DNA of 64,000 nucleotides from an uncultured Acidobacteriota bacterium (GTDB lineage: Bacteria > Acidobacteriota > Thermoanaerobaculia > Gp7-AA8). The notes beneath the pieces were generated by a model that worked only from the letters and a program-made list of their open reading frames with translations, did not search any database and had not been told where the DNA came from. The stretch covers positions 640,001 to 704,000 of the forward strand of contig CAWGHO010000002.1 of assembly GCA_963822445.1 (NCBI GenBank). Direction: 5' to 3'. Position 1 is the stretch's first letter. Every line of letters begins with the position of its first letter. The translations under genes were made by a program, and so were the position numbers. Shown here in pieces: positions 1 to 64,000 of this stretch.

Positions 1-497
1 ACCGTCACCGTGACGCCCGGTTGCTCCGCGGTGACGCTGGCATTCATGGCGATGTTGGCGATGCCGAGGGTGATGCCGATGCCGCTGCGTTCCGCGCGGC
101 GCGCCCAGTAGGTGTAGGTCGCGCTCCAGTAATCGAGATCGAACTCCGTGGTGACCAGCGCGTTGACGGAGTAGGTCTCGTCGCGAAAAACGATCTCCCG
201 ATCGATCTGCTCGAGCCCCGCCCGCGGCGCCGAAAAGTGCGTCGCCGCCAGCTCATGCCGCGCGAGGGGCCGCCACTGCACTCCAAACCGCTGCAGATTG
301 CGCGAGTCCTCCAGCCCGAGATCGCGCTCGAAGCTCACCAGCGTCCCCTCCCCCGCGGCGTCGTCCGGATCGATGCGGATATTCGTGTCGAAATCCGCCG
401 GCGACGTTCCGCCGGTCACGCTGAAGCGCGGGAAGAGGAGGTCCTGCTGGGCGGCGAGGGGGAAAGTGAGGACGAGGAGGAGCGGGACGTAGCGCAT
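1..497 (-). CDS. Secreted, probable outer-membrane beta-barrel protein (runs off window start, 3' truncated)
   Basis: Not in the ORF track because there is no stop in the window. Manual translation from ATG at 497 gives MRYVPLLLVLTFPLAAQQDLLFPRFSVTGG...ERDLGLED...FGVQWRP...YTYW: a signal peptide followed by alternating amphipathic strands. Confidence 0.65.
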   Translation of the reverse strand, partial: MRYVPLLLVLTFPLAAQQDLLFPRFSVTGGTSPADFDTNIRIDPDDAAGEGTLVSFERDLGLEDSRNLQRFGVQWRPLARHELAATHFSAPRAGLEQIDREIVFRDETYSVNALVTTEFDLDYWSATYTYWARRAERSGIGITLGIANIAMNASVTAEQPGVTVT

Positions 498-505
498 ATA
501 CAAAA

Positions 506-611
506 GGAGCGCCGCCGTCTCGGCGGCTGGCGCGGCGGCGTCCTGCGCCGCCGCCCCCCCAAGCGCAGGAGCGAGACGCCTGCGCACCAGCCGGCGGGAC
601 GCCGGCGCTCC
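506..611. repeat. REP/REPIN-like inverted pair of GC-rich palindromes
   Basis: GGAGCGCCGCCGTCTCGGCGGCTGG (506-530) and CCAGCCGGCGGGACGCCGGCGCTCC (587-611) are imperfect reverse complements. Each is itself a small hairpin. Intergenic. Confidence 0.7.
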
Positions 612-631
612 ATCAACCGCGGGCGTGCGCG

Positions 632-1015
632 CTACTGAAGGCGCTCTGCTCCTTCGATTCGGCCGAGGTTCTTGTCGAACGTGCCGAGCGGTGTGTGGCC
701 GGCCTTGCGCGCGATCTCCAGCACCAGACAATCGGAAAAACCAAGTGCGGGTTTCAACCGATACTGATCGAGCGCTGCAAGGACGACATCAGCGTCCTGT
801 ACCGTGATTGTGGCGTGGTTCAGGAGCATCTCGATCGCCATTGCAATCTGGGCATCCTCGAGACCATAGACCGCACTCAAAACCCAGGACATTTCAGCGA
901 GAACCAGGTGGGAAGCCCATGCTCCACGCTCTACGAATCGTTGCGCGGCGAGAACCTGCTTCTCTTCGTCCCGAATGACGAGACGAACGAGCACGTTCGT
1001 GTCAACGGCCCGCAT
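632..1015 (-). CDS. vapC: PIN-domain toxin, VapC family
   Basis: N-terminal AVDTNVLVR, a conserved E, FSD and TFDK acidic PIN motifs; 127 aa; overlaps the upstream antitoxin. Confidence 0.9.
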   Translation of the reverse strand: MRAVDTNVLVRLVIRDEEKQVLAAQRFVERGAWASHLVLAEMSWVLSAVYGLEDAQIAMAIEMLLNHATITVQDADVVLAALDQYRLKPALGFSDCLVLEIARKAGHTPLGTFDKNLGRIEGAERLQ

Positions 1016-1262
1016 GTTTCCCTTTGATGTGCCGACGAATGCCCTCTTTCAGTTCTTCGAGCTTGTGGGGCCTGGGTGGCTTCGCAAAAAGGGCCCGATG
1101 AATGTCCTCGAATGAAAACCGGCCAGCCTTCCGGACGACCACCCTCTCGCCATCCTCCTCCCACTCCAGAACCGACCCCGGACCAATACCGAGCTTGCGC
1201 CTGATCTCCGCGGGAACCGAGATCTGGCCTTGAGCTGTAACCTTCGATTGGGGATGCGCCAT
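1002..1262 (-). CDS. vapB: AbrB/MazE/SpoVT-family antitoxin
   Basis: SKVTAQGQISVPAEIRRKLGIGPGSVLEW is the AbrB swapped-hairpin signature; directly upstream of the PIN gene. Confidence 0.9.
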   Translation of the reverse strand: MAHPQSKVTAQGQISVPAEIRRKLGIGPGSVLEWEEDGERVVVRKAGRFSFEDIHRALFAKPPRPHKLEELKEGIRRHIKGKHAGR

Positions 1263-1327
1263 GGCTTCATAGTACTACGGTAATGCAACCTCCCCCGGTT
1301 ACAATCCGCGCCCGGAGGAGCTGACCG

Positions 1328-2077
1328 ATGGAATGGTTGTCCAACCCCGAGGCCTGGGTCGCGCTGTTGACGTTGACGTTGCTCGAAGTCGTGCTCGGTC
1401 TCGACAACGTCATCTTCATTTCCATCCTCGCCGGCAAGCTGCGCGTCGAGGAGCAGAAGAAGGCGCGGATGATCGGGCTCGCGGGCGCGATGGTCATGCG
1501 CATCCTCCTGCTGCTGTCGCTGGCCTGGATCATCCGCCTGACCAAGCCCCTCTTCACCGTCCTCGGCAACGACATCTCCGGCCGCGATCTGATTCTCCTC
1601 GGCGGCGGCCTGTTCCTGATGGCCAAGGCCACGCACGAGATTCACGACAAGCTCGAAGGGGATCAAGGGGAAACGGTCAAGAAGGTGATGCCGACGCTGA
1701 CCTCGGTCGTCGTGCAGATCATGCTCCTGGACATCGTCTTCTCCCTCGATTCCGTCATCACCGCCGTCGGCATGGCCAAGGACCTCGGTGTCATGATCAC
1801 CGCGGTCGTCGTCGCCGTGGTGATCATGCTCTTCGCCGCTGGGCCGATCAGCGGATTCGTCGACCGCCATCCCACCGTGAAGATGCTGGCCCTGAGCTTC
1901 CTCCTGCTCATCGGCATGGCCCTCATGGCCGAAGGCCTCGAGTTCCACATCCCGAAGGGCTACGTCTACTTCGCGATGGGCTTCTCGGTGTTCGTGGAGG
2001 TCCTGAACATCCAGTTCCGGCGGAAGTACAAGCCGGTGAAGCTGCACGACTCGTATCACGAGCCCGAAACGAAGTAA
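1328..2077 (+). CDS. TerC family integral membrane protein
   Basis: LEVVLGLDNVIFI and DIVFSLDSVITAVG motifs; multiple transmembrane segments; GGAGGAG RBS. Confidence 0.92.
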   Translation: MEWLSNPEAWVALLTLTLLEVVLGLDNVIFISILAGKLRVEEQKKARMIGLAGAMVMRILLLLSLAWIIRLTKPLFTVLGNDISGRDLILLGGGLFLMAKATHEIHDKLEGDQGETVKKVMPTLTSVVVQIMLLDIVFSLDSVITAVGMAKDLGVMITAVVVAVVIMLFAAGPISGFVDRHPTVKMLALSFLLLIGMALMAEGLEFHIPKGYVYFAMGFSVFVEVLNIQFRRKYKPVKLHDSYHEPETK

Positions 2078-2108
2078 CTGGCAGCTCGCCTCGCTTCGCT
2101 CGCGGCTA

Positions 2109-2213
2109 GTTGCTGGGTTGCTGAGTTCCTGGGTTGCTGAGTGCTCCGCTGGACGCACGATCGTGGCTCTCGGCGGAGCACCCAGCAACCCAGCAACCTA
2201 GCAACTCAGCAAC
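2109..2213. repeat. Inverted tandem-octamer hairpin, unit GTTGCTGR
   Basis: Left arm GTTGCTGG GTTGCTGA GTTCCTGG GTTGCTGA GTGCTCCGC; right arm GCGGAGCAC CCAGCAAC CCAGCAAC CTAGCAAC TCAGCAAC. Confidence 0.9.
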
Positions 2214-2220
2214 CTGCTAC

Positions 2221-2463
2221 ATGGCACGCGAAGTGCCCCTTTTTCGGGGCATGGGAACCATCATCGGACTGGTGCTGCTGTTCGTGGCCGTGATCACGCT
2301 CATGGTCGTCATCGGCCGTCTCCGCCGGCAGGTCGGCGGCGGATTGGGACCGACGGAATTCAGCGACGGCAGCATGACCAGCACGCCAACCGGGTATCCG
2401 GAAGAGATGCACGGACACGGCAAGAAGATCGGGCCGGTCGACAACAACGCCGCGAAGGTTTGA
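2221..2463 (+). CDS. Small single-pass membrane protein, unknown function (start 2221 or 2251)
   Basis: Hydrophobic segment IIGLVLLFVAVITLMVVIG followed by RLRR; GC3-rich codons; converges on the histidine kinase gene. Confidence 0.55.
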   Translation: MAREVPLFRGMGTIIGLVLLFVAVITLMVVIGRLRRQVGGGLGPTEFSDGSMTSTPTGYPEEMHGHGKKIGPVDNNAAKV

Positions 2464-2466
2464 CCT

Positions 2467-5058
2467 TCAGCTGCGGCGTTGCGAAGCGGCGGCGATGACT
2501 CCGCGCAATTGCTCGGCCGCGCGGGCGTACTCGCGCTCCAGCGCCTCGACTGTCGCCGCGGCCTGACTCGTATCTCCGGCGCGTCCGATCGTTTCGAGCT
2601 CCGTACACAGATCGCGCACGACCGCGGCGCCGATGTTCCCCGAGCTGCTCTTCAGCGCGTGCGCGGCCCCGGCCAGCTTCGCCGCATTGTCCGTTCGAAC
2701 GGCATCGCGCATGACGGCGATGCGCGGCGGGGCGTCTTCGAGATAGATCCCGGCCAGCTCGGCGACGAAATCGTCGCTACCGCCGCCGACCTCCCGCAGG
2801 TTGGCGATTACCACCGGATCGAGCGGCTCCACTGACGGCGGCGGAACGTACGTGCTGAGCACACGGGCCAGCTCCGTCTCGGTGAACGGCTTGTGCATGT
2901 AGTCATCCATTCCCGCGGCGAGGCAGCGCTCGCGATCGCCGGCCAGCGCATTTGCGGTCAGAGCGATGATCGGAAGACGGCGCCCACGCTCCTCGATCCG
3001 CCGGATCTCGCGCGTGGCCGCGAAACCGTCCATCTCCGGCATCTGCACATCCATCAGCACGAGTGCGTAATCGTGACGGCTGACCGCTTCCACGGCTTCG
3101 ATGCCGTTCGCGACGGCGTCCGCGGCGTATCCCGCTTTCGCCAGCTGGCGGATGGCGACCTTCTGATTCACAGGATTGTCCTCGGCAACGAGAACGCGCA
3201 CGTCCGAGCGAATGGGCACCGGCTCGCGGACCTGTTCCGTTTTCGGTTTGCGTACCGCGCCGGCAACGGACGTGGCCACCGCGTCGAAGAGCGCGGAGTG
3301 TTTCACCGGCTTGGTCACGCATTCGTCGATGCCGACGACGCGCATGATCGACGGCTCGATGCGGTTCGCCAGCGACGTGAGGATGATGATGCGCGTGTCG
3401 ACGGTGGCCGTGTCGCACTTGACCAGGCGCGCGAACACGATGCCGTTCATGTCCGGAAGCTGCAGATCGGCGATGACGAGATCGTACGGCGTTCCACGCT
3501 CGGCGGCGGCGCGAAGGATCTCCAATCCTTCCTTCGCCGTCCCGGCCAGCTCGGCCTGCATGTTCCAGGCGGCGAGATTGTGATCGACGATCTGCCGGCT
3601 GGTGGCGCTGCCGTCGACGACCAGCACGCGCACGCCTTTGAGCGAGCGAAGGAGCAGCTCGCGGGTGATGTGATCGACGTCCGCGCGCGGAAGCGGGATC
3701 TCGAACCAGAACGTCGATCCGCGGCCGACGGCCGACTCGACGCCGATCGATCCGCCCATGCTCTCCACGATCTGCTTGGAGATCGCCAATCCCAGCCCCG
3801 TGCCGCCGAAACGGCGCGTCGTCGACGCGTCGGCCTGACTGAACGGCCGGAAAAGACGCGGCAAGGCTTCCGGCGCGATGCCGATTCCGGTGTCGCGCAC
3901 GCTGAAGCGGATCGTGTCTCCGTCGGCCGACTGACCGGGATCGACGCGGACCAGCACCTCGCCGGAGTTGGTGAACTTGATCGCGTTTCCGATGAGGTTC
4001 ATCAGCACCTGGCGCAACCGGCCGGCGTCACCGCGTACGAACCGCGGCAGGGAGTGATCGATGAGGACGCCCAGCGCGAGGTTCCGCTCGTTCGCGGCTT
4101 TGGTGAGCAGATCGAGGATCGACTCCACCGCCGGCCAGAGCTCGAAGTCCTCGGCCTCGACGGTCAGCTTCCCCGCTTCGAGCTTCGAAAAATCGAGCAC
4201 GTCGTTGATCACGGTCAGCAACGCGTCGGCGCTGCTGCGAACGGTCTGGGCGAGCTCGCGTTGATCGGTCTCGAGTTTCGTATCGAGGAGCAACCCGCTC
4301 ATGCCGATGATGGCGTTCATCGGCGTGCGGATCTCATGGCTCATGTTCGCGAGGAATTGCGAGCGCATCTCCGCTTCGCGCACGGCGGCGTCGCGCGTCT
4401 CTTTCATCGCCGCGGCGAGCTCCCGGCTCAGGCGCTCGCCGCGAAGCACCATGAGGAACACGACCAGGAGCAGGCCGACGCTGGCGAGCGCGCCGAGGAC
4501 CACGAGAAAACGCGCGCGGCCGCTCTGCCTGTCGGAGTGCGCGCGCCGCGCATCGAGGAGCTCGTTCTCGTGGCGCTTCATGGCCTCGATGATGTTGTGT
4601 ACGAGATCCATCGCCGACTTGCCAGCGCCGGTCATGGTGATCTCGCGGGCAGCCTCGAATCCCTGATGCTCGCGCGTCTCGAGGATCTGCTCGACGAAGC
4701 GCAGTTTCTCCGCAACGGCCGCGCGAAGAAGCCTCACCCGGCTGCGCTGCGACGGGCTGGCATGGACCAACCGGTCGAGCTCATCGAGGCCGTTCTCGAT
4801 CCGCGGGAACGTGGCTCGCGACTCTTCGGCATACAAAGGCAAGCCGGTGATGACGTACGCGCGTTGTGCGGTCTCCGCCGCCTCGACCGTCACCAGCATC
4901 AGCTCGCACTTCGAGATGACCTCGTGCGTGTGACCGACATCGCGCGCGGCGGCTTCCGCCTGCCGTGACGCGCGGAACGAGACTCCGACCATCGCCGCGA
5001 CGACGATCAGCGCGAGAGCGAAACCGATCCCTAACTGATACGGGCGTGGAATGGACAT
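2467..5058 (-). CDS. Hybrid sensor histidine kinase (CHASE3, HisKA, HATPase, two REC, HPt)
   Basis: [12 protein letters not shown] (CHASE3), [15 protein letters not shown]-box, [23 protein letters not shown], receivers DLQLP and [13 protein letters not shown] HPt. Start moved to MSIPRP at 5058 because the longer ORF overlaps the upstream gene. Confidence 0.93.
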
Positions 5059-5069
5059 GCCGATGGGTC

Positions 5070-7448
5070 TTATCGTCGATTTGCTGGCGCCTCGGAGTGA
5101 CCGCGCGCACGCACGGCCTCGATGATCGCGTCGGCGCGTTGCGCCGGCAGCCGCCGCTCGTATCCCCACATCCCATCGAGATACTCCGTCCCCGTAGTCT
5201 TTTCCTGAGCCTCGGAAACCATGCGAAGCGCTTCGACGACGCCGGGAACGACGTACGTGTGGCCGCGCGAATCGCGCAGCATGTTCCACAGCCAGTCCTG
5301 CATCGTGCCGAGGTCCGTGCGGGCCTGCGTGAGCATGCGGCCGAGGGCCCGGAGCCTGTGGACGATGGCGATGAGACCGCAGGTCGCGAAGAACGAGTAC
5401 GGCTCGAGCGATGTGAGCCGCGCGGCGAACGAAGCGCCATCGCGATGGATGCTGACCGCGCCCGGCGTCAGGTCGGCGGCGAGCTTCACGCTCGACACGA
5501 TGCCGTGCGGGCGGAAATCGATGAACCCGTTCACCGCCATCTGAAAAGCCTGGTAGTCGGGACTGGCGTTCTCGAACATCTTCCGCAGCGAGTCCTCGTG
5601 CGTGACGACGTCTCCCTGCGGCGCGATGTAGTAACCGGTGCGAACGATGGTGTCGCCGCGCTCGTCCTCGACCACGATCGGTGACCCGAGCGAGGTGACG
5701 GTGAACACCGCGTCCAGCGCGATTTTCAACACGGCCAGATGGGCTTCATCGCGTGCGCCGAACTGGCCAGGATCGATCAGCGGCTTGAGCGTAAGCAGTT
5801 GGCCGGGCTTGTCCGCGGTCACCAGCGTTCGCAGGTCGCGCGTCAGCGTCTCGATGTCCCACTGCTCGACGTCGCGGAAGGTGAGCGGGCGCGAGTTCTC
5901 GAGGAAGAACCGCCGCGGACTGAATGACGCGTCGGGATACTCCTCGATCGCTTCGATGTCGAGCGTGCGCACGCGATGCAGCGCAATGAGCAGCGCGAGC
6001 GTGTGCAGCTCGGCCTGATGCTTCGCCGAGCCGAGGTCCTGAAGGGCCATCGGGTCGACGCCGCCGAGTTGCGCGTCGAGCAGAACGGGCTGGTAGAGAA
6101 AGTCGAAGACCTGCTTCGAATTCGCGGTCTCGGTGTAGTAGCAGATCCCGTCCTGGAACCAGGGGACGTTCGGGTCGTCGCCGAGGAGGCCGACCGTGGC
6201 CAGGACGTGACCGAGCTCGCTGACCGAGGCCACTTTCATCACGCGATAGAGCGCGTCGGCGTTGGCGACAGAGAAGAATCCGTTCTCGCCGCTGCGGATC
6301 GCGTACTCGGGACGGAGCTCCTCGCCGAGCTTGAAGTGCAGCGGCTTCGCCTTCGCCTTGTCGTCGAGGCGCAACGTGGTCGGTTTGAAGAGGTGAATGA
6401 ACTGCCGGCGCTCGCGCGCGCCGCGGAACAGCTCGTGCGGCGCCGCTCGGAGCTTCTCGACGATCGCACCGTGAAGCGGAATCGATTCGCGCATACGGAC
6501 TTCGTCGATCCCGATGGCTGCCGCGGTGACGAGCATGAGCACGCCGCGCTCGGCGTACTTTTCGGTGAGGTGCTCGGCCTCGATGTGCTTCGTGCGAAGG
6601 AATTCATCGCGCGCGGCATGGGCGAAGCCGAGGCGGATGGCGGTCGTGCCGCCGGCCTCGTCGTACATCCCGCCGACGCCGGTCGTGTGCGCGACGAGCA
6701 CGCGCGCGCCCCACGTATCGCGCACCGCGGCGAGATCGCCGGCGAACGTCGATTCGAAGGCGTCCTTCATCGACGCGGTGAAGGTGTCGTCCATGCCCAG
6801 CGCATCGCCGACGAGTGCGAGACCGCCGGTCTGATACGCGAGGATGCTCGGCAGCGGGAATCCGAGGACGACCGAGCGATAGGGCTTCTGGCCGTAGTCG
6901 CGGAGACGGGTCAGGCGGTCTTCGAGGAAGGAGGTGATGGGACGCGATGCGCGAACGTAACGCATCAAGCCTTCGCCGATCTCGGATTGAGACATGGTTC
7001 GCGTGACGCCGGCGAGATGGAGGAATTGATCGATGGCCGCGGGGCGGCGATCGAGGTCGGCGTCCTTCACCAGCTCGAGGCCGGGAATCGGCTTCATCTC
7101 GTATTTCGACACGGCCACGTAGACGCCGCCGGGCGTGAGGTAGCCATGTTCGAACGGCCGCGGTGCGGTGCCCGCGCCCCAGCGCGTGCGGGTGAATCGC
7201 TTCAGGCGCGATTCGAAGGAATGCACTTCGTCGTCCGTGCGCCCGGTGACGATCAGCACCGGCACATCCTCGGCCGAAGGCGCGGGGGCGATGCTCATCA
7301 TCTCTTCGAACATCGCCACCATCTGCAGGGCAGCGGCTCCCCCGACGGCACCTGTGCCGCCGATGAAGACGTGAACATCGCGGTAATGCCGCCCCGAGCG
7401 CGCCGCCGCGGCGAGGCGAGGCCCGAAGCGAGCTTTCTTGAACCCCAT
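5070..7448 (-). CDS. 792-aa protein of unknown function with an N-terminal Rossmann-like motif
   Basis: VHVFIGGTGAVG nucleotide-binding-type loop; long ORF with coding-like codon bias; family not recognised. Confidence 0.75.
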   Translation of the reverse strand: MGFKKARFGPRLAAAARSGRHYRDVHVFIGGTGAVGGAAALQMVAMFEEMMSIAPAPSAEDVPVLIVTGRTDDEVHSFESRLKRFTRTRWGAGTAPRPFEHGYLTPGGVYVAVSKYEMKPIPGLELVKDADLDRRPAAIDQFLHLAGVTRTMSQSEIGEGLMRYVRASRPITSFLEDRLTRLRDYGQKPYRSVVLGFPLPSILAYQTGGLALVGDALGMDDTFTASMKDAFESTFAGDLAAVRDTWGARVLVAHTTGVGGMYDEAGGTTAIRLGFAHAARDEFLRTKHIEAEHLTEKYAERGVLMLVTAAAIGIDEVRMRESIPLHGAIVEKLRAAPHELFRGARERRQFIHLFKPTTLRLDDKAKAKPLHFKLGEELRPEYAIRSGENGFFSVANADALYRVMKVASVSELGHVLATVGLLGDDPNVPWFQDGICYYTETANSKQVFDFLYQPVLLDAQLGGVDPMALQDLGSAKHQAELHTLALLIALHRVRTLDIEAIEEYPDASFSPRRFFLENSRPLTFRDVEQWDIETLTRDLRTLVTADKPGQLLTLKPLIDPGQFGARDEAHLAVLKIALDAVFTVTSLGSPIVVEDERGDTIVRTGYYIAPQGDVVTHEDSLRKMFENASPDYQAFQMAVNGFIDFRPHGIVSSVKLAADLTPGAVSIHRDGASFAARLTSLEPYSFFATCGLIAIVHRLRALGRMLTQARTDLGTMQDWLWNMLRDSRGHTYVVPGVVEALRMVSEAQEKTTGTEYLDGMWGYERRLPAQRADAIIEAVRARGHSEAPANRR

Positions 7449-7460
7449 CGGCCGCGAAGA

Positions 7461-8024
7461 CTATCGCAACCGCAGCGTGCAATCCCATTGTTCGGACGCG
7501 CGCAGGCCGCAGGTGATGGTGGCGTCGAATGGGGTGACCGAGGTGATCCGCACGCCGTTCCAGGGGACCTCGCCGCGGGCGGCGATGACCCGTCGCAATG
7601 GACCGGCCGCTTCCTTGACGAGATGGGCGAATCCGCGGCCGGTGTGGCAGCTCTGCAGAACGATTGTGGCGGTGGGATCGAGGCGATCGAGGAACCTCGC
7701 CAGACGCGCTTTGTCGGTGGCGTCGAGGGTGCGCTGATCGCGGCGCGCGAGGTACATGGCGAACGGATCGCCGTGGCCGGAGATCACCAGCAGCTTCGCG
7801 CCGCGCACGTCGATGTTGAACAAGGCATCGTCAGTGGCAATCTGTTCGTGAACTTCGACGTCGTACTGGCGGGCGATTTTCTCGACGAGCTTCCGCTGAT
7901 GCGAGGTGTAGAAGACGCGGCGGAACAGCGAGCGCTCTTTTGGGTAGATGAGGATCGCGCGATCGCGGGCCTGGGCGGCGGACGCGAAAAGCAAAAGCAC
8001 CGCGAGAAGAACTCGGGAACTCAT
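7461..8024 (-). CDS. Secreted protein with a caspase-hemoglobinase-like His/Cys motif pair (DUF4347/CHAT-like)
   Basis: Signal peptide (AAQA-R). LLVISGHGDP and IVLQSCHTG motifs each follow a hydrophobic strand. Confidence 0.6.
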   Translation of the reverse strand: MSSRVLLAVLLLFASAAQARDRAILIYPKERSLFRRVFYTSHQRKLVEKIARQYDVEVHEQIATDDALFNIDVRGAKLLVISGHGDPFAMYLARRDQRTLDATDKARLARFLDRLDPTATIVLQSCHTGRGFAHLVKEAAGPLRRVIAARGEVPWNGVRITSVTPFDATITCGLRASEQWDCTLRLR

Positions 8025-8060
8025 GGGAGCCGGTTATTGGACCGGCTCCCATTCTACGGC

Positions 8061-11000
8061 CTACCTGTCGTTTGCGATTTCCACGAACTCGTAAATGTAA
8101 TTGCCCGTTCCCAGCGCGTCGGAGAACTCGCTGATGAACGCGCCCTTGTTGCAGGGCGCGGGGGCGCCGCTGCCGGGGTTGGCGGTGCTCGAGGCGGCGC
8201 GGGTCCAGTTCGACGATGTGTTCGGGTTGCCACAGCCGTTTGTGCGGCGCAGGCTCTCGCCTCCGGCGCTGGCCATGGCCACGGTCAGGCCGTCCACGCG
8301 CGTATTCGAAGCATTGCGCAGGTCATACGTCTCGCTGCCGTTGATCTGGGGCATGGTGTCCGCGGCGTTGAGGTAGATGACGTTCGCGCCGAGGGTCACG
8401 CCCCAGAAGGTCTGGAACTGCGCCTTGGTGGCGTTGCGCCCGATGACGAGATAGCCACGCGAGGGGATGATCGTGTTCGACGGGATGATGTAAGTCAGCG
8501 CGGCGTTGGCCTGCACGATCCGGTATCCGCTGACGTTGAACGGCGTGCCGTTGCTGACGGTGACACTGATGCTCGTCGAGCTGCCGATGTTGTTCGCCGC
8601 GTCGTAGGCCTTCGCTTGAATCGAGTGCGCGCCATTCGTCGCGGTCGCGGTGTCCCAGCTCCAGGCGTACGGCGAGGTCGTGTCGGTCGACTTCAGCACT
8701 CCATCCAGCCAGAACTCGACCTTCGTCACGCCGACGTTGTCGCTGGCACTGGCGGTGACGCTGACCACCGAGCTGACCGTGGCGCCATTCGCCGGGGCGG
8801 TGATCGAGGTCGTAGGCGGCGTGGTGTCATTGCTGACCGTCACGTTCACCGTCGCCGACGTCCCGACGTTGTTCGCCGCGTCGTAAGCCTTCGACTGCAG
8901 CGAGTGCGCGCCGTTCGTCGCGCTGAGCGTGTTCCAGCTCCAGGCATACGGCGAGGACGTGTCGGTCGACTGCAGCGCGCCATCGAGCCAGAACTCGACC
9001 TTCGTCACGGCCACGTTGTCGCTCGCGGACGCGGTCACGCTGACTGCGCTGGAGACGATGGCGCCGTTCGCCGGGGCGGTGATCGAAGTCGCCGGCGCGG
9101 TCGTGTCGCCGGCAGGCGCGGAGTCGTTGTGCAGCTCGATGAACTCGTAGATGTAGTTGCCGGTGCCGCTGGCGTCGGAGTGCTCATTGATCTTCACGCC
9201 GCCGCCGCAACCCGCACCCGCGCCACTGCCCGGATTCGAGGAAGCCTCGGTGAGCGTGTTCCAGGTCGAGCCGCACGGATCGACGCGCTGCACGGTGCGC
9301 GCGGCGGTCGCCGGCTGCGACGCGGTCGGGCCATCGCGCAGAACTGCCGACGCGTTGTAGAGCGAGTAGTTCTCATCGCCGTTGATCACCGGCATGCCGC
9401 CGGCGGAGTTGATGAAGATCGTGTTCGCCGGAAGCGTGACGCCCCAGAACCCTTCGAACGCGGCCTTGTCGGCCTGGCGGGCGATGACGAGGTAGCCATC
9501 CGCGGGGATGACCGTGCCGGCCGGGATGACGTACTCGTAGATCGCGTTGGCCTGCGTGACTTTCCAGCCCGACACGTCAGCGCTCGAGCCACCGCCGCCG
9601 CCGTTGCTCACGGTGATGCTGATCGCGGCCGAGGTCGCGCTGTTGTTCGCGGCGTCGAAGGCTTTCGAAGTCAGCACATGAGGGCCATTCGCGGCGCCGA
9701 TCGTGTTCCAGCTCCATTCGTATGGGGCGGAGGTGTCGGTCGATTGCACGACGCCGTCGAGCAGGAACTGAACGCTGGTGACGCCGACGTTGTCTGTGGC
9801 GCTGGCGGTGACGTTGACCGTTGCGGAAACAATGACTCCGATCGCCGGCGACGTGATCGCGGTCACCGGCGGTGTGGTGTCGCCGCCGCCGCTCGTGTAG
9901 GTGATCCACATCGGCGCGGACCAGAGGTCATGTCCATCGGCCTGCACGGCGTGCACGAAGTAGTAGTACGTGCCCGAAGTCAGCGATTCATTCAGCGTGG
10001 CCGAGGAGCCGGAGAAGGTCGCGAATGGCGCGGGCGGAACGCCGCCGCCGATCTGGCCGCGCCAGATCTCGAGCGTGGAGACCGACTCGCCATCGGGATC
10101 GTAGACGTTGGCCACGATCGACGCGCCGCCCGCGGAGTTGAAGATGTCGCCCATCACCTGCGACCCGTCCGCCGTCCGGAACACGAGCTGCGCATTCGGA
10201 TCCTCGGACGCATAGAAATGCCGGGCCTTGTGCGCGGCGAGCAGCGCGGCCTTGCTCAGCGACGGCGCGAGATAGACCGTGCGCGTCGGCAAAGCCATGC
10301 CGTAGTTGTTGCAATGCGAGTCGTGATCGGCGACCGGTCCGACGTGGAAACCTTTGTTCAGCGCTTCCTTCCAGCGCAGCGCAGTAGTCGGTCGAGCCGA
10401 CGTTCGCGTTCGCGCAGTCCTCGGCCGTCGAGAAAGCCAGGCCGCTGCGAACGGCGATGCCCTGGATCGCCTCGTCCGCGTCAGCGTTGAACGCGTAGTT
10501 GTCGAACTCGCCGGTCGCGGGATGGTTGAGGATGCCCAGCGCGCCGGCGCTGGAGGGATTCTCGACCGAGCGTCTGTACAGGGTGAGGTAGCCGTAGCGC
10601 TTCGGCGTGAAGACGTCGAAGTAGCAGTTCGTGCCGGGCGTGCATTCGGCGCTCGGACCGTTGCAGGTGCTGCACGTTTCCCAGCCGAAGAGCGCCGGCG
10701 TCTCGAGCAACGTGACGTGGCCCTGATCGCCGTTCGTGCTGACGCCCCATTCCATTCCGTAGATCGCGACGAACGAGCCGTTGACCGTTGCTGCATTCGC
10801 GGCCGCGAGTCCGTCCTGATACCGCTGGCGCACCTTGGTCTCGGTGACCGGCGGGTTGTTGTTCGCGATCGCGTCCTGAATGAGGTGGTTGTGCTCGTTC
10901 ACGACCCAGAAATCGAGACCGGCCGTGCTCCGCGCGTAGCCGAAGACGTCGGCCGGCGCGAACGTGCCGCTGCCGTACGCGTTGCCGGAGTTGCACGCGC

Positions 11001-11655
11001 CGGTCGGATGTCCGCCGTCGGACCAATTCGAATGCGCGTGCGTGGAGCCGTAATAGAAGTTGTACGCGAAGCCCGATTCGAGGGGCGTGTTCTGCTGGAC
11101 CTGGCAACTGGTCGCATTCGCGCTGATGCGCAGGCCTGATGAGGCGACTTCGGTCAGGTCGTAGTTGACGATTACTTCGTCGCTCGATGCGAGTGCTTCT
11201 TCGTAGCCGTCGAACGCCGCGTCGTAGGTCCGCGCGCGCAGTGGACGCGGGCCGAAGTAGCGGGCGACGAAGGTGTAGCGATAGCGGCCCGCGGGGACGA
11301 GCTGACCGCTGTCGTCGCGGCCATCCCACCAGAGCTCCGCGAGGGCCGCGCCTTCGGTGCCGATGTGCGCGCGTCCATCGACAGTGAGCACGCGCGTGCC
11401 GTCGCTGACGCGCTCGATGCGCAGTTGCCAGAGCGCGGGGCCGAAGCGGCCTTCGTACGCGGCGCGCTGGTACGAGAGGATCGAGAAGAGGCGGACCGTG
11501 CCGAGGTCGCCGGTGTGGGCGGGGGAGAACTGGTAGGCGCTCGCGCCGACCGCGGCGATGAAATCGGCATCGCAGTCGTCGTATTCGGAGGCGCAGAGGA
11601 TCGACGGGGTAACCAGGCAGACGAACACCAGGAGCGCGCGAGCAAACAGCCTCAT
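8061..11655 (-). pseudogene. Large secreted PHP-family (CehA/McbA-like) metallohydrolase with FlgD-Ig, three bacterial Ig (Big) and two lamin-tail-like domains; one frameshift near 10382
   Basis: First frame (start MRLFARALL at 11655) gives the signal peptide, WDGRDDSGQLVPAGRY, YGSTHAHSNWSDG and GLDFWVVNEHNH. Second frame continues WKEALNKGFHVGPVADHDSH, the DTTPP..ASDNVGVTKVEF repeats and INEHSD..YEFIEL. Removing one base after GACTAC joins them. Could be an assembly error. Confidence 0.75.
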
Positions 11656-11703
11656 CAATTGCCTCCGAAATTGGTTACTTAAATGTGAGAGGGAAATCCT
11701 ACC

Positions 11704-11739
11704 AAAAAAACACGGGGCGTCGCAATTGCGACGCCCCGT
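11704..11739 (-). terminator. Intrinsic terminator after the S8 protease
   Basis: ACGGGGCGTCGC-AATT-GCGACGCCCCGT stem followed on the minus strand by G and seven T. Confidence 0.85.
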
Positions 11740-11788
11740 TCTCTCCGCATCGCGCACCGGCAGGTTGCGCGCTCCGCAGAGATTCCCT

Positions 11789-13513
11789 TTACTTGAGCGG
11801 AAAGTACTGCTGCACCGTGAAGGTGTAGCTCTGCACGGTGTTGATCCAGCCGCGGGCCAGCGCGCGCCACGCGCCGGTCTGCGGGTAATCGATGGCCACG
11901 CCTTCCCGCGCGGCCATGGAGAGTGCCTGAATGTCCTGCGAATTCGCGACGTCGACCCAGGTGCCGTTCTCATCGCGCTGCAGGTACAGATCGAGATCGT
12001 GTGCGTACTGGTCCCAGAAAAGCTTCGCGTCGAGGAACACCGCATTCGGAGCAACCTCGAACGCATGCGCAACCTCGGAAACCGGGTTGTATGCGCCGAC
12101 CGCCGGCAGCAGCGTGCCGGTTCCACGGGTCTCGACGACGTAGACCTGCATGGTCTTGCCCGTGCGCGGATCGCGGTACGCCTTGACGCTCTTGATTCCT
12201 CTGGCCTGCTCCACCGCGGCGTAGGCGTTGATCATCCCCGCGCCGACCGCCCACGGCTCGTACCCGGGCATCGGCGTCGCGGTGTTGACGATGATCCGCT
12301 TCGCGAGATCGGGGGTCATGTCCGCGCGGGTCTGGTAAAGCAGGGCAACGACGCCGGCCACGTGCGGACAGGCCATCGATGTTCCGCTCATGTGCGTGTA
12401 GTAGGGAATCCATTCCGGCTGGATGTTGGCGTCGAGGTCCGCGCCCAGCGGCGGAAGGACGGTGTTCGGTGCGCGTGCGGCGACGATGTCCGTGCCAGGC
12501 GCGGTGATGTGCGGCCGGACGAGATCATCCTGATAGCGGCCGCGCGACGAGCTGTTGCTCAGCGTCGTTCCATCTTTGTATCCGTTGGCGACGCCGATGA
12601 CCCACGGCGCGATCGAGTACGGATTCATCGTGTCCGTGCCCGGGCCGGAATTGCCGGCGGCGAAGACGACGGTCATGCCCGCGTCGGCCGCTACCTTCGA
12701 AGCCTGGTTGATGGGATCGTTCGGATCGAACGCTTCTCCGGGCTCCATCGTGCTGCCCCAGGAGTTGGAGATGACTTTGATGTTGTATTTCGACCGGTTG
12801 CTGATCGCATAGTCGAAGCCCTCCAGCGCGTAGAAGATGAAGAGCGTGTCGCCGGTGCCGATGCCGACGAGATGCGAGCCCGGTGCGACGCCGGCGTAGT
12901 AGCCGCCGGACGCCGCACCGGAGCCGGCGGCGGTGCTCGCGCAGTGCGTGCCGTGACCGCTGGAGGTATCGGAGTTCGGCAGGTTCTCGATGACCTGCAC
13001 GATCGCCGAGCCGGTCGGAGAATCTTCCGCACTCGCGCCGAGGATCTTCACGTTCTGCACGACCTTCGTGCCGAACTTCAGATCGGGATGGGTCGCGTCG
13101 ATGCCGCTGTCGATGACGGCGATGCCGATGCCTTTGCCGTCGATGCCGAGCTGGGACTTCGCGCGATCGGCGCCGATCAGAGCAACCGATTCGTGCAGGA
13201 AGTACTGGAGCTGCTCATCGAGGTAGAGCGATTTGAGGCCGGGGATGCCGAGGAGCCGGGTGACGCCGGCGGCGTTGGTCTCGACCAGCGCCATCGGGAG
13301 CGATTTCAGGAACTGGCTGCGGGAAGTCACCGAGCTGACCAGGGAGCGGTCGAGGGCGGTGGGAACGTGATCGAAGGTGGCGATGACCCGGAGCGGGGCG
13401 GTCGAGGGGGCCGCCAGCCGGGCTTTGAGGTCCGGATCGAGAATCTGGGCCTGCAGAGGAAGAGAAAAAATTGCTGCTACGACGACGAAAAGTGAGCCTG
13501 CCAAGCGTTTCAT
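11789..13513 (-). CDS. Secreted S8 subtilisin-like serine protease (AprX-like)
   Basis: Catalytic motifs IAVIDSG, GHGTH and SGTSMACPHVAG, oxyanion AAGNSG, signal peptide and propeptide. Confidence 0.95.
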   Translation of the reverse strand: MKRLAGSLFVVVAAIFSLPLQAQILDPDLKARLAAPSTAPLRVIATFDHVPTALDRSLVSSVTSRSQFLKSLPMALVETNAAGVTRLLGIPGLKSLYLDEQLQYFLHESVALIGADRAKSQLGIDGKGIGIAVIDSGIDATHPDLKFGTKVVQNVKILGASAEDSPTGSAIVQVIENLPNSDTSSGHGTHCASTAAGSGAASGGYYAGVAPGSHLVGIGTGDTLFIFYALEGFDYAISNRSKYNIKVISNSWGSTMEPGEAFDPNDPINQASKVAADAGMTVVFAAGNSGPGTDTMNPYSIAPWVIGVANGYKDGTTLSNSSSRGRYQDDLVRPHITAPGTDIVAARAPNTVLPPLGADLDANIQPEWIPYYTHMSGTSMACPHVAGVVALLYQTRADMTPDLAKRIIVNTATPMPGYEPWAVGAGMINAYAAVEQARGIKSVKAYRDPRTGKTMQVYVVETRGTGTLLPAVGAYNPVSEVAHAFEVAPNAVFLDAKLFWDQYAHDLDLYLQRDENGTWVDVANSQDIQALSMAAREGVAIDYPQTGAWRALARGWINTVQSYTFTVQQYFPLK

Positions 13514-13592
13514 GTGATGCTTTTTGCGCCTCCTGCCGTGGTAGCAGTACTACCAGCAAATCTTCTGCCAGCCTGTTGGTAGGGGCACCACC

Positions 13593-13621
13593 TTGACGGC
13601 TTTCGACCATCGACGTAGGCT
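13593..13621 (+). promoter_or_regulatory. Sigma70-type promoter of the TetR gene, probably leaderless
   Basis: TTGACG (13593-98), 17 nt, TAGGCT (13616-21), 8 nt, then the GTG start; no SD sequence. Confidence 0.6.
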
Positions 13622-13629
13622 GCCTGAAC

Positions 13630-14250
13630 GTGACCGTCCCGGAAGCCGATCTCACCCAAACCTCCAGAGGACGCCTGCTCACCGCGGGCAAAACGCTGTT
13701 CGCGAAGAGCGGCTACGAGCAGACCTCGACCGCCGCGATCGCGCGCGAAGCCGGCAGCTCGGAATCGCAGTTGATCCGCTACTTCGGCGGCAAAGCGGGG
13801 CTGCTCGAGGCGATCTTCAACGAGTCATGGAAGTCGCTGAATGAGGTCGTCGAGGACCACATCGCCAGCGCCGCTCACGGCCGCGACGCCATCCTCAAGC
13901 TGCTGGTGATGATGATCCAGGCCTTCAGCCTCGATCACGACATCGCCTTCCTCTTCCTCTTCGAAGGACGGCGCATGCGCAGCGGCTCCCACGAAGTGAT
14001 CATCTCCAGCGGCTTCACCAGGTTCATGGAAGTGGTGAACGCGATGATCGAGAAGGGCCGCGCAGACGGCTCGTTCCGCACGGACATCCAACCGGCCGTG
14101 CTCTCTTCAGCAATGCTCGGCTGCGCCGAAGGAATGATCCGCGACCGCGTCCTCGCCGAACGGAACAACAAGCCGAATCCGTTCGAAGACGACGATATCT
14201 ATCGGACGTTCACGGCGATGGTGAACGGGCTCGCTCCGCTCGCCCAGTAA
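13630..14250 (+). CDS. TetR/AcrR family transcriptional regulator
   Basis: N-terminal HTH LFAKSGYEQTSTAAIAREAG..LIRYFGGKAGLL; C-terminal GRADGSFRTD. Confidence 0.92.
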   Translation: MTVPEADLTQTSRGRLLTAGKTLFAKSGYEQTSTAAIAREAGSSESQLIRYFGGKAGLLEAIFNESWKSLNEVVEDHIASAAHGRDAILKLLVMMIQAFSLDHDIAFLFLFEGRRMRSGSHEVIISSGFTRFMEVVNAMIEKGRADGSFRTDIQPAVLSSAMLGCAEGMIRDRVLAERNNKPNPFEDDDIYRTFTAMVNGLAPLAQ

Positions 14251-14689
14251 TGAGTAATGAGTGATGAGTGAGTCTCATTACAGCGGTTCGTGTCCGGTGC
14301 AGCGGCCGAGCTAGACGACATTGCGCTCGGCGCGTTCCTCTTGGCGCCACCATTCGAGGATTTTCGTGGCGACGGCGATATCTGACGCGTCGTCTTCGAC
14401 GAGCCCCATGGCGCCCGTCCGGCAGTAGCGCAGATGCGCCGCGAGGTCTTCCACGGTTTCGCCTCGCTGAAGGAGGCCAACGATGTGAGGCGCGTAGTTG
14501 TCGTACTCGTCCGGAGGTAGGCCGTCGGCGACAAGATCGTCGGTAACGCCGATCGGATCCCACTCCCGCAGGAACTTCTCGACCTCGCGAATCTGTCTCA
14601 TCGTGCGTCGTTTTCTCTCGTCCATGTCGTCTAACTCAGACCTCATTGATGAGGCATGAGTGAAGCAACTCATCACTCATCCCTCATAC
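14248..14689. repeat. Inverted tandem-heptamer arms (TRATGAG / CTCATCM) bracketing a small gene
   Basis: TAATGAG TAATGAG TGATGAG at 14248-14268; CTCATCA CTCATCC CTCATAC at 14669-14689. Same unit as the empty hairpin at 55352-55437. Confidence 0.7.
14311..14625 (-). CDS. Small helical hypothetical protein (DUF1871-like, WDPIG...DEYD)
   Basis: 104 aa from MDERK, with a WDPIGV...PDEYDNY motif. Family assignment is tentative. Confidence 0.6.
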   Translation of the reverse strand: MDERKRRTMRQIREVEKFLREWDPIGVTDDLVADGLPPDEYDNYAPHIVGLLQRGETVEDLAAHLRYCRTGAMGLVEDDASDIAVATKILEWWRQEERAERNVV

Positions 14690-14693
14690 CTTT

Positions 14694-17162
14694 TCACTCG
14701 AACGAGTGCGCAAAGTTCCCGATCACGGCCGGCTTGATTCCCCAGATGTCCCGCGCGTACTCGGCGACGGTCCGGTCGGATGAGAACTTGCCCATGCGGG
14801 CGATGTTGAGCACCGACTTTTTCAGCCAGGCGTTGCGGTCGGTGTAGGCGAGATCGACGTTCCGCTGGGCTTCGACGTACGCGGGGAGGTCGGCGAGGTG
14901 CACGTACTCGTCGCGCGTCGACAGGAGCTTCGCGACGATGGGGCGGAAGATGTCCTTGTCCCCTCGCGAGAAATGTCCGGAGGAGATCGAGTCGACGGCG
15001 CGGCGCATCCAGCGATGCTCGTGCAGGTAACGCTGCGGGTCGTACCCGTCGGTCATCAGCGTCTCGACCTGATCCGCCTCCATTCCGAAGATGAAGATGT
15101 TCTCCTCCCCCACCTCGTCGCGGATCTCGATATTCGCGCCATCGAGCGTGCCGATCGTGAGGGCGCCGTTCAGAGCCAGCTTCATGTTGCCGGTGCCCGA
15201 CGCTTCTTTCCCCGCCGTGGAAATCTGCTCGGAGAGCTCGGCCGCCGGCATGATCGCCTCGGCCAGCGTCACGCGGTAATCAGGCAGATACACGACGCGC
15301 AGCCAGTCCCGCGACCGCGGATCGGCATTCACCACCTCGGCGATCGAGTGAATGAGCTTGATGATCAGCTTCGCCATCCAGTAGCCCGGCGCGGCCTTGC
15401 CGGCGAAGATGACCGTGCGCGATTGAATGGGCTTGGTCCGATCTTCGATCAGCTCCCAGTAGCGTTGAATGACATGCAGCGCGTTCAGAAGCTGCCGCTT
15501 GTATTCGTGAATGCGCTTCACCTGCACGTCGAACATCGATCGCGGATCGACGGTCACGCCGGTCAGTTCCTTCGTGAGCTTCGCCAGGGCGACCTTGTTC
15601 CGCCGCTTGACCGTATCGAGACGCTCGAGCAGCGCGGGATCATCCGCGAACAGCTCCAGCTCGCGCAGGCGATCGAGGTCCGTGACCCATTCGTCGCCGA
15701 TGGTTTTCGTGATCAACGACGCGAGCGGACGGTTCGCATGCAGCAGCCAGCGCCGCGGCGTCACGCCGTTCGTCTTGTTGTTGAAGCGCTCCGGATACAG
15801 ACGGAAAAAACCGGGCGCGAGCGATGTCGTGACGAGCTTCGAGTGCAATTCGGCGACACCATTGACCGAGTGACTGCCGGTCATGGCCAGGTTGGCCATG
15901 CGCACGTCGCCCTCGGCCAGAATCGAAACGTCATGCTGCATGGCGATGTCGCCGGGAAAGCGCCGCTCCACTTCCGCGAGCAGGCGGCGGTTGATCTCCT
16001 GAATGATCTGCACGTGCCGCGGCAGCACGCGTTGCATCAGTTCGAACGGCCACTTCTCCAGCGCCTCGGGCAGAAGCGTGTGATTCGTGTAGCCGCAGGT
16101 GCCGACGGTGAGTGCCCACGCTTCCTCCCACGGCATCCGCTCTTCGTCCACGAACACGCGCATGAGCTCCGCGATGGTCAGCGCGGGATGGGTGTCGTTC
16201 AGTTGAATGGCGGTCTTCGCGGCGAGCTCGCGGAAGGACTCGTGCGTCTGGCGGTAACGCTTGAGGATGTCGCGGACGGCGCAGGCAACGAGGAAGTACT
16301 CCTGCAGCAGCCGCAGCTCGCGTCCGGCGGCGACGGTGTCCGAGGGATACAGGACTTTGGAGATCGACTCGCCGGTGATCTTGTCCTGTACCGCGCGGAT
16401 GTAATCGCCGGAGTTGAAGATGCCGATGTCGAACTGATCGGACGCGCGCGCGGAGAAGAGCCGCAACACGTTCACGGTGCGGCCGCCGTATCCGACGATG
16501 GGCATGTCGTGCGGCACGCCGACGATCACTTTGAAATCGACCCACTTCGGCGAATACACACCGCCCTCGGTCGCATGCGCGATGGAGCCATAAACCGGAA
16601 TCTCGACCGCCTCGTCGATCCGCTCGATCAGCCAGGGCGATCCGCCGTCGAGCCAGTGATCGGGCTTCTCGTGCTGATAGCCGTTGATGAAGTTCTGGCG
16701 GAAGAGACCGAACTCGTAGTTGATGCCGTAGCCGAAGCCGGGCATGTCCAGCGTCGCCAGTGAATCGAGGAAGCAGGCCGCGAGGCGGCCCAGGCCACCG
16801 TTGCCGAGGGCCGCGTCGGGCTCGAAGGATTCCAGCTCTTCGAAGTCGGCGCCGAGCTCGGAGACGACGCTCCGGGCCTCGTCGTACAGGCCGAGGTTGG
16901 AGAGGTTGTTCCCGAGGGCGCGGCCCATGAGGAACTCCATGGAGAGGTAGTAAAGGCGCTTGGCGTCCTGCTCGCGATATCGGCGCTCGCTCTCCCGCAT
17001 GGCGTCGAGCGCGGGCCGGCGCACGGCCGCGGCCAGAGCGTGCAGTTGTTCGCGGTGCGAGGCCTCGCTCCAGACCCGGCCTTTCGCGAACCGGAGGAAC
17101 GACTCGATGCCCTCGCGCAGATGCACGTGCCCGCGGGAGGTGTTGCTGTCGGTACTGCGCAT
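14694..17162 (-). CDS. glgP: Glycogen/alpha-glucan phosphorylase
   Basis: LGNGGLGRLAACFLDS, QLNDTHP, QVKRIHEYKRQ and the PLP-lysine motif EASGTGNMK. Confidence 0.97.
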   Translation of the reverse strand: MRSTDSNTSRGHVHLREGIESFLRFAKGRVWSEASHREQLHALAAAVRRPALDAMRESERRYREQDAKRLYYLSMEFLMGRALGNNLSNLGLYDEARSVVSELGADFEELESFEPDAALGNGGLGRLAACFLDSLATLDMPGFGYGINYEFGLFRQNFINGYQHEKPDHWLDGGSPWLIERIDEAVEIPVYGSIAHATEGGVYSPKWVDFKVIVGVPHDMPIVGYGGRTVNVLRLFSARASDQFDIGIFNSGDYIRAVQDKITGESISKVLYPSDTVAAGRELRLLQEYFLVACAVRDILKRYRQTHESFRELAAKTAIQLNDTHPALTIAELMRVFVDEERMPWEEAWALTVGTCGYTNHTLLPEALEKWPFELMQRVLPRHVQIIQEINRRLLAEVERRFPGDIAMQHDVSILAEGDVRMANLAMTGSHSVNGVAELHSKLVTTSLAPGFFRLYPERFNNKTNGVTPRRWLLHANRPLASLITKTIGDEWVTDLDRLRELELFADDPALLERLDTVKRRNKVALAKLTKELTGVTVDPRSMFDVQVKRIHEYKRQLLNALHVIQRYWELIEDRTKPIQSRTVIFAGKAAPGYWMAKLIIKLIHSIAEVVNADPRSRDWLRVVYLPDYRVTLAEAIMPAAELSEQISTAGKEASGTGNMKLALNGALTIGTLDGANIEIRDEVGEENIFIFGMEADQVETLMTDGYDPQRYLHEHRWMRRAVDSISSGHFSRGDKDIFRPIVAKLLSTRDEYVHLADLPAYVEAQRNVDLAYTDRNAWLKKSVLNIARMGKFSSDRTVAEYARDIWGIKPAVIGNFAHSFE

Positions 17163-17290
17163 GGTTCGTTAGTTTATGCCGCGCGAAGACGCGGCATCTC
17201 CCGGTTATACCGCGACAGCCCGAACTTGGGCGGAGACCGTCGCCGCGCACGGAGTGATCCCGCGTCTTCGCGCGGGATAAACTGTGCGCG

Positions 17291-18745
17291 TTGGTCCCTT
17301 CCATTTCCATTCGCAAGGTCGCCGTGTGCGTCGCGGTTGCGGCGCTGCTCCTCTTTCTGCCCGTGAAAGGCGACTTCACCCACGCCGTGCGATTCACGGC
17401 GTTCACCGGGCTGCTGATGGCGTTGCTGTGGCTGACCGAGGCCATGCCGATGGGGATGACGGCGCTGATTCCGCTCATCGCCTTTCCCCTCGCCGGCGTG
17501 AACAGCATGGAGAAAACCGCGGCGCCTTACGCCAACTCCGCGGTGTTCCTGTTCATGGGCGGCTTCCTGGTGGCGTCGACCTTCGAGCGATGGGGACTGC
17601 ACCGGCGGATGGCGCATTTCGCATTGGTCCGCGTGGGCACGGAGCCGCGGCGGATCGTGCTGGCGGTGATCATCGTGACGGCGTTTCTGTCGATGTGGAT
17701 GTCGAACACGGCCACCACGCTGATGATGACGCCCATCGCCGTGGCCATCGTGGGCGGTCTGGGCACGAGCAGCGATCGCACCGCGGAAGCGACTCTGCTC
17801 GGCGTCGCCTACGCGGCATCCCTCGGTGGCATCGGCACGCCGATCGGCACGCCGACCAATCTGATCTTCCTCGGCGCCGCGCGCGAGCTCTTTCCGCTGG
17901 AGAAGACCGTCACCTTCGCGCAGTGGATGATGTTCGGCGTCGCCTATCTGATTCTGCTGGTCCCTGTCTGCTGGCTGCTCGTGATTTACGTGGCGAAAGT
18001 GCCGAAAGGCGCGGCGGTCCCGATCGACCAACTCGGCATCGAGAAGCCGGGCTTCATGAGCCGGCCGGAGAAAACGGCTCTGATCCTCTGCGCGGCGACG
18101 GCGTTGCTCTGGATCTTCCGCGCGAACATCGACCTCGGCGCGTGGACCATTCCCGGATGGTCCAGCATCTTCCCCGTCGCCAAGAACATCAACGACGCGA
18201 CGGTGGCCGTGGCCATGGCCATCCTCGCGTTTCTGCTGCCTGTCGGCGGAGAAAAACGGCTGCTGGAGTGGGAGGAGTTCAAGCGCATTCCCTGGGATGT
18301 GCTGATTCTCTTCGGCGGCGGATTCGCGCTCGCGGACGCGCTCGAGTCCAGCGGATTTTCGAAGTGGGCTGGAGCGCGATTGTCGTTCGTGGGCCAGTGG
18401 GCGCCGGTGCTGATGATCATCGCCATCTGCATCGTGGTGACGATGCTTTCCGAAGTTGCTTCGAACGTGGCGACGGCGACGGCGATGATGCCCATCGCGG
18501 CCGCGCTGGCGACCTCGATCGGCGTGCACCCGTACTTTCTGATGATTCCGGCCGTGCTCGCGGCGTCGTCGGGATTCATGCTGCCGGTAGCGACCGCGCC
18601 GAACACGATCGTCTACGCGACCGGTCACGTGCGCGTGAAAGCGATGGCGCGAACGGGCCTGCTGCTCGATCTCGCGGCGGCGCTGGTGATCACCTTCCTG
18701 ATCTTCACCGTCGTGCCGTGGGCCACCGGAATCGTGATGCCGTGA
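17291..18745 (+). CDS. SLC13/DASS family Na+:dicarboxylate or sulfate symporter
   Basis: LSMWMSNTAT, GTPIGTPTN, SNVAT and MLPVATAPN motifs; many transmembrane segments; start uncertain. Confidence 0.92.
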   Translation: MVPSISIRKVAVCVAVAALLLFLPVKGDFTHAVRFTAFTGLLMALLWLTEAMPMGMTALIPLIAFPLAGVNSMEKTAAPYANSAVFLFMGGFLVASTFERWGLHRRMAHFALVRVGTEPRRIVLAVIIVTAFLSMWMSNTATTLMMTPIAVAIVGGLGTSSDRTAEATLLGVAYAASLGGIGTPIGTPTNLIFLGAARELFPLEKTVTFAQWMMFGVAYLILLVPVCWLLVIYVAKVPKGAAVPIDQLGIEKPGFMSRPEKTALILCAATALLWIFRANIDLGAWTIPGWSSIFPVAKNINDATVAVAMAILAFLLPVGGEKRLLEWEEFKRIPWDVLILFGGGFALADALESSGFSKWAGARLSFVGQWAPVLMIIAICIVVTMLSEVASNVATATAMMPIAAALATSIGVHPYFLMIPAVLAASSGFMLPVATAPNTIVYATGHVRVKAMARTGLLLDLAAALVITFLIFTVVPWATGIVMP

Positions 18746-18769
18746 TCAGACAAGAGTGTCTGCTCTACG

Positions 18770-21169
18770 TCATCCCTTGCGATTGCGCATCCGTGTCGTA
18801 TTCGGGGCCTTGGTGGCTCCGTCGTCGACAGTGACCAGCACGTGGTGGAGATGGGAGACGTTCGCGTCGTCGATCACTTCGACGTCGATCGTGTACGTCC
18901 GCGCCTTGCCGTTGCTCTTCTCCGCGCGGAGGTTCAGCGTGAGCGGACCGGTGACGACCCAGTCCGGCGAGGTGTTGTCGTTCGGATCGTTGTCGTCCGA
19001 AGAAACCCCGACGATCTGCGCCGTGAACGCGGAGTTGTCGCTGATGGTGACGTTGATCGTGACCGCGACCATCTTGTGATCCGGCGGCCAGAGGCTCGAC
19101 GGGGACGCGGTTACGGTGATCGTTCGCTGCGTGGTCTGCGTGACGGTCACGGTGAACGAGCCGTTCGCGGTATTGCCGCGCGTGTCGGCCGCGGAACAGT
19201 TCACGGTGGTCGTGCCGGCGCTGAACGTCGAGCCGGAGGGCGGCGTGCAGGTGACGGTGACGCTGCCGTCGACGAGGTCGGTCGCCGTCGCGGTGTAGGT
19301 CACAGTGGATTGCGCGGTGGTGATGTCGTCGGGCAGCGTGAGAACCGGCGCGGTCGTGTCGACGACATGGATGAGGAATGAGCCGCTGACGCTCCCCGCG
19401 CTGCATTGCACGGTGGTCGTGCCGAGCGGGAACAGCGAGCCGGATGCCGGCGCGCAGGTGACACCGGCGGTCGTCGGCCGCCCGTTCTCATCGTCATCGC
19501 CGTTGCCGCCGGTGGTCGTAACGACGAAGGTCACCATCGCGCCAGACGGTCCGTCCGCCTCGGCGGTGATGTCGTCGGGAAGGTCGAGCGTGGGCGGCGG
19601 TGGCGGCACGTCGGGCGGCGTCACGGTGACGTCGAATCCGCCATTCGCGGTGTTGCCGCGCGAGTCGCTCGCCGAGCAGGTCACTGAGGTCGTGCCGACG
19701 GGGAATGTCGATCCCGAGGCCGGCGAACAGGTCACGCTGACGTCGCCGTCGACCAGATCGTTCGCTGAGGCGGTGTAGTTCACAACGGAACCGTTGTCTG
19801 AAGTTCCGCCGACGGTGAAGCTGCGCGGCAGATCCAGCGCAGGCGCGGTGGTGTCGACGACGGTGACGGTGAAGCTGTCGCTGGTCGAGCCGCCGCTGTC
19901 GGTCGCGGTGCACTGAACGGTGGTTACGCCGAGGGGGAAGGTCGATCCCGAGGCCGGTGAGCAGGAGACGGTGACCGGATCGTTCGGACGTCCGTTCTCG
20001 TCGTCGCCCATCCCGCCGTTGCGTCCGGATGCCGAGAACGAGACCTGTGCACCGGCGGCGCTGGTCGCCTCGACGGTCATGTCCTCGGGAACGTCGATCT
20101 CAGGCGGCGGAGCAGGAGCCGGCGGCTCCGTCACGGTGACGCTGAACCCGCCGTTCGCGGTGTTGCCGCGCGAATCGCTCGCCGTGCAGCTGACAGGTGT
20201 CGTGCCGACGGGGAATGTCGATCCCGAGGCCGGCGAACAGGTCACGCTGACGTCGCCGTCGACCAGATCCGTTGCCGATGCGCTGTACGAGACGGTCGCG
20301 CCGCTGTTGGAGGTTCCGGCGACGGTGAAACTTTGCGGCAGGTTGAGGGCGGGCGCGGTCGTGTCGACGACCGTGATGGTGAAGCTCTCGCTCGACGACC
20401 CGCCGCTGTCGGTGGCGGTGCATTGAACGGTCGTTACGCCGATGGGGAAGGTCGATCCGGAGGCTGGCGAGCAGGAGACGCTGACGGGATCATTCGGGCG
20501 TCCGTTTTCGTCATCGCCGCCGTTCTGTCCGGATGCGGAGAACGAGACCTGTGCACCCGCGGCACTCGTCGCCTCGACGGTCATGTCGTCCGGAACGTCG
20601 ATTTCAGGCGGAGGAGGAGGAGCCGGCGCGGTCACGGTGACGCTGAATGAACCGCTGCTTTGGTTGCCGGAAAAATCGGAGGTCGTGCAGTTGACGAGGG
20701 TGGTGCCGACGGGAAACACACCCGGTCCGGGAGTGCAGGACGCACCGCGAACACCGTCCACGATGTCGGTGCCGTTGACGGTGAAGGAAACGGCCGCGCC
20801 CTGATTCGAAGACGCGGGAACTGTGAAGTCCCCGGGCAGGTGCAGCGTCGGCGCGGTGGTGTCGGTCACGATGACCTGAAAGCTTCCGGTTGCCGATCCG
20901 TTCGAGTCGGTGGCGCTGCACTGAACCGTGGTCGTGCCGAGCGAAAACCGCGAGCCCGAAGCGGGATGGCAATCGACGCCGGCAGGTCCATCGAGAGGGC
21001 GTCCGTTGACGTCGTCCGCGCTTCCGTCACTACTGGCCAACACCGAGTAGGTCACGATCGCGCCGGCGGGTCCCGTGGCTTCTGCCGAGACCGAGCCGGG
21101 AAGACTCAGGCTCGCGGCACACAGCGGCACTGCCAATGCGAGCACCACCAGGCAGACGATCGAACGCAT
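18770..21169 (-). CDS. Secreted HYR-repeat protein with a C-terminal LWPPxHKM-type domain
   Basis: About 8 repeats of CSPASGSTFPxGTTxVxCxAxD..F.VTV; signal peptide; internal 510-bp duplication. Confidence 0.88.
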   Translation of the reverse strand: MRSIVCLVVLALAVPLCAASLSLPGSVSAEATGPAGAIVTYSVLASSDGSADDVNGRPLDGPAGVDCHPASGSRFSLGTTTVQCSATDSNGSATGSFQVIVTDTTAPTLHLPGDFTVPASSNQGAAVSFTVNGTDIVDGVRGASCTPGPGVFPVGTTLVNCTTSDFSGNQSSGSFSVTVTAPAPPPPPEIDVPDDMTVEATSAAGAQVSFSASGQNGGDDENGRPNDPVSVSCSPASGSTFPIGVTTVQCTATDSGGSSSESFTITVVDTTAPALNLPQSFTVAGTSNSGATVSYSASATDLVDGDVSVTCSPASGSTFPVGTTPVSCTASDSRGNTANGGFSVTVTEPPAPAPPPEIDVPEDMTVEATSAAGAQVSFSASGRNGGMGDDENGRPNDPVTVSCSPASGSTFPLGVTTVQCTATDSGGSTSDSFTVTVVDTTAPALDLPRSFTVGGTSDNGSVVNYTASANDLVDGDVSVTCSPASGSTFPVGTTSVTCSASDSRGNTANGGFDVTVTPPDVPPPPPTLDLPDDITAEADGPSGAMVTFVVTTTGGNGDDDENGRPTTAGVTCAPASGSLFPLGTTTVQCSAGSVSGSFLIHVVDTTAPVLTLPDDITTAQSTVTYTATATDLVDGSVTVTCTPPSGSTFSAGTTTVNCSAADTRGNTANGSFTVTVTQTTQRTITVTASPSSLWPPDHKMVAVTINVTISDNSAFTAQIVGVSSDDNDPNDNTSPDWVVTGPLTLNLRAEKSNGKARTYTIDVEVIDDANVSHLHHVLVTVDDGATKAPNTTRMRNRKG

Positions 21170-21215
21170 GCAGGACCTCCGACGGACGTTTACGGAAAGA
21201 AGATTCTACGTCAGA

Positions 21216-23954
21216 TCAACCCTGCAGGAGATCCTCCAACTCTTCCTTGCTGAACTGTTTCACGAGTGACGGGTCATCGGTCCTGATGAGCTCCGTGGCC
21301 AGTGCGCCTTTGCTGGTGATGAGCGCATCGATCTTCTCCTCGATCGTTCCGCGGGTGATGAGCTTGATTACCTGCACGCCCTGGTTCTGGCCGAGTCGGT
21401 GAACGCGGTCGGTGGCCTGGTCCTCGCGGGCCTGATTCCACCAGCGGTCGTAGTGGATGACCACCGACGCCGGCGTCAGATCGATCCCCAGTCCGCCCGC
21501 GCGGAGACTGGCCGTGAACACGCGGCAATCGGGATCGTCGCGGAATCGCGCGACCTCCTTGCCCCGCTCGCGCGTACCGCCTTTGATCGACGCGTAGCCG
21601 ATGTCGTTCTGAAACAGGTGCCGCTCGATGAGGGCGAGCATCGACAGGTACTGGCTGAACACGACCACCTTCAGGCCGCTGCTCATGCACTCGTCGAGGA
21701 GCTCGATGAACGTCTCCCACTTGCCGGAAGTCACGTCCGCGGAGAATCCGCCGCCGACGGACGCCGGGTGATTGCAGATCTGCTTGAGGTAATTCAGGGC
21801 CGCGAAGATGTGCACGTAAGACACCCTCGCACCTGCATGGAGCTGTGAGCGCAACGGCTTTGCGCGCGCCTCGATCACCCGGCGATACAGCGCGCGCTGC
21901 TCGCCGGTGAGCTCGCAGTAGCGTTTGTCGACGATCTTCGGCGGGAGCTGCGTGAGCACCTGCGCTTTCGTGCGGCGAAGCACGAACGGACGGACGAGGC
22001 GTTGCAGCGTGGCGCGGTCGTCGACGTACTTCGGCAGATAACCCGGCACCACGAAATCGAGCAGCGCCTTCAGCTCTCCTTCGTGATTTTCGATCGGCGT
22101 TCCGGTGAGGCCGATGGCCACACGCTTCTCGATCGCACGCAACGCGTGATGCGTGGCCGTGTCGGCGTTCTTGATGGTCTGCATCTCATCGAGGACGACC
22201 AGATCGAAGCGCTTGCCGCGGAACTGCTCGATGCGGCTGCGCACGATGCCGTACGTCGTCAGCGTGACCGGAACATTCGGGATGTAGCGCGCGAGCTTGT
22301 CCCGCCAGTGATCGAGCACCGAGGTCGGGCAAACGATGAGGATCTGCTGCGATGGATCGACGTGCGTGACGGCGCGGATCAAGGCGAGGGCCTGATGGGT
22401 CTTGCCGAGGCCCATGTCGTCGCAGAGCAGGCCGCCGAAGCCGTTGTGCTGCAGGAGCCACAGCCAGTGATAACCGGTGTGCTGGTACGCGTACAGGTCG
22501 AGGCCGAGCATGGCCGGCGATGGAGCGTCGGCCGCGGTCTGCACCTGATCGAACATGCTGAAAACCTGCTCGCACGATGGATCGCCGCGAAACATCGCCG
22601 TGCCACGAAGCGATCCGCGGATCCGCAGCAACTCCAGCTTCGTGACGAGCACGTGCCCTCGCGGTCCGATGGTGGTTTCGTCGAGCCAGGCGAACTGGGG
22701 ATCGGTGACGTCGATCCACAGAGTCTCGCGAATCAGCGCCCTCGCCCCGTCCTTGCGCGCTTTCGCGATCTCCGCCGCGGTCACACCATGCTCGAAGGTG
22801 ATCTCGATCTCGAGCAGATCGGTGGTGTGGTGTAGACCTCCGGCCTGCCTATCGATCCCCCCACCCGTGGGCAGGCCGGAGGCCCGCACCACACGCGGCG
22901 CAAACTGGAACACTACCTCCCCCGCCAGCTTCACCGGTCGCGCGTTGCGAACCACCTCCGGCGCAAGTGCGGGCGGCAGCGTCGCCAGCTCGTCGCGATG
23001 CCGCTCGACGAACGCAAACACGTTCTCCTCGGCGATCAGCGTCTCGCGGTCATACGGCAGACCGGCGGCGGGCCGCACTTCGAAGAGCAGCGACTGATCG
23101 CGAGCCGTTTTCTCGGTGAACATCGGCGCGGCAGGCGCGGTTGACGCAAATCGATTCCTGAGGAAGAACCAGCGGCCGAACTGGGGCAGCGTTGCACGAT
23201 CGTGAATCACGCCACTCGCCGTGAGGAGCACTGGTGTGAATCGCAGTGCGCGCTGCTCCGTCACCTCGACCCGCAGCGACGACGTGAGCGATTGCGGCGC
23301 AACCTCGAAGCCGCTCGCGATCACGATTGCCGGCGCGGTGTTGATCACATGCTCCACGGCGCCCGCCGCCAACGGGATCGTCTGATCGCCCGCGAGCAGC
23401 CGGAATCCGCCCTCGTGCAACTCGAGACGCACCGTGCCGCCGTCGCGGAGGAACATCTCTTTCGACCAGCGATACCAGGGCGAGGTCTCGAACTTCAGCC
23501 GCACCGATCCCGATCCGCGCCGCAGCAGCTCCTGCTCCTGCTCGGTGAAGACGTACTTGCGCAGAAGCTGTTCGCGGGCGTCGGAGCCGTTGGCCTCAAT
23601 GGGACGGCCATCCTCGAACGACGCGAACGCGACCGCTCTCCAGACGCTGCCATCGAACCGCTCCGCGGTCGTCGCCCCATCCTCGGAAACGATCCGCGAT
23701 ACGAGAATCGCGACGTGCCTGCAGAAATCCCCCGCGCGGGTCCAGGCGGTGCAGGTGCAGCGGGCGGACTGCACGCGACCCGGCTCGAGCACGACCACCG
23801 GCGCGAACGTGCGGCGCTCGTTCTCGGTCACGTTCGCGGTGTAGGCGCTGCGGAAGAAGAGCGTGTCGGCGACGCGAAAGCGCGCGTCATTCGTCTCGAT
23901 CGTCTTGAGCGTGGCAGGGGAAAACGCGGAACGGTAGCGATCGGGAACGGGCAT
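21216..23954 (-). CDS. SWIM zinc-finger SNF2-family helicase/ATPase
   Basis: CTC-x9-CRH SWIM; DDMGLGKT, DEMQ, TGTPIEN, VFSQY, GGLGIDL and QATDRVHRLGQ helicase motifs. Confidence 0.93.
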   Translation of the reverse strand: MPVPDRYRSAFSPATLKTIETNDARFRVADTLFFRSAYTANVTENERRTFAPVVVLEPGRVQSARCTCTAWTRAGDFCRHVAILVSRIVSEDGATTAERFDGSVWRAVAFASFEDGRPIEANGSDAREQLLRKYVFTEQEQELLRRGSGSVRLKFETSPWYRWSKEMFLRDGGTVRLELHEGGFRLLAGDQTIPLAAGAVEHVINTAPAIVIASGFEVAPQSLTSSLRVEVTEQRALRFTPVLLTASGVIHDRATLPQFGRWFFLRNRFASTAPAAPMFTEKTARDQSLLFEVRPAAGLPYDRETLIAEENVFAFVERHRDELATLPPALAPEVVRNARPVKLAGEVVFQFAPRVVRASGLPTGGGIDRQAGGLHHTTDLLEIEITFEHGVTAAEIAKARKDGARALIRETLWIDVTDPQFAWLDETTIGPRGHVLVTKLELLRIRGSLRGTAMFRGDPSCEQVFSMFDQVQTAADAPSPAMLGLDLYAYQHTGYHWLWLLQHNGFGGLLCDDMGLGKTHQALALIRAVTHVDPSQQILIVCPTSVLDHWRDKLARYIPNVPVTLTTYGIVRSRIEQFRGKRFDLVVLDEMQTIKNADTATHHALRAIEKRVAIGLTGTPIENHEGELKALLDFVVPGYLPKYVDDRATLQRLVRPFVLRRTKAQVLTQLPPKIVDKRYCELTGEQRALYRRVIEARAKPLRSQLHAGARVSYVHIFAALNYLKQICNHPASVGGGFSADVTSGKWETFIELLDECMSSGLKVVVFSQYLSMLALIERHLFQNDIGYASIKGGTRERGKEVARFRDDPDCRVFTASLRAGGLGIDLTPASVVIHYDRWWNQAREDQATDRVHRLGQNQGVQVIKLITRGTIEEKIDALITSKGALATELIRTDDPSLVKQFSKEELEDLLQG
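22826..22893. repeat. REP-like palindrome inserted in frame within the SNF2 gene
   Basis: TGTGGTGTAGACCTCCGGCCTGCC ... GGCAGGCCGGAGGCCCGCACCACA, about 24-bp arms; translated as VVRASGLPTGGGIDRQAGGLHHT. Confidence 0.75.
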
Positions 23955-23955
23955 G

Positions 23956-23992
23956 AAAAAAGGGACGGCGAACCATGACAGTTCGCCGTCCC
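23956..23992 (-). terminator. Intrinsic terminator after the HYR gene
   Basis: GGGACGGCGAAC-7 nt-GTTCGCCGTCCC stem followed by six T on the minus strand. Confidence 0.8.
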
Positions 23993-24022
23993 ACATTCAA
24001 GACTTGAAGTTTTGCGTTTTTC

Positions 24023-25456
24023 CTATCGCCTGCCGCTGGACCGCCGTTTCGGTGAAGGCGTTTCCGACTGCCCGCTGCCTGCCGGTACGACCACGCGTGC
24101 CGTCGAAGCCAGCGCGTTGCCGTAGAAGTCCGAGCAGGAGACCCACACGTCGTAATACCGGTCGTACTTCGTGTACTCGGCGCGGAGCTCGACGGTCAGA
24201 TCGCCGGTGATGCTCCAGTCGCCGTCCTTCTCTTGGTCGAGGTCGCCGGTGCTGATCGTCTGATTCGAGGTGACGGCGAAGACATGGCAGAACGGCTTCG
24301 GGTCGAAGTCGTCGAACACGTCGAGGCCGATCTCGATCGGATACATCCGGCCGTCCGCGGTGCGCAGGATGTCCGGCGACGCGTAGGCCTTCTCGATGTG
24401 AGGCGCCTTCGGGTCGGCGACGTCGATCGTGAACGACGTCCGTCCGCGCATGCCCCACGCATCGAGCGCGTCGCACTCGACGGTCGTGACGCCGATCGGG
24501 AACATCGAGCCGTTCTCGTGCGAACAGTTGACGGTCGGCTCGCGGTCTTCCGTTCCCTCGACCAGGACCTTCCACTCGATCTTCTCGCCTTCGGGGCTGC
24601 GCGCTTCGACGCGGATGTTGTCCGCGTACAGCGTCAGCTCGTAGTACTCCCGCTCGCCGATGACTTCGACCGGGAAGGAGTCGGTCGTGGTGTTGCCGTC
24701 GAAGTCGTTGGCGACACACATCACGTTGGTCACGCCGACCGGGAACATGTCGCCCGACCGCGGCAGACATTCCGGAATCACGTCACCCCAGATCTCGTCG
24801 AAGGCCTTGACGTCGTACTCGACCTTCGCGCCCTCACGGGATTCTGCTTTCACCCGGATCGGCTCTTCGGGCAGGTAGATCTCCGGCCCGATGCTGTCGG
24901 CGACCAGCACCTCGAACGACGCATTCGCCTTCTCGCCATAGCGGTTCGAGGCGGTGCAGTCCACGGTCGTCGAGCCCATCTTGAAGAACTCGCCCGAGAA
25001 CGGGAAACACTCGACAGTCGGGAACGGATCCTCACCGCCGAGGGGCATGACCTCGTACTTCACGAACGCGCCTTCGCGGCTCTTGGCCTGAATGCGAAGG
25101 ATCTCCGGCGTCAGGATGACGAGCGGGAAGAACTTGAAGCCCTGCACGGTGAAATTGACGGAGTTCGAGTCCCCCGTTCCGCCGCGCACGTACACGCTGT
25201 AAACCCCCGAGCTCTGGACGATCGATGCCGGAACCCAGAAAACCACGTTGCCGGTGTACGTACCGTTTGCGTTGAGCTCGAAATGTCCTGCCGGACCATC
25301 GAAAACGACCTGCGAACCCAATCCGCTTCCGTAGATGGTCACGAAGTGTTCGCCGCTGTTTACTTTGACTGTCGCCGGCGAGATCGACGTGATCGTGCCG
25401 GCACTGGCGCTGAATGCGCACAAAACGAGAACTAACACCACAAGGGTACTTTTCAC
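24023..25456 (-). CDS. Secreted IPT/TIG-like plus HYR-repeat protein
   Basis: Signal peptide, ITSISP (TIG-like), three HYR repeats (C..SG..FPxGxTxVxC), and a C-terminal domain resembling that of 18770-21169. Confidence 0.82.
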   Translation of the reverse strand: MKSTLVVLVLVLCAFSASAGTITSISPATVKVNSGEHFVTIYGSGLGSQVVFDGPAGHFELNANGTYTGNVVFWVPASIVQSSGVYSVYVRGGTGDSNSVNFTVQGFKFFPLVILTPEILRIQAKSREGAFVKYEVMPLGGEDPFPTVECFPFSGEFFKMGSTTVDCTASNRYGEKANASFEVLVADSIGPEIYLPEEPIRVKAESREGAKVEYDVKAFDEIWGDVIPECLPRSGDMFPVGVTNVMCVANDFDGNTTTDSFPVEVIGEREYYELTLYADNIRVEARSPEGEKIEWKVLVEGTEDREPTVNCSHENGSMFPIGVTTVECDALDAWGMRGRTSFTIDVADPKAPHIEKAYASPDILRTADGRMYPIEIGLDVFDDFDPKPFCHVFAVTSNQTISTGDLDQEKDGDWSITGDLTVELRAEYTKYDRYYDVWVSCSDFYGNALASTARVVVPAGSGQSETPSPKRRSSGRR

Positions 25457-25578
25457 ACGTCCTCCGAGAACTGAGAGAGAGAAGAGGTTCCTATACGGGT
25501 CTGAAGGAGGAGATTCTAGAGGAATGCCGGACAGCCGCTGTGACGCAGATCATGCTCTGCGAGAGGAACCTCAACTTG

Positions 25579-27840
25579 TCACAGGCGGCGTTCGCTGACG
25601 CTTTGTTGCTGACCTCGCAACTTGCTCAATTCACGGACGTCTTCTTGATTGGAAGGGTCCGCCGCGACGAGCTTTTCGCGGATCCGCACCGCGGTCGCAA
25701 AAGCCAGCTCAGCCTCCGCGATGCGGTCGAGCATGTTCAGCGCACGGCCGCGCTCGCCATGCGCAAACGCGAGATCGCGCTGCGCCTCGGCATTCTTCGG
25801 ATCGGCCGCGGCCAGCGGCGTGAGCATCGCCAGCGCGCGATCCGTCGATTCGAGCGCGCCGGCGCCGTCCTCCATCATGTTCTGCGCGGTCGCCTTCATC
25901 ACGAATTGATCGGCGACGTTGCGTTGCGCGACCGCATCAGCCGGATCGAGTGAGGCCCGCTCTTCGAGAGCATGCAGCGCGGCGTCGTGATGCTCGATCG
26001 CCCGTGGAAGGTTCCGCTCGATGATTCCGGTGAAGTAACCGCCCAGGCGCTGATTTGCTCGCGCTGTTTCGAGGAGCGCGTCGCGCCAGTGAGGACTGTT
26101 CCTCGGAATGTGCCTCAGCGACGCGAGCGCGGCCTCGTACGCCTGACGTGGCGTGCCTCGCCGGAGCTCCACGGGGATCTTCTTGCGGCCGATATAACGG
26201 CAGTCGCCGATCGCCGTCCACGTTCTGGCCAGTGCGAGATCGCGCGGGACGTCACGCGGCAGCGACTCGCGGATCGCCCGCGCCGTCTCGTGCTCGGTGA
26301 TGGCCACGTCCCACCGCGTCGCCCGCTGCTCGACGAGCCCGAGGCGATCGTGCGCGTCGGCGAGCAACGTCAGAGCCTCGCGGTTTTCGGGCTCGTCCGA
26401 GCGCACCGACTGCGAGATGTCCAGCGCCTTCCGATAACTCGCAGTGGCGCCGGCCGTGTCGCCGAGGTTGGCGCGGTAGGGAAGACCCTGCACGTCGCCG
26501 ATTTTCAGATAGGCACCGGCGAGCTCCATCCGCAGCGGCGTGTTGTTCTCCCCTTCCGCGGCGAGCCGATCGAGATAAACGAGCGCGCGGCGAACGAGCA
26601 GCTCGCGCGCGGGCGTCGAGCCGGGCAACGGCGCGATGGCGTCGTGCAGCTCGAAAACGACCGAGCGCGCCAGCGATCGCACTTCGTCGAAGCGCCGCTC
26701 GGCGATCCGTTTCTGATGGAGCGTGGCCGCGAAGGCGATTGCCGTCACGATCACGATTGCGAACGCCGTCGCAACGACGAGGATGTTGCGGCGAACGAAC
26801 TTCGTCGCCTGATACGCGAACGTGGCCCGGCGCGCGGCGACGGGATGTCCGCTGAGGTAGCGGCGGATGTCATCCGCGAGCTTCTCCACCGATCCATAAC
26901 GGCGGGCCGGCTCGACCTCCAGGGCCATGGCGATGATGTTGTCGAGATCGCCGCGCAACGCGCGCACTCCCGACGCCGTGCTGGCCCGCGCGGCCTCGGT
27001 CGACGCGGTCCGCGTCGCCGGATCGAAGGGATGCTGGCCCGTCAGCAGCTCGAAGAGCAGAACGCCGAGGGAGTAGACGTCCGTAGCGGTCGTGATCGCG
27101 CCGCCCAGCAGCTGCTCGGGACTCGCGTACTGCGGGGTCATGATGCGCGTCGATCCCGTATCGAGGCGGGTATCCGTGGCGATGAGCTTGGCGATGCCGA
27201 AGTCGAGCAGCTTCGGCGTGCCGGTCGGCGTGACGAGCACGTTCGCCGGCTTGATGTCGCGATGGATGACCAGTCCGCGGTGCGCGTGCTCGACGGCGTC
27301 GCAAAGCTGCAGGAAAAGATGAAGTTTTTCGTGGACCGACGCGGAGCGCGAGTACGTGTCGATCGGAGCGCCCTCGACGTACTCCATGACCAGATACGGC
27401 AGGCCGTCCGCGGTCGTACCGCCGTCGATCAGGCGGGCGATGTTCGGATGCTCGAGCGCGGCGAGGATCTGCCGCTCCTGCCGGAATCTCTGCACGAGCG
27501 CCTCGCCGCCGCGAACGAGTTTGATGGCCACCCGCTGCGAGAACTCCTCGGTCTGCCGGACGGCGAGGAACACCGTCCCCATCCCGCCATGGCCGAGCTG
27601 GCGGACCACGCGATAGGGACCGATCGTCGCACCGACCAGCCGATCCCCTTCGCTCGCGTCGATCAGTTCCCAGACCGACTTCTCGAGAAAGACTCCCGGC
27701 TCTTCATGGGCGGCCAGGAGGGACTGGACTTCTTCGCGCACGCGTGGCTCGGCGCCATTCAGGAGCCGCTCGCGCGTGTCCGGACCGGCATCGGCAACGG
27801 CGTGGAAGAGATCGCGAACCTCGTCCCAGAACGCGGTCAT
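25579..27840 (-). CDS. Hanks-type Ser/Thr kinase with a TM segment and TPR-like C-terminus (ECF-associated)
   Basis: GHGGMG, VAIK, HRDIKPAN, DFG and YASPEQ motifs. ATG at 27840 overlaps the sigma stop codon (ATGA). Confidence 0.93.
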   Translation of the reverse strand: MTAFWDEVRDLFHAVADAGPDTRERLLNGAEPRVREEVQSLLAAHEEPGVFLEKSVWELIDASEGDRLVGATIGPYRVVRQLGHGGMGTVFLAVRQTEEFSQRVAIKLVRGGEALVQRFRQERQILAALEHPNIARLIDGGTTADGLPYLVMEYVEGAPIDTYSRSASVHEKLHLFLQLCDAVEHAHRGLVIHRDIKPANVLVTPTGTPKLLDFGIAKLIATDTRLDTGSTRIMTPQYASPEQLLGGAITTATDVYSLGVLLFELLTGQHPFDPATRTASTEAARASTASGVRALRGDLDNIIAMALEVEPARRYGSVEKLADDIRRYLSGHPVAARRATFAYQATKFVRRNILVVATAFAIVIVTAIAFAATLHQKRIAERRFDEVRSLARSVVFELHDAIAPLPGSTPARELLVRRALVYLDRLAAEGENNTPLRMELAGAYLKIGDVQGLPYRANLGDTAGATASYRKALDISQSVRSDEPENREALTLLADAHDRLGLVEQRATRWDVAITEHETARAIRESLPRDVPRDLALARTWTAIGDCRYIGRKKIPVELRRGTPRQAYEAALASLRHIPRNSPHWRDALLETARANQRLGGYFTGIIERNLPRAIEHHDAALHALEERASLDPADAVAQRNVADQFVMKATAQNMMEDGAGALESTDRALAMLTPLAAADPKNAEAQRDLAFAHGERGRALNMLDRIAEAELAFATAVRIREKLVAADPSNQEDVRELSKLRGQQQSVSERRL

Positions 27841-28391
27841 CGCACCGTGAGCTCGCGCCGCAACCAGGCGCGCGCCATCGTCCACTCGCGGCTGATGGTC
27901 GCGGGCGAGATGCCCAGGACCGCCGCGGTCTCGTCGATGGTCAGGCCGGCGTAGAAGCGAAGCTCCACGATGCGGGCCTGCTGGGGAAAGATCTTTTCGA
28001 GATTCTCGAGGGCCAGGTCGAGAGCGACGACGTCGAGGTTCTCGGTCGCCGCGAGATCGATCGCCGCGCCGATCGTGACCGCGACCACATCCCCGCCGCG
28101 CTTGTCGCTGTTCCGGCGCCGGGCATGATCGACGAGGATCCGCCGCATGACCTGCGCGGCAACGGCGAAGAAATGGGCCCGGTCGTTCCAGGCCACATGC
28201 CGCTGATCGACGAGCTTCAGATAGAGCTCGTTGACCAGGGCCGTCGGCTGGAGGGTGTGTCCGGCGCGCTCGCGGTTCAGGTGGCGGCCGGCGATGGCGC
28301 GCAGGGGCTCGTACACGAGGCCGAGGAGCTGATCGCGTGCTTCCTGCTTACCGGCGCTCCAGTCGCGGAGCAGTTGCGTGACCTCGGACAT
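27837..28391 (-). CDS. ECF RNA polymerase sigma factor (TIGR02999/ECF43-like)
   Basis: VTQLL..W..G, HTLQPTALVNELYLKL, RAHFFAVAAQVMRRILVDHAR and VELRFYAGL..ETA..LG.S motifs. Confidence 0.92.
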   Translation of the reverse strand: MSEVTQLLRDWSAGKQEARDQLLGLVYEPLRAIAGRHLNRERAGHTLQPTALVNELYLKLVDQRHVAWNDRAHFFAVAAQVMRRILVDHARRRNSDKRGGDVVAVTIGAAIDLAATENLDVVALDLALENLEKIFPQQARIVELRFYAGLTIDETAAVLGISPATISREWTMARAWLRRELTVR

Positions 28392-28484
28392 GGGCTGAAT
28401 GGGAGACTGACGGCGATTTTACGCCGGAGTGAGGGACTTTGCCGGGCGTTTGCGCGATCTATTGGTGAGGAGCTCAGCAATCTG

Positions 28485-31400
28485 ATGAATACCATGCGTC
28501 GCGCCTTCCTGGTGCTGTCTGTCCTTTTTCCGTTGCTCGCGTTCGGCCAGGCCGACCAGGCGATCATTTCCGCGATCGATTCCCCTGACCCCGTCGTCCC
28601 GGGGCAGACGCTCACGTACACCATCACCTTCCAGAACAACGGCCCGAATCCGGCCGTGAACGGCGGGGTGAACATCCTCCTTGACGCCAACTTCACTCCG
28701 ACGTCAGCCACGCCGCCGGCCGGGTTCAGCTGCACTCCGCTGACTCAGATCATGAGCTGCACCAACCCCTCCTTTGCGGTCGGCGGGCCGGTCGTGCTGA
28801 CGATTTCCGGAACCGTGGCCGCGCACCTGAACAACTTCCCCGACGGCACGCTGACCTCGTCGTTCACGACGTCCGGCGTGACTCCCGATCCGGTTCCCGG
28901 CAACAACAGCTCCGGATCGATCACCACGGCGTACAACTCGCCCCAGATCGACCTGTCCGTGGCCGTCGTCGACAATCCCGACCCCGTTTTCCCCGACGGG
29001 GACATCACGTACACAGTCGACGTCACGAACGCCGGCCCGGACACGGCCACGAGCGTGAACTTCAACTCCTTCAACAACGGGACGCTGCGTTATCAGTCGA
29101 TCACCATCCCCGCCGGCTGGAGTTGCCCCAGCCAGCCGGCAGTGAACGGAAATCCGACCTTCACCTGCACGAATCCCAGCTTCGCACCCGGTACGTCGCA
29201 GTTCATCGTCGTCGTCAGCGCGGATGACGAGGTTCTCGGCATCAACGACGGCACGGTGCAGATCGTCTTCGGCGTGAACGGCACGGGCGACGATACGAAC
29301 GACAACAACAACCAGGAGACCGAGTCGACGCAGTACGTCACCCCCGACGCCGACGTGACCATCTCCGTGACCGACTCGCCCGATCCGGTCTTTCCGGACG
29401 GCAACATCACCTACACGGTGACGGTGGGCAACACCGGGCCGGACACGGCACCGAACATCAGCCTGAATTCTTTCGGCGGCAACAACCTTCGCTTCGTCTC
29501 GGGGAGTGTCCCCGCGGGCTGGAATTGCACGCTGCCGGCGGCGAATGCCCAGACGGCGGGTTGGAACTGCACCCTGCCCGCGGGACTGCCAATGAACGGC
29601 AGCTCCGTCCTTACCTTCGTCCTCCAGGCGACCGACGAGCTCCTCGGCATCAACGACGGAACGATCATGTTCGGGTTCAGCGCCAACAGCAGCGTCGCCG
29701 ATCCGGACAACACGGACAACTCGGAGACCGAGAGCACCGCGTACGTCACTCCCGACGCGGACATCGCCGTGACCGTGAGCGACTCGCCTGATCCGGTCTT
29801 CCCGGACGGCGACATCACCTACACCGTGACCGTGCAGAACCTCGGGCCGGATGCCGCGCCGAACGTGATCCTGAACGTGCCGATGAACAACACGCTCCGG
29901 TTCCAATCCACCACCGAACCTGCCGGTTGGGACTGCACGCCGCCCGCGGTCGGTGCCGGAACGAGCTGGAGCTGCACGATCGCCTCGCTGCCGGTGCAGC
30001 CGGCGTCGGTCTTCACGATCGTCCTGCGCGCGAACGACGAGCAGTTCGGCATCAACGACCAGACCATCAACCAGTTCTTCGGCGCGAACAGCAGCGTTTC
30101 GGATCCCAACAACGCCAACAACAGCGAGACCGAGTCGACCGCGTACATCACCCCTGATGCAAACGTCAGCATCAGCGCGAGCGACTCGCCCGATCCGGTG
30201 ACCAACGGCTCGAACCTCACCTACACGGTGGATGTGGCGAACGCAGGTCCCGACGCGGGTCCGAATGCCGTGGTCAACTTCTCCATTCATCCCAGCCTCA
30301 CTTACCAATCGGTGACAGCGCCGGCCGGCTGGAACTGCACCAACCCCGGCGTCGATGTCACGGGGCTCGTGCAGTGCACCAAGCCGTCGATCGCCAATGC
30401 CGAGACCGCGCAGTTCACGCTGGTGACGAAGGTCGTCGCGGCCGGCGCCGGTGGAACCCTCAACTCTGTCTTCTCGATCGGTACAGCCGCTCAGGATCCC
30501 TTGAACACCAACAACAGCGTCGAGGTCTTCACGACCTGGATCGGGCAGAGCTCCGATCTGTCGATCGACAAGAGCACGCTGTCCACCGCGGCCGCGCAGG
30601 GCAGCACGATCACCTACACGATCAACACCGTGAACAACGGTCCGAACCCGGCCGCGAACGCGACCGTCACCGACACGCTGCCGGCGCAGCTCCTCTTCCA
30701 GTCGATCACGCCACCCGTGGGCTGGAACTGCATCACGCCGGCCGTCGGCGCGAACGGCACGATCACCTGCACTCTGGCGTTGATGTCCGCTCCTTACAAC
30801 GGGCAATTCATCCTGGTCACGACCGTCGCGCCGAATGCGACGGGGACAATCTCGAACTCGGCCTCGATCGGCTCGCCGAACACGGATCCGAATCCCGGCA
30901 ACAGCAGCGGAGCATCCGGCGCGGTCATCGTGGCTGGTAACTCGGATCTCGGCGTGACGAAGACGACTGCCGCGACCACGGCCACGCCGGGCAACGCCAT
31001 CACTTACACGATCACCGTCACCAACAACGGTCCCGACCCGGCGGCGAGCCCGGTCATGACGGACATCCTGCCAGCAACGTTGCTCTTCCAGTCGATCGCG
31101 GCGCCCGCGGGCTGGAACTGCACCACGCCGGCCGTCGGCGCGACCGGCACGATCACCTGCACCGCTGCCACCCTGGCCAGCAGCAGCAACGCGGTCTTCA
31201 CCCTGACCGCGACCGTCGCCCCGAGCGCGACCGGCACGATCACGAATACGGCATCGGCGAGTCACTCCGGCACGGATGGCAACGGCGGGAACAACGCGGG
31301 CACGTCAGCGCCGGTCCCCGTCGACGCGGCGCCTGCCGCAAACCCGACCATCGACAAAACCACGACCGCGACGACGGTCACGGTCGGCACGGTCTTCAGT

Positions 31401-31796
31401 TACACGATCACCGTGGGAAATACCGGCCCGGCAACAGCGAACAATGTCGTGGTGACCGATGTGCTGCCGGCGGAACTGGAGCTCGTTTCGGCCACGCCGT
31501 CGCAGGGAAGCTGCTCCGGCACGACCACCGTGACGTGCAACCTCGGCTCGATCCCCGTCGAAGCCAACGCGACCATCACGCTTCAGGTGCGCGCGATCGC
31601 GGCAGGTGGATCGATCGTCAACAGCGCGTCCGTCGCCGGATCGAACGGCGGCGGCACGGACGTCGCCAGCGCGCCGGCCGTCATCGCGGTCGGAGGACCG
31701 GCCAGCGAGGCCGACATTCCGACGCTCTCCGAGTGGATGCTCCTCGCGTTGATGGCGATGCTGGGACTGGTCGCAGTGGTCAGGATGCGGACGTAA
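28485..31796 (+). CDS. DUF11-repeat surface protein with an IPTL-CTERM sorting signal
   Basis: About 8 repeats of DSPDPV..G..ITYT.TV.N.GP; C-terminal IPTLSEWMLLALMAMLGLVAVVRMR; signal peptide begins MNTMRRAF. Confidence 0.9.
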   Translation: MNTMRRAFLVLSVLFPLLAFGQADQAIISAIDSPDPVVPGQTLTYTITFQNNGPNPAVNGGVNILLDANFTPTSATPPAGFSCTPLTQIMSCTNPSFAVGGPVVLTISGTVAAHLNNFPDGTLTSSFTTSGVTPDPVPGNNSSGSITTAYNSPQIDLSVAVVDNPDPVFPDGDITYTVDVTNAGPDTATSVNFNSFNNGTLRYQSITIPAGWSCPSQPAVNGNPTFTCTNPSFAPGTSQFIVVVSADDEVLGINDGTVQIVFGVNGTGDDTNDNNNQETESTQYVTPDADVTISVTDSPDPVFPDGNITYTVTVGNTGPDTAPNISLNSFGGNNLRFVSGSVPAGWNCTLPAANAQTAGWNCTLPAGLPMNGSSVLTFVLQATDELLGINDGTIMFGFSANSSVADPDNTDNSETESTAYVTPDADIAVTVSDSPDPVFPDGDITYTVTVQNLGPDAAPNVILNVPMNNTLRFQSTTEPAGWDCTPPAVGAGTSWSCTIASLPVQPASVFTIVLRANDEQFGINDQTINQFFGANSSVSDPNNANNSETESTAYITPDANVSISASDSPDPVTNGSNLTYTVDVANAGPDAGPNAVVNFSIHPSLTYQSVTAPAGWNCTNPGVDVTGLVQCTKPSIANAETAQFTLVTKVVAAGAGGTLNSVFSIGTAAQDPLNTNNSVEVFTTWIGQSSDLSIDKSTLSTAAAQGSTITYTINTVNNGPNPAANATVTDTLPAQLLFQSITPPVGWNCITPAVGANGTITCTLALMSAPYNGQFILVTTVAPNATGTISNSASIGSPNTDPNPGNSSGASGAVIVAGNSDLGVTKTTAATTATPGNAITYTITVTNNGPDPAASPVMTDILPATLLFQSIAAPAGWNCTTPAVGATGTITCTAATLASSSNAVFTLTATVAPSATGTITNTASASHSGTDGNGGNNAGTSAPVPVDAAPAANPTIDKTTTATTVTVGTVFSYTITVGNTGPATANNVVVTDVLPAELELVSATPSQGSCSGTTTVTCNLGSIPVEANATITLQVRAIAAGGSIVNSASVAGSNGGGTDVASAPAVIAVGGPASEADIPTLSEWMLLALMAMLGLVAVVRMRT

Positions 31797-32955
31797 CGAC
31801 GTCGACGATCGCGGCAATGGCGCGATCGAGGTGTTCGCGGGTGTGGGCTGCGCTGATCTGACAGCGCAGCCTCGCCTGCCCCTGCGGTACGACCGGGAAG
31901 CCGAAGCCGGAGACGTAGACCCCGCGGCGCAGAAGCTCCTGGGACATGGAAATGGCCTTCGCTGTATCGCCGATGAGGATCGGCACGATGGGATGAATAC
32001 CCTCTCGGACTTTGACGCCCTTCGCGGTCAGTTGCGCGCGGAAATAAGCCGTGTTCTCGCGGAGCCGGTCGACGAAGCTGCTGTCTTTCTCGACGAGATC
32101 GAGCGCGGCGATGGATCCCATGACCACCGCGGGCGGCAGCGTGTTGGAGAACAGGTACGGCCGCGATTTCTGGCGGAGGTAGTCGACGAGGGTTTTCGGG
32201 CCGGTGGTGAAGCCGCCGTGCGATCCGCCCAGGGCCTTGCCGAGGGTGGAGGTGTATGCGTCGATTTTGCCGAATACGCCAAGCTCCTCCGCCGTCCCGC
32301 GGCCGGTGTGTCCGAGAACGCCCGTGCCGTGGGATTCGTCGACGACGAGAAACGCGCCGTACTCGCGGCTGATCTCGATCATCTCGGGTAGCGGCGCGAG
32401 CGAGCCTTCCATCGAGAAGACGCCGTCGGTCATGACGACTTTGTTCCGCGATTCTTTCGTGGCCTCGAGCGCGCGTCGTAGGTCGCCCATGTCCCGATTC
32501 CTGAAGCGCTCCTTCTTTGCCTTGGCCAGGCGCACGCCATCGATGATCGAGGCGTGATTGAGCTCGTCGGAGATGATCGCGTCCTGCTCCTGGGCGATGG
32601 TCTGGAACAGCCCCTCATTCGCATTCCAGCACGAGCCGTAAAGGATGGTGTCCTCGGTCCCGAAGAACGCGGCGATCCGCTCCTCGAGCTGGCGGTGAAT
32701 GGTCTGCGTGCCGCAGATGAAGCGCACCGACGCGAGGCCGTAGCCGTAATCACGCTCGGCCTTTTCCGCGGCATGAACGATGGCCGGGTGATTGGCGAGG
32801 CCGAGGTAGTTGTTCGAGGTGAGCATGATCACCTCGCCGAGCCCCTCCACCTCGACGACGGCGCCCTGCGGCCCTTTCAGCGCGAGCTCGCGCTTCATGG
32901 TGCCGGCGGCGGTCATCTGATCGAGTTCGGAGGAGAGAGTAGACAGAAGGCTCAT
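31780..32955 (-). CDS. kbl: Glycine C-acetyltransferase (2-amino-3-ketobutyrate CoA ligase)
   Basis: SNNYLGLA, SVRFICGT, DELNHASIIDG, DGVFSMEG, TLGKALGG and RPYLFSN motifs. Confidence 0.93.
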   Translation of the reverse strand: MSLLSTLSSELDQMTAAGTMKRELALKGPQGAVVEVEGLGEVIMLTSNNYLGLANHPAIVHAAEKAERDYGYGLASVRFICGTQTIHRQLEERIAAFFGTEDTILYGSCWNANEGLFQTIAQEQDAIISDELNHASIIDGVRLAKAKKERFRNRDMGDLRRALEATKESRNKVVMTDGVFSMEGSLAPLPEMIEISREYGAFLVVDESHGTGVLGHTGRGTAEELGVFGKIDAYTSTLGKALGGSHGGFTTGPKTLVDYLRQKSRPYLFSNTLPPAVVMGSIAALDLVEKDSSFVDRLRENTAYFRAQLTAKGVKVREGIHPIVPILIGDTAKAISMSQELLRRGVYVSGFGFPVVPQGQARLRCQISAAHTREHLDRAIAAIVDVVTSAS

Positions 32956-33026
32956 AGGCGCAAAGGCTCAAAGGCGCAAAGTGGAGTGACTCTTTGAGCC
33001 TTTGAGCCCTTGAGCCGTTGCGCCTT
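32947..33026. repeat. Inverted tandem-octamer hairpin, unit AAGGCKCA
   Basis: AAGGCTCA TAGGCGCA AAGGCTCA AAGGCGCA AAG, 10-nt spacer, CTTTGAGC CTTTGAGC CCTTGAGC CGTTGCGC CTT. Confidence 0.88.
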
Positions 33027-33652
33027 CATTCGTTGTCGTACTTCAACTCCCGCCTGAAACACATCTGCGCGTCCATGTCGAAGACCACGCAGGAGTCGAT
33101 GGGGCGGGAGTAGACGTGCATGGAGAGGGCGCGCTCGTTCCAGTCGGCGAGGTTGCGGATGCGGTGGATGGTCTGGGTTTTGTCGACTGTATTGAGCGGG
33201 CCGCCGGGGATGGCCATTTCGTTGCCGAGGTGCTGCATCTCGATCTTCGTGGCGCCGGCCAGACAGTCCATGCCCACGACCTGCTGGTTCTCGGGGCGGT
33301 TGCAGTCGATCTTCTTGTAGTTCTCGACCAGCAGCTTGCCCTCGATCATGGTCATCCAGCCGAGCTGCCCGTTGTGAGTGTGCAGCGGCGTCACGGCGCC
33401 GATCGGCCAGCAGATCAGCATCACCTCGATCATGTCGTTGCGAAAGATCTTGTTGCGGGTGTGCCGGTCCGGCTGCCAGTCCTGGTACCGCAGCAGATCC
33501 TCGGCCTTGATCTCGTAGGCGACCAGATAGTCGTAGATCTTCTGCTTGGTGATGATGCCTTCGGAAAGGCGCCGGATCCCGTCGACGAACTGCTCGGCCG
33601 GGACCGCCGCCGGCGAGTAAATCGGCGCGGGGACGACTGTCATATTTTGCAT
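33026..33652 (-). CDS. Cysteine dioxygenase-family cupin
   Basis: TRNKI..EVMLICW..G..TPLHTH, IHRI and SMHVYS motifs (3-His facial triad plus the S-x-H-x-Y motif). Confidence 0.85.
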   Translation of the reverse strand: MQNMTVVPAPIYSPAAVPAEQFVDGIRRLSEGIITKQKIYDYLVAYEIKAEDLLRYQDWQPDRHTRNKIFRNDMIEVMLICWPIGAVTPLHTHNGQLGWMTMIEGKLLVENYKKIDCNRPENQQVVGMDCLAGATKIEMQHLGNEMAIPGGPLNTVDKTQTIHRIRNLADWNERALSMHVYSRPIDSCVVFDMDAQMCFRRELKYDNE

Positions 33653-33703
33653 CTCGCTTTTCCCCTCCCGAAGATGCCGAGAATATAGAGCAAATCCTGA
33701 TCC

Positions 33704-33794
33704 GGTTGCGGGGTTACGAGGTTTCGGGGTTACGAGGTCCCGCCTCCCAGCCCGGCGACCCCGAAACCTCGTAACCCCGTAACCCCGTAACCCC
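33704..33794. repeat. Inverted tandem-octamer hairpin, unit GGTTACGR
   Basis: GGTTGCGG GGTTACGA GGTTTCGG GGTTACGA ... CCCCGAAA CCTCGTAA CCCCGTAA CCCCGTAA CCCC. Confidence 0.9.
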
Positions 33795-33819
33795 GTTCTC
33801 GTGCTACCCTCCGCCCGCT

Positions 33820-35109
33820 TTGGCAGCCGCGGTGAAAAACGTAGCGGTCATCGGCGCGCAGTGGGGCGACGAAGGCAAGGGGAAGATCGTCGATCTTCTC
33901 TGCGAGGATTTCGACGTCGTGGCCCGTTATCAGGGCGGGCACAACGCCGGTCATACCGTCAAATTCGAGGACAAGCACTTCGCCCTCAGGCTGATGCCGT
34001 CCGGCATCGTCCATCCCGGCAAGCTCTGCCTTCTCGGCAACGGCATGGTCATCGATCCCGAGGCCCTGCTCGAGGAGATGACCAACCTCCGGGCGGCCGG
34101 AGTCACGATCGAGGAGAACCTCCTCATCAGCGACTCCGCCCACTGCATCCTCCCGTACCACAAGGCCCTCGACCTCGCTCGCGAGGAGTCCGCCGGCGTG
34201 GCCAAGATCGGCACGACCGGACGGGGAATCGGCCCGGCCTACGAATCGAAAGTCGGCCGCTACGGCATCCGCATCGCCGACCTCCTCGATCCCGAGGTGC
34301 TGCGGCAGAAGATCGAGTTCACCTGCGCCGAGCGCAACGCCGTTCTCGGCAGCGTCTACGGCAAGGAAACGTTCGACGCCAAGAAGCTCTACGACGATTA
34401 CCTGCGCTACGGCGAGATCCTCGAGTCGCGTATCACCAACGGCACGGTCTGGATCAACGAGCAGATCCGCGCGGGCAGGACGATCATGTTCGAAGGCGCG
34501 CAGGGAACGATGCTCGACATCGACCATGGCACCTACCCGTTCGTGACCTCCTCGAACACCGTCGTCGGCGGCGTCTGCACCGGCCTCGGCGTCGCCCCGA
34601 AGCACATCCACAAAGTCATCGGCGTGGCCAAGGCCTACACGACGCGGGTGGGCGGCGGCGCGTTCCCGACCGAGCTCGAGAACCAGCACGGCGAGCATCT
34701 CCGCAAGCGCGGCAACGAGTTCGGCACGGTCACAGGCCGTCCGCGGCGCACGGGCTGGCTTGATCTCGCCGTCCTGCGCACCGCCGCAACGCTCAACGGA
34801 CTCGATGAGATCGCGCTGACCAAGCTGGACGTGCTCGACGAGTTCGACGAGATCCCGATCTGCACCGCGTACAAGGTCCGCGGCAAGACCTGGAACACCT
34901 TCCCCGCGTTCGCTGTGGCGCACGACGACTACCAGCCGGAGTACCGCACGTTCAAAGGATGGAAGTCTTCGACTGCGGGAGTGACGTCGTTCGACGATCT
35001 GCCGCAGGAAGCGAAGGATTACGTTCGCTTCATCGAAGATGAGACGGAGACGCGGGCGGCAATCGTCTCGACGGGGCCGCGGCGCGAAGAAACGATTCTG
35101 CGAGGCTAA
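33820..35109 (+). CDS. purA: Adenylosuccinate synthetase
   Basis: GAQWGDEGKGK, GGHNAGHT, IGTTGRGIGPAY, EGAQG and EFGTVTGRPRR motifs. Confidence 0.98.
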   Translation: MAAAVKNVAVIGAQWGDEGKGKIVDLLCEDFDVVARYQGGHNAGHTVKFEDKHFALRLMPSGIVHPGKLCLLGNGMVIDPEALLEEMTNLRAAGVTIEENLLISDSAHCILPYHKALDLAREESAGVAKIGTTGRGIGPAYESKVGRYGIRIADLLDPEVLRQKIEFTCAERNAVLGSVYGKETFDAKKLYDDYLRYGEILESRITNGTVWINEQIRAGRTIMFEGAQGTMLDIDHGTYPFVTSSNTVVGGVCTGLGVAPKHIHKVIGVAKAYTTRVGGGAFPTELENQHGEHLRKRGNEFGTVTGRPRRTGWLDLAVLRTAATLNGLDEIALTKLDVLDEFDEIPICTAYKVRGKTWNTFPAFAVAHDDYQPEYRTFKGWKSSTAGVTSFDDLPQEAKDYVRFIEDETETRAAIVSTGPRREETILRG

Positions 35110-35315
35110 AGGGAACGACCGGGGCGCCTCCGGCGGGCGGCCACGGGCCGCGGCGTTAGTGTTGGCGTGAACGCGGTTCGCGCAACCGACGCGATTTTGC
35201 CAGAAGGCACAACCAACGCAGCGGCCCGTGGCCGCCCGCCTATAGCTTGTCCGGCCGTCTCTCCGCTTCTCCCTCAGCCCTCAGAGAAGTACCCGTTGGG
35301 TGGCAATCGGGAGAA

Positions 35316-35500
35316 TCGGGTTCAGGCGGCGCGATACTGAGAAGAAGGGTTCGTCCCGCTACGAATTCCGCCCGTGTTCGGATCGACGAATCCCTCCGGA
35401 CTTTCGAGCGGGACGAAGTGCTTTGGCCCGAAACGCATTCTCAGATGCTGTCGGAGCACGACTCGACTATAGGCCTTGCGCGCGGCCAAAGCCAACCCGA
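35316..35500 (+). ncRNA. IS110 bridge RNA (target-binding and donor-binding loops; exact 5'/3' ends unknown)
   Basis: Stem 35350-35365/35403-35417 encloses LTG CCGCCCGT (35368-75) and RTG CCTCCGGAC (35393-401). Stem 35420-35428/35484-35492 encloses LDG CTCAGATGC (35440-48) and RDG CTATAGGC (35467-74). Possible outer stem 35316-22/35494-500. Confidence 0.85.
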
Positions 35501-35512
35501 AGGGAGGGTGTG

Positions 35513-36757
35513 ATGAGCGAGTTCGAGTTTGGGGCGTTGGTGGGACTGGATTGGGGTGACACATCGCACGAGGTGGCTCTTTGGGACGAGCAGCAGCAGA
35601 CGTGCACGAACGAGCGCATCGAGCACACGCCTGCGGCTCTGCGCGCATGGATCGAAGCGCTGCAGGCGCGCTTCGGCGGGGCACCGATCGCCGTGGCCAT
35701 CGAGCAGTCCCGCGGCGCGGTCTTCGACGCGCTCAGCGGCTATCCGTTCGTCACGTTGTATCCGATCAACCCACGCAGTGCAGCCCGGTATCGTGAGGCG
35801 TTTCATCCGAGCCTTTCGAAAGACGATCCGACCGACGCGGCGTCCTTGCTCGACCTGCTCCGTAAGCACCGCAACGAGCTGCGCCCGTTCATCGCCGACG
35901 ACGCTTCTACGCGGCTGCTGCGGCTTCTGACCGAGGATCGGCGGGAGCTCGTCGATCAGAGGACGCAACACGTCCAACGCATGACCGATCGGCTCAAGAC
36001 GTACTACCCGCAGGCGCTCCGGTGGGCCGGCGCGTTGATTACGGCCCAGGCCTGTGACTTCCTCGAACGCTGGCCGACGCTCGAGGCCATCCAAAGGGCT
36101 CGGCCGTCCGCGATACGGAGGTTCTATGCGGGTCATCATCACGCGGCCGCGTGGATCGACCAGAGGCTCGCCGAGATCCGTTCAGAGGTCGCGTTCCACG
36201 ACGACCAGGTCACCACTGACGCTGCCGTGCTGCTGATCGGAAGCGAGGTTGCGCAGATCCGGGCCCTCAACACGAGCATCGCCACGTACGACCAGAAGAT
36301 CTCGGCGGCGTTCGCCGCCCACCAGGACGCGTCGATCTTCGCGAGCTTCCCTGGCGCCGGCCAACAGCTCGCGCCGCGGCTCGCCGCCGCCTTCGGGACC
36401 GATCGCAAGCGCTTCGGCAGCGCCGTCAACGTCGCCACCCGAAGCGGCATCGCCCCGGTTCTCCGCCGGAGCGGCAAAACGGCGGTCGTGCACATGCGCT
36501 GGGCCTGTCCGAAGTTCCTGCGTCAGACGTTCCATGAGTACGCCCGCGTGTCGATCGGTCAGTCCGAATGGGCTCGAGCCTTCTACAAGCAGCAACGCGC
36601 GCGCGGACACAGCCACCACGAGGCTATCCGCACGCTCGCTTACCGCTGGATCCGCGTCCTTTACGCCTGCTGGAACAATCGCACCGTCTACGACGAAGCT
36701 CTCTATCTGCGGCAGCTCGCCACCCGAGGCTCAACCCTCGCCACAGCTGCTCCCTGA
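35513..36757 (+). CDS. IS110-family transposase/recombinase (414 aa)
   Basis: RuvC-like DEDD residues VGLDW, VAIEQ and KDDPTDA; C-terminal FPGAG and SGIAPVLRRSGK with the catalytic Ser; RBS GGGAGG before ATG 35513. Confidence 0.95.
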   Translation: MSEFEFGALVGLDWGDTSHEVALWDEQQQTCTNERIEHTPAALRAWIEALQARFGGAPIAVAIEQSRGAVFDALSGYPFVTLYPINPRSAARYREAFHPSLSKDDPTDAASLLDLLRKHRNELRPFIADDASTRLLRLLTEDRRELVDQRTQHVQRMTDRLKTYYPQALRWAGALITAQACDFLERWPTLEAIQRARPSAIRRFYAGHHHAAAWIDQRLAEIRSEVAFHDDQVTTDAAVLLIGSEVAQIRALNTSIATYDQKISAAFAAHQDASIFASFPGAGQQLAPRLAAAFGTDRKRFGSAVNVATRSGIAPVLRRSGKTAVVHMRWACPKFLRQTFHEYARVSIGQSEWARAFYKQQRARGHSHHEAIRTLAYRWIRVLYACWNNRTVYDEALYLRQLATRGSTLATAAP

Positions 36758-36758
36758 C

Positions 36759-36764
36759 TTGACA
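36759..36764 (+). promoter_or_regulatory. Outward-facing -35 box (TTGACA) in the IS right end; forms a junction promoter on circularisation
   Basis: The circle junction reads TTGACA-GGAAGGCTCAGATGCC (16 nt)-TATAGC, or 18 nt to TAGCTT, upstream of the bridge RNA. Confidence 0.7.
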
Positions 36765-36820
36765 GGAAGGCTCAGATGTCCGGAGGCCCCTCGTCGTTCC
36801 CTTATGCGTCCCGCGAGAAT

Positions 36821-37795
36821 CTACTGCCGCGCGCCGTCCGGCTCGGCAGCGATGCGCAGGTGCGCGACGGTCTCACGCAGCTCGCGCTCGAGCTGATCGT
36901 TGGTGATGCCCTCGCCGAGCTCGATGACGCGCTCGGAAGACCAGCGGCCGTCCTCGTAGATCACGAAGCGGAACGTGCTCTCGGGCGTGTAGAGGATCAC
37001 CCGGCCTTCGCTGATGAGCGCGCGTACCGGTGCGCCGGTGCTCGAAGCGATTTTGGCGTTAGGCAGGCGTTCGCCGCTGCGTCCGACCGGCTTCCAGATG
37101 CGTGCGTTGGGAACGGGCTTCGGCGTGATGCGCACGCGCGTCACAGCCGTCGACGCGTGCGCGCCGAACAGGACGTCGACGCCGTCGCCGCTGCGCGTCA
37201 TGGCCAGCGGGGGGTGCAGGACTTCGAGCATCGGCTCGCGGGACAGCGCCTGAGCGGAGTTCACCGCGGCGAGCGTGTTCAGATCGGAGATGTTCGTCGA
37301 AGCGAGCTGTCCCCGCTCGAACGCAACGAGCGCGTATTCGGCAACCGGGTCGCCGGTCATGCTCCACCAGACGGCGTGCACGAGAATCGAGTCCTCGCCT
37401 TCGACGGAACGGCTCATCACAGCCTGCAGGCCGACTCGTTTCGCGAGGCTCACCGGCGCCACTTCCAGCGGCTCGGACCAGTTCCCGCCCGGATCGAGGC
37501 GCGCCATCAGGATCTGCTCGCCGCTTTCCGAGGTCCTGGTCCAGAGCACGAACAGCGCGGAGGACTTCGCGTCCCACATCAGGGTTGCCTGCGATTCGAA
37601 GGCCTTGTCGCCGGTCGTCGGGACGAGCAGGCGCGTCTTGGTCCGTCCGACGCGCCGCACGATGTTGAGGCGGCCGGTCGCGTTGTCGGCCGTGTAGACG
37701 GCACCGTCCGTACCGAGGACGGGCGCCGTCTCCTCACCGGCCGCGGCGAGCGCGGTCAGGAGGACCAGGGCGAGGATTGCGATGTAGCGCGTCAT
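36821..37795 (-). CDS. Secreted hypothetical protein
   Basis: Signal peptide, beta-rich sequence, 324 aa; starts 5 nt after the TPR gene stop. Confidence 0.7.
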   Translation of the reverse strand: MTRYIAILALVLLTALAAAGEETAPVLGTDGAVYTADNATGRLNIVRRVGRTKTRLLVPTTGDKAFESQATLMWDAKSSALFVLWTRTSESGEQILMARLDPGGNWSEPLEVAPVSLAKRVGLQAVMSRSVEGEDSILVHAVWWSMTGDPVAEYALVAFERGQLASTNISDLNTLAAVNSAQALSREPMLEVLHPPLAMTRSGDGVDVLFGAHASTAVTRVRITPKPVPNARIWKPVGRSGERLPNAKIASSTGAPVRALISEGRVILYTPESTFRFVIYEDGRWSSERVIELGEGITNDQLERELRETVAHLRIAAEPDGARQ

Positions 37796-37800
37796 CTTGG

Positions 37801-38718
37801 TCAGCTCTTCCAGTTGATGACGGCGCAGAGGTCGACGCCGACGAGAAGCTCTTTGACGTGGCGGAAGTCGGGATAGAAGCTGGCCACGACGTCGAAACAG
37901 CGATCGGCTTCCGCGTACCGGTCGGTGCGGACGCAGGTTTCGCCGAGGAGGTAGTTGCCGTTGCGGACTTGCCTGGGAATCTGCGCGAGACGAAGCCCTT
38001 CGCGCGCGCAGGCCTCGGCGCGCTCGTACGTCCCGAGCTCGAGATGCGCATACGCGAGATCGAGATACGCCTCGGACCGCGCGTAGTCCTCGTCGAGGAG
38101 CTCCGCGGTGCGGTCCAGGAGATCGATGCCTTCCTGATAGTCGCCGCTCAGCACTTTGGCCCCGCCGAGGTTCGCGAGCACGGCGATGCGCAGCGCGGCA
38201 GCGCGCGTGTCGTCCTCGCCGAGCGTGGCCAATGCGGCGAGCGCCTCATCGAATGCTTCGATGGACTTGGCGAACTGCGAATCCGCGACCAGGGTGATGC
38301 CGTGGTGATTGAGCACGCTGGCGCGGGCCATCGGCTCGCCGAGCTCCGCCGCGGCGGTGCGAGCGATCTCGCCGTAGAAGATGGCGCGCTTGCGATCCTC
38401 CGCCTCGGTGAAGCGGCGGATGAGCACTGCCGCGGCCATGTAGACCAGCCGCGTGGAGCGGCGGCGGATGACGATTCCCGGCAACTGCCCGATCTCGACG
38501 CCATCGCGCTGCGCGGCGATCAACGCCTCGGCTTTGCGGATGGTGACCAGCTCCCGGACATCCTCGGACTCGACCACCGTGAACGCGCGGTCGTAAAGGG
38601 CAATCGCCGCGTCGACGTCGCCACGCCACATCTCCTGTAAGCCGTTCTCACAGAGTTGCAGCGCTTCCTGGTCGTTCTCGATCATCAATAGGTCCACCGG
38701 GGCGGGAGTTGCGTGCAT
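37801..38718 (-). CDS. Tetratricopeptide-repeat protein
   Basis: Repeated helical TPR-like units (ASVLNHHG...A...FDEAL; LANLG...G.Y.E). Confidence 0.75.
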   Translation of the reverse strand: MHATPAPVDLLMIENDQEALQLCENGLQEMWRGDVDAAIALYDRAFTVVESEDVRELVTIRKAEALIAAQRDGVEIGQLPGIVIRRRSTRLVYMAAAVLIRRFTEAEDRKRAIFYGEIARTAAAELGEPMARASVLNHHGITLVADSQFAKSIEAFDEALAALATLGEDDTRAAALRIAVLANLGGAKVLSGDYQEGIDLLDRTAELLDEDYARSEAYLDLAYAHLELGTYERAEACAREGLRLAQIPRQVRNGNYLLGETCVRTDRYAEADRCFDVVASFYPDFRHVKELLVGVDLCAVINWKS

Positions 38719-38719
38719 T

Positions 38720-40582
38720 CTAGCTGGATTTATTCAGAATTGAGTCAATTGTTCCCTGCGAAACGGGGTGGTAGGTCGGGCGCGCTTTCGCGTAGACCCG
38801 GCGGGCGAACGCGAGGTCCTCGGGGTTCGTCGCCAGCTTCTCGTAAATCGGCCTCAGAAACTTGCGCCGTCCCTGGATGGTCAGGAAGCGCTCGATGGCC
38901 GGCCAGGCCTCTTTGTAGCGGGTATCGATCGACTTTTCGAGCCACGCGGAAAGGACTTCGTTGTTGCCGCTGTCGCTGAAGTGGAAGCGGCTGTCGAGCT
39001 CGGCCATGCGCTCCGGCGCGATCTTCGGCAGGGACTGGATGAAGTGCTGTTTCTCGTGCGACGACCAGCCGGTCATGTTCACGGCCGCGGCCGGTCCGCC
39101 ATCGGCGAACGCCTTGGCCTGTGCCTCGACCTTCGTGAATGCTTCCGAACTGGGCGCCGGCGCGTTCGCGGGGATGCCCGGGCCGTGAATCCATTCGTCG
39201 ATGTTTACCTTCTGCACGACGTCGGGAAGCTTCGCGCGGATGTGCTCGACGAACTTCGTCGTAGTCATCGGCTTGAACGCGTTCTCGTCGAAGTACGCGC
39301 GGAGGAATTGATCCCACTTTTCGCGTCCGGCGGTCTGCTCGAGCAATCGCAGGAAGAGCGCGCCTTTTTCGTAGACCGTGCTCGGGGCGTCGTCGGGATC
39401 GCGTCCGGTGAGATCGACGTAGAGGTGCTGATCTTTTTCCGGCAGCGGGGCGAGCAGCTCCTTCAACTCAGTGACGCCGAGGAGCCAGAGCATCTCGTCG
39501 TATTCACGGCCGTAGATCTTTTCGATGATGCGATGCTCGAAGTAAGTGGTGAAGCCTTCGTTGAGCCAGAAGTCGTTCCAGGTCGCGTTCGTGACGAGAT
39601 TGCCGGACCACGAATGCGCGAGCTCATGGGCGATGAGCGAGACCAGCGACTTGTCGCCGGCGATGACGGTCGGCGTGAGGAACGTCAGCCGCGGATTTTC
39701 CATCCCGCCGTACGGGAAGCTCGGCGGAAGAACGAGCAGGTCGTACCTTCCCCATCGATACGGACCGTAAAGCTCCTCGGCCGCGGCGATCATCTTCGGC
39801 GTGTCGCTGAACTCCGCGGCGGCCTTTTCGATCAGCGGCGGCTCCGCATACACACCGCTCCGCGTATCGAACGGACGAAACTCGAGATCGCCCACCGCAA
39901 CCGCTAGCAGGTACGCGGGCACGGGCTGCGGCATCCGGAAGTGATAGACGCCTTCCGCGTTCTTCGCCTGCGGGTTTTCCGCGCTCATGACCGCGAGAAG
40001 CTCCTTCGGCACGCGGAGCGTCGCCTCGTACGTGAAGCGCGAGCCCGGCGAGTCCTGACAGGGCACCCAGCTCCTCGCGAGAATGGCCTGGGACTGGGAG
40101 AGCAGGAAGGGATGCTTCTTGCCCGCGGTCATGGCCGGCTCGAGCCACTGCAGCGCGCGCGCGGTCGGACTCGATGCGTATTCGATGGTGACGCCGGTCG
40201 TCTCGGAATGAAGCGGGATCTCCAGCGCCCGGCCCTTGATCGCATCCTCGGGACCGAGCTTGAAGTCGGTCGTGGCGTTGCCCGGCTGCAAGGTCACTTT
40301 GCGGATGTCGAGACCGGCCGTGTCGAGAATCAGCGCGGTCGCATCGGGTTGCTTCTTCACGCGAAGCGTTGCCGTCCCGGTGAGCTGCTTCTTCGCGAAA
40401 TCGACGGTGAGATCGAGAGCGATGTGCTCCACGCGGGCTTGATCGGGCCGCGCGTATGAGTGCGGATCGAGGGAGGTCGCCGCGGCCGCGGCGGGCTTCG
40501 GCGCCGCGGTTTCAGTCTGCGGCTGTTCGGCGCGGCAGGCGGCGAGGATGAGGAGCGTGATGCAGAGGGTCAGTCGCTTCAT
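38720..40582 (-). CDS. M1 family zinc aminopeptidase (leukotriene A4 hydrolase-like), probable lipoprotein
   Basis: GGMEN, HELAH-x18-E (WLNEGF) and YEKG motifs; lipobox ILAAC. Confidence 0.95.
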   Translation of the reverse strand: MKRLTLCITLLILAACRAEQPQTETAAPKPAAAAATSLDPHSYARPDQARVEHIALDLTVDFAKKQLTGTATLRVKKQPDATALILDTAGLDIRKVTLQPGNATTDFKLGPEDAIKGRALEIPLHSETTGVTIEYASSPTARALQWLEPAMTAGKKHPFLLSQSQAILARSWVPCQDSPGSRFTYEATLRVPKELLAVMSAENPQAKNAEGVYHFRMPQPVPAYLLAVAVGDLEFRPFDTRSGVYAEPPLIEKAAAEFSDTPKMIAAAEELYGPYRWGRYDLLVLPPSFPYGGMENPRLTFLTPTVIAGDKSLVSLIAHELAHSWSGNLVTNATWNDFWLNEGFTTYFEHRIIEKIYGREYDEMLWLLGVTELKELLAPLPEKDQHLYVDLTGRDPDDAPSTVYEKGALFLRLLEQTAGREKWDQFLRAYFDENAFKPMTTTKFVEHIRAKLPDVVQKVNIDEWIHGPGIPANAPAPSSEAFTKVEAQAKAFADGGPAAAVNMTGWSSHEKQHFIQSLPKIAPERMAELDSRFHFSDSGNNEVLSAWLEKSIDTRYKEAWPAIERFLTIQGRRKFLRPIYEKLATNPEDLAFARRVYAKARPTYHPVSQGTIDSILNKSS

Positions 40583-40629
40583 GAGGGTCGCGAATTTACC
40601 GCATAGAATCCTGACCGCAGGCAAAACCC

Positions 40630-43032
40630 ATGTCACTTCCGTCCGGCACACGGCTGGGGCCGTACGAGATCCTCACGCCGATCGGCTCCGGCGGAATGGG
40701 TGACGTCTACCGCGCCCGCGACACGCGCCTCGATCGCGACGTCGCTGTCAAAGTCCTGCCCGAGCGTTTCGTGCGCGACGCCGAAGCCCGGGCGCGGTTC
40801 GAGCGGGAGGCCAAGGCCGTCGCCGCGCTCAGCCATCCGAACATCCTCGCCATTCACGACTACGGCTCCACCGACGACGCCGCGTACAGCGTCACCGAGC
40901 TCCTCGAAGGGCAGACTCTCCGCCAGCGCCTGCACGAGGGACCGCTGCCGTGGCGCAAGACGGTGGAGATCGCCGCGGCGCTCGCGGACGGACTCGCCGT
41001 CGCGCACGCGAAGGGCATCATTCATCGCGATCTCAAGCCGGAGAACATCTTCCTCACCGACGACGGCCGCCTGAAGATCCTCGACTTCGGCATCGCCCAG
41101 CTCAAGCGGATCGAGCCCTCCAGCCCCGACATCGACGTCTCCACGATTCCCACCGCGCCGCTGAAAACCGATCCCGGCGCGGTCATGGGAACGGCGGGGT
41201 ACATGGCGCCGGAGCAGCTGCGCGGCGAAGAGGTCGACGCCACGACCGACATCTTCGCCCTCGGCTCGGTCCTCTACGAGATGGCCACGGGAAAGCCCGC
41301 GTTCATCCGCGCCACGGTCATCGATTCGCTCTCGGCGATCCTCACCGATACGCCGGACGTCTTCACCGTCTCCGAGCGGATGATCCCCTTCGAGCTGGCC
41401 CGCGTGATCCAGCGCTGTCTCGAGAAAAATCGCGCGGAGCGGTTTCAATCCGCGCGCGATCTCTCGTTCGCACTGCGCGCGATCGGAACGTCGACCAGCC
41501 TGAGCTTCGAGTTGCCGCAACGCGAGCGGAGACGGCGGATGGTGATGTGGGCCATCGGCATCGCCGCCGCGGCCATCCTCACCATCGCTTCATTCGTCGT
41601 GCTCCGCGACGATTTCGGCGTGCAGTCGCCGATCCGGCGAACCGAGGCGCGGCCGATCCGGGCGATCGCCATCCTCCCGTTCGTGAACGCCACCGGCGAT
41701 CGCGAGGCCGAGTATCTGTCCGACGGCGTGACCGAGACGCTGATCAACACACTCGCCCAGGTGCCGGGCGTCAGGGTCATGTCCCGGACTTCAGTCTTTC
41801 ATTACAAAGGCGCTCCCGCCGATCCGAAGCGCGTCGGCCGCGAGCTTCGCGTCAACCTGGTGGTCGTCGGGCGGATCGAGGAAGTCGGCGGCCGGCTGGT
41901 GGTGAGCGCAGAGCTGATCGACGCGAACGACGCCTCGCTGATCTGGGGCAATCGCTACGAGATCGCCCGCGCCGACCTGTTCCCGGTCCAGCAATCCATC
42001 GCCTCGGAGATCGCACGCACGCTGCGCCTGCAGCTCGGCGGCCGCGAGCAGCAACTGCTTTCCAAGCGACACACGAGCGATCCCCGCGCGTTCGAGCTGT
42101 ACCTGAAAGGCCGCTTCCAGTGGAACAAGCGCAACGCCGAGGGGCTGTACAGGGCGATCGAGTTCTTCAATCAGGCGATCGAGATCGATCCGCAGTACGC
42201 GCTCGCGTATGCCGGACTGGCCGACGTCTACAACCTGCTGGACATCTGGGCCGGCCTACCGACGAAGGAAACCTTCCCGCGCGCGAAGGCCGCCGCGGAA
42301 AAGGCGTTGTCGATCGACGATGAACTGGCCGAGGCGCACACGTCGCTCGCGTACGCGATCCAGACTTACGAGTGGGATTGGAACGCCGCGGAGAAAGAGT
42401 ACAAACGCGCGCTCGAGCTCAACCCCAACTACGCGACCGCGCATCAGTGGTACGCGGAGTTCCTCACCGCTGTCGGCCGCTTCGATGAGGCCGAACGGGA
42501 AGGACGGAAGGCGTTGTCGCTCGATCCGATGTCGCCGATCATCAACGCCGTCGTGGCCTGGAATCGCACCATGGCCCGCCGCTACGACACGGCGATCGAG
42601 CAGGGCATCCGCGCGACGCAGCTCTTCCCCGACTTCATGGCCGCCCACGCATACCTCGGCCTCGCCTATCTCGAATCGGGCAAACCGCAGGACGCGCTCG
42701 TTTCGCTTCGGCGCGCGCGCGACCTTCTGGACATCGTCGTGATCGAGACCTGGCTCGCGCGTGCGGAGCTGGCCTCAGGCAATCGCGCAGCGGCGGAGAA
42801 GATCGCTCGCGATCTCGAGTCGCGCGGATCGCGCGAATATCTCCCGCCGTACTACATGGCCGTGCTGTACGCGCATCTCGGCGATCGCGATCGAGCGTTC
42901 GCGGAGATGAATCGCGCCGTGGCCGAGAGAACGGGCGCGATGGTGTGGGTCGGCGTCGACCCGGCGCTCGATCCGCTGCGCGGTGATCCGCGGTTTCGCG
43001 CCACTAGCGTTGATACGCGTACGAAACCTTGA
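40630..43032 (+). CDS. Ser/Thr kinase with TM, TolB-N-like and TPR domains
   Basis: GSGGMG, HRDLKPEN, DFG and YMAPEQ; IAILPFVN..EYLSDG; multiple TPRs. Confidence 0.93.
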   Translation: MSLPSGTRLGPYEILTPIGSGGMGDVYRARDTRLDRDVAVKVLPERFVRDAEARARFEREAKAVAALSHPNILAIHDYGSTDDAAYSVTELLEGQTLRQRLHEGPLPWRKTVEIAAALADGLAVAHAKGIIHRDLKPENIFLTDDGRLKILDFGIAQLKRIEPSSPDIDVSTIPTAPLKTDPGAVMGTAGYMAPEQLRGEEVDATTDIFALGSVLYEMATGKPAFIRATVIDSLSAILTDTPDVFTVSERMIPFELARVIQRCLEKNRAERFQSARDLSFALRAIGTSTSLSFELPQRERRRRMVMWAIGIAAAAILTIASFVVLRDDFGVQSPIRRTEARPIRAIAILPFVNATGDREAEYLSDGVTETLINTLAQVPGVRVMSRTSVFHYKGAPADPKRVGRELRVNLVVVGRIEEVGGRLVVSAELIDANDASLIWGNRYEIARADLFPVQQSIASEIARTLRLQLGGREQQLLSKRHTSDPRAFELYLKGRFQWNKRNAEGLYRAIEFFNQAIEIDPQYALAYAGLADVYNLLDIWAGLPTKETFPRAKAAAEKALSIDDELAEAHTSLAYAIQTYEWDWNAAEKEYKRALELNPNYATAHQWYAEFLTAVGRFDEAEREGRKALSLDPMSPIINAVVAWNRTMARRYDTAIEQGIRATQLFPDFMAAHAYLGLAYLESGKPQDALVSLRRARDLLDIVVIETWLARAELASGNRAAAEKIARDLESRGSREYLPPYYMAVLYAHLGDRDRAFAEMNRAVAERTGAMVWVGVDPALDPLRGDPRFRATSVDTRTKP

Positions 43033-45229
43033 AGAACATCGACCGTCCCGTCGGCTCGAGATCATTCCCCGACGCCAGCGCTCGGTTGTCGCCGTAGCCG
43101 ACGAAGAGCACTGTCTGCCAGTTCAACTTGTAGCTATACAGGACGCTGCCGGAGAATGACCCGCCCTTGCCCGATCCGCTTTCGTTGGTGATGTAGGAGC
43201 CGATGACGCGCAGCAGCGATTTCGCCGAAAAGCTGTACTGCACGCGCAGCCGCTCGATCAGCGCGGTGTAAAGGCGGCTTCCGTCGATGTCGAGCGTTTC
43301 GCGGCTCGCGTCGATGCGCAGATCGAGACGATCGTGCGGACGGACCGTCGTGCCGAGAGAGATCGAATTGACGTCGCCGACCTGGCGGCTGCCGAAATCG
43401 ATCGACTCGCCGAAACGCCCCGAGAGCGTGACGCGCGGAATGCGCCGGAAGGGATCGAACTGCAGGAAATACTCGACGTACGACTGCTCGAACATCTCAC
43501 CGTCGAACAGCACCCTTTCCCTGGGATTCACGCCGAAGAAGAAGTTGGTGTTCTTCACGCCGACGCCTTCGACGCCGGCCGTTACGCTCTCGAACAGCGT
43601 GTTGTTGTCGCTGTCCACCTGCCGGACGACCGACACGCTCGGCCGCCAGAAACGGATCATTCCCTCGGGGTAGTAACGAAGTCCGCCGCCCGCCTGGACG
43701 TCGCGGTAGCCGGACTGGGTGACGAATCCGAGGTCGGCGCGGAACTCATCGCCGACGTCGCGGCCGCGGACGAACCAGTCGTAGCCGCGCTTCTGGTGCG
43801 ACCAGGCCAGACTCAGCGCATGGGACGTCTCGCTGTCGCCGGTGAATGTGCGATGCAGGTCGGGACGATTCGGATTCTGGGTATCGCTCAGCAGAAACTG
43901 CGCGGTCAATGTGTCGCTGTTGTTCGGGCGCCACTGGAAGTCGGGTCCGATCACGCGGTTATGACCGCCGTCGCTGATCTCGCGCGACGTGAGCACGGCG
44001 CCGACGAATCCCTTGCCGAGATCGTGGCGCACGCGGCCGATGGTCGAGTACGACTTGAAGTCGGCCACCGCGAATTCGTTCGCCTGCGCGCCGGGCAGGA
44101 TGATGCCGCCGCCGCCCTCATCTTCCGCGATGAGGAGCGTGTATGCCGTCGAACCGAACTGGCCCGTGCTGCGCAAGCCCGCGCGCGGATCGGCGATGTT
44201 GCGCGTGTAGGCGACGTTGAGCGGCGTGTCGAAGAGATCGAGCCCTTCGAGGAAGAACGGGCGTTTCTCGTCATAAAAAACGGCGAATCGTCGATTGACG
44301 GTGATCTGGGGAACATCCGCCTCGATCTGTGAGAAGTCGGGATTGAGCGTGAGATCGAGGGCGCTGTTCGCGCTCGGGTTCCACTTCACGTCCAGACCGG
44401 CGTCGCTCTCGAGGTCACCGGTTTGGAGAGACGCGCCGAGAGGATCGTTCGGGCGCAGCGCCGCGCTTTGCTGCGCGGTCACGTACGGCGCGACCACGAG
44501 ATTGCTGGAGTCGGGCAGACCGGTGATCCCCGTCAACGGATGCATGTTGCAGATCAGGCAATTGCCGCCGCGAGGAATCGGCGCGCTGTGGAAGCCGTAG
44601 CGGAACTCGCGCGGGAAATTGCGCCAGACCAGGATGTTCCACGTCTGCGGATCGGTCTTGTCGTAACGCAGGGAGGAGAACGGAATGCGGAACTCGCCGC
44701 TCCAGCCCTTGTCGTCGATCTTCGCCGCGGTGTCGTAATAGAAGTCGGGCGAGAAGTCCTCGTTGAAATTCGCGTCGTTGAAAATGCCGTCGGCCTGAAT
44801 GCCGCGCGGGTTGAGGCGAAGCTCGATCGCCGAACGCTTGTCGTTCCGAGTGTCGAGGAAGACCGCGAAGTTGTCGTCGGTGCCGATGACGCCGTCCCGA
44901 TCGACAAACGGAGCGCGGATGTTCCGCGGCTGCGGATCGTCCGCACGAACGCCGATGTAGAAGTAGCGGTCGTCGTAAGTGACATACGCGACCGTGCGCA
45001 CTTTCGGCTCGGTGTTGTCGCCGGGCGAGGTCTCGTAAAACCGGTCGATGACCGTCGCCTCCTGCCAGCCCGGGTCGGAGAGATCGCCGTCGAGCGTGAT
45101 CGGCGCGGAGGTCTTCTTCAACATCTGCGGTGCGGGAGGCGGAGGCGCCTGCGGTGCCGCGGGCTGCTGCGCGAAAGCGAACGTGGCGCACAACAACGAC
45201 ACCGGCACGACGAGACGGCGAAAACGCAT
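43004..45229 (-). CDS. CBM9-like/DUF5916 outer-membrane protein
   Basis: ITLDGDLSDPGW and YDDRYFYIG (CBM9-like); LNPDFSQIEAD..EKRPFFLEG (DUF5916); aromatic beta-signal-like C-terminus FFKVSYAYQR. Confidence 0.85.
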   Translation of the reverse strand: MRFRRLVVPVSLLCATFAFAQQPAAPQAPPPPAPQMLKKTSAPITLDGDLSDPGWQEATVIDRFYETSPGDNTEPKVRTVAYVTYDDRYFYIGVRADDPQPRNIRAPFVDRDGVIGTDDNFAVFLDTRNDKRSAIELRLNPRGIQADGIFNDANFNEDFSPDFYYDTAAKIDDKGWSGEFRIPFSSLRYDKTDPQTWNILVWRNFPREFRYGFHSAPIPRGGNCLICNMHPLTGITGLPDSSNLVVAPYVTAQQSAALRPNDPLGASLQTGDLESDAGLDVKWNPSANSALDLTLNPDFSQIEADVPQITVNRRFAVFYDEKRPFFLEGLDLFDTPLNVAYTRNIADPRAGLRSTGQFGSTAYTLLIAEDEGGGGIILPGAQANEFAVADFKSYSTIGRVRHDLGKGFVGAVLTSREISDGGHNRVIGPDFQWRPNNSDTLTAQFLLSDTQNPNRPDLHRTFTGDSETSHALSLAWSHQKRGYDWFVRGRDVGDEFRADLGFVTQSGYRDVQAGGGLRYYPEGMIRFWRPSVSVVRQVDSDNNTLFESVTAGVEGVGVKNTNFFFGVNPRERVLFDGEMFEQSYVEYFLQFDPFRRIPRVTLSGRFGESIDFGSRQVGDVNSISLGTTVRPHDRLDLRIDASRETLDIDGSRLYTALIERLRVQYSFSAKSLLRVIGSYITNESGSGKGGSFSGSVLYSYKLNWQTVLFVGYGDNRALASGNDLEPTGRSMFFKVSYAYQR

Positions 45230-45309
45230 GCAGATCCTCCGTTTTGTACGAAGCACTACGTAGCGGCAGCGGCCCGGGTTGCAGGAGTGACGATCGGAAA
45301 CGGCCGCGG

Positions 45310-46245
45310 TTAGCTAACCACGGTCCGGAAATACTCAATCGTCCGCGTCAGCCCTTCCTCCAGCGGCACCTTCGGCTCCCAGCCCAGCAGGGCGCGGGCC
45401 TTGGTGATGTCCGGGCGGCGGATCTTGGGATCGTCCTCGGGCAGGGGCAGGAACTCGATCGGCGCGTTGCTGCCGGTCAGCCGTTTGATCTCTTGCGCGA
45501 ACTGCAGGACGGTCATCTCCGAGGGGTTGCCGATGTTCGTCGGATCGGAGTCTTCGGACATCAGCAGGCGGTAGATGCCTTCGACGAGATCGGAGACGTA
45601 GCAGAACGAGCGGGTCTGCGAGCCGTCGCCGAACACGGTCAGCGGCTCGTTGCGCAGCGCCTGCGAGATGAACGCCGGCACGACGCGGCCGTCGTTGACG
45701 CGCATCCGCTCGCCGTACGTGTTGAAGATGCGCACGATTCGCGTCTCGATCCCGTGAAAGCGGTGATAGGCCATGGTCATGGCCTCGGCGAAACGCTTGG
45801 CTTCGTCGTACACGCCGCGCGGGCCAACGGGGTTCACGTTGCCCCAGTAGTCCTCTCTCTGCGGGTGAATGAGCGGATCGCCGTAAACCTCGGACGTCGA
45901 CGCGATGAGGTATCGCGCTTTCTTGTCCTTCGCCACACCGAGGGTCTTGTGCGTGCCGAGCGAGCCGACCTTCAGCGTCTGGATCGGCTTTTCGAGATAG
46001 TCGATCGGGCTGGCCGGCGACGCGAAGTGCAGGACGTAATCGAGCGGACCGTCGATGTGGATGTAGGTCGTGACGTCCTGTTTGATGAACGTGAAGCCGT
46101 CCCGGCCGAAGAGATGCTTGATGTTGTCCGGCGAGCCGGTGATGAAGTTGTCCATGCAGACCACTTCATGTCCGCGCGAGAGGAACAGCTCGCAGAGGTG
46201 CGATCCGAGGAAGCCGGCCCCGCCGGTGATCAGCGCGCGGCCCAT
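45310..46245 (-). CDS. UDP-glucuronate decarboxylase (UXS-like) NAD-dependent epimerase/dehydratase
   Basis: [33 protein letters not shown] and YDEAKR motifs; coupled to ugd. Confidence 0.92.
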
Positions 46246-47570
46246 CAGTTCTCTTTCGTCCTGACATCGTCGGCGCGGCCGACCGACGTGTAGGAGAAGC
46301 CGAGCGCGCGCATGCGATTGACGTCGTACACGTTCCGCAGGTCGACGAGAACCGGCGCGTTGAGAGCTTTCTTCACGCGATCGAAGTCGAGCGCGCGGAA
46401 GACGTTCCACTCCGTGGCCAGGACCAGCGCGTCGGAACCCTCCGCGGTGGCATAGGCGTCGTGGCAGTACTCGATGTCCTCGAAAAACTGCTTCGCGTTC
46501 TCCATGGCCTGCGGATCGTATGCTCGGATCCGCGCGCCGCGGGCCTGAAGTCCCTGGATGATCGGAATCGCCGGCGAGTCACGCATGTCGTCGGTCTCGG
46601 GCTTGAAGGCCAGGCCGAGAACGCCGATGGTCTTGCCTTTCACGCCGCCGTCGACAGCCTGGACGATCTTGTCGATCATGCGCATCTTCACGGCGTCGTT
46701 CACGCGCAGAACGGCTTCCATGATCTGAAACTCGTAGCCGTGGCGACGGGAGATCTCGGCCATGGCCGAGGTGTCTTTCGGGAAGCAGGAGCCGCCAAAG
46801 CCGGGGCCGGCCTGCAGGAACTTCGGACCGATGCGCGTGTCGAGGCCCATGCCGATGGCGACGTCGTGGACGTCCGCGCCGACCTTCTCGCAGACCACGG
46901 CGATCTCGTTGATGAAGGTGATCTTCGTCGCCAGAAACCCATTCGCGGCGTACTTGATGAGCTCCGACGACTCGACGTTGGTGACCACGAACGGGATCTC
47001 CAGCGAGTGGAGCGGCGCGTAGATCTCCTTCATCAGATCGGCCGACTCGGTATCGGAAGCGCCGATGACCACGCGGTCGGGCTTCATGAAGTCCTCGATG
47101 GCCGAGCCTTCGCGGAGGAACTCCGGATTGGAGACGATCGAAGCCTTATGACCGGTGTCGTGCGAGGCGATGATGCCTTCGATCATCCGGCCCGTGCCGA
47201 TGGGCACCGTCGACTTGGTGATGATCAGTTTCGGGCCGTTCATGTGCTCGGCGATGGAGTGGGCGACCTGCTCGACGAAGCGCAGATCGGCGGAGCCGTC
47301 CGCCTTGGGCGGCGTGCCGACGGCGATGAAGATCGCCCTCGCGCCGCTGATGGCTTCATTCAGGTCGGTGGTGAAGCGGAGACGCCCTTCCTTGACGTTT
47401 TTGCTGACCAGGTGATCGAGGCCCGGCTCGTAGATCGGAATCTGCCCATTCTGCAGGGCGTCGATTTTCTTGACATCGACGTCGACGCAAACCACGTCGT
47501 TGCCGAAGTCGGCCAGCCCGGCGCCGGTCACGAGGCCGACATATCCGGTGCCGATGACAGCGATATCCAC
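46245..47570 (-). CDS. ugd: UDP-glucose 6-dehydrogenase
   Basis: [29 protein letters not shown] and [10 protein letters not shown] motifs. Confidence 0.95.
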
Positions 47571-47617
47571 TTAGAGATCCTCCGGGCGCAAAACGCGGCG
47601 CGCATCGTACCTTGAGA

Positions 47618-47702
47618 CAGCGGGCAGCGGGCAGTGGACAGCGGGCAGGAGAACCGTGGCGGGAGGCGGTCCTGCCCACTGCCCACTGCCCACTGCCTAC
47701 TG
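47618..47702. repeat. Inverted tandem-heptamer hairpin, unit CAGYGGG
   Basis: CAGCGGG CAGCGGG CAGTGGA CAGCGGG CAGGA ... TCCTGCCCA CTGCCCA CTGCCCA CTGCCTA CTG. Confidence 0.9.
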
Positions 47703-48998
47703 ATTCGGTGGCGGCGGCTCCGTCGTCGTCGTGTCCGTTTTCGGCGGGGGCGGAGTCGCGACGGTTTCCGTGATGGTGATGGAGACCGGCTCCTGGGCCC
47801 GCGGCATGGTCTCGGCCGGAGGCAACGGCGTGATGGCCGGCGCCTTCTGGGACTCGTCGTACCGCTTCTCGATTCCGGCCTGCTGCCGGTTGCGGATCAG
47901 CCAGCGCAGGAGCTTCGATTCGTTGATGCCGATCAGGATGTCGTTGACCGATTCGTAGAGCGACGGGTCGGAGATCAGCTTGCCCGCCGTCCCTTCGCCG
48001 TTGTTGATCTTGGCAACGGCTTCGTTGAGCTGCTTCGAAAGAAGGGCGAATTCGGCGAGGGCCTGATCGCCGTAAGCCTTGTCGTTCAGCAGCCGCGGCA
48101 ACAATCCCTGCCCGGTCTGCACGGAATCCATGAACGACGACAGGTTCGTCGACGTGACCCGCAGGTTCTCCACGATCTCGTAAACGCGGCGCTTGCCCTC
48201 GGGATCGTTCAGCAGCGCGGGGAGCATGCCGTCGTTCGTCTCGAAACCGCGCTGCACGCTGGCGGCGACGGTCTGCATCGACTGCGCGGCGCTGCCGATC
48301 GAGGCCGTGAGCTGCTCGCCGTACTTGTCGTCGTAAATCAGCTTGCCGACCACACCCTTGCCGCTCTCGATGTGCGCGAGGGCAGCGTTGGTCTTGTTGA
48401 GCGTGGTCAGGAACGTGTCCGTGAGGCGCTGCTTCGTTTCCGGCGCGGTGGTGATCTCGCCGAGGAGACCTTCGCCACGGTCGACGCGCTGGAGGATGTT
48501 CTTCAGCGAATACGAAATCTGCACGAGGTTGTCGACGAGGTCCTCACCCGAGGAGATGATCGATTCGACGTCGGTCTGCCGTTGCGAGGGAATCACGGAG
48601 CCGGGATCGAGCTCGGGAAACCGGAGCGTTCCCGGACTCACGTCGAGATACGCGTCGCCGGTGAGCAGGCCGAGCTTCTTCATGCGCACGCGCGAGTCGC
48701 CGCGCACGCGCTCGGAAAACTTGCGATCGATCATGACCACGATCTCGACGCTCTTCTGCTTCGGGTCGACGGGCAGCTTGATCTCGCGGATCACGCCGAT
48801 GGTCACGCCCGACATCTTCACCGGGTTCCCCTCGGCCAGACCGGTCACGTTCTCCAGCCGCACGTCGTACTCGTTCTTGCGGGCGAAGATCTTCTGTTCC
48901 GATCCGATGAAGAACAAGAACACCATCAGGAGGAACAGCGCGATGGTCACGAACAGACCGACGCGGGTATTTTTGTGTGTCGATGTCTTGGTGGGCAT
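47697..48998 (-). CDS. mlaD: MlaD/MCE family protein with a long helical extension
   Basis: N-terminal TM, GLAEGNPVKMSGVTIGVI MCE motif, GLLTGDAYLDVSPG, and GxGxxGKLI.D repeats. Confidence 0.88.
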   Translation of the reverse strand: MPTKTSTHKNTRVGLFVTIALFLLMVFLFFIGSEQKIFARKNEYDVRLENVTGLAEGNPVKMSGVTIGVIREIKLPVDPKQKSVEIVVMIDRKFSERVRGDSRVRMKKLGLLTGDAYLDVSPGTLRFPELDPGSVIPSQRQTDVESIISSGEDLVDNLVQISYSLKNILQRVDRGEGLLGEITTAPETKQRLTDTFLTTLNKTNAALAHIESGKGVVGKLIYDDKYGEQLTASIGSAAQSMQTVAASVQRGFETNDGMLPALLNDPEGKRRVYEIVENLRVTSTNLSSFMDSVQTGQGLLPRLLNDKAYGDQALAEFALLSKQLNEAVAKINNGEGTAGKLISDPSLYESVNDILIGINESKLLRWLIRNRQQAGIEKRYDESQKAPAITPLPPAETMPRAQEPVSITITETVATPPPPKTDTTTTEPPPPNQ

Positions 48999-48999
48999 A

Positions 49000-49833
49000 T
49001 CAGGATTTCTTCGACGGCTGAGCCGCCACAACCGCGCTGGCTTTCAAAAATTCGCGCAGCTTCGGATGATCGGAGTCCCGGGCGTCGTCCATGGTACCGA
49101 TCCATTCGAACACGCCCTGGTTGAGAAAGGCGACACGGTCGCCGACGGAAAACGCGGAGTGGATGTCGTGGGTGACCACGACCGAGGTGACGTTGAGCTT
49201 GGCCTGGAGATCGACGATCAGCTCGTTGATGGTCTGCGCGGTAATCGGATCGAGGCCGGTCGTCGGCTCGTCGTAGAGGATCACTTTCGGGTCGAGCACG
49301 ATCGAGCGCGCCAGACCGACGCGCTTGCGCATGCCGCCCGAGAGGTCGACCGGCATCAGATGCTCGGTGTGCGGCAGGTTCACCAGCTCCAGCTTTTCGC
49401 GCACGGCTCGGGCGATCTCTTCATCGCTCATTTCCGTGTGCTCGCGCAGGGGAAAAGCGATGTTCTCGAAGACGTTCATCGAATCGAAGAGCGCGGCGCT
49501 CTGGAACAGCATCCCGAACTTCTTCCGGACCCGGTACAGCTCTTCTTCCGGAAGATCGGTGATGTCCTCTTCCTCGACGATCACCCGGCCGCGATCCGGC
49601 GCCTCGAGGCCGAGCATGTGCCGGAGCGTGACCGACTTGCCCGTGCCCGACCCGCCCATGATGACCACCACTTCGCCGCGATACACCTTGACGCTCGCCC
49701 CGCGCAGAACCTGCTTGGCGCCGTAGGCCTTGTGCACGTCGACGAACTCGACGAACGGATCGCGCGGCTGGCGGCGCCGGTCGGTCGTGCCCCGCTCCAG
49801 CGCACGGCGGTCGGTGATTGTTACGTCGGTCAT
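49000..49833 (-). CDS. mlaF: MlaF-like ABC ATPase
   Basis: GGSGTGKS, FQSAALFDS, LSGGMRKRVGLAR and YDEPTTGLDP motifs. Confidence 0.92.
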   Translation of the reverse strand: MTDVTITDRRALERGTTDRRRQPRDPFVEFVDVHKAYGAKQVLRGASVKVYRGEVVVIMGGSGTGKSVTLRHMLGLEAPDRGRVIVEEEDITDLPEEELYRVRKKFGMLFQSAALFDSMNVFENIAFPLREHTEMSDEEIARAVREKLELVNLPHTEHLMPVDLSGGMRKRVGLARSIVLDPKVILYDEPTTGLDPITAQTINELIVDLQAKLNVTSVVVTHDIHSAFSVGDRVAFLNQGVFEWIGTMDDARDSDHPKLREFLKASAVVAAQPSKKS

Positions 49834-50642
49834 CAGAAGAGGAGAAGGAAGAGCTTAGTGAGAAAGAAGTCCATGATCAAAACGGTGATCGCGCCGGTCA
49901 CGACGGTCATCGTGGTCGCGCGGCCCACGCCGTCCGCGCCGCCGGATGTCCGCAATCCGTTGTAGCAGGCGATCAGAGCGATCGAGAAGCCGAAGAAGAA
50001 GGTCTTGAAGATCCCCGAGGCCAGGTCGTTGTACTTCACGCTCTCGATGACGCTGCGCAGGTAGTAGTTCGCGCTGAGATTGAGGTTCGCGACGGCGATG
50101 AGCATGCCGCCGAGGATGCCCAGGGCCATGGAGATGATGGTCAACAGCGGAAACATGATCGTCGTGGCCAGCACCCGCGGCACGACGAGCTTGCGCACGG
50201 GATTCGTCGCAAGCGCGCGGAGCGCGTCGATCTGCTCGGTCACTTTCATCGTGCCGATCTCCGCGGTCATGCCCGCGCCGACGCGTCCGCCGACCATCAG
50301 CGACATGAGAACCGGCGCGAGCTCGCGAACGAGCGAAAGAGACACGATCGTGCCGACGAACATCTTTCCGCCGAAGTCCGACAGCGCGTATGCCGTCTGA
50401 AGCGCGAGCACCATCCCGATGAATGCCGAGGTGATGATGACGATCGACAGCGAGCGGACGCCGATCTGATCGAACTGGGCCATGAGCAGCGGCCGCTCGA
50501 TCGGCCCGCGACGCGCCTGCTGAACGGTCTGCACCGCAAGGTCGGCCAGCTCGCCGATCTGATTCATCGAGACCTCGAACTTCGCCCGAAGCCGGGTGAT
50601 CAGGCTCTCCTGCGGCGGCTGTTCGATGACGGATGCGGTCAT
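49833..50642 (-). CDS. mlaE: MlaE-like ABC permease
   Basis: RELAPVL, GRVGAGMTAEIGTMKVTEQIDAL and GADGVGRATT; start MTASV at 50642. Confidence 0.93.
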   Translation of the reverse strand: MTASVIEQPPQESLITRLRAKFEVSMNQIGELADLAVQTVQQARRGPIERPLLMAQFDQIGVRSLSIVIITSAFIGMVLALQTAYALSDFGGKMFVGTIVSLSLVRELAPVLMSLMVGGRVGAGMTAEIGTMKVTEQIDALRALATNPVRKLVVPRVLATTIMFPLLTIISMALGILGGMLIAVANLNLSANYYLRSVIESVKYNDLASGIFKTFFFGFSIALIACYNGLRTSGGADGVGRATTMTVVTGAITVLIMDFFLTKLFLLLF

Positions 50643-50692
50643 GACGATTTGCTCATTGGCGGATGCGAAGTGTAACGGGCCCCTGCTGTTTT

Positions 50693-53143
50693 CTAGTCGT
50701 CGCCGAAAATCCGGCGCAAAAGCTTCTTGATCGAGTTTTCCCGCTCCCGCGCCCGCCTCCGCTCCAGCTCCGCCCGCCGCTGCGCCTCGGCCGGATCGAC
50801 AATCGGCTGATCGATACCGGACTCGAGCATTGGAGACTCGTTCCAGAACGGGCTCGGCTCGCCGCTGCCGGCGTGCAGAGGACATACGGACCGGGGCTCC
50901 GTTCCGTCGACATAAATCTCGGTGCGTGTATCCGGACAGTACGGCGTGGCGAGATAGCCGGACTGCGGATCGATCTCGCGCTGGGTCACGTCGTCGGGGC
51001 GCCGCCAGTCGACGTCGGGGACGAGGCCGTCGATCCTGTTCATGTGCCGCGTCCAGATCGGAAGACAGGCGTCGCCGCCGGCCAGACGCACGCTCTTGCC
51101 GTCGTCGAAGCCGACCCAGACCAGCGTGAGGATTCGCGGCGAGTAGCCGATCAGCCAGGCGTCGCGATAGTTGTTGGTCGTGCCGGTCTTGCCCGCGAAC
51201 TCGTCTTCGAAGCCGAGCGATCGCGCGCGGCCGGCCGTGCCGTAGGTGAAGACGTCTTTGAGGACGTCGTTCATCACGTAGCAGACCGAGGCTGGTGCGA
51301 CGCGCTTCATCTTCACGTCCCGGCTTTCCATCACCGTTCCGTCGCGCTTGACGACGGCCAGCGTCGATACCGGTTCGGCTTTCACGCCCATGTTCGCGAA
51401 GACGGAGTAGGCGTAGGCGATCTCGAGCGGGGTCACTTCGAAGGAGCCGAGAGAGATGGATGGATACGGCTGGAGGCGGCTCTCGACGCCGATGTTCGTC
51501 GCGGTCTTGATGATGTTCGGAACGCCCGCGTCCATCGCCGCGCGAACCGCGGGGATGTTGTACGAGTGCGCCAGTGCCTCGCGCAGGGTCACCCGTCCGT
51601 GGAAGCGGTTGTCGTAATTCTGCGGCTCCCACATCGTGCTGCCCGACTTGATGCTGAGCGGCGAGTCGTCGAGGACCGTCGAAGCCGTGAGTGCAGCATC
51701 ACCGCGCGCGGGATCCATCGCCGTCACGTAAACGAACGGCTTGAACAGCGATCCCGGCTGGCGTCGCGCCTGAATGGCGCGATTGAACTGGGTCTTGCCG
51801 TAGTTGCGGCCGCCGACCAGCGCTTTGACGTACCCGGTACCCGGCTCGATCGTCAGTACGACGCCTTCGAGCGGCGACGCGGAGGTCTTGATGTACTTGT
51901 AACGGCGGGTCAGGTTGGCGATGCCGTTGTCCAGAGCCTCTTCCGCCGATCGCTGCATGATCGTGTCGAGCGTCGTGAAGATGCGCAGGCCCTCGGTCTT
52001 GAGCTGCGTCTCGGGATACGTCTCGCGCAACTGCTTGAGCACGAGGTCGACGAAGAACGGCGCGCTACGCGAGGTTTTGGGGAAGCGCGTCACGGTCAGC
52101 GGCGACGCGATCGCTTCCCCGTACTCGCGCTCGCTGATCTTGCCGGTCTCCTGCATCAGCCGCAGGGCCATGTCCCGGCGCTTCTTTGCGCGGCCGGGAT
52201 TGCGCAGCGGCGAGTTCACGTTCGGGGAGCTGATCATCTGTGCGAGCGTCGCCGACTCAGGCAACGTCAGGTAGGTGACCTTCTTGCCGAAGTAAACCTG
52301 GGAGGCCTGCTGCACGCCGAGGATCTGCACGGAGCCGTTCTGGCCGAGGTAGATCTCGTTGAGGTAGGCCTCGAGGATCTCGTCCTTCGAGTAGCGGATC
52401 TCCAGCAGCACCGCCATCACCGCCTCGATCGCCTTGCGCCTGTACTTGCGATCGGGGCTGAGAAAGAGGTTCTTCACGAGCTGCTGGGTCAGGGTCGAGC
52501 CGCCGACTGTCGTCTCGTTGCGGATGTTCCACCAGATCGCGCGGATGATGCCGCGCGGCGACACGCCGGCATGCGAATAAAACCCGCGATCCTCGGTGGT
52601 GATGATCGCGTCGATGAGCGTCTTCGGGACCGCATCGAGTGCGACGGGAACACGATCCTCCATGTTGTTGTCGTAGATCGAGGTGATCAGCTCGGGCTCG
52701 ATCCGCGCGCCGCGCAAGGTGATGCCGTCGGTGAGGCGCTTGATCGAGCGGACCGTTGCGCCGTTCATCTCGACCATCACCGGCATGGCGTGAAACTCCA
52801 TGTCCGGGTATTCGAAGTTGTTGAGGAAGATCTCCAGATCGTCGCCGACGTAGCGGTACTCGCCGGGATTCTCGACGCGCCTCTTCACCTCGCGATAGCC
52901 GACGTGGTTCAGCTTCGGTTCGAGGACCGCTCGCGCGTACGCGATGCCGGGGACCAGCGGAGTGGAATCGGAGTAAACGCGGCTGGGCAGGTCCCACCGC
53001 GCGGCCGACTCGAATTTTTTGGTGATGACGACGTAGGTGTAGCCGACGAACCCGATGAAGGCCACGAAGACCAGCATCACCAGGAAGGCGATGCCGGCCG
53101 AGTGACGCCAGAAGAAATCCTTGATTCTCGAGCGCTTGGCCAT
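50693..53143 (-). CDS. Class A penicillin-binding protein (PBP1B-like, with a UB2H-like domain)
   Basis: Transglycosylase EDRGFYSH, GGSTLTQQLVKN, YLNEIYLG; transpeptidase SLFK, SYN and KTGT. Confidence 0.93.
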   Translation of the reverse strand: MAKRSRIKDFFWRHSAGIAFLVMLVFVAFIGFVGYTYVVITKKFESAARWDLPSRVYSDSTPLVPGIAYARAVLEPKLNHVGYREVKRRVENPGEYRYVGDDLEIFLNNFEYPDMEFHAMPVMVEMNGATVRSIKRLTDGITLRGARIEPELITSIYDNNMEDRVPVALDAVPKTLIDAIITTEDRGFYSHAGVSPRGIIRAIWWNIRNETTVGGSTLTQQLVKNLFLSPDRKYRRKAIEAVMAVLLEIRYSKDEILEAYLNEIYLGQNGSVQILGVQQASQVYFGKKVTYLTLPESATLAQMISSPNVNSPLRNPGRAKKRRDMALRLMQETGKISEREYGEAIASPLTVTRFPKTSRSAPFFVDLVLKQLRETYPETQLKTEGLRIFTTLDTIMQRSAEEALDNGIANLTRRYKYIKTSASPLEGVVLTIEPGTGYVKALVGGRNYGKTQFNRAIQARRQPGSLFKPFVYVTAMDPARGDAALTASTVLDDSPLSIKSGSTMWEPQNYDNRFHGRVTLREALAHSYNIPAVRAAMDAGVPNIIKTATNIGVESRLQPYPSISLGSFEVTPLEIAYAYSVFANMGVKAEPVSTLAVVKRDGTVMESRDVKMKRVAPASVCYVMNDVLKDVFTYGTAGRARSLGFEDEFAGKTGTTNNYRDAWLIGYSPRILTLVWVGFDDGKSVRLAGGDACLPIWTRHMNRIDGLVPDVDWRRPDDVTQREIDPQSGYLATPYCPDTRTEIYVDGTEPRSVCPLHAGSGEPSPFWNESPMLESGIDQPIVDPAEAQRRAELERRRARERENSIKKLLRRIFGDD

Positions 53144-53185
53144 CAGGTCGTCAGGTTGAACACGGCGGCGATGGCCGTCATTGCA

Positions 53186-55342
<2,157 letters not shown>

Positions 55343-55351
55343 AGCGTTCAA

Positions 55352-55437
55352 GTGATGAGGGATGAGTGATGAGGGATGAGTAGAGGCGGCGATGAGCAAA
55401 TGCTCTTACTCATCCCTCATCCCTCATCCCTCATTAC
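55352..55437. repeat. Inverted tandem-heptamer hairpin, unit KGATGAG
   Basis: GTGATGAG GGATGAG TGATGAG GGATGAG TA ... TACTCATCC CTCATCC CTCATCC CTCATTAC. Confidence 0.9.
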
Positions 55438-55440
55438 TTT

Positions 55441-56937
<1,497 letters not shown>

Positions 56938-56954
56938 TGGGTGTTCCTTCGATT

Positions 56955-57536
56955 TCACAGCCGGCTGAAGATCTCGCGCCGGATCTGGTCGATTCCCTTC
57001 TTCGTGACCGACGACGCCGCGATGAGTTGCGAGTCGTCGACTTGAAGCTCTTTGGAGATTTCCCGCCGCGCCGCGGCGAGTTGATTGTTGGAAAGCTTGT
57101 CGCTCTTGGTCAGGACGACCCGCTCTTCGAAGCTCATCGAGCGGGCCCACTCGTGCATCTGCAGATCGTGCTCGCCGGGCTGCGTGCGCCGCACGTCGAG
57201 GAGTAGAAAGATCACTTTCAGCATGTCCGCGCTCTGGAGATAACCGCGCACCAGATCGCCCCAGGTCGAGGCCATGCTCTTCGGTACTTTTGCGTAGCCG
57301 TAACCGGGTAGATCGACGATGTAAAACTTTTCGTTCACCAGATAGAACTGAACCGCCTGCGTTTTGCCGGGAGTCTGGCTGACGCGGGCAATGCCCTTCC
57401 GATTGAGGACGGCGTTGATCAGGCTGGATTTGCCGACGTTGGAACGGCCGACCATGGCGAACTGCGGTCGCCCGTCACGCGGAAAATCGTCAGCCTGGTA
57501 CGCCGCCCGATGGAACGCAACTGACCGAATGTCCAA
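56955..57536 (-). CDS. engB: Ribosome biogenesis GTP-binding protein YihA/YsxC
   Basis: [25 protein letters not shown] and TKSDK; located downstream of lon. Confidence 0.95.
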
Positions 57537-57650
57537 AATGTGTGTGTGCTGTAACTACGGATATCCGGAGGACCGGATACTGGATTGGCTCTTTGCGGGA
57601 AGTGCAGTGCTTCGGGGTGCTACCGGCAGCTTGTGTGGTGAACGCGGGAG

Positions 57651-57679
57651 ATTGTGAGGATATTCAGGAGCGGTGTCAA
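57651..57679 (-). promoter_or_regulatory. Sigma70-type promoter for engB-rho
   Basis: Minus strand TTGACA (57679-74), 17 nt, CACAAT (57656-51). Confidence 0.65.
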
Positions 57680-57683
57680 TGAG

Positions 57684-57718
57684 CGGGGACCGGCGCGCTG
57701 GCGAGCTGCCGGTCCCCG
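57684..57718 (-). terminator. Stem-loop after lon
   Basis: CGGGGACCGGC/GCCGGTCCCCG 11-bp stem 6 nt after the lon stop; no clear U-tract. Confidence 0.5.
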
Positions 57719-57724
57719 GATTAC

Positions 57725-60130
57725 CTAGTGCGTAACGGGGGTGTCCGGCGAAATGACTTTCTCGGGCTCCGGGAGTTTTTCCTTCGCAGCCAATGGAACA
57801 ATCGTGCCATCGAGCGCGAGCGTGGTGACCTCGTCCATCGACTCCACGAGGTTGAATTCCATCTTGTCCCGGACGTCCTGCGGGATGTCATCGAGGTCGC
57901 GCTCGTTCTCCGCGGGGAGGATCACCCGGTTGATGCCGGCGCGCGCCGCGGCGAGCACTTTGTCCTTCACGCCGCCGACCGGCAGGACCTTGCCGCGCAA
58001 CGTGATCTCGCCGGTCATGGCGATGTCGCGATGGACGGGGATTTTCGTGACCGCCGAAAGCAGCGCGGTTGCCATGGTGATGCCCGCGCTCGGTCCATCC
58101 TTCGGAATCGCTCCCTCGGGCACATGGATGTGAATGTCCATCGACGCGTGGAAATCGGGATCGAGCCCGAACAACTCCGCGCGGGACCGCACGTACGACA
58201 GCGCGGCGCGAGCTGATTCCTGCATGACATCACCGAGCTTGCCGGTGAGCGTCAGATTGCCTTTGCCGCGCGAGAGCGCGACTTCAGTCGTCAGAATCTC
58301 GCCGCCGACTTCCGTCCAGGCCAGCCCCGTGGCCAGGCCGACTTCAGCGCTGTCATGGATCTGGTGCGAGCGGTACTTCGCTTTGCCGAGGAGCTCGCGG
58401 ACTTTGGGGCGGTCGATGGTGGTCGTGAAATCGGGACCCTGCTTGACCACCTGACGGGCGATCTTGCGCAGCACCGAGCCGACCTCGCGCTCGAGACCGC
58501 GCACACCAGCCTCGCGCGTGTAGCTGTCGATCAGCTCTTCGAGCGCGTTGTCCTCGAACTTGATCTTCGCGTCCTCGAGGCCCTGCTCCGACTTCTGCTT
58601 CGAGACCAGGAACTGCCGGGCGATGGCCAGCTTCTCGAGATGCGTGTAGCCGGAGAGCTGGATGATCTCCATGCGGTCCTTGAGAGGCGCAGGAATGGTG
58701 TGGGTGACGTTGGCGGTGGCGATGAACATGACCTTGGAGAGGTCGTACTCGACGTCGAGGTAATGATCGACGAAGGAGTTGTTCTGCTCGGGATCGAGCA
58801 CTTCCAGCAGCGCTGCCGAAGGATCGCCGCGGAAGTCCATCGACATCTTGTCGACTTCATCGAGAAGGAAGACCGGATTGACAGTGCCGGCCTTCTTCAT
58901 CCGCTGGATGATCTGTCCCGGGAACGCGCCGATGTACGTGCGGCGATGACCGCGGATCTCGGCTTCATCCCGAACGCCGCCCAGTGAAAGGCGGACGAAC
59001 TTGCGGCCGGTGGCGCGGGCGATCGACTTCGCGAGCGAGGTCTTGCCGACGCCGGGAGGTCCGACGAAGCAGAGGATCGTGCCCTTGGGCTGCTTCACGA
59101 GCTGGCGCACGGCCAGGAACTCGATGATGCGGTCTTTGATCTTCTCGAGGCCGAAGTGGTCCTCGTTGAGGATCTGCTCGGCCAGCTCGATGTCCTTGAT
59201 CTCCTTGGATGCTTTCTTCCAGGGCACGGATACGAGCCACTCGATGTAGTTCCGCGAGACGGTCGCCTCGGCGGAAACACCGGGCATGGCCTCGAGACGC
59301 TTGAGCTCCTGCAGAGCCTTTTCCTTCGTCTCCTTGGGCATGCCCGCTTCTTCGATTTTCTGGCGGAGCTCTTCGATCTCGTCCGAGCGGTCGTCCTTGC
59401 GTCCGAGCTCGTGATGGATCGCCTTGATCTTCTCGTTGAGGTAGTACTCCTTCTGGGCGCGCTCCATCTGCTTCTTGACCTTGGAGTTGATGCGCTTGTC
59501 GATGTTGATCTTTTCGATCTCGATCTCGATGAAGTCCTGCAGCTTCTGCAGGCGCTCGTAAGGCGAAGGGGTCTCGAGAAGCTGCTGCTTCTCGGTGGTG
59601 GTGATGAGCAGGTGCGAGGCGAGTGTGTCCGCGAACTTGTCGGGATCGTCGAGCTTGAGCGTCGACATCACGCCTTCGAAGGCGAGGTGATGGGACATCT
59701 TCGCGTACTGCTCGAAGATCTCCATCAGCTTCTGCATGTACTGCGAGACCTCGGGGGTCAGCGGGTACTTGGTGTCGATCTCGCGGACGGCGACGGTGGC
59801 GTAGCCGTTGGTGTCCTCGACGGAAACGATCTCGCCGCGGGTGAGCCCCTCGACCATCACTTTGACGTTCTGGTTGGGGAGCTTGAGGTTCTGAACGACG
59901 GTCGCGATCACGCCGACGTGGTAGATCTCGGTCATCGACGGATCGTCGACTTTGGGGTCTTTCTGAGTGGCCAGAAAGATCTTCTTCTCGGTGGTGGCCA
60001 GCGTCGCTTCGAGGGCCAGAATCGAGGCCCTTCGCCCGACGACGAACGGCGCCATCATCGAGGGAAACACGACCATGTCGCGAAGAGGGACGAGTGGGAG
60101 TTGGAGGATACGCGTCTCTGGAGTGGACAT
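57725..60130 (-). CDS. lon: ATP-dependent Lon protease
   Basis: [35 protein letters not shown] (catalytic Ser) and GGVKDK motifs. Confidence 0.98.
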
Positions 60131-60176
60131 TACGGTCTGTTATACGCCGATTCCCCTCGAAAAACTTCCCGGGTGC

Positions 60177-61739
60177 TCACTGCACGACTTCGAATTGCCC
60201 CCGCCCGAAACCGGTGACGTCCTTGCCCACAACGCGCACGAGAGCCTTCGCGGAATAGCGGCCCGGTCCGAGACGGAAGTCGCGGCGGATCGTGTACGGA
60301 TTCGCTGTCAGGAAGTCCCGGCCTTTCTCGTGGTCGACGCGAACGCGGACCTGCGTCCAGGCGACCACGGCATTTGCCTGGTCGAAGACGTAGAGGAAGG
60401 CGTCCATCGTCGTAGCGCCATCGTTGCCGAGCGCGAGAACCTCGACGCCGGGGACCTGGGCGATCAGGGTCGTGTCGACACCGCTCGTTTCCGTCCGCAC
60501 GCCGACGGTCATTCCGTTCTGGGGGATGTCGTTCAGGATCGCGTCGGCCAGCAGCAGGCCGTCCGAGGCCTTCTCGCGCGGCGCGTTGGTCGAGTAGCCG
60601 AGACGATGGCGGACATGAGTGCCCAGCGGCTTGTTGCGAAGGCGGACATCGATCGTGTTCCAGCGCCTGTCGCTCCGCGGCGGACTAAAACCGAGGACGT
60701 AGGTGAGCTTCTGCAGCTCGCGAAGAGAATCGAAGGTTGTCGTGACCGTTCCGCCGGTCGGCACGGCCAGACCACGAAGAAACTCCGTTCCATCGGAGGC
60801 GGACCGCCCCCATGACGCGCGCAGTCCGCCGATATCGACCGCGTCGAGAACGACACCCGCCCTGCGGAACTTCGCGTGCGTCGAACTGATGGTGAACGCG
60901 AACTCCTCGGTCGGTCCTCCTTCGCGAAGGAGCACGACATGCTTCGCGCCTTCCAGTGGAGCGAGGCGATCGGCAAGATCGCCGAGAATCCTCAGCCAAT
61001 TTTCCGTCTCCCCCAGACGCAGCGCGCCATAGACCTTCGCTTCGTCCTTCCGGGCGTCCTGCAACACGCTGTACGACGCCATGTTCGACGCGACCCACAG
61101 TGAATCCTCGTCTTCAACAGAAGGTTCGGCCTCGCGGGCGTCGTCCGAGTCGGCGCGCTGGCGACCTGGATCCGGAAGCATCGGGCCGGCCCAGGCCATG
61201 CGCTCCCGGTCGAGTGTGGCGAGGTTCAGTGCGTCGCCGGACTGGCTCGCGCGAAGCGTGGCAACGGCGCGTTTCACGGCGATGCGGTCGGATGTGAAGG
61301 GGACGACGAACTCGATCCGGTTGTATCGCGCGACGGCGACGCCGAAGGTATCCCCGGCCGGCGCCGAATCGATGAAGGCCTGGGCCTTTTCCTTCGCGTT
61401 CTGGATCGCAAACGCCGTCGAGTTCATCGGATCGAAGAGCAGAAGCGAGAGCTTCCGGCGGCGGAGATCGCGTGGCGCCTCGGCCGGCGCCGGCGTGGCC
61501 GCCGCCACGGTCGTCTCGTCGATGACGTCGAAGTAGTCGATCGGGTGGGGTTTCCCGTTGACGAACAGCTCGAAGTCGTCCTTGGTCAGCCCTTCGACGG
61601 GCGCGCCGGTGACCCGGGTGACGTAGACCGGCACCTCGACGGCGCTGATGGTGATGCTCTCGGAGAGATTCTGGGCGTGGATCGATGAAGCAACTGCGAG
61701 GAGGAAGCAGAGGATCGAACGCGATTTCATGTCAGGCAA
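60177..61739 (-). CDS. Secreted VWA-related protein (acidobacterial VWFA-like)
   Basis: Signal peptide; VEVPVYVT..G.PVEGLTKDDFEL..G; GAKHVVLL; LAVPTGG; YVLGF; VRHRLGY. Confidence 0.78.
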   Translation of the reverse strand: MPDMKSRSILCFLLAVASSIHAQNLSESITISAVEVPVYVTRVTGAPVEGLTKDDFELFVNGKPHPIDYFDVIDETTVAAATPAPAEAPRDLRRRKLSLLLFDPMNSTAFAIQNAKEKAQAFIDSAPAGDTFGVAVARYNRIEFVVPFTSDRIAVKRAVATLRASQSGDALNLATLDRERMAWAGPMLPDPGRQRADSDDAREAEPSVEDEDSLWVASNMASYSVLQDARKDEAKVYGALRLGETENWLRILGDLADRLAPLEGAKHVVLLREGGPTEEFAFTISSTHAKFRRAGVVLDAVDIGGLRASWGRSASDGTEFLRGLAVPTGGTVTTTFDSLRELQKLTYVLGFSPPRSDRRWNTIDVRLRNKPLGTHVRHRLGYSTNAPREKASDGLLLADAILNDIPQNGMTVGVRTETSGVDTTLIAQVPGVEVLALGNDGATTMDAFLYVFDQANAVVAWTQVRVRVDHEKGRDFLTANPYTIRRDFRLGPGRYSAKALVRVVGKDVTGFGRGQFEVVQ

Positions 61740-61866
61740 CCTCGAGTTGAGATGGACGCCCCAACTGCGGCCGATGTGCCACTCACGTCCAGAGAGAAGT
61801 CCGGACTGATGGCAACGCGAACGCTACCTCGAGGTTACAGATGCGTCCTCGATCCATGACGCGCCT

Positions 61867-61896
61867 GAAACGCGAAACGCCGCCCGAAGGCGGCGT
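61867..61896 (-). terminator. Intrinsic terminator after clpX
   Basis: Minus strand ACGCCGCC-TTCG-GGCGGCGT followed by TTCGCGTTTC. Confidence 0.7.
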
Positions 61897-61919
61897 CGAG
61901 TGACTTCGCGTGAGTTGGA

Positions 61920-63170
<1,251 letters not shown>

Positions 63171-63254
63171 TCCGATTGGGTCCTTGCTCGTGAGGTCGCT
63201 CAAGATTGCTCCTGAGCGTCTTCCAAGTCAACTCGGCTCTGGTGGGCGGTATTT

Positions 63255-63357
63255 CAGTAGGCAGTAGGCAGCGGGCGGTAGGCAGTGGGCCACCACCCAA
63301 CCACGGATGTTTCGGGGGCGTGTGGCGGCCCCCTGCCTACTGCCCACTGCCCACTGC
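63255..63357. repeat. Inverted tandem-heptamer hairpin, unit CAGYRGG
   Basis: CAGTAGG CAGTAGG CAGCGGG CGGTAGG CAGTGGG ... CCCTGCCTA CTGCCCA CTGCCCA CTGC; same family as 47618-47702. Confidence 0.88.
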
Positions 63358-63375
63358 GAGGCGCGACGCGCCGTA

Positions 63376-63963
63376 CTAATCACGTTTCGCGATCACCTGA
63401 TCGACGAGACCGTACTCCAGCGCCTCCGGCGCCTGCAGGATGTAGTCGCGGTCGGTATCCCGGTCGATCTTCTCGATCGGCTGCCCGGTGTGGTCGGCCA
63501 GGATCTGATTCAGCCGCGCCTTCATCCGCATGATGTCCTTGGCGTGGATCTCGATCTCGGTGGCCTGCCCGCCCAGCCCGTGCATCAGCGGCTGGTGAAT
63601 GAGGACCCGCGAGTTCGGAAGGCAGTAGCGCTTCCCCTTCGTTCCCGCGGCCAGCAGCACTGCCGCCATCGAGGCCGCCTGACCGATGCACATCGTGGCG
63701 ATGTTCGGTTTCACGTACTGCATGGTGTCGTAGATCGCCAGACCGGCCGTGATCGAGCCGCCCGGCGAGTTGATGTAGAGGAAGATGTCCTTTTCAGGAT
63801 TTTCCGCCTCGAGGAAGAGCATCTGGGCGATGACCAGGTTCGAGACGTTGTCGTCGATCGGCTGGCCGAGAAAAATGACGTTGTCTTTGAGCAGCCGCGA
63901 GTAGATGTCGTAGGCGCGCTCGCCTCGCGACGTCTGCTCCACGACCATGGGGATGAGCACCAT
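63376..63963 (-). CDS. clpP: ATP-dependent Clp protease proteolytic subunit
   Basis: [19 protein letters not shown] (Ser), IHQP (His) and DRD motifs. Confidence 0.98.
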
Positions 63964-64000
63964 TAAAGTCTCCTTCCGGCGAATACTAACAGCGGCTACT

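Follow-up and report, generated by a model that had tools for sequence, protein, structure and literature searches.

A probable bridge RNA in the left end of an IS110-group insertion sequence with a CC core from an Acidobacteriota genome

The window, by which we mean the whole 64,000-nucleotide stretch of DNA that was analyzed, contains an insertion sequence that interrupts a palindromic repeat and is made up of a long left end, a recombinase gene, and a very short right end (Table 1). Pfam identifies two domains in the encoded protein, DEDD_Tnp_IS110 (PF01548, 1.6e-28, residues 10-166) and Transposase_20 (PF02371, 1.3e-11, residues 274-359); the layout is thus a RuvC-like DEDD domain, a long helical linker, and a Tnp domain with S320. 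The NCBIfam model NF033542, "IS110 family RNA-guided transposase", matches at 143.2 bits, just over its cut-off of 140. A sequence search of the PDB matched ISCro4 and IS621 in the C-terminal domain only, so the complete protein had to be compared by fold. With an AlphaFold2 model (pLDDT 87.0, pTM 0.80) as the query, the ten best Foldseek hits are without exception chains of IS621 or ISCro4 (E 7e-12 to 1.2e-10), the top matches reaching TM-scores of 0.74-0.76 (target-normalised) over about 400 aligned columns.

Table 1 Features of the element, its predicted RNA, and its insertion site, in window coordinates.
Feature	Position (strand)	Basis or remark
Left part of a ~135-nt palindromic repeat (REP/MITE-like)	35104..35238 (+)	Holds the insertion site; BLAST against own genome
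Repeat 5' arm, mirror image of the interrupted 3' arm	35125-35152	Free copy of the 14-nt target, minus strand, 35128-35141
Left target LT (positions 1-7), CCGCCCG	35232..35238 (+)	Read at the junctions
Core dinucleotide CC, left copy (positions 8-9)	35239..35240 (+)	Shared by both junctions and the uninserted repeat
Insertion sequence, assigned to the IS110 group, 1,541 bp	35241-36781 (+)	Counted with one CC core copy
Left end, 272 nt	35241-35512	Predicted bridge RNA inside
Start of left end	35241..35246 (+)	Right donor TATAG (35241-45), also -10 box TATAGC
Predicted bridge RNA, 5' region: long imperfect 5' stem-loop	35247..35349 (+)	Fold
Target-binding loop module (predicted)	35350..35417 (+)	Stem 35350-60/35407-17, bulged A 35361, stem 35362-65/35403-06, hairpin 35377-90
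Left target guide (LTG)	35368..35376 (+)	CCGCCCG = LT positions 1-7
Right target guide (RTG), CCUCCGG	35393..35399 (+)	Reverse complement of core + RT (CC-GGAGG), 7/7
Target-loop handshake guide, AC	35400..35401 (+)	Pairs with donor positions 6-7, GT at 36778-79, 2/2
Donor-binding loop module (predicted)	35421..35491 (+)	Stems 35421-30/35481-91 and 35434-37/35477-80, hairpin 35450-62
Left donor guide (LDG)	35440..35449 (+)	CUCAGAUG = donor positions -1 to 6
Right donor guide (RDG), CUAUAGG	35467..35473 (+)	Reverse complement of core + RD (CC-TATAG), 7/7
Donor-loop handshake guide, CC	35474..35475 (+)	First C pairs with target position 7 (G 35238); second unpaired against C 35237; 1/2
Shine-Dalgarno-like GGGAGGG	35502..35508 (+)	4 nt upstream of ATG; read from the sequence
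IS110-family recombinase gene, 414 aa + stop	35513..36757 (+)	Pfam, NCBIfam, fold search
Right end, 22 nt	36758..36779 (+)	-35 box TTGACA (36759-64) and left donor CAGATGT (36773-79)
Core dinucleotide CC, right copy	36780..36781 (+)	Junction comparison and uninserted repeats
Right target RT (positions 10-14), GGAGG	36782..36786 (+)	Then the remainder of the repeat 3' arm

Across 20 homologues with 37-89% identity, there is no variation at D13, E64, D104, D105, D108, or G321, and at least 90% of the sequences retain S320. The catalytic residues of IS621 are D11, E60, D102, D105, and S241 (PMC11208158); we set the equivalence by residue order and motif context, not by residue-level structural alignment. 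The protein has the same fold and the same DEDD and Ser set as IS621 and ISCro4, with a protein identity of just 16-18%, and its reading frame and catalytic residues are intact. An earlier reading of the same DNA from its letters (the sequence-only reading) had called the 414-aa protein longer than that of IS621, and it is: the IS621 protein in the PDB has 328 aa. Judging from the Pfam spacing and the predicted helices, the extra length probably falls in the helical region between the RuvC-like and Tnp domains. We rejected a 485-aa frame from GTG 35300 as the gene: it crosses the RNA modules described below, alignments with homologues begin at residue 1-8 of the 414-aa form, and the GGGAGGG box ahead of ATG 35513 also contradicts this start. 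The nearest homologues are found in MAGs labelled Thermoanaerobaculia, and hosts of the wider subfamily of proteins of about 415 aa include Acidobacteriota, Planctomycetota, and marine Gammaproteobacteria.

The genome carries nine full-length copies of the element, with 96-100% identity, plus five fragments; among the matches listed, four copies have the full score and 100% identity. All nine full copies have identical junctions (...CCCG-CC-TATAG... and ...CAGATGT-CC-GGAGG), and all of them lie within one palindromic repeat family. Differences between the genomic copies fall mostly in 35247..35349, the 5' region of the predicted RNA, and the guide loops are identical in 10/10 left ends. The four copies at 100% identity and the identical guide loops suggest that the element has spread recently.

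When the left part of the repeat (35104..35238) was compared by BLAST with its own genome, there were 45 matches, 26 of which extend to the repeat end. An uninserted paralogue forms a long hairpin when folded, and its basal stem takes in the 14 target bases, every one of them paired. The element's natural target is this stem's 3' arm, of which the genome has about 40 free copies and 10-12 occupied ones. The target in the window reads CCGCCCG-CC-GGAGG, and the reconstructed donor, or circle junction, reads CAGATGT-CC-TATAG. Left junctions in the genome (n=10) have CCGCCCG in three cases and CGGCCCG in seven, so that 7/10 insertions are at sites with one LTG mismatch, and right junctions have GGAGG in 12/12. 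The genome holds 8 perfect and 32 one-mismatch 14-mers that are free, where composition would lead one to expect 0.86 of each; the occupied sites number 3 and 7, respectively.

The sequence-only reading had proposed a different layout, in which the target core is GT, the donor core is GC, and the guides are contiguous stretches of 8-9 nt; it reconstructed the empty site as gCCGCCC-GT-CCGGAGG and the circle junction as CTCAGAT-GC-CTATAG. We looked for an empty allele at the same locus and did not find one: the repeat is absent downstream of purA in nine related loci (L014-L022), and the purA 3' region is present in 20 of 21 related genomes. We therefore used paralogous repeats for the empty site. 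The 12-mer GCCCGCCGGAGG, which lacks the T of the proposed GT core, occurs 41 times in the 6.0-Mb genome, compared to zero times for GCCCG-T-CCGGAGG. Among 20 uninserted paralogous repeats, 18 read CCCG-CCGGAGG, two are other variants, and none has the T; the mirror arm in the window (35125-35152) likewise predicts a T-less target. Flanks joined with one CC give the repeat consensus, indicating conservative insertion with no target duplication. Based on the empty-site counts and the absence of the T from 20/20 uninserted paralogues, the shared core is CC in target and donor alike, instead of GT in one and GC in the other. Contigs from four metagenome runs matched only as short pieces (87-445 nt), among which there was no circle junction and no empty site.

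The GT/GC layout does have points in its favor: the 8-9-nt strings sit in the loops, GTCCGGAGG and GCCTATAG exist in the genome, and GT cores are tolerated by IS621 (PMC11208158). The two strings belong, however, to the occupied site, at its right and left junctions. Unequal cores would also yield a heteroduplex with a mismatch, whose resolution should go either way, but the nine copies all share their junctions; we rejected a model with a GT target, a GC donor, and random resolution on account of this one pattern and the empty-site counts. Moreover, the layout needs a right target of 7 nt, whereas IS621 and the homologues combine 5 nt with a 2-nt core and a 2-nt handshake guide, and it would place 16 nt, not 17, between the boxes of the promoter discussed below. 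We consider the GT/GC layout very improbable. Its empty site is one base off, its circle junction is one base short of CAGATGT-CC-TATAG, and its extra bases are accounted for by the handshake guides, which have been described for IS621 (PMC11208158). It is at the inserted element's junction, where guide and handshake bases run together, that the right-hand guides have their longest contiguous match, rather than at the empty site, and for that reason uninserted sites should be used to call cores.

The minimum free energy (MFE) fold of 35239-35513 has a stability of -113.8 kcal/mol (z = -2.10; 5/200 shuffles are equally stable) and consists of two consecutive modules of stem, internal loop, and hairpin, just as the sequence-only reading had described. 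The four motifs that it had picked out, CCGCCCGT (35368-75), CCTCCGGAC (35393-401), CTCAGATGC (35440-48), and CTATAGGC (35467-74), are all present and occupy the 5' and 3' strands of the internal loops. Its claim that all four guides match the target and donor stands once the two sites are corrected by one base, with contiguous matches of 7 nt for the LTG, 7 nt including the core for the RTG, 8 nt for the LDG, and 7 nt including the core for the RDG; what falls away is the contiguous 8-9-nt layout, and the handshake guides contribute 2 + 1 bases that pair with the other DNA partner. Transcription of the RNA probably starts at about 35252-55. A search of Rfam with 34900-37000 (E up to 10) returned five weak matches far under their gathering scores and no bridge RNA family, and a search among RNA sequencing runs gave none that contains 35100-36900.

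The guide words CCGCCCG, CCTCCGG, CTCAGATG, and CTATAGG each occur once in 35241-35512. All four are found together in 0/20,000 mononucleotide shuffles and in 4/22,057 genome tiles of 272 nt, which we assume to be other copies of the element. These counts bear on another view of the left end, that it is only a leader or promoter (a translational regulator, for example) and resembles the flanks as a by-product of a target that is GC-rich and palindromic. The target is indeed GC-rich and partly self-complementary (CCGG), and the z-score of the fold is modest. Beyond the shuffles, this view is countered by guides that follow the flanks across unrelated AT-rich and GC-rich hosts, by stems that covary while the loops vary, and by an architecture and handshake positions that agree with the solved IS621 complexes. 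We give that explanation very little weight.

We also used a covariance model of the two RNA modules, a kind of check that the sequence-only reading had recommended. The model aligns over its full length directly upstream of the gene in 60/72 homologous loci. In an alignment that was itself fitted to the covariance model, 91.6% of the cells expected to pair do so (65.9% in shuffles), 31/37 pairs have changes in both partners, and covariation scores 0.546 compared to 0.154 when shuffled and 0.06-0.09 when slid. In the target loop, pairing amounts to 96.1% in helix 1 and 91.6% in helix 2, where 14/15 and 3/4 pairs, respectively, have changed in both partners; helices 3-5 of the donor loop are 82.8%, 99.4%, and 89.3% paired.

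We also compared target guides with flanks, the covariation that the earlier reading had named as a test. The element set comprised 61 members, the 60 loci and the window element; 29 of them passed filters for a gene of at least 380 aa and for both ends being found through donor-guide matches of at least 6 nt. From these, 13 representatives, one per target family, were chosen by eye before computing; each of the other 16 has a target that is the same as, or close to, that of a representative. Adding up the longest exact matches of the 13 elements gives 174, whereas permutations average 90.6 (sd 9.0, max 155) and 0/100,000 of them are as high; with flanks only, the sum is 130 against 80.8, again with 0/100,000. 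In 8/26 comparisons, spread over 7/13 representatives (L066, L039, L062, L056, L051, L053, and L042), the cognate score is not above the best non-cognate one, which we attribute in part to our boundary and register calls and to wobble pairs. Single-base differences among the guides of the Vicinamibacterales copies (L037, L034, and L026) are mirrored in their flanks. Taken with the Pfam, NCBIfam, and fold matches, the catalytic residues, and the homologues in Thermoanaerobaculia MAGs, this covariation supports the earlier proposal of an intact IS110-type recombinase with a left-end bridge RNA from a little-sampled lineage. We put the probability at about 90% that the element belongs to the IS110 group and that its left end encodes a bridge RNA that reads the insertion site and the element's own ends.

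One feature of the guides departs from IS621. Durrant et al. report that the core is part of all four guide pairings in IS621 (PMC11208160). Here, the RTG and RDG pair with CC, but the LTG and LDG do not do so fully: LTG positions 8-9 are U and G opposite the core CC, which gives one wobble and one G-G mismatch, while LDG position 7 is a C against T mismatch and position 8 a U against C wobble. Bottom-strand core pairing is therefore weaker here than in IS621, and LTG positions 8-9 and LDG position 7 are without Watson-Crick pairs. Several relatives are alike in this respect, and we read the incomplete core pairing as a likely subfamily trait and not as grounds for exclusion. Alternatively, the element could be a genuine bridge-RNA element that is now crippled, with poor guides and copies that are relics. 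The core-proximal mismatches are real, IS621 strongly prefers pairing to both core strands (PMC11208160), and forty free sites are unoccupied, one of them only about 100 nt from the window copy. Against decay stand the four copies with 100% identity and the shared guide loops, which suggest recent spread, and the intact frame and catalytic residues. In addition, other relatives that exist in several copies show these mismatches too (LTG position 9 in 5/9 closer elements, LDG position 7 in 6/9), and LD position 7 was the mismatch-tolerant position in IS621 (PMC11208160). We think it unlikely that the element is crippled. The target-loop handshake pairs at 2/2 in all nine closer relatives, and one relative with a CC core, L037, has the full IS621 layout (LTG 9/9, LDG 8/8, and both handshake guides 2/2).

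The overall organization of the element is that of IS621 and ISCro4/IS622 (PMC11208160, PMC11208158; PDB 8WT6/8WT9, 9T56). They have the same order of a long RNA-bearing left end, a recombinase, and a very short right end; their RNAs also have two modules, each with a stem, an internal loop, and a hairpin, and a bulged A in the stem. The guide geometry is alike, with an LTG that reaches position 9, an LDG that reaches position 8, a 7-nt RTG and RDG that include the 2-nt core, and 2-nt handshake guides 3' of the RTG and RDG, and their target likewise lies in a repeated extragenic palindrome. There are further differences in addition to protein length and core pairing: the region 5' of the target loop is about 100 nt here compared to 33 nt in IS621, and the core is CC compared to CT in IS621, where the second core base T is described as almost invariant and as read by the protein. 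Elements of the IS1111 group, with the seekRNA or bridge RNA in the right end, have the same recombinase family with DEDD and Tnp domains. Because the end that carries the RNA is the grouping criterion (PMC11208160), an RNA in the left end and a right end of only 22 nt place the element in the IS110 group and not in IS1111.

IS110-type elements that insert into REP stem-loops were reportedly described by Tobes and Pareja in 2006. For elements of the ISPpu10/ISPpu9 type (bioRxiv 10.64898/2026.03.19.712850), the target is likewise one conserved intergenic palindrome, a GC-rich stem-loop, and for ISPpu10 the target structure is reported to add specificity. The element in the window differs in that its 14-nt target is inside the basal stem of a hairpin-forming repeat of about 135-140 nt.

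IS621 and ISCro4 also rebuild a sigma-70-type promoter at the circle junction, and the same is predicted in silico here. The RE-LE junction of the element would read TTGACA-N17-TATAGC, with one CC included in the 17-nt spacer. A -35 box with at most one mismatch from TTGACA, located 16-18 nt from the -10 box, is found in 16/17 elements, counted as the best of three spacings and without a shuffle control.

By analogy with IS621, we propose that the element excises as a circle and that the junction, by joining TTGACA of the right end to TATAGC of the left end at 17-nt spacing, would drive synthesis of the bridge RNA. A recombinase tetramer would then hold one RNA loop on the target and the other on the circle junction; S320 would cut the top strands after CC, handshake pairs would aid strand exchange, and the junction would be resolved without duplication. 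Given the natural covariation of guides and flanks and the experiments on IS621, we infer that the bridge RNA is programmable.

The element is an ordinary member of a recently described kind; bridge RNAs are established and have been heavily mined since 2024, and the element or its relatives may already be in the Durrant 2024 catalogue, which holds thousands of reconstructed IS110 elements. One more such element is unsurprising, since the NCBI model already names the protein family RNA-guided. Its practical value is that of a cleanly delimited, recently active, multi-copy element whose natural target, donor, CC core, and handshake guides are known. Distant from IS621 in sequence, it could be of use in tool mining and in comparisons of core recognition; together with its relatives, it offers a modest collection of natural cases where the target changes along with single bases of the guide. 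The subfamily of about 415 aa has both CC and CT cores, and LTG position 9 and LDG position 7 are habitually unpaired in it, with the handshakes fully complementary. More tentatively, it may recognize the core differently from IS621, although we regard this as less probable than not. If true, it would widen the range of core sequences for bridge recombination, and it would provide a natural test of how weak bottom-strand core pairing together with strong handshake pairing biases strand exchange.

In the organism's own genome (G000; 6.0 Mb in 3 contigs), there are 14 matches to the element, nine of full length (96-100% identity) and five fragments; four of the full-length matches reach the full score, at 100% identity. 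All nine full copies share the left junction ...G(C/G)CCCG-CC-TATAGC... and the right junction ...CTCAGATGT-CC-GGAGGC.... The left flank belongs to a repeat of ~135 nt, and the 26 BLAST matches that reach the repeat end comprise 6 with the element next to them and 20 that are uninserted; 18 of these 20 read CCCG-CCGGAGG, two are other variants, and none carries an extra T. The repeat is a long palindrome whose other arm exactly mirrors left flank, CC, and right flank. The sequence-only reading had reconstructed the empty site as gCCGCCC-GT-CCGGAGG, which the genome contradicts; the 13-mer GCCCGTCCGGAGG occurs 0 times and GCCCGCCGGAGG 41 times. Together, the junctions of the nine copies, the 12-mer counts, the 20 uninserted repeats, and the mirror arm show that the core is CC, common to both junctions and the empty site. 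The target is CCGCCCG-CC-GGAGG and the donor is CAGATGT-CC-TATAG, not the circle junction CTCAGAT-GC-CTATAG proposed earlier; the GT (target) and GC (donor) cores of that proposal do not exist. Counting one core, the element is 1,541 bp long and its insertion is conservative.

Some copies appear to be rearranged. At G000:C3:469299-470838 (loci L010, L012), a copy has an apparent internal inversion: query positions 417-577 match in reverse orientation, flanked on each side by a collinear part. At G000:C1:940360-941428 (L011), two right-hand fragments, query 849-1540 (minus) and 1163-1540 (plus), meet at 941051, internal breakpoint next to internal breakpoint, with the right ends facing outward, an arrangement that suggests rearrangement between element copies.

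In IS621, LTG pairs with positions 1-9 and LDG with positions 1-8 of the bottom strand, RTG and RDG pair with top-strand positions 8-14, and each of the latter two is followed on its 3' side by two handshake-guide bases, which, once the top strands have been exchanged, pair with the other DNA at positions 6-7, as described in PMC11208158. The corresponding pairings here are listed in the table. The four strings picked out by the sequence-only reading are present where it had placed them, on direct reading of the window, and they lie in the loops; its 9-nt CCTCCGGAC and 8-nt CTATAGGC, though, are guide plus handshake bases, which explains their match to the junctions of inserted copies rather than to the empty site. 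The left end has one occurrence of each corrected guide word. None of 20,000 mononucleotide shuffles contained the full set of four; among 22,057 genome tiles, 4 did.

Features of the element and its flanks, in window positions
Feature	Position	Remark
Adenylosuccinate-synthetase-like frame (our presumption, from reading its translation)	33820-35109	to the left of 35239-35512
Palindromic repeat, ~135-140 nt	35104-35238 and 36782 onward	
Mirror arm of repeat	35125-35152	
Perfect unoccupied 14-nt target	35128-35141, minus strand	on other repeat arm, ~100 nt from inserted element
-10 box, TATAGC	35241-35246	
485-aa open frame from GTG	35300-36757	in frame with recombinase; crosses RNA modules
LTG	35368-35374	equals LT, 7/7; positions 8-9 (U, G) against core CC: wobble and mismatch
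RTG	35393-35399	7/7 paired with CC-GGAGG
Target-loop handshake, AC	35400-35401	2/2 paired with donor G6, T7
LDG	35440-35447	equals donor across 8 bases; position 7 mismatch, position 8 wobble
RDG	35467-35473	7/7 paired with CC-TATAG
Donor-loop handshake, first C	35474	pairs with target G7; following C unpaired
414-aa frame	ATG 35513 to stop 36757	adjoins 35239-35512 on its right
-35 box, TTGACA	36759-36764	

The minimum free energy fold of 35239-35513 (-113.8 kcal/mol, z = -2.10; 5 of 200 shuffles as good) consists of a long 5' hairpin followed by two consecutive modules, in each of which a stem leads through a large internal loop to a small hairpin, bearing out that part of the earlier description; the four strings sit on both sides of both internal loops. 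An Rfam search with E up to 10 gave no family for the RNA, its 5 matches all being far below gathering scores. The over-long GTG start at 35300 is one that gene callers could choose.

A scan of one genome per species yielded 72 related loci: MAGs labelled Thermoanaerobaculia contain the closest three (83-89% identity), Vicinamibacterales contain others at ~52%, and those at 35-50% come from further Acidobacteriota, from Planctomycetota and Gemmatimonadota, and from marine Gammaproteobacteria such as Colwellia relatives and Algibacillus. A covariance model built from the element's own RNA and three close relatives, with the structure specified by hand, finds a full-length match immediately 5' of the gene at 60 of these 72 loci. 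In the alignment fitted to this model, which favours the structure, 91.6% of the cells are paired versus 65.9% in shuffles, 31 of 37 pairs have changed on both sides, and the covariation score is 0.546 versus 0.154 shuffled and 0.06-0.09 with partners slid.

The covariation of guides with flanks expected by the sequence-only reading is likewise present. There are 38 different guide sets among the 60 loci; element ends were located by the donor guides only, 29 elements passed filters, and 13 representatives of different target families were compared. When the longest exact matches between LTG and RTG and the flanks of the same element were added up, the total was 174, against a random-pairing mean of 90.6 (sd 9.0, maximum 155; 0 of 100,000 as high); with the core and handshake bases left out, the sum was 130 versus 80.8 (0 of 100,000). 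Eight of 26 cognate scores are not above the best non-cognate (L066, L039, L062, L056, L051, L053, L042); in L051 at least, the end was called one base out of register, and G-T wobbles occur in several guides. In the Vicinamibacterales elements L037, L034, and L026, single-base LTG differences are mirrored in the flanks, and L037, whose core is CC, reproduces the IS621 layout in full (LTG 9/9, LDG 8/8, both handshake guides 2/2), providing independent support for the CC reading.

Of the nine closer elements, all nine have RDG paired 7/7, eight have RTG paired 7/7, and all nine have a 2/2 target-loop handshake. LTG position 9 is unpaired in five of them and LDG position 7 in six, so the core-proximal mismatches of this RNA are a habit of the subfamily. 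In IS621, LD position 7 is described as mismatch-tolerant (Durrant et al., PMC11208160). The Colwellia-type elements L051, L052, L054, and L064 have CT before TATAG at the left junction and GT at the right junction, where RTG expects CT; the first core base there seems to differ between junctions, the end call being off by one.

The recombinase contains the Pfam domains DEDD_Tnp_IS110 (residues 10-166) and Transposase_20 (274-359), and scores 143.2 bits against NCBIfam NF033542, 'IS110 family RNA-guided transposase' (cut-off 140). A PDB sequence search recovered the C-terminal domain only, of ISCro4 (1.8e-5) and IS621 (3e-4). An AlphaFold2 model from 20 homologues reached pLDDT 87.0 and pTM 0.80, with low confidence in the S320 loop (318-335); its ten best fold matches in the PDB are all chains of IS621 or ISCro4 (E 7e-12 to 1.2e-10; TM 0.74-0.76 on target, ~400 columns, 16-18% identity). 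D13, E64, D104, D105, D108, and G321 are invariant in the homologue alignment and S320 nearly so; by order and context, the conserved residues appear to correspond to the catalytic D11, E60, D102, D105, and S241 of IS621, as numbered in PMC11208158. The protein is indeed longer than IS621 (414 versus 328 aa in the PDB); the spacing of the two Pfam domains, together with the helices of the model, suggests that the additional ~86 residues lie in helical region 167-273.

Joining the ends brings the -35 and -10 boxes to 17 nt apart with one CC between the ends, an arrangement matched by the rebuilt junction promoter of IS621 (PMC11208160). With the best of three spacings (16-18 nt) taken and no shuffle control, 16 of 17 elements have a -35 box that differs from TTGACA by at most one base, 12 of these at 17 nt; 15 of 17 have a -10 box with at most two mismatches. 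Transcription would start near 35252-35255.

In an uninserted paralogue, the target repeat is predicted to fold into a hairpin of -117.5 kcal/mol with 14 of 14 target bases paired in the basal stem. Because the target sits in a hairpin stem, the idea from ISPpu10 that a target stem-loop is an extra specificity element (10.64898/2026.03.19.712850) may apply here by analogy. Perfect target 14-mers number 8 free versus 3 occupied in the genome, and those with one mismatch (position 2) 32 versus 7, where composition predicts 0.86 in each case. At least 26 repeat copies reach the repeat end in G000, and the related genomes G008 and G010 also hold many matches; this REP/MITE-like repeat of the lineage, the element's insertion target, may deserve its own description. 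Two further words are abundant before CCGGAGG in G000, AGGTAGG (41 times) and AGGCAGG (39 times), which hints at a second repeat family with the CCGGAGG motif in common.

The RNA model matches in three of 21 genomes searched among relatives: 10 times in its own, once in G009, and five times, at lower score, in G003; it did not find the element in the remaining genomes. This patchy distribution fits a mobile element. The guide loops are identical in 10 of 10 left ends, the copies differing in the 5' stem-loop region. The five G003 copies, in the same genus, are of a related, distinct module (e.g. C1:216334-216475; 82 bits versus ~187 for own copies), presumably another element of the subfamily.

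The sequence itself provides the ends, core, target family, guide and handshake complementarity, conserved RNA structure, junction promoter boxes, and putative catalytic residues. By analogy with IS621, the excised element would form a circle and be transcribed from its junction, a tetramer would assemble on the two RNA loops, S320 would cleave the top strands after CC, and handshake-assisted strand exchange would be followed by resolution. Weak expression and less efficient excision are described for IS621 (PMC13626964). Single-strand excision and donor-only 'half-match' recombination have also been reported (10.64898/2026.08.31.748434).

The sequence-level features of IS110-group bridge systems were all found except full pairing of the core by both left-hand guides (LTG, LDG), supporting the original interpretation of an IS110 element with a left-end bridge RNA; its motifs and modules stand, and its empty site and circle junction do not. 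The left-end position of the RNA and the right end of 22 nt rule out an IS1111-type element. Durrant et al. (PMC11208160) report bridge RNAs predicted in 85.7% of ISfinder IS110 elements and thousands of reconstructed insertion sites. A 2025 preprint screened 72 orthologues. This kind of bridge RNA is already known and the element is ordinary for the field in 2026; of secondary interest are how far it lies from IS621, its CC core, and the way its core-proximal mismatches are distributed.
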